Program-made: the position numbers and the translations under genes
Shown: one piece after another, positions 1 to 18,652 of the stretch
Layout: each line of letters opens with the position of its first letter
How positions within the stretch are numbered: position 1 is the stretch's first letter
Notes under the pieces: model-generated
What the model saw: only the letters and a program-made list of their open reading frames with translations
Database searches by the model: none
Told to the model about the DNA's origin: nothing
Assembly (NCBI GenBank): GCA_037441385.1
Contig: JBBISH010000121.1
Location: 1 to 18,652 of the forward strand
DNA from: Myxococcales bacterium
GTDB taxonomy: Bacteria > Myxococcota_A > UBA9042
Length of the DNA: 18,652 nt
Reading direction: 5' to 3'

Positions 1-103
1 GACCCCTCCTCTCCCACGCTTTGGGCGAGGGGCAATGCAATTTCCCTTTACTCCTCGCCCACTTCAGTGGGAGAGGGGTCGGCCGTAGGCCGGGGGTGAG
101 GGC
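1..103. repeat. REP/CIR-like palindromic doublet (REPIN-like), probably truncated by the window edge
   Basis: CCTCTCCCAC (8-17) is the reverse complement of GTGGGAGAGG (67-76); TGGGCGAGG (22-30) of CCTCGCCCA (53-61); GACCCCT (1-7) of AGGGGTC (74-80). These are followed by the hairpin GGCC-GTA-GGCC and GGGGGTGAGGG, matching the widespread CCCTCACCCC...CCCTCTCCC..GGGAGAGGG intergenic repeat type. Confidence 0.75.
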
Positions 104-323
104 CATTCGACATGGCGGCAGAGTAGGCAACCGGTAAGGCAGGCGATGCTGCGGGGGCTTCCGGCCTGCTCGGCCAGGCCTGCCGGCGGCGCGCGCCGGC
201 CACCTGATTGAGTGACCAGCTACCGCGCAGCGCAGTGGGATGCTCCGGTGGTGCAGGGCCTGCCAGCTGCGAAAGCCTGTTGCAGCGAGGCCTGCTGGCC
301 GTGAAGCGGATGGGCCGGGACGC

Positions 324-1850
324 CTACTTGCACTGCGCGCAGGTTGAGCCGACGCAGGTCTTGTCGGTGCCTTGGCCGGTCGCATCGCAGCAGTCGCCGT
401 TCTGCTTGCAGGCCGAGTCGCACCAGCAGCCCATAGGCGCCTGCTTGCCGCAGGCCGAGTCGCAGGGGTTGCCGCCACTGCCGCCGCCGCAATCGGCCGG
501 GCAGTTGCTGGCCGTCTCGCCGGACTCGCAAGCCCCGTTGCCGCACTGGGGGGTGGTGCCGCCCGAGCAACCGCTGCCATTGATGCACTGAGCCATCGCC
601 GAGAACAGGCTGGTGGCGGCCGAGCCCGCCGCGGAGGCGCAGCTCTGCGCACAAGTGTTGTTGCCGTTGCACTTGGCCACGCACTGGTACATGGTGCCGC
701 ACTTGGAGTCGCTCAGGCAGCTCATCACTGGGTCGGCGCAGGCGTTCATGACGCACACGGTCGCGGGGTCGCAGTCTTGGTTGCAGTTCGTGGTGTTTTC
801 GCCGGCCTCGCAAATCAGGTTGCCACACTGGGCGCTGCCGCCGCCGCAATCGCTGGGGCAGCTGCTCGCGGTTTCGCCGCTTTCGCAATTGCCGTTGCCA
901 CACACCGGCTTGGGCGTGGTGCAGGTCTTGCTTGAGGTGCAGGTGCCGCCGTTGCTGCAGGGGCCCGAGCACTTGCCGCCGCACGTGTCCGAATCACCGC
1001 AGTACTTGCCTGAGCAATCGGGCGTGCAGGTGGTTCCGCCGCAGTCGCTGGGGCAGTTCGACTTGCTCTCGCCCGACTCGCAGGTGCCGTTGCCGCACAC
1101 CGCCACGGTGGTCTTGCAGTCGCTCGGGCAGTTGCTGGCCGTCTCGCCCGACTCGCAGGTGCCGTTGCCGCACACGGTCTGATTGGGCGTCTTGCAGTCG
1201 CTGGGGCAAGTCGAGGTACTCTCGCCGCTATCGCACTTGCCGTTGCCGCACACGCTGGCGCTACCCAGGCAACCGGCTGAGTTGCCGCACGCGCCCACCG
1301 CCGAGAATAGCTGCATCGCCGTCTGGTCCGCCGTCTTGATGCAGGTCTGCGGATCGCAAGTGCCGCCACAGGCGACCATGCAGTCCAGGGTGCTCTTGCA
1401 GTTGGCGTTGGCGTTGCAGGCGCTCCACTGGCTGCTGCACTTGCTTTGCATGCACGACAGAATCGCCTGTACGTTCGCGTCGGTGCCGCCGCTGGTGGTG
1501 GTGTCGCTGCCGCCGCCCGTGGTGGTTGTGTCGGTGCCGCTGGTGGCATCGGTGCCGGTGTTCGTCGAAGTAGCCTTGCAGGCGGCCAGTTTGGTCGCAA
1601 CGTCCTCCTGGCAAGTGGTCGTCGACGGGCAATCCTGGTCTTTCTTCCAGGAGTTCGTGGTCCCGTCACAATGCATCACGGAATTGCCGTAGCAACCCTG
1701 ATTGACGGAGTTCTTGTCGCAGGTGCTGCCTTCGGCGCCGCCGATGCCGACGAAGCCACCACCACCACCACCGCCGCCGCCCGTGACGCAGGCCGACGCC
1801 AACAGGGCCAAAGCGGTGGGAACCACGTTGCGAGAAAAGCTGAAGTTCAC
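324..1850 (-). CDS. Secreted Cys-rich modular lipoprotein (508 aa) with six CGNGxCExGExxxxCPxDC repeats, two 10-Cys modules and a C-terminal somatomedin-B-like domain
   Basis: GTG at 1850 is preceded by GGAGGG. Signal peptide ends in the lipobox LASA-C, then Gly9 and a Thr/Gly linker. Cys repeats are visible in the translation; the C-terminus has CGKQAPMGCWCDSACKQNGDCCD. The ORF-track start at 2108 is over-extended. Confidence 0.88.
   Translation of the reverse strand: MNFSFSRNVVPTALALLASACVTGGGGGGGGGFVGIGGAEGSTCDKNSVNQGCYGNSVMHCDGTTNSWKKDQDCPSTTTCQEDVATKLAACKATSTNTGTDATSGTDTTTTGGGSDTTTSGGTDANVQAILSCMQSKCSSQWSACNANANCKSTLDCMVACGGTCDPQTCIKTADQTAMQLFSAVGACGNSAGCLGSASVCGNGKCDSGESTSTCPSDCKTPNQTVCGNGTCESGETASNCPSDCKTTVAVCGNGTCESGESKSNCPSDCGGTTCTPDCSGKYCGDSDTCGGKCSGPCSNGGTCTSSKTCTTPKPVCGNGNCESGETASSCPSDCGGGSAQCGNLICEAGENTTNCNQDCDPATVCVMNACADPVMSCLSDSKCGTMYQCVAKCNGNNTCAQSCASAAGSAATSLFSAMAQCINGSGCSGGTTPQCGNGACESGETASNCPADCGGGSGGNPCDSACGKQAPMGCWCDSACKQNGDCCDATGQGTDKTCVGSTCAQCK
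1067..1175. repeat. 34-bp exact direct repeat within the Cys-rich gene (75-bp period)
   Basis: TCTCGCCCGACTCGCAGGTGCCGTTGCCGCACAC occurs at 1067-1100 and 1142-1175 and encodes VCGNGTCESGE twice. Confidence 0.9.
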
Positions 1851-1938
1851 GGTGCCCTCCGTCGGGCAAATCGGCGCGCGCGCCACCTTGGTTGGAATGG
1901 TACTGGAGGCTCCGATGAGCCGGAGCCAAGGGCGCAAT

Positions 1939-1967
1939 AGAGTACGAAACACGCCCTTGGCGCGCAA
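1939..1967 (-). promoter_or_regulatory. Candidate sigma70-type promoter for the Cys-rich lipoprotein
   Basis: The minus strand reads TTGCGC-17 nt-TACTCT, about 90 nt upstream of the GTG start. Confidence 0.45.
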
Positions 1968-2152
1968 GGGGAAACTGCTATGGGAGCGGCGGCCAAACGC
2001 CGTGGGCGTGGCAAATCCAGTCGCGATTTCCTTGGGCAGCGCGGCGGGGCTTGCAACCGGCTCCAGGGTGCCGCAAAGTGCCGGCGGGGTCGCGGCCCTC
2101 GAGTCCAATCTTGCCGCGCCAGGAGTTGCTCGTGTCTATCAGGGTGCCCGCC

Positions 2153-3052
2153 ATGACCCGTTGCGCGCCGCCACGGTTGCTGTTTGTGCTGACGATGGCC
2201 GCGCTTGCATTGACGTCCAGGGCCTGGGCGCAGACTCCCGTCGATCCTGCGGCCGCAGCCAGCGACACGGCGGTGCACGAGGCCGGCCAAGTCGGCCAAA
2301 AGCATGCACCTTTGCGCGGCGCTCCCGCGGCCGCCGGCGCGGACCGCCAGCCTTGGATGGCCAAGATCGAGAGCAAGATCGCCTGCGTGTGCATCGAGAA
2401 CGGCGACCTGAAGATCGACCCGACGCGCTCGATCGCCCAGTCGGAATGCGGCTGCCCGCAGGCGGCGCGGGTGCGATCGGATCTGAACGACGCGTTGGCG
2501 AGCCTATCCACGGCCCAGTTGGCAGACAAGCGCACCGTCGCCGAGCAGTTGGAGGCAGCTTTTGTGCCGATGGCCGCCGAGTACGAGCGCGTCTTCCGCT
2601 ATCCGCAGGCCGATTTCGACTGGTGGATGGACAACGTGCGCTGCGTTTGCGACGGCTGTAAGCCAACGGTATTCTTTAGCAAGTGTCAGATTACCTGCCA
2701 CCCCGCCATCACCTACAAGCTGCGCACGCGCATCTTCTTTGCCATGGGCTTCTCGCGCGACGAGATGCTGGACTACTACCTGGCCGAGTACAATTCGGAC
2801 AAGTCCGCCCGCGATCAGCAAACGCGCGACTGGCTGCTGCCTCGCAAGCAGCGCGAACGCGGCTGGGTCGTGCCGGCGGTGGTGATGTTCGGCGTGCTGC
2901 TGAGCCTGGGACTGTCGGTGCGGCGCTGGGCGCGGCCCAAGAAAGGCAAAGAGCGAACCGATGGCGAGCCGGCCGCGGCGGAACCGGTGGTCGACGCCAA
3001 GGCACGCAACCGGTTGCTGGACGAAATGGACCGCGACGACGAGGGCTTTTGA
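2153..3052 (+). CDS. ccmH: CcmH/NrfF-like cytochrome c biogenesis thiol protein with two tandem Cys-containing domains
   Basis: Signal peptide ends in AWA-Q. Domain 1 is IACVC...ECGCPQAARVRSDL. Domain 2 is VRCVCDGC...CQITCH...GFSRDEMLDYYLAEY, followed by a WVVP transmembrane helix and RRW, as in CcmH. An alternative start GTG 2132 follows AGGAG. Confidence 0.68.
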   Translation: MTRCAPPRLLFVLTMAALALTSRAWAQTPVDPAAAASDTAVHEAGQVGQKHAPLRGAPAAAGADRQPWMAKIESKIACVCIENGDLKIDPTRSIAQSECGCPQAARVRSDLNDALASLSTAQLADKRTVAEQLEAAFVPMAAEYERVFRYPQADFDWWMDNVRCVCDGCKPTVFFSKCQITCHPAITYKLRTRIFFAMGFSRDEMLDYYLAEYNSDKSARDQQTRDWLLPRKQRERGWVVPAVVMFGVLLSLGLSVRRWARPKKGKERTDGEPAAAEPVVDAKARNRLLDEMDRDDEGF

Positions 3053-4053
3053 GCACGGCCTGGCTGACGCGCGCGCGCAAGCGGGCCGGCGGCGTGGCGG
3101 TCGACGGCTTTTTCCGCGGCCTGGCCAGCTTGGGCCAGTTGCACCCGCTGTCCCGGCCCGATCGGCACGGCGTAGAGGTGTTGCGCAACCTCCCGTATCA
3201 AGCCGGCGGCCAGAGCGAGCACCTATTGGACGTCTACCGGCCCATGCCCGGCCGCGGACCTGCGCCGGGCAAGCGCCCAGCCATGTTGTACATTCACGGC
3301 GGTGGGTTTCGCATCCTATCCAAAGACACCCACTGGGTGATGGGCCTTGGCTTTGCCCGTCGCGGTTTCGTGGTGTTCAACATCAATTACCGCTTGGCCC
3401 CGCGCCACCCATTTCCGGCGGCCATGGACGATGTGGCGGCGGCGCTCCGGTGGCTGGAGGAGCACGCGGCTGAGTACGGGGCGGACTTGGAACAGCTGGT
3501 CATTGCGGGCGAATCAGCCGGCGCCAACCTGGCGACCACGCTGACTCTGGCGACTTGCTTTGCCCGCAACGAGCCTTTTGCCCAGACCGCGTTTGCCGTC
3601 GGTCGTGTGCCCAAGGCCGTGCTGCCGATGTGCGGTATCCTGCAAGTCACGGACCCAGAACGCTTTCGTCGCCGGCGACCCAAGCGGATCGGCAACTTTG
3701 TCCAAGACCGGGTGAACGAGGTCAGCGTGGGCTACTTGGGGCCGCACCGGCTGCAACCGGGCCCCGCTTGGCACCTGGCCGATCCGTTGCTGCTTCTGGA
3801 AAGCGCGGACCAGCCTGTGCGGCCGCTGCCCCCGTTCTTTGCCGGCGTGGGCACTGCGGACGTGCTGTTGGACGACACACGCCGCCTCCATAGCGCGCTC
3901 GCTGCCCGCGACGTGCACTGCGAAGTTCGCTACTACCCCAAGCAAGTTCACGCCTTCCACGCCATGGCCTTTTTGCCTGAGGCGCGCGCGGCCTGGCTGC
4001 ACCAGATCGACTTCCTCGAGCGGGTCCTGCAGCGGCCACTTCCTGCGGTCTAG
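3049..4053 (+). CDS. Alpha/beta hydrolase, HSL/family IV esterase-lipase
   Basis: Motifs LDVYRP, HGGG, NYRLAP, GESAG (nucleophile Ser), D in GTADVLLDD and HAF. The TTG start overlaps the upstream TGA (TTGA). Confidence 0.92.
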   Translation: MSTAWLTRARKRAGGVAVDGFFRGLASLGQLHPLSRPDRHGVEVLRNLPYQAGGQSEHLLDVYRPMPGRGPAPGKRPAMLYIHGGGFRILSKDTHWVMGLGFARRGFVVFNINYRLAPRHPFPAAMDDVAAALRWLEEHAAEYGADLEQLVIAGESAGANLATTLTLATCFARNEPFAQTAFAVGRVPKAVLPMCGILQVTDPERFRRRRPKRIGNFVQDRVNEVSVGYLGPHRLQPGPAWHLADPLLLLESADQPVRPLPPFFAGVGTADVLLDDTRRLHSALAARDVHCEVRYYPKQVHAFHAMAFLPEARAAWLHQIDFLERVLQRPLPAV

Positions 4054-4252
4054 GAGCGTGTCGGGATAATCCCGGCACAATCCTAGCGCCGCGTCTTGCG
4101 CGGCGGCAACTGGCTGAAATCGCACGAATTCACTCCGGGCGATTTTCGGCCAGTTGGACAAACGAAATAGGCTAGGAGACTGGCGGCACCCAATAAGATC
4201 ATAATGTATAACTAAATGGACATGTCGTGTCGCCCATTTTGCCGACAGGCTC
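4054..4252. mobile_element. Non-autonomous MITE-like element (IS5-like ends) with CTAG target duplication
   Basis: Left end GAGCGTGTCGGGATAAT versus reverse-complemented right end GAGCCTGTCGGCAAAAT match at 14/17 positions. CTAG lies directly outside both ends (4050-4053, 4253-4256). It is AT-richer than the flanks and has no convincing ORF. Confidence 0.7.
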
Positions 4253-4256
4253 CTAG

Positions 4257-4308
4257 CCCAACCGCCCGCACCGCGTGGTGGGCCCGGCGCGTCGGCGGTT
4301 GGGGTTTT
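4257..4308 (+). terminator. Hairpin/terminator between the convergent esterase and rhomboid genes
   Basis: CCCAACCGCC (4257-4266) pairs with GGCGGTTGGG (4294-4303), followed by GTTTT; the loop is large. Confidence 0.5.
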
Positions 4309-4334
4309 CTGGAGAGCAAGGTGTGGAGTGAGTA

Positions 4335-5588
4335 CTACACAGGCAACATGCCCAGCACCCAGCGATACAACAACCCCAGCACCGCCAGGGAGGCGCCCAG
4401 GATGGCCAGACGGGCGGGAAAGGGCGGCTGCGGCGCGGGCGGCAGTTCGCGCGACAGGGCCGCACCGGTCAGAACGCCGACCGCCAACCCACCCAAGTGA
4501 CAGGCGTTGTCGACCACGGCCATCGACAGACCCAAGGCCACATTGACGATCGTAAAGAACAGGCCACTGCGGATCAACTGCTGGTAGACCTGCCGGGGCA
4601 CGGCGTCGCGGCGAGCCAACGCAAAGCCCAACGTGGCGCCCATCACCCCGAATACCGCCCCGGAAGCGCCGACGCTGATGGCTCCCGGAGCCGTCAGGCC
4701 GTGCCAGCCCAGCGACGCGATCGAGCCGCCGAGCGCCGACAGGAAGTAGACAAATGTATAGTTCAGCGAACCGAACAGGCGCTCGGCCGTGTCGCCAATC
4801 TGCCGCAGCACCAGCAGGTTCATGGCGATATGCACCAAATTTCCGTGCAAGAACGCCGCTGTCAGCAATCGCCAAGACGTGGCTGGTCCGTCGGCCAGAT
4901 TGGGCGCGTTGCCGCCCCACGCGGCCAACTGGTCCAACGGAAAGCCGCCGATCACGACCTCGACCAGCGACGGCGCCCCCCCGCGTCGGCCCCCATATTG
5001 CCCCGCTGCAAGCAGCATCGCGCCGTAGATCAAAACATTCAGGCCAATGATCGCCTTGGTGACGGGCAGCCCTGGCGCGGTGCGCCGCAGCCGTTCGACA
5101 AACACGGCCGGATCGCGCGGGTCGCCCAGGGCGGCCAAGTGCTCCAACGGGTTGACGACCTCGATCTCGCTGCGGATCGCTGGCTCGACCAGTACCGCAA
5201 GGGTATCAGCGGCGCTAGTGCCCAAGATTTTGGGCGGTTGGGCGCTGCACATGGCAAGTTCGACGCCGTACTCGCGCGCCGTGCTCGCCAGCCAGCGCGG
5301 GGAATCCAGCGGATGGTCCGAGGTCAGCACCACCACGTTCGGCAGCTCGGCTAGTTCCGCTTGGCGCTGCAGCCACACTTGAAAGTAGCTCGGCGCAGGC
5401 GCGTCCCAAGGCGTCACCAGCCAAAGACCGGGCGGAACCGGCCGTCCGGCGGGCACTTGCAGCAGCACGGGCACCAGCTTCCAGTTGTCTTCAGTGACGG
5501 GCCGCACATGGCGAGCGCCGTGGAAGACCAGGAACTGCTGCACCAGGGCGGAAAGGTCGCTTGCATCGTTGGGCCACGGGTTCGCCAT
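4335..5588 (-). CDS. Rhomboid family intramembrane serine protease with a long soluble N-terminal extension (417 aa)
   Basis: Motifs WRLLT, FLHGNLVHIAMN, catalytic GASG and DNACHLGG, with several transmembrane segments. ATG at 5588. Confidence 0.93.
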   Translation of the reverse strand: MANPWPNDASDLSALVQQFLVFHGARHVRPVTEDNWKLVPVLLQVPAGRPVPPGLWLVTPWDAPAPSYFQVWLQRQAELAELPNVVVLTSDHPLDSPRWLASTAREYGVELAMCSAQPPKILGTSAADTLAVLVEPAIRSEIEVVNPLEHLAALGDPRDPAVFVERLRRTAPGLPVTKAIIGLNVLIYGAMLLAAGQYGGRRGGAPSLVEVVIGGFPLDQLAAWGGNAPNLADGPATSWRLLTAAFLHGNLVHIAMNLLVLRQIGDTAERLFGSLNYTFVYFLSALGGSIASLGWHGLTAPGAISVGASGAVFGVMGATLGFALARRDAVPRQVYQQLIRSGLFFTIVNVALGLSMAVVDNACHLGGLAVGVLTGAALSRELPPAPQPPFPARLAILGASLAVLGLLYRWVLGMLPV

Positions 5589-5594
5589 GCGGCC

Positions 5595-5676
5595 AAGATA
5601 GCATCGTCGCCGCGGACGCGGAAATGGCAGAGGGCTGTGCCGGGGCCGCGCAAAATTCGGCAAATCGCGCTATCTT
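5595..5676. promoter_or_regulatory. Back-to-back -10 elements (GCTATCTT on both strands) in the divergent intergenic region
   Basis: The minus strand has TGcTATCTT at 5603-5595, ending 6 nt before the rhomboid ATG. The plus strand has GCTATCTT at 5669-5676. Confidence 0.45.
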
Positions 5677-5709
5677 AGGGCCGCCGGGAGGTTCCCGCTC
5701 GGTGCCGTG

Positions 5710-6198
5710 ATGATGGATCCGTTCGCTCGTAAATCGTTGCTGTTGCTGAGCTTTGTCGTCGCCACGGCCGCAGGCTGCGGCAGTTCGGCCGGCTACGTGG
5801 TCCAGGACAAACCAGCCGAGGCGCCCAAGCCGGTGGCCGAGACGGCAAAGATTCCAGACGCCTACGGCGACCATCGCGGCGAGCACGCCAAGGCGGGGCT
5901 GCGCTTCCGTCTGGCCGCCAAACCGATCGCGGTCGACGGACCCAACCTGGTGATCGAGCTGGTCAAAGTCGACTGGCAAACCCTGACGGCCCCCAGCGGC
6001 AAAGAGATGCGCGAGGCCTCGGCCAGCTTGGTCTTGCACCGCGGCCAAGACCAGCGCCAGGTCATCATCCCGCAAAAGGACGAAAAGACCGCGATGGGCG
6101 CGCGCATCCAGGTGCTCGATGCCGGCGAGGACTACAACCGCCAACGCCTGACGTACGAGCCGTGGGTCGACCTGCAAGTCGACGCCGCCGCCGAATAG
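5710..6198 (+). CDS. Hypothetical lipoprotein
   Basis: Signal peptide RKSLLLLSFVVATAAG-C with lipobox, beta-rich body and GC3-biased codons. The start could be 5707, 5710 or 5713. Confidence 0.8.
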   Translation: MMDPFARKSLLLLSFVVATAAGCGSSAGYVVQDKPAEAPKPVAETAKIPDAYGDHRGEHAKAGLRFRLAAKPIAVDGPNLVIELVKVDWQTLTAPSGKEMREASASLVLHRGQDQRQVIIPQKDEKTAMGARIQVLDAGEDYNRQRLTYEPWVDLQVDAAAE

Positions 6199-6252
6199 AG
6201 CCGCCCTGACCTGTGTTTGTGAGGTCGCGCCCTGCGACCGCTGAGGAGACGT

Positions 6253-7308
6253 ATGACCTTGCCTGCGCGCCCCCGTTCGTTGTCCGGCATCAAACCCACT
6301 GGCCAGCCGCACTGGGGCAACTATTTTGGAATGATTCAACCGGCTTTGAGGCTGGCTGACGACCACGACGCCATGTATTTCATCGCCGATCTGCACGCGC
6401 TGACCTCGGTGCGCGATCGCGAAGCCATGCGGCGCGACTCCCTGGGCATCGCCGCGACGATGCTGGCGGCCGGCCTGGACCCGCAGAAGACCATCCTGTG
6501 GCGGCAAAGCGACGTGCCCGAAGTGCTTGAGTTGACGTGGTTGCTGGGCTGCGTGACCAGCTTGGGTCTGCTGGAACGCGCGCACTCGGTCAAGGATGCG
6601 CGCGCCAAGCAAAAGGACCTGAATTGGGGCACCTACTCGTACCCGGTGCTGATGGCGGCCGACATCCTGGCCTTTGACTCGGACGTCGTGCCCGTGGGCA
6701 AGGACCAACTGCAGCACGTGGAGATGGCGCGCGACATGGCCACCTTCTTCAACGTGGCGTTCATGGGTCACAAGGCCGGCGGCACGGTGGACGAGAAGGC
6801 GCCCTGGGATGGCGCCAGCCTGAAGCGGCCGCTGGCGCTGATCCAGGAGCAGACGGCGATCGTTCCGGGGCTGGATGGGCGCAAGATGTCCAAATCGTAC
6901 GACAACTACATCCCGATCTTCGCTACACAAAAGGAGTTGAAGAAGGCAGTGATGGCGATCGTCACCGACGGCAAGACGCTGGAGGAGCCCAAGGATCCGG
7001 ACACCTGCAACGTGTTCGCCCTCTACAAGCTCTTCGCCACCAGAGAGCAGCAGGCCGAGTTGGCGGCCAAGTACCGCGCCGGCAACTTTGGCTACGGCCA
7101 CGCCAAGCTGGCGCTCGTGGAAGTCGCCGAAGCCCATTTTGGGCCGCGCCGGGCGCGCTACCAAGAGTTGATGGCCAATCCCAACGAGTTGGAGGCGATC
7201 TTGGACGACGGCGCCCGGCGGGCCCGCAACCTGGCCCGGCCGGTGCTGGCGCGCGTGCGGGCGGCGGTGGGCCTGCCCGAGCACCCGTATGCGGACTACA
7301 ACCCCTAG
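6253..7308 (+). CDS. trpS: Tryptophan--tRNA ligase
   Basis: SGIKPTGQPHWGNY (HIGH-like), IADLHALT, YPVLMAADIL, VPVGKDQLQH and KMSKS; RBS GAGGAG. Confidence 0.97.
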   Translation: MTLPARPRSLSGIKPTGQPHWGNYFGMIQPALRLADDHDAMYFIADLHALTSVRDREAMRRDSLGIAATMLAAGLDPQKTILWRQSDVPEVLELTWLLGCVTSLGLLERAHSVKDARAKQKDLNWGTYSYPVLMAADILAFDSDVVPVGKDQLQHVEMARDMATFFNVAFMGHKAGGTVDEKAPWDGASLKRPLALIQEQTAIVPGLDGRKMSKSYDNYIPIFATQKELKKAVMAIVTDGKTLEEPKDPDTCNVFALYKLFATREQQAELAAKYRAGNFGYGHAKLALVEVAEAHFGPRRARYQELMANPNELEAILDDGARRARNLARPVLARVRAAVGLPEHPYADYNP

Positions 7309-7323
7309 CCGATCAGGACCTTC

Positions 7324-8232
7324 GTGAGCGACTCGCCCATCGACATCCTGCCGCCGGACCCGGACTGGCAGCCCACCAAGGGGCCGCCGCCGGTGACCTA
7401 CGACGTGGAGCCGCCCCCGCCAGGAGTGGTCAGCGACGTCTTTGAGGCGAAGCTACCGCCCGGCGCGCGGCGAACGCCACAGCCGCAAGTGCGCGCGCAG
7501 CGGGGCGATCCGGCGGTCTTCAAGAAGCTGCTGTCGCTCGCCTCGCGGGTGGCCGTGGTGGCGGTGGTCGGCCTGGTGCTGGTGTGGGCGCTGGAGCCGT
7601 TTGGGCCGAATTCGCTGCAGCACTCCGTGCTTTGGCTGCGCGATCAGCCCGTGCTCGGGCGGGTCCTGACGGTGCTGCTGGTGGCGGCCGGCGTGCCGTT
7701 CCTGGTGCCAGTCGGGCCGATGGCGATGATCCCCGCCTACGCTTGGGGTGCGACCGAGGGCGTGGTGCTGGGCCTCTGCGGCGCCGTGCTGGGCGGCACG
7801 CTCAACTACTGGGTCAGCAAGCGCTTCATCGGTCCACACCTGCTGGCGTGGCTCGACGGCAACGACGTGATCCGCTCGCTCTACTTGACCGTCGATCGCC
7901 GCGGCGCGCGAGTGCTGCTGGGCATGCGCATGAGCCCGGTGATGCCGTTTGGCCTGCTGTGCTACCTGTCCGGCCTGACGTCCATCGGCTGGGGAATGTT
8001 CGCGCTGGTGATGGCGGTGGGCGGCCTGCCTTGGACCACCGTCTACGCCGTAGCGGGCGCCATGCTGGGCGAAAGCCACCGCGCCATGGACCTGGGGGCC
8101 GCCGCCGATGGGCCGTACGCCGGCCCGCTGCGCTGGATCGGCCTGGGCGTGACGATTGCGCTGGCCACGTGGATCGGCCGGGTGGCGCGGCGCGACTTGC
8201 TCGACATGCGCGCGGGGAGAGGGGCGCCATGA
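7324..8232 (+). CDS. DedA superfamily TVP38/TMEM64 (VTT/SNARE-associated) membrane protein with Pro-rich N-terminus
   Basis: GAVLGGTLNYWVSK, RMSPVMPFGLLCYLSGLT and GGLPWT motifs with multiple hydrophobic segments. Confidence 0.85.
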   Translation: MSDSPIDILPPDPDWQPTKGPPPVTYDVEPPPPGVVSDVFEAKLPPGARRTPQPQVRAQRGDPAVFKKLLSLASRVAVVAVVGLVLVWALEPFGPNSLQHSVLWLRDQPVLGRVLTVLLVAAGVPFLVPVGPMAMIPAYAWGATEGVVLGLCGAVLGGTLNYWVSKRFIGPHLLAWLDGNDVIRSLYLTVDRRGARVLLGMRMSPVMPFGLLCYLSGLTSIGWGMFALVMAVGGLPWTTVYAVAGAMLGESHRAMDLGAAADGPYAGPLRWIGLGVTIALATWIGRVARRDLLDMRAGRGAP

Positions 8233-10937
8233 AAGCTCTCGCGTGGACCCTACTTGCGACTCTGGCGGCCTGCGGGAGCGATCCGGCGACCTCAACGGAC
8301 ATCCAGGTCCAAGACGCCACCGCCGACAGCGCGGGCCAGGACACGTTGGCCAGCGACGCGGCGCCCGCAGGCGGAAACGCGATGACGTTCGGGGCCTTTA
8401 CGGGCACCCTCGACAAAGCGGCCAAGACCCTGACCGTACAGCGGACCGGCGAGGCGAGCCCGCGCGCGGTGCTGGACCTGGGCGCCCTGCGCTTTGGCCG
8501 GGTGGCGGCCTTCGATGCAAAGTACAACTACGATCCCGCCAACTTGCCCGGCAAAGCGCCCGCTGGTCTGAGCTGGTGCAGCGTGGTCGGTATCGCCCCG
8601 ATCCCGGAACAGCCGCCCACGGGCGGTTCGAAGCTGGCTGGGACGTTGTGGCAGCTGGACACCCAAGATGCGGCGGGCGCGCCCTGCCCGGCTTGGCGGC
8701 TGCAGTGGGCCAGCCAGGACGGCGTGGGCTTCCGCCTGCACCTGCAGCCCCTGGATGGCAAGCTCGGCGACGCGTGGGCCCAGGATCAGGGCGATCAGCC
8801 GTTTATCTACACCGAGTTCGCCCACCGTGCCCCGGCCGGCGAAGGCTACTACGGCCTGGGCGAGTTCTTTGACACCCCACAACACCGCGGCAAGGTGCGC
8901 AGCCTGCAGCTTCAGGGGCAATTCGACCTGGACGGTTCGAGCAACGAGGCCCACGTGCGCCTGCCGCTCCTAGTGGGCACCCAGGGCTGGGGCTGGTTCG
9001 CCATGACCCGCCGGCCGGGCAAAGTCGACGTGGCCGCCACCGACAAAGCCAAGGTGATCGCAACCTTCCAAGAGGTGGACCTGAACCTGTACCTGCTGCT
9101 AGCCGACGATCCGCTGGATGTGGTCGGCCGCTACTGGAAGCTGACCGGCTCGCCGCAGCTGCCGGCGCCCTGGGCCTTGGGCGGGCTCCTCTGGCGCGAC
9201 GAGAACAAGGACCAGGCCGAAGTGCTGCAAGACGCTGCGGATCTGCGCATGCACGACCTGGCGATCTCGGGCCTGTGGATCGACCGGCCCTACGACACCG
9301 CGGTGAACGATTTTGGCTTCGAGCCCGGCATGTTCCCCAACCCCAAGGCGATGATCGACCAGCTCCACACCCAAGGGCTGCGGCTGGGGCTGTGGTCCAC
9401 GCCATACTTGGACCCAGGCACTGGCGGCAAGCCCAAGGCCAAGCTGGCCGACGAGGCCAAGTCAAAGGATTATTTTGTCCACGGTCAGGGCGCGTGGTCG
9501 TCCATCCTCAAGTGGGGGCCGCCGATCGACTTTACCAACCCGGCCGCCAACACCTTCTGGCGCGGACTGGTCAAGAAATACACGGACCTGGGCATCGAAG
9601 GCTTCAAGCTGGACTACGGCGAGGACATCGTGCTGGGCCTGCTGACCGTGCGGATTCCCTGGACTTTCGCCGACGGCAGCGACGAGCGCACCATGCACCG
9701 CGGCTTCGAGCTGGGCTACCATGCCGCTTATGCCGACAACCTGCCGAAACTCAACGGACTCTCTGGCGGCGGCTGGATCCTGGCGCGCAACTCGACCTGG
9801 GGCGACCAGACCAAGACCTCGATGATCTGGCCCGGTGACCTGTGCTCAGGCTGGGTGAAGCACGGCGAGTGCTCGCCCGGAAAAACCATCTGTCACGCCG
9901 GGGGCTTGCCCGCTTCGGTCAGCGCGGCCATCTCGCTGCCCACGGCCGGGTTCCCGCTGTTTGGCGCCGACACGGGCGGCTACCGCCACGGCCGCGCGCC
10001 CAAGGAGCTGTTCCTGCGCTGGCTGCAACATACGGCGCTCACCGGGGTTTTGCAGATCGGCGGCGGCTCGAACCACCACCCGTGGCTGGCGGAAAAGCTG
10101 GACAACGACCTGACCCCCGGCTCGCCCTTCGACGCGGAGACCCTGGACGTGTCGCGTACCCTGATTCGCCTGCACGCGCGCCTCTTTCCGCTGCTCTGGA
10201 CCGAACTGCAAAGGACCCAGGGCCTCGACCCGCGCGGAGTGGGTCCGGTGCGGGCGCTGGGGCTGCAGTACCCGAAACTTGCAGGTGATCCGGGCCTGCA
10301 GGCGCACGAAGCCGACCAGTGGCTGCTGGGGCCGGACCTGATGGTGGCGCCCGTGATCACGGCGGAATTGCAGCGCGAGGTGTGGTTCCCGCCCGGGCTT
10401 TGGCGCGATTGGTTCGACGGCTCGCTGCACGACGGCGGCACGGCCGGCAAGCTGGAGAAGGTGGAGGCGTCGATCGCCAAACTGCCCCTGTACTTGCGAG
10501 TGGGCGGGGTGGTGCCGCTGCTGCGGCCGACCATCGACACGCTGGCGCCCAGCAACGACTCAGCGATCGAGAGTTTTGCCAACGATCCCGGGTTGCTGTG
10601 GGTGCGTGCGGCATGGAGCCCCAAGTGGTTCGACGGTGTCACCTATCTATTCGACGGCACCATGGTCGGATGGGAGAACTCCGCGCACCAAACGTTCATT
10701 CTTGGCTCTGGCGGTACCAGCTTTACCAAAGGCGCGGTGTGGGAAATCCTCGATTTTCCCAAGGCACCGAGCAAGGTTGCCATCTACTTGGGGCAGGAGT
10801 TGGTGGCGGCCCAGAGCGTTGAAGCGGTTGCGGCGTGTCAGGACCCGTGCTGGGCCTACGACGCCGCCTCGCAACGACTACTTCTGCGTGATCTCCACAA
10901 TCACGATAAGGACTTCATAGTGGTCGAATGGGAATGA
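8229..10937 (+). CDS. Glycoside hydrolase family 31 lipoprotein (alpha-glucosidase/xylosidase-like), 902 aa
   Basis: ATGA overlap with the upstream gene and lipobox LAA-C. Motifs YYGLGE, LTGSPQLPAPWALG, FPNPKAMI, IDFTNP, nucleophile GFKLDYGE, acid/base WPGD, GADTGGY and LGPDLMVAPV. Confidence 0.92.
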   Translation: MKALAWTLLATLAACGSDPATSTDIQVQDATADSAGQDTLASDAAPAGGNAMTFGAFTGTLDKAAKTLTVQRTGEASPRAVLDLGALRFGRVAAFDAKYNYDPANLPGKAPAGLSWCSVVGIAPIPEQPPTGGSKLAGTLWQLDTQDAAGAPCPAWRLQWASQDGVGFRLHLQPLDGKLGDAWAQDQGDQPFIYTEFAHRAPAGEGYYGLGEFFDTPQHRGKVRSLQLQGQFDLDGSSNEAHVRLPLLVGTQGWGWFAMTRRPGKVDVAATDKAKVIATFQEVDLNLYLLLADDPLDVVGRYWKLTGSPQLPAPWALGGLLWRDENKDQAEVLQDAADLRMHDLAISGLWIDRPYDTAVNDFGFEPGMFPNPKAMIDQLHTQGLRLGLWSTPYLDPGTGGKPKAKLADEAKSKDYFVHGQGAWSSILKWGPPIDFTNPAANTFWRGLVKKYTDLGIEGFKLDYGEDIVLGLLTVRIPWTFADGSDERTMHRGFELGYHAAYADNLPKLNGLSGGGWILARNSTWGDQTKTSMIWPGDLCSGWVKHGECSPGKTICHAGGLPASVSAAISLPTAGFPLFGADTGGYRHGRAPKELFLRWLQHTALTGVLQIGGGSNHHPWLAEKLDNDLTPGSPFDAETLDVSRTLIRLHARLFPLLWTELQRTQGLDPRGVGPVRALGLQYPKLAGDPGLQAHEADQWLLGPDLMVAPVITAELQREVWFPPGLWRDWFDGSLHDGGTAGKLEKVEASIAKLPLYLRVGGVVPLLRPTIDTLAPSNDSAIESFANDPGLLWVRAAWSPKWFDGVTYLFDGTMVGWENSAHQTFILGSGGTSFTKGAVWEILDFPKAPSKVAIYLGQELVAAQSVEAVAACQDPCWAYDAASQRLLLRDLHNHDKDFIVVEWE

Positions 10938-11614
10938 CCCTCCCGCCCCAAACCATTGCGATCGTCGGCTGCGGCGGCCTGGGCGTGCCGGCAGCCTGGA
11001 CTCTAGCCCTGGCGGGCGCGCCGCGGCTGGTGCTGATCGACGACGACGTGGTGGAAGTCAGCAACCTGCATCGGCAAATCCTGTACGATACCGCCGTGCT
11101 GGGCCAGCCCAAGCCCCTGGCGCTGCGCGCGGCCCTGCAGGCACGTGTGCCCAACCTGGACATTCAAGTCCGCCAAGGCCGCTTGAACGCGGACACGGTG
11201 GTCGACCTGCTGGCCGGCTGCGACGCCGTGCTCGAGGGCAGCGACGACGCGACGAGCAAGTTTTTGGTGAACGATTGGGCGGTTGCGCAACCGCGCCGCC
11301 GCCATGCCAGCATCGCAGCTGCCATCGGTCGCCGCGGTCAATGGATGACCGTGTCGCCCGAAAGTGCCTGCTACCGCTGCCTGTTCGAGGAGCCGCCGCC
11401 GCCCGAACACTTGGCCACTTGCCAGGTCGCCGGCGTGATCGGCCCGGTGGTGGGCCAGGTGGGCGCCCTGGCGGCCCGCTCGCTGTGGTCCGCGCTGAAT
11501 GGGCAACCCGACATGGCCCGCGGCGCCCTGGTTCGCCTGTCGCCGCGCGGACTTCTGCGCACTCCGGTGCAGGTGGCCGGCGACTGCCGCTGCGGGCAGG
11601 GGGCGCCATGCTAG
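10934..11614 (+). CDS. ThiF/MoeB/HesA family E1-like adenylyltransferase lacking the N-terminal RYxRQ helix
   Basis: Motifs GCGGLG, DDDVVEVSNLHRQ, EGSDD, CYRC, TCQVAGVIGP and C-terminal CRC. ATG overlaps the GH31 stop (ATGA). Confidence 0.92.
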   Translation: MTLPPQTIAIVGCGGLGVPAAWTLALAGAPRLVLIDDDVVEVSNLHRQILYDTAVLGQPKPLALRAALQARVPNLDIQVRQGRLNADTVVDLLAGCDAVLEGSDDATSKFLVNDWAVAQPRRRHASIAAAIGRRGQWMTVSPESACYRCLFEEPPPPEHLATCQVAGVIGPVVGQVGALAARSLWSALNGQPDMARGALVRLSPRGLLRTPVQVAGDCRCGQGAPC

Positions 11615-12516
11615 TCCGCGATCCCGCCACCCTGTACGAGCGCCACGGCCGGCAACTGCTGGTGACGGGAGTGCAATTCGACGGTCAGCAGGCCCTGTTC
11701 GCCTTGGGGGCCGCCATCGCCTGCGACCAGTCGCCGCTGGCCCAAGTTGCGGCCGAGGTATGTGCGCGCTATCTGGTGGGCGCCGGTCTGGGCCGGATCC
11801 TAGCGCCCAGCCGCATCGCGCAGGCGTTGCCGGCCCTCGATCCCGAGCTGCAACTGGCCACGAGTCCTAGAGATTTGCGCGAACCCTGCCTGCACCTGCA
11901 CCTGCGCGCGCGGCCCTTTGGTGTCGAGGCCGAGCTGGCTTGGATGGGCGACTGCCCACGGCATTCCCTCTTGCTTTGGCATAGTTCTGCGGGGCTTGCC
12001 GACGCCGTGGCGCTTGGCGGCGCAGTGGCGCAGCTGGTACTGGACGACGTGCTGGGCCTGCAGCCGCTGCCGGCGGTGGTGCGCTTCGATCTAGACGACC
12101 CACAACAACCTGTGCGGCAACAGGAACTGCCGACAAATCCGTTGTCGGACGTCGGTGCCGAAGTGTGGCAGCAGATCGAGGCCAACTGCGCTGCTGCCTA
12201 TCCGCACGAGGCGGCGGGGTTGCTGGTGCAAGCTGCGGACGGCGCAATCCAGTGTGTCGTCGGCGAGGCGGGCCAGCGCGACGGGTTCGTCCTGGCCGCA
12301 GAACATTTTGCCCAAGCAAATCGGCACTTGCTCGCCATCTGGCACAGCCACCCGGATGGCAGCGCCCAGCTGAGCGCCGTCGACCAGGCCTGGGCCCGCA
12401 CAGGCAGCAACCCCGCGCCCGTACACATCGTTTTGGCCACCGCCGGCCCGCGCGTCGCGGCGCGGCAAATCCACGTGTGGAGCACCCTGGCGAACCGCTA
12501 CCTGCCCGCGACCTGA
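11608..12516 (+). CDS. Fusion of a degenerate (pseudo) ThiF/MoeB domain and a JAB/MPN+ (JAMM) metalloprotease
   Basis: The N-terminus YERHGRQLL...GQQAL...ARYLVGAGLGRI resembles the MoeB N-terminus but has no GxGGxG or SNLxRQ. The C-terminus has YPHEAAGLL and WHSHPDGSAQLSAVD, a complete E...HxH-x7-S-x2-D motif. It overlaps the upstream gene by 7 nt. Confidence 0.85.
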   Translation: MLVRDPATLYERHGRQLLVTGVQFDGQQALFALGAAIACDQSPLAQVAAEVCARYLVGAGLGRILAPSRIAQALPALDPELQLATSPRDLREPCLHLHLRARPFGVEAELAWMGDCPRHSLLLWHSSAGLADAVALGGAVAQLVLDDVLGLQPLPAVVRFDLDDPQQPVRQQELPTNPLSDVGAEVWQQIEANCAAAYPHEAAGLLVQAADGAIQCVVGEAGQRDGFVLAAEHFAQANRHLLAIWHSHPDGSAQLSAVDQAWARTGSNPAPVHIVLATAGPRVAARQIHVWSTLANRYLPAT

Positions 12517-12527
12517 GGAGACCGCCC

Positions 12528-12806
12528 ATGCAACAGCGCAATATCCAAATGCATGTCTTTGTCTCGGGCGAGGTGCAGGGCGTGTCGTACCGCGCCTACT
12601 GCCGGCAGCAGGCGCTGCGCCTCAAGCTCAAGGGTTGGGTGCGCAACCTGGACGACGGCCGCGTGGAAGCGGTGTTCCACGGCCCCGAGGCCAATGTGCA
12701 GGCCATGGTCGCGTGGTGCCACCAAGGTTCGATGCGCGCCAACGTGACCGACGTGCAGGCGAGCAAGATGCCGCTGGAAGCGTTCTTGGACTTCTCGGTC
12801 CGCTGA
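12528..12806 (+). CDS. acyP: Acylphosphatase
   Basis: Motifs VSGEVQGVSYR and GWVRNLDDGRVE; RBS GAGGAG at 12515-12520; 92 aa. Confidence 0.95.
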   Translation: MQQRNIQMHVFVSGEVQGVSYRAYCRQQALRLKLKGWVRNLDDGRVEAVFHGPEANVQAMVAWCHQGSMRANVTDVQASKMPLEAFLDFSVR

Positions 12807-12809
12807 TGC

Positions 12810-14084
12810 CTAACCCGGCGTGCCTTCTTCCCAAATCTGCGCCAGGTGCACCATCACCTCAACGGCCTTGTGCAAATCCTGGGCGCTGATCCACTCCAGC
12901 CGCGAGTGGTAGTTGTGCTCGCCGACAAACAGGTTCGGCGTAGGCAGGCCCATGAACGACAGCCGCGAGCCATCGGTCCCACCGCGAATCGCCGCGTCCA
13001 GCACCGGGATACCGGCCCGCGCAATGGCCAAGCGCGCATTTTCAACCACTTGCGGATGCTGGTCGATCACTTCGCGCATGTTGCGGTACGACTCGGTGAC
13101 TTGGACCTGCACCGTGCTGCCGGGCCAGTCCGCCGCGGTCTGAGCGGCCAAGTCGTCGAGCATCTTCTCGTAGGTCGCCAGCTTGGCGGTGTCAAAGTCG
13201 CGGATCAAGAACTTGACCGACGTCTTCTCGACCGCCGCCTCCATCTGGTACGGATGCACGAACCCCTGACGATCGCTGGTCGTTTCTGGCGCCATGCCGT
13301 CGTGCGGCAGCCGGGTCAAGAAGTCGGCCGCCACCTTGATCGAGTTGACCATCTTGCCGTGGGCCAAGCCCGGATGAGTGTTCCAGCCGTGAAACGTCAC
13401 GCTGACGCTGTCGGCCGAGAAGGACTCGGCTTCGATCTGGCCCAGACTTTCGCCGTCGATCGTGTAGGCATACTTGGCGGCGAAGCGCTCGACGTCGAAA
13501 TACTTTGTCCCCGAGCCCACTTCCTCGTCCGGGGTAAAGCCGAGCCGCAGCGTACCGTGGGGGATTTCTGGATGCGCCAGCAAGTACTCGGCCAGCGACA
13601 CGATAGCAGCCACGCCCGCCTTGTTGTCGGCGCCCAGCAGCGTCGTGCCGCTCGCCGTGATGATGTCTTCGCCGACCTTGTCGGCCAGCGCCGCCTGCTC
13701 CGAACGCCTCAAAATCACACTTGGGTCATCGGGCAGCACAATATCCGATCCGTCCCAGGCGTGGTGGACGAGCGGCCGCACGCCCACGCCCGGCGCCTCG
13801 GGCGAAGTGTCGACGTGCGCGATGTAACCGATGGTCGGCACACCCTTTTTCTTGGTCGTCGCCGGAATTGTCGCGAACACATAGCCGTATTGGTCGCGGA
13901 CTGCGTCGCGAAGCCCCAGCACCTGCAGGTCGGCCACCAAGCGATCCAAGAAGACCAACTGCTTGTGGGTACTGGGGAAAGTGTTGCTGGCGTCGTCGCT
14001 CTGGGTGTCGTACGTGACGTAGTCCAAGAAGCGGTCGACTACGCGCGTTGCGGGCTGCGGGACGGACGGCGAGAAGTGCGGCAT
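12810..14084 (-). CDS. pepT: Peptidase T (tripeptide aminopeptidase, M20B)
   Basis: Motifs RFLDYVTYDTQS, AHVDTSP, LGADNKAG, FTPDEEVG, AYTIDG, IRGGTDG and HNYHS. Start taken at ATG 14084. Confidence 0.95.
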   Translation of the reverse strand: MPHFSPSVPQPATRVVDRFLDYVTYDTQSDDASNTFPSTHKQLVFLDRLVADLQVLGLRDAVRDQYGYVFATIPATTKKKGVPTIGYIAHVDTSPEAPGVGVRPLVHHAWDGSDIVLPDDPSVILRRSEQAALADKVGEDIITASGTTLLGADNKAGVAAIVSLAEYLLAHPEIPHGTLRLGFTPDEEVGSGTKYFDVERFAAKYAYTIDGESLGQIEAESFSADSVSVTFHGWNTHPGLAHGKMVNSIKVAADFLTRLPHDGMAPETTSDRQGFVHPYQMEAAVEKTSVKFLIRDFDTAKLATYEKMLDDLAAQTAADWPGSTVQVQVTESYRNMREVIDQHPQVVENARLAIARAGIPVLDAAIRGGTDGSRLSFMGLPTPNLFVGEHNYHSRLEWISAQDLHKAVEVMVHLAQIWEEGTPG

Positions 14085-14222
14085 CGCGTTGACCAGGGCG
14101 CCAAGGTGCGGCGCCGGGGGCCGAAAGAGTAGAGGCGAGCCTGCCACTTGTCGAGTTTGCGGTTGGGCTCGGGCTTGCGTATTGTCACGGTCGTGTGGGC
14201 GCCCCGCCCCGTTGAGCGAAGC

Positions 14223-14750
14223 ATGAGCAAGAAATCCCCCTTGAACGAACTGGTCGCCCGCGTGCCGTGGGTCGGCAACCTGCAACGCGCCACGGTGGCC
14301 GACATCTGGGCCCTGTGTCAGCGGCAGCCGATGGGAAAAGCTATTTTCTCAAAGCTTTTGGCCATGCGCGTGCCCTACAGCGGCGCCCTGAGCGCCGACA
14401 TCGACGAACTGGGCGACGGCCATGCCCGAGTGACGCTGAGCGACCGCCGCGCCGTGCGCAACCACCTGAACAGCATCCACGCGCTGGCCTTGGGCAACCT
14501 GGGCGAGCTGACCACCGGCCTCGCCTTGCTCCACGTCATCGACGGCAAGGCCGTGGGCATCGTCACCCACTTGGAGGTCGACTTCTTGAAGAAGGCCCGC
14601 GGCCAGCTGACCAGCACCTGCGACGGCGAGATTCCCAACGTGGCCGAACCCTTCGAAGTCATCCTGAACGCCCAGGTCCGCGACCGCGCTGGCGACGAGG
14701 TGTGCCGGGTCCGGGCGACCTGGGCGGTGCGCCCCATCTCGGTCAAGTAG
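14223..14750 (+). CDS. Hotdog-fold thioesterase (PaaI/DUF4442-like)
   Basis: NHLNSIHALALGNLGE motif and VDFLKKARG; divergent from pepT. Confidence 0.85.
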   Translation: MSKKSPLNELVARVPWVGNLQRATVADIWALCQRQPMGKAIFSKLLAMRVPYSGALSADIDELGDGHARVTLSDRRAVRNHLNSIHALALGNLGELTTGLALLHVIDGKAVGIVTHLEVDFLKKARGQLTSTCDGEIPNVAEPFEVILNAQVRDRAGDEVCRVRATWAVRPISVK

Positions 14751-14761
14751 GCCGCTCGGCT

Positions 14762-15850
14762 TCAGCCGCCGATGGTGCTCATGGCCTCGCGGGTCGCGTG
14801 GGCCGCGTCAAAGCGGTGCGCGTCGACTTTGCCCAGCAGCGCCGCCGAGATGGCCTGCTGCACGTCATCGGGCGCGGCCCCCGCGCGCAGCATGTCGCGA
14901 AGCGAGAGCGCCCCTTGGGTCGACAGACACTCGCGCAGCGTGCCGGTCGAACTCAGCCGCACGCGGTTGCAATCGCGGCAAAACTTCTCGCTCACGGCTG
15001 CGATCAGCCCCAGCTTCAGGGTCCGTTCCGGCTGCTGCCGATGCCGCCCCAGCCAGCGCACCGCGGGGCCGCCACCTGGCTCACTGCGTTGGGTATCCAT
15101 CTGCAAATCCCAAGTCTTGCCCAGCAGATCGCGCACCTCGGCGATAGGCAGCCAGGTCTCGGGGCCCCACTGCTCGTCGGTGCCGATCGGCATGTACTCG
15201 ATGCAGCGCAGGGTGTAGCCGCGGTCGCTGCAGAACTCTGCCAGCGGCGGCAAGCCGGTTTCGCTTAGGCCGCGCAACACCACCGCGTTGATCTTGGTGT
15301 GGACAAACCCGGCGCGATCGGCAGCGTCCAGGCCCCGCAACACCGCGTGCAGGCTGCCCTGCCGCGTCAACGCAGCAAAGGTGCCCGGGTCCAGCGTGTC
15401 GATCGACACGTTCAAGCGCTGCAGGCCGGCCTGCTGCAACGGCTCGGCCAGCTCGGCCAGCAGGTGGCCGTTGGTGGTCATGGCCAAATCGGTCAGCTCG
15501 GGGATCGCAGCCAGCCGCGCCACCAGTTCGGGCAAGTCGCGCCGCAACAACGGCTCGCCGCCAGTCAAGCGCAGTTTGCGGACTCCCAACGCCACAAAAG
15601 CCCGCACCAACGTTTCGATTTCGTCAAAGGTCAGCAACTCGTCGCGCGGCAGCCAAGGTAAGCCCTCAGCGGGCATGCAGTAGGTGCAGCGGTAGTTGCA
15701 GCGGTCGGTCAGCGAGACACGCAGGTACTCGACTTTGCGGTGCTGCAGGTCGACCAGCGCAAAGGGGCTGCGCAGCGCGGGGGTGGCTCCCCCCAAGCTG
15801 AGCGCGGCCACGGGCGCCGCCGAAGTGGGGCAGCTGCTGGGTAGGGTCAC
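14762..15850 (-). CDS. moaA: GTP 3',8-cyclase (molybdenum cofactor biosynthesis radical SAM enzyme)
   Basis: YLRVSLTDRCNYRCTYC (CxxxCxxC), RLTGGEP, TTNG, FCRDCNRVRL...LREC and C-terminal MSTIGG. The GTG start overlaps the upstream TGA. Confidence 0.97.
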   Translation of the reverse strand: MTLPSSCPTSAAPVAALSLGGATPALRSPFALVDLQHRKVEYLRVSLTDRCNYRCTYCMPAEGLPWLPRDELLTFDEIETLVRAFVALGVRKLRLTGGEPLLRRDLPELVARLAAIPELTDLAMTTNGHLLAELAEPLQQAGLQRLNVSIDTLDPGTFAALTRQGSLHAVLRGLDAADRAGFVHTKINAVVLRGLSETGLPPLAEFCSDRGYTLRCIEYMPIGTDEQWGPETWLPIAEVRDLLGKTWDLQMDTQRSEPGGGPAVRWLGRHRQQPERTLKLGLIAAVSEKFCRDCNRVRLSSTGTLRECLSTQGALSLRDMLRAGAAPDDVQQAISAALLGKVDAHRFDAAHATREAMSTIGG

Positions 15851-16101
15851 GCAGTCGCCTTGCCCGTTTCGCTGCGTGCCACTTCGCCGCGGGCTCCCAG
15901 CAGGACCACTTCGGCCAACGCGTTGTGGGCGGCGTGCTCTTCGGCGTAACGGGCGATGACCTTGGGCTGACCGCCGGCCACTTCAGCCAGCAGCGCCAAG
16001 CGCGCCTCGTGGTCCAACTTGCCGCCGCTGTGCTTTTGCACCACGCGCTCCAGTCGCTCGCCGATGGCCTTGGGAAACTCGATCAACCGCAATTCGAACA
16101 T
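15847..16101 (-). CDS. Small protein resembling a stand-alone ribosomal L7/L12 C-terminal-like domain (84 aa)
   Basis: RBS GAGGTGG precedes ATG 16101 and there is a GTGA overlap with moaA. The pattern FELRL...RVVQKHSG..L.HEA...PKVI....EHAA......GARGEV recalls the L7/L12 CTD; the fold call is tentative. Confidence 0.6.
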   Translation of the reverse strand: MFELRLIEFPKAIGERLERVVQKHSGGKLDHEARLALLAEVAGGQPKVIARYAEEHAAHNALAEVVLLGARGEVARSETGKATA

Positions 16102-16210
16102 GAACCACCTCTGCCGCCTACCGCCAGCGATCATGGGCCGGGCGCCGCCACAGCGTCAACGTGCTCCAGCCAAACAGGCAATTCGTCACGCGTATGCCCG
16201 CGCCGCACGG

Positions 16211-16678
16211 TCAGGCCGCCTTGCGCGAAAACACAAACCGCTTGGACACCACGTAGTTGACGACCGTGCCTCCGGCAATACCACACAAGTTGGCCGCGTA
16301 GAACCGCAAGCTCAACCAGGCCGCGGGCCAAGGCACCAGCTCCAGCGCGTAGCGAGCGAGGTTCAACACCGCCAGTTGCACCGCCAGCCCAGAGAGAGCA
16401 CTCGCGTAGTAGCGCAACAGGCGCGCCGGCCACTGCAGGTCGTAAGTCATGGCGGCACGGGCAAAAGTCCAGCGGTCGTTCAGCGCAAAATTGCTGGCGA
16501 CCGAGACCACCCAGCCGAACAGCGCCGCCACGTTCGCCAGCAGAGTCGAGGCTGTGTCCGCGCGCCGGCCAGACAGGGTCAGCAGCAGCCAGATCGCCCC
16601 CAGGTTCACCAACACGCCGCTGGCGCCGACTACACAGAAGCGCACGAACTGCGCATGTTTTTGGATGAATTTCCACAT
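16211..16678 (-). CDS. GtrA family membrane protein
   Basis: QFVRFCVVGASGVLVN, SNFALNDRWTF and NYVVSKRFVF, with four transmembrane segments. Confidence 0.9.
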   Translation of the reverse strand: MWKFIQKHAQFVRFCVVGASGVLVNLGAIWLLLTLSGRRADTASTLLANVAALFGWVVSVASNFALNDRWTFARAAMTYDLQWPARLLRYYASALSGLAVQLAVLNLARYALELVPWPAAWLSLRFYAANLCGIAGGTVVNYVVSKRFVFSRKAA

Positions 16679-16743
16679 GGAGTGGGTCCACGGCCAAGGG
16701 CGCCGGCGCCACGTGCTGGCCTTGCAGGTGGCAGAACGGAACT

Positions 16744-17391
16744 CTACCCGGCCCGAGCCAAACCGTTTTCGGTGCAAAGCACGTGCAGCGCTTGATCGTG
16801 GCCCTCCACCGGCTGCCACGGCCAAACGCACGCCGCCGGCACCACGCCCAAGCGCAACACGGCGTCCGGCACGCCAGGCAGCCAGCGATCGAAATAGCCA
16901 CCGCCGTGCCCCAGCCGCACCAGGCTCAAGCTGGCGGCCTGGCACGGGATCACCAGCACATCCAAGTCTTCCGGGGCGATCACCGGGCCCACAGGTTCGA
17001 GCAAGCGCGAACGCGGCCGCATCTGCAGCGCCGAAGGCCCTGTCGCCGCAGCAAAATCCATCGCCGAGCCATCCGCGCGCAGCCGCGGGTAAGCCAGCGC
17101 CACGCCCTGCACCAACAGGTTGTTCGCTAGGTCGCGGGTTTCGGTCTCGGCGCCAATCGGGCTGTAGAGGCCCACGGTCTTGGCGCCTGTTGCCTGCACC
17201 AATTGCAGCACGGCACGGTTCAAGGCCTGGGCATGTTGCTTGCGAGCCTGGGGCGATCGCGCGCGCGCCACGGCATCGGCAGCGGCCCGCCAACCGCGCT
17301 TGTCGGTCGGCAGGGCGGCTGGCGTGGCAGCTGCGGCGGCGGAGGGCAGTCCGGCGAGCCAGGCTTGGCGGTCCCAGTTGGGCAGCGACAT
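16744..17391 (-). CDS. ygfA: 5-formyltetrahydrofolate cyclo-ligase
   Basis: Motifs LYSPIGAE, LDVLVIP, RLGHGGGYFDRWL and EGHD; RBS AAGGAG upstream of ATG 17391. Confidence 0.92.
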   Translation of the reverse strand: MSLPNWDRQAWLAGLPSAAAAATPAALPTDKRGWRAAADAVARARSPQARKQHAQALNRAVLQLVQATGAKTVGLYSPIGAETETRDLANNLLVQGVALAYPRLRADGSAMDFAAATGPSALQMRPRSRLLEPVGPVIAPEDLDVLVIPCQAASLSLVRLGHGGGYFDRWLPGVPDAVLRLGVVPAACVWPWQPVEGHDQALHVLCTENGLARAG

Positions 17392-17455
17392 CGAGTAACT
17401 CCTTGACTGGCGCAGGCAAAGGCCGGGCGGAAACCCGTCGCGGCGGCGGATTCGC

Positions 17456-17725
17456 CTACCGGGTGGCAGCGCGGGCGGCCAACACTTCCAGGCGATCGGC
17501 CCAGCGTTGGCGCAGTTCGGCCAGCGCGGCCCGCTCTTTTTCCAGGTCTTCGGCAAGCGTTAGGGCCGCGAACAGGGCAATGTGCTGAGCCGGGACGTTG
17601 CGCGCCCGCAGGTTCGCCATCCGCGCATCCACTTGCGACGCCACGCGGAGCACGAATTCTTCGGGCTCTTCGGTCTGAAGGCGGAAGTCGTTGCCTGCAA
17701 GTCTGACTTTGACCTCGCGCGCCAT
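17456..17725 (-). CDS. zapA: Cell division protein ZapA
   Basis: VKVRLAGNDFRL...VASQVDARM...IALFAALTLAEDL followed by a coiled coil; it sits upstream of ygfA, the usual synteny. Confidence 0.88.
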   Translation of the reverse strand: MAREVKVRLAGNDFRLQTEEPEEFVLRVASQVDARMANLRARNVPAQHIALFAALTLAEDLEKERAALAELRQRWADRLEVLAARAATR

Positions 17726-17788
17726 CGCCCACCGCCCGCTGCGCCCACCCGGGCGCCCATCCGCCGATCCCACGTCGACCGTGCGCAG

Positions 17789-17817
17789 AGGCTGATCTTC
17801 TGCGCGCGCGATGTCAA
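17789..17817 (-). promoter_or_regulatory. Candidate sigma70 promoter for the zapA run
   Basis: The minus strand has a consensus TTGACA, 17 nt, then CAGCCT (weak -10). Confidence 0.4.
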
Positions 17818-17922
17818 GCGAAACCCCGGCGGATTTCGCCGCGGCCCCCGCCGACCGCCCCATGGCCCCAGAACCGCAAGAAAGTCAGTGCGCCGCCCGC
17901 CGTGCAGCGGGGACAATTGTGC

Positions 17923-17951
17923 TTGTGCTTCCAGCCGGCAAGGCCTACACT
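17923..17951 (+). promoter_or_regulatory. Candidate sigma70 promoter for the terminal lipoprotein gene
   Basis: TTGTGC-17 nt-TACACT. Confidence 0.4.
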
Positions 17952-18120
17952 ACTGCCCCCCAACCTGGGCAGCCTCGGCACGGTCGCAGGGACCAAACCA
18001 GCCGCCCGCAGGGCACATCGGCCGGCTGGAGCAACCTGAAGCGATCAGGCGCGCGGCCCCGACCTTTGGGCCCAAGATGGGCAGCACGGCAAGCGCACGT
18101 CAAGTGCAGGAGAGCGGAAA

Positions 18121-18652
18121 ATGAAGTCGTCAACGCGGTGGTCGACGTCGCTGCGCAGCCTGGTCATCCTGGCTGTGGCGGTATACGGATCGGCCTGTTC
18201 GAATACGCCTACCAATCAGGGCAACACGGCCTCTACTCAAGATGTCGAGCAGGGCGGCGACGTGCCGATCGGCACCTTTGACATCGCGGCCGATGCCAAC
18301 GACGCCGACACCGGCACCCCCAAGACCGACAGCACGACCGGCGCAGACGGCACCACTGGCGACGTAACGACCGGCGACACCGCCAAGCCGGACACGACCG
18401 ACACCACCAGCACCGACACCACCAGCACCGACACCACCTCGACCGACACGACGACGACCGACACCAAGACCGGTGACGTGACGGGCCCCTGTACGGCCGA
18501 CACGGACTGCCCGGCCGACCCGAACGACCCCTGCCATGTCGGCGCGTGCACCAGCGGCGTCTGCGGCTTCAAGGCCGCGACCAATGGCGGCCCCTGCGAC
18601 GACAAGAACGCTTGCACCGAAAACGACGTGTGCAGCGGCGGCGCCTGCGCCG
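18121..18652 (+). CDS. Cys-rich secreted lipoprotein, 3'-truncated (CDDxNxCT repeats of Dictyostelium/myxobacterial type); absent from the ORF track
   Basis: AGGAG RBS, then MKSSTRWSTSLRSLVILAVAVYGSA-C, a Thr/Asp-rich linker and CTADTDC...DPCHVGACTSGVC...PCDDKNACTENDVCSGGAC. The frame is open to the window end. Confidence 0.88.
   Translation, partial: MKSSTRWSTSLRSLVILAVAVYGSACSNTPTNQGNTASTQDVEQGGDVPIGTFDIAADANDADTGTPKTDSTTGADGTTGDVTTGDTAKPDTTDTTSTDTTSTDTTSTDTTTTDTKTGDVTGPCTADTDCPADPNDPCHVGACTSGVCGFKAATNGGPCDDKNACTENDVCSGGACA
18397..18471 (+). repeat. 15-bp tandem repeat, 5 degenerate copies, encoding TDTT(S/T)
   Basis: ACCGACACCACCAGC twice exactly, then ACCGACACCACCTCG, ACCGACACGACGACG and ACCGACACCAAGACC. 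Confidence 0.88.

Follow-up and report, generated by a model that had tools for sequence, protein, structure and literature searches.

Two overlapping genes in the window, a stretch of 18,652 nucleotides from a Myxococcales bacterium, probably encode the active and the inactive subunit of one asymmetric E1-like enzyme with pseudo-symmetry, which would have arisen when a homodimer of the ThiF/MoeB type underwent reciprocal loss; we assign this reading a probability of roughly 60%. The two proteins, here termed A and B (Table 1), are paralogous adenylation-fold subunits of which only A has a nucleotide site. Starting from an ancestral ThiF/MoeB-type homodimer, A would have kept the full adenylation machinery and lost the N-terminal helix which reaches the partner's active site in homodimers, while the N-terminal domain of B would have lost nucleotide binding and kept the R-x-G-R-Q helix (including R15) as well as the dimer-interface helices. 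These reciprocal losses would therefore result in an A:B dimer with one complete active site, located in A. The JAMM protease domain on the inactive subunit may trim the residue or residues following the Gly-Gly of a sulfur carrier of the CysO/SAMP1/MoaD type and may also cleave carrier-cysteine adducts in a Mec+-like manner, which would place maturation or recycling of a ubiquitin-like protein (Ubl) and its ATP-dependent activation on one complex. The first-pass annotation had already read A and B as an asymmetric E1, and predicted fold, co-folding and gene linkage lend support to this view.

Table 1. Features of the A/B gene pair; positions refer to the window.
Feature	Positions	Strand	Basis
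Gene A, N-terminally truncated ThiF/MoeB-type E1, predicted active adenylation subunit	10934..11614	+	Pfam ThiF
Gene B, pseudo-E1 domain fused to JAMM metalloprotease, 302 aa	11608..12516	+	Pfam, AF2 model
B residues 1–175, degenerate E1 adenylation-fold domain	11608..12132	+	PDB profile, hhalign, Foldseek
B residues 12–16, RHGRQ; R15 aligns with the Arg finger ThiF Arg11/MoeB Arg14	11641..11655	+	
B residues 184–279, JAMM/MPN+ (Prok-JAB) protease domain	12157..12444	+	Pfam, motif
Overlap of A stop and B start, 7 nt, ATGCTAG	11608..11614	+	sequence

Translated from the ATG at 10934 to the stop codon at 11612–11614, gene A encodes 226 aa (228 aa from an alternative ATG at 10928). ThiF is the only domain in the protein (Pfam PF00899; E 2.7e-50, 171.2 bits, cut-off 28.1), and the match spans profile positions 21–219 of 238, leaving positions 1–20 unmatched. 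Residues 29–211 of E. coli ThiF (1zud) align with A residues 8–192 (E 5.3e-31; in the gap-free block, A residue n equals ThiF residue n+21), with no counterpart in A for roughly the first 28 ThiF residues. The N-terminal RYxRQ helix of about 25 residues, which carries the Arg finger (R11 in ThiF, R14 in MoeB), is absent from A. All other E1 motifs are found, namely GCGGLG (14–19), SNLHRQ (45–50), CYRC (148–151), Cys165, and CRC (220–222). In an alignment of 54 sequences, the nucleotide site composed of GCGGLG, R49 (ThiF R70), K62, and the Mg-binding D106 is invariant, and the Zn site (C148-x-x-C151 and C220-x-C222) and the crossover-loop C165 are conserved. The Pfam and 1zud alignments agree with the earlier description of A as an E1 which keeps its motifs and lacks an N-terminal segment of about 25 aa. 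A GH31 gene precedes A and ends at 10935–10937. Because the frame of A opens only at 10910 and the GH31 gene reaches to 10935–10937, an upstream extension of A is impossible. Among 100 close relatives scanned (P0012–P0111), 97 contain a recognizable Gly loop and three do not; an RYxRQ-like motif upstream of the loop occurs in none of the 97, while six of the next 20, more distant matches have 38 residues including ERYSRQ. Gene A scores below every NCBIfam equivalog cut-off tried (MoeB, ThiF, UbaA, and MoeZ), the best scores being 147.9 against 449 for MoeB PRK08762, 138.7 against 275 for ThiF TIGR02356, and 125.2 against 450 for UbaA. Its dN/dS is 0.14–0.16 in comparison with the related loci L001 and L002.

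The N-terminus of B reads MLVRDPATLYERHGRQLL, followed by GQQAL and ARYLVGAGLGRI. Neither a GxGxxG loop nor SNLxRQ is left, whereas the N-terminal helix is kept and aligns to ThiF F6-M-R-Y-S-R11-Q in a profile comparison with the PDB; R12, G14, R15, Q16, L17, and L18 are invariant in all 24 B homologues. Pfam gives no match for this domain, even at E ≤ 10. A profile of 20 B N-domains matches Uba4 (E 4.5e-5), E. coli ThiF (1e-4; ThiF residues 6–74 align with profile positions 9–82), and MoeB (0.015), and all of its PDB matches are E1 chains save one weak match (E 0.034). Alignment of the N-domain to canonical ThiF with hhalign yields an E-value of 1.3e-5 at a probability of 80.6, and the AF2 model of B (pLDDT 86.8, pTM 0.82) retrieves ThiF first in Foldseek (E 1.2e-5), with further matches to Uba4, MoeB, and the inactive subunits APPBP1 (1r4m_A) and SAE1 (6xog_A). 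The ThiF-like fold for which B had been proposed as a candidate is thus borne out for residues 1–175 by all three approaches, and the accompanying description of B is confirmed, with the segment missing from A at its start, the Gly loop and SNLxRQ gone, and an intact JAMM domain at its end. The latter domain matches Pfam Prok-JAB (PF14464; E 1e-9, 38.7 bits, cut-off 25) and contains the complete E..HxH(x7)SxxD motif (E201, H246-S-H248, S256, and D259), whose residues E201, H246, H248, S256, and D259 are invariant in 24/24 homologues. Foldseek matches it to 2kcq and the Rpn11 homologue 6fju, and no NCBIfam model, those for Mec+ and desampylase included, matches the JAB domain of the window. This part of B exhibits a higher dN/dS (0.36–0.77) than the N-domain (0.18–0.32), and in the clade of the window the JAB domain contains a deletion of about 18–20 residues. 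Together, the deletion and the higher dN/dS suggest that the protease role may be weakening in this clade.

Gene order points to a functional link between the two proteins. Of the 19 related Myxococcota loci, 13 place A immediately ahead of B, and in all 19 either A or a Ubl gene abuts B. The 7-nt overlap of the window is of a kind typical of translational coupling; overlaps of 7 or 8 nt recur in L001, L002, L016, L017, and L019, where no Ubl gene intervenes, and L010 has a gap of 1 nt. At six loci, A is missing around B, within 8 kb on each side of B (L005, L006, L012, and L013) or on short contigs (L004 and L014). Since these six form one clade, their lack of A can be considered as one event. 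The co-occurrence of truncated E1 and pseudo-E1 genes, on which the first-pass annotation had made its reading depend, therefore takes the form of direct adjacency at 13/19 loci with exceptions confined to a single clade. Almost all of the sequences compared belong to genomes of uncultured organisms or to collections derived from metagenomes, and we found no experimental work on these proteins.

A CysO/SAMP1-like Ubl gene of 92–95 aa abuts B in 13 of the 19 loci, from 4 nt of overlap to 9 nt of spacing before B. The encoded proteins match Pfam ThiS, the ThiF-partner family, at 1.8e-12, and all 13 extend beyond the Gly-Gly, with GGC in eight, GGR in two, and GGAA, GGAHG, and GGG in the others. 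In the window, a tblastn search with the L009 Ubl gave no matches at E ≤ 10, and the gene is likewise absent at L001, L002, L010, L016, L017, and L019. By analogy with the related loci, such a Ubl is the putative substrate of A and B in the window, and the pathway served is likewise a prediction. No CysM was found near A, B, or the Ubl among the ORFs scanned, and no member of the E2/UBC family among the 24 window ORFs scanned.

Co-folding of A with B gave an ipSAE of 0.91 in each of three runs, as opposed to 0.02 for the best of three controls. Among solved complexes, 116 of 157 reach the pass mark, against 2 of 215 mismatched pairs, rates which are approximate because own alignments were used. 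The runs share at least 95% of contacts, with a partner pLDDT of at least 84. The predicted interface comprises A residues 21–30, 44–56, and 166–211 and B residues 8–22, 47–60, and 128–171, all B contacts lying within residues 8–171. Helices pair at A173–183/B134–142 and at A24/B51, predicting a pseudo-twofold arrangement. As the first-pass annotation had anticipated, A and B pass and the Arg segment of B (residues 11–16, ERHGRQ) lies in the predicted interface, as do A residues 44–56 around SNLHRQ. The expected contact itself, R15 with the nucleotide site of A, is not among the closest pairs listed for this ATP-free model, in which A residues 47–49 are at the interface. The pass may simply reflect how similar the pair is to E1 homo- and heterodimers of solved structure, and as A+B was compared with the three controls, the score does not show that A would choose B rather than another A. 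Physical binding of A to B and delivery of the Arg to the ATP site of A are predictions.

The same interface would fit pure docking equally well, in which case A would be self-sufficient as a homodimer or monomer and the E1-derived domain of B would merely tether the JAMM protease to it. PMC13139853 describes the Arg finger as dispensable for catalysis in both MoeB (R14) and ThiF (R11), and E. coli TcdA as having none, so that A, which has all other catalytic residues, might work alone. We nevertheless consider a tether unlikely, as R12 and R15 are invariant across the 24 B proteins and the segment kept by B is exactly what the whole A clade has shed. Moreover, a family of mini pseudo-E1 proteins of 110–130 aa shares the invariant R..R-Q and YLxGAGxG features of B, with both Arg invariant in 30/30 rows of their alignment (one row being a canonical ThiF fragment), yet has no protease to tether. 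In their predicted structure, these proteins resemble the beginning of an E1, and Foldseek matches their model to APPBP1 and SAE1. P0182 is a Rosetta-stone fusion in which TusA separates a truncated ThiF (profile positions 21–237) from an RYARQ pseudo-E1 module at the C-terminus. It puts the pseudo-E1 module back on a truncated E1 without a JAB domain and points in the same direction. Another protein, P0203, carries a module of the mini pseudo-E1 type fused to the same JAB subtype as B; the JGI name of this related JAB protein is CysO-S-L-cysteine hydrolase.

The proposed heterodimer shares features with several known systems. ThiF and MoeB each form a symmetric homodimer that has two active sites and whose subunits lend one another their N-terminal Arg (PMC12355090, PMC13139853), and both papers agree with the background of the first-pass annotation on trans Arg fingers and asymmetric eukaryotic E1s. 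A resembles E. coli ThiF and MoeB, the activators of ThiS and MoaD, in fold, ATP loop, SNLxRQ Arg, Mg-binding Asp, Zn site, and crossover Cys, and the N-domain of B derives from the same fold; unlike in ThiF/MoeB, the helix is lost in one gene (A) and the active site in the other (B). APPBP1–UBA3 (NEDD8) and SAE1–SAE2 (SUMO) likewise consist of an active and an inactive adenylation-fold subunit from separate genes. In contrast to these, A and B have no catalytic-Cys (SCCH) domain, ubiquitin-fold domain, or E2, A is only 226 aa long, and the inactive part of B is much smaller (175 aa) and JAMM-fused. In the yeast ThiF-fold heterodimer Tcd1–Tcd2 (ct6A), the active subunit receives an Arg finger from a partner deficient in catalysis, as concluded from a model and mutagenesis (PMC13139853); unlike A/B, it is eukaryotic, acts on tRNA, and has full-length subunits, and the donated Arg is not essential there. 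In Bil antiviral operons, the E1 BilD has an inactive and an active adenylation domain and the JAB protein BilC pre-processes the Ubl C-terminus (PMC10557695). BilD differs from A/B in combining both domains and a CYS domain in one chain and in using an E2, and the JAB of the system stands apart as its own protein. According to this preprint, every other bacterial E1-like protein known is a homodimer.

With respect to sulfur transfer, the M. tuberculosis MoeZR–CysO–CysM–Mec+ system comprises an E1-like activator, a sulfur carrier, and a JAMM protease cleaving after the carrier's Gly-Gly (PMC3227635). The Ubls of the related loci are similarly of the MoaD/SAMP1 type, most of them with GG-Cys at the C-terminus, whereas MoeZR combines a full-length E1 with a rhodanese domain and Mec+ is a stand-alone JAMM protein. 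Operon type 4b of Iyer, Burroughs and Aravind (2006), with Anaeromyxobacter listed, combines ThiS/MoaD, JAB, and an E1-like protein (PMC1779556, Table 1) and resembles the related loci in uniting Ubl, JAB, and E1 in one neighbourhood; unlike A, the E1 in that table is fused to rhodanese and JAB. A Gly-Gly Ubl gene beside E1 and JAB, the trait of type 4b, is present in 13/19 related loci and absent from the window. In the passages of PMC1779556 consulted, no mention of a truncated E1 or inactive E1 domain was found; the terms "truncated" and "N-terminal" are absent from them, and "inactive" refers to E2-like domains.

Alternatively, the same heterodimer could have a different output. Instead of serving a sulfur carrier, the system would conjugate the Ubl to proteins, as UbaA/SAMP1/HvJAMM1 do in archaeal sampylation, with the JAMM domain as a deconjugase; this alternative bears on function alone and fits the A:B dimer as well. 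The related-locus Ubls score 59–60 bits on the NCBIfam SAMP1 equivalog (cut-off 60), the L009 JAB domain weakly matches the desampylase model (19.3 bits against a cut-off of 130, E 8e-4), and A keeps the crossover-loop Cys165. SAMP1 itself, however, doubles as a sulfur carrier. We regard such an output as quite unlikely, given that the neighbourhoods scanned contain no E2 or other conjugation factor, that the JGI name of P0203 refers to a CysO hydrolase, and that the GG-Cys ends of 8/13 Ubls mimic the CysO-Cys adduct hydrolysed by Mec+ (PMC3227635).

Even less probable is a role in substrate recognition, with the pseudo-E1 domain of B binding the Ubl for the JAMM site and no pairing with A. 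E1-like folds serve elsewhere as peptide- or Ubl-binding modules, and the Ubl gene adjoins B without A in 6/19 loci. These six loci are a single clade, and against this role stand the co-folding contrast of 0.91 and 0.02, the conserved elements of the B N-domain, which are its N-helix and those helices that form the predicted contacts with A, and the A–B overlap kept in the window's clade with no Ubl gene nearby. Lastly, an artefact in which a single E1 gene, broken, frameshifted, or mis-assembled, yields A and B as its fragments, as two overlapping frames with part of an E1 in each might suggest, is highly improbable and contradicted by the two-gene layout on 13 independent contigs, the like truncation of about 100 clusters of A-type proteins, and purifying selection on both genes, the B N-domain being a diverged second copy that covers A's Rossmann-start positions and not A's missing piece.

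Beyond the proposed asymmetric A:B enzyme of the window, chances appear about even that heteromeric E1s evolved independently in Myxococcota, and possibly Binatota, through reciprocal degeneration of a ThiF/MoeB homodimer, with A-type E1s shedding the trans-acting helix and unannotated inactive partners supplying it. Such partners would take the form of mini proteins of 110–130 aa, stand-alone proteins of about 195 aa, JAMM-fused proteins, or a module on a truncated E1-TusA, and the JAMM-fused partner would link processing of the Ubl C-terminus with activation within a single complex. The asymmetry of active and inactive E1 subunits is best known from eukaryotes and has so far been attributed to these and to Bil-type defence systems. 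If true, the arrangement described here would constitute a second, two-gene bacterial route to it.

Gene A belongs to the ThiF family but lacks one defining element, the N-terminal segment bearing the trans-acting arginine of these enzymes (Arg finger; R11 in ThiF, R14 in MoeB). Its Pfam match is limited to positions 21–219 of the 238 in the ThiF profile, and residues 29–211 of E. coli ThiF (1zud) align with residues 8–192 of A (E 5.3e-31), where residue n of A corresponds to ThiF residue n+21 throughout the first, gap-free block. According to this mapping, the nucleotide-site residues are kept (Gly loop GCGGLG, R49 equivalent to ThiF R70, K62 and D106); CYRC, Cys165 and CRC are likewise present. 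A mis-called start was considered and rejected, as the upstream frame is closed and the entire clade is truncated: the frame opens at 10910 and the end of the GH31 gene (10935–10937) overlaps the start of A, making an N-terminal extension impossible. Among the best 120 of 1424 matches to A, 97 of the 100 nearest relatives listed (P0012–P0111, at least 52% identity) have a recognisable Gly loop, preceded by 2–51 residues, and none of these 97 carries an RYxRQ-like motif. The truncation is therefore a trait of the clade and not a local accident. A canonical N-terminus (38 residues including ERYSRQ) is found in 6 of the 20 next, more distant matches of the same best 120. The RYxRQ N-terminus is also missing from distant ThiF-family proteins with 39–54% identity to A (P0112–P0119, P0122, P0123, P0126, P0128 and P0129), one of them named from Candidatus Binatia, and the split between A and a pseudo-E1 may reach beyond Myxococcota.

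Features of the window around genes A and B
Feature	Position	Strand	Remarks
GH31 glycoside hydrolase	8229–10937	+	lipoprotein-like signal MKALAWTLLATLAACGS; ends in ATGA overlapping the start of A
Gene A	10934–11614 (alternative ATG 10928)	+	Pfam ThiF, E 2.7e-50
Gene B	11608–12516	+	302 aa; 7-nt overlap with the stop of A
Prok-JAB domain of B	12157–12444 (residues 184–279)	+	Pfam, E 1e-9
Acylphosphatase	12528–12806	+	starts 11 nt past the stop of B
moaA	14762–15850	−	TIGR02666, 352 bits; ~2.2 kb downstream of B
95-aa ORF	15847–16134	−	no known family; 4-nt overlap with the start of moaA

The segment missing from A stands at the start of B (MLVRDPATLYERHGRQLL..GQQAL..ARYLVGAGLGRI), while the C-terminal half of B is a JAMM protease with a complete motif (E201, H246-x-H248, S256 and D259), matched by Foldseek to the JAB protein 2kcq and the Rpn11 homologue 6fju. 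The first-pass annotation had described both genes in this way, and its description is accurate. Residues 1–181 of B have no Pfam match even at E ≤ 10, and a single-sequence phmmer search of whole B against the PDB returned only a chance match to a PTS transporter (E 0.079). After these failures, a profile of 20 B N-domains was compared with the PDB and recovered Uba4 (E 4.5e-5), E. coli ThiF (1e-4) and MoeB (0.015), the sole non-E1 match being an engineered protein (0.034). Profile positions 9–82 correspond to ThiF residues 6–74, with Y10-E-R12-H-G-R15-Q16 of B above F6-M-R8-Y-S-R11-Q12 of ThiF and ARYLVGAGLG aligned with ALYLAGAGVG; the GxGxxG loop is replaced and the SNLxRQ position lost. 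Alignment of the N-domain with six canonical ThiF proteins by hhalign gave E 1.3e-5 and a probability of 80.6 over columns 1–67. The AF2 model of B, built with 24 homologues (pLDDT 86.8, pTM 0.82), retrieved ThiF first in a Foldseek search of the PDB (E 1.2e-5), followed by Uba4, UBA5, MoeB and PaaA; chains of two inactive E1 subunits are matched as well, APPBP1 (1r4m_A and others) and SAE1 (6xog_A and others). Profile, hhalign and Foldseek thus agree on the ThiF-like fold that had been expected for this N-terminus. Across 24 full-length homologues, R4, D5, P6, R12, G14, R15, Q16, L17, L18, Q27, L30, V57, G58, A59, G60, G62 and the JAMM residues are invariant, so that within the pseudo-E1 domain conservation is strictest in the Arg-finger-like helix.

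Co-folding of A and full-length B, with alignments of 54 and 24 rows, respectively, gave an ipSAE of 0.91 in each of three runs versus 0.02 for the best of three controls. Of 157 solved complexes, 116 reach the mark used for such predictions, as do 2 of 215 mismatched pairs; these rates apply approximately because custom alignments were used. The runs share at least 95% of contacts, with a partner pLDDT of at least 84. The predicted interface comprises residues 21–30, 44–56, 134–135 and 166–211 of A and residues 8, 11–16, 18–22, 47–60, 73–79, 128–145 and 151–171 of B; no JAB residue is listed in it. The tightest predicted pairs join A helix 173–183 to B helix 134–142, and A helix 21–28 to B 133–135 and B 51, a pattern which in the model corresponds to a pseudo-twofold E1 dimer. 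Both the ERHGRQ segment of B and L47-H48-R49 of A lie within the predicted interface, as expected if R15 of B reaches the nucleotide site of A. The first-pass annotation had named such a reach as a point to check; the modelled complex and the position of the Arg segment are compatible with it, but a pair between R15 and the nucleotide site is absent from those listed for the model, which was built without ATP. Since solved E1 homodimers and heterodimers exist, the co-folding result may reflect likeness to these structures rather than real binding of A to B.

A scan of 185,579 species genomes with a pattern from the B alignment returned 19 related loci and placed the nearest relatives of the window (G+C 64–71%) on uncultured Myxococcota contigs; almost all sequences compared here derive from uncultured genomes and metagenome-derived collections. 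Sixteen loci are titled as Myxococcota, Myxococcales or Deltaproteobacteria MAGs, one as 'bacterium', and two bear enterobacterial labels. The B genes of these two, titled Klebsiella pneumoniae (L009) and Enterobacteriaceae (L019) MAGs, are nested among Myxococcota sequences, and both loci have the TrpRS/VTT/A/B synteny, so that the taxonomic labels of both bins look wrong. By tblastn, 13 of the 19 loci have an A-type gene immediately upstream of B; the one in L007 is cut by the contig end. Abutting A and B genes overlap by 7–8 nt in six loci, like those of the window; in L010, a gap of 1 nt separates them. A gene of 92–95 aa is found between A and B or just 5′ of B in 13 loci, at −4 to +9 nt from the B start. 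It encodes a ubiquitin-like protein of the ThiS/MoaD fold (Ubl; Pfam ThiS 1.8e-12; moaD_arch 36–38 bits) which scores 59–60 bits on NCBIfam SAMP1, with a cut-off of 60. All 13 Ubls carry residues beyond the Gly-Gly: GGC in eight, GGR in two, and GGAA, GGAHG and GGG in one each.

The layouts A-Ubl-B (seven loci), Ubl-B (six) and A-B (six) leave no locus in which neither A nor Ubl adjoins B. The pairing of A and B, suggested at first to be obligate, is only putatively so: the genes are adjacent in the 13 loci, whereas the Ubl-B loci have no A nearby. A maximum-likelihood tree of 24 B proteins unites these six loci in a single clade (support 99/98) embedded among the A-Ubl-B loci, and the missing A can thus be traced to a single event. 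In the same tree, three lineages have the A-B layout, and L001 and L002 are the loci with which the window clusters. The wider neighbourhood is syntenic (TrpRS-VTT/DedA-(GH31)-A-(Ubl)-B) and offers no clue to a pathway. No Ubl gene is present in the operon of the window's clade, and tblastn with the L009 Ubl found no match in the window at E ≤ 10. The 95-aa ORF upstream of moaA was rejected as a candidate Ubl, having no family match and ending in ..GKATA.

A word-based homologue search for B yielded eight proteins including the query. The genome scan reached further, as did a full HMMER search in which the profile of B N-domains was run against 1.84 billion representative proteins. The latter revealed 73 proteins with E ≤ 1e-3, 20 of which have E ≤ 1e-10. 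Fifteen of these 20 are 302–392 aa long, with a JAB domain in all five that were scanned, one is P0137 (662 aa), and four are shorter (100–259 aa); two of the four, P0140 and P0141 (~195 aa), consist of the N-domain alone, without a Pfam match. Weaker matches are mostly proteins of 110–130 aa which start with RY(A/G/S)RQ, followed by GQ, a degenerate loop, (A)xYL(A/V)GAGVG, LNP(E/D)V and a C-terminal helix (P0150, P0152–P0162 and others, aligned as A6). The one member scanned with Pfam, P0150 (114 aa), had no match, and for the two scanned with NCBIfam, P0150 and P0153, the matches are confined to the first ~50 positions of MoeB and ThiF models. A profile of these mini pseudo-E1 proteins matches all 20 B genes of the 19 loci and the window (E 5e-20 to 6e-11). 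The AF2 model of one member (pLDDT 89.9) resembles Uba4 (E 7e-5, rmsd 2.4 Å over 88 columns) as well as ThiF, SAE1, MoeB and APPBP1. In a comparison by language-model features, the closest ESM Atlas clusters are 'hypothetical proteins' of 109–125 aa, commonest in Myxococcota (scores 0.94–0.96); those nearest to the B N-domain are Binatota hypotheticals of 190–201 aa (0.85–0.87), whose kinship with B is a lead only. Truncated ThiF-type enzymes probably have stand-alone inactive partners in these mini pseudo-E1 proteins. In P0182 (451 aa), a truncated ThiF (profile positions 21–237) is followed by TusA and a C-terminal RYARQ pseudo-E1 module (337–407), an order which reads like a circularly rearranged E1 with an inserted sulfurtransferase; this fusion provides a Rosetta-stone argument that truncated E1s and pseudo-E1 modules work together. 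A search for further fusions with the mini-module profile gave mostly canonical ThiF/MoeB proteins among the best 120 of 1225 matches, P0203 (285 aa) being the only new fusion listed; it joins the mini module to a JAB domain of B's subtype and is named CysO-S-L-cysteine hydrolase by JGI. In plasmid sequences, tblastn with P0153 matched canonical ThiF N-termini only, and the B N-domain had no match.

In ThiF and MoeB homodimers, R11 or R14 of one subunit is described as reaching the ATP γ-phosphate in its partner, and canonical eukaryotic E1s receive the equivalent arginine, such as Arg57 of hUBA1, from their inactive domain (PMC13139853; PMC12355090). In a duplicated pair, one subunit would lose ATP binding; the N-helix of its partner would then have nothing left to complement and could be lost, and the dead subunit would need no more than its own N-helix and the interface. 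The pattern in A, in the B N-domain and, minimally, in the mini pseudo-E1 proteins matches this logic of loss, and we read A:B as a putative asymmetric E1 with a single active site. What was observed is the motif pattern, the fold, the conservation, the linkage and the predicted interface; binding of A to B, delivery of the arginine, a substrate in the window's genome and a pathway are inferred. The JAMM domain carried by the inactive subunit would cut off the residue or residues beyond the Ubl Gly-Gly. The GG-Cys end of 8 of the 13 related-locus Ubls resembles the CysO-Cys adduct hydrolysed by Mec+ of Mycobacterium tuberculosis (PMC3227635), and the domain may therefore also recycle carrier-Cys adducts. 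A role of B as a mere tether is a live rival, and the pairing may not be obligate, since in both MoeB and ThiF the Arg finger is described as non-essential and TcdA is described as having none (PMC13139853).

Further observations count against the asymmetric E1 or limit it. One is the Ubl-B clade without A nearby; another concerns the window's own clade, where the operon lacks a Ubl and all three JAB domains (window, L001 and L002) are missing a segment of ~18–20 residues (PRTxRTAYKLNERxIAK.., columns ~308–325 of the alignment of full-length B homologues) which is present in the other 21 homologues. All JAB catalytic residues are kept despite this deletion. Between the window and L001 or L002, Nei-Gojobori dN/dS amounts to 0.14–0.16 for A, 0.18–0.32 for the B N-domain and 0.36–0.77 for JAB, values which are rough because dS is 0.5–0.9; constraint in this clade is weakest on the JAB domain.

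Among the flanking genes, GH31 would not be expected to share an operon with an E1; in L010 and L015, too, it is found directly upstream of A, and it has the equivalent position in L001 and L002. An acylphosphatase gene 3′ of B (2481–2759) and moaA also occur in L002, and no moaD, moaE or moeB was seen in the window. In L018, a PAS-GGDEF diguanylate cyclase gene (9119–10423, + strand) starts at the B stop, and P0137 (662 aa) is a B protein, JAB domain included, fused to PAS-GGDEF; this may indicate a link to c-di-GMP signalling in one lineage or a read-through gene call.

Operons of ThiS/MoaD-type Ubls, JAB peptidases and E1-like proteins were catalogued in 2006, where type 4b, with an E1 fused to rhodanese and JAB, lists Anaeromyxobacter (PMC1779556), and the CysO/MoeZR/Mec+ chemistry is already established (PMC3227635). 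Asymmetry of active and inactive E1 domains is known from eukaryotes and the single-chain bacterial BilD, whose preprint describes all other known bacterial E1-like proteins as homodimers (PMC10557695); bacterial sulfur-carrier E1s are likewise described as symmetric homodimers (PMC12355090; PMC10557695). One active and one inactive adenylation domain are a hallmark of ubiquitin, NEDD8 and SUMO activation in eukaryotes. The A/B pair would work like such a heteromeric E1, yet it stands outside the eukaryotic families because it has no Cys domain, UFD or E2. No paper on a bacterial E1 split over two genes, one for a truncated active subunit and one for its pseudo-E1 partner, was found in the literature covered, outside of which lies Burroughs et al. 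2009, reportedly a paper on the E1-like superfamily that may bear on novelty. The literature search likewise found no paper describing the mini pseudo-E1 family.

Current annotation gives A-type genes the name ThiF or MoeB and labels those of B type 'Mov34/MPN/PAD-1 family protein', names which overlook the pairing. If the proposed pairing is true, this small two-gene bacterial E1 with clean reciprocal losses would be a tractable system for asking about the true contribution of the trans Arg finger and of the inactive subunit, and it would bear on how homodimers become obligate heterodimers. A role would be assigned to an unannotated family of small proteins, and, as the protease rides on the inactive subunit, the arrangement would be a way of coupling Ubl maturation to activation.
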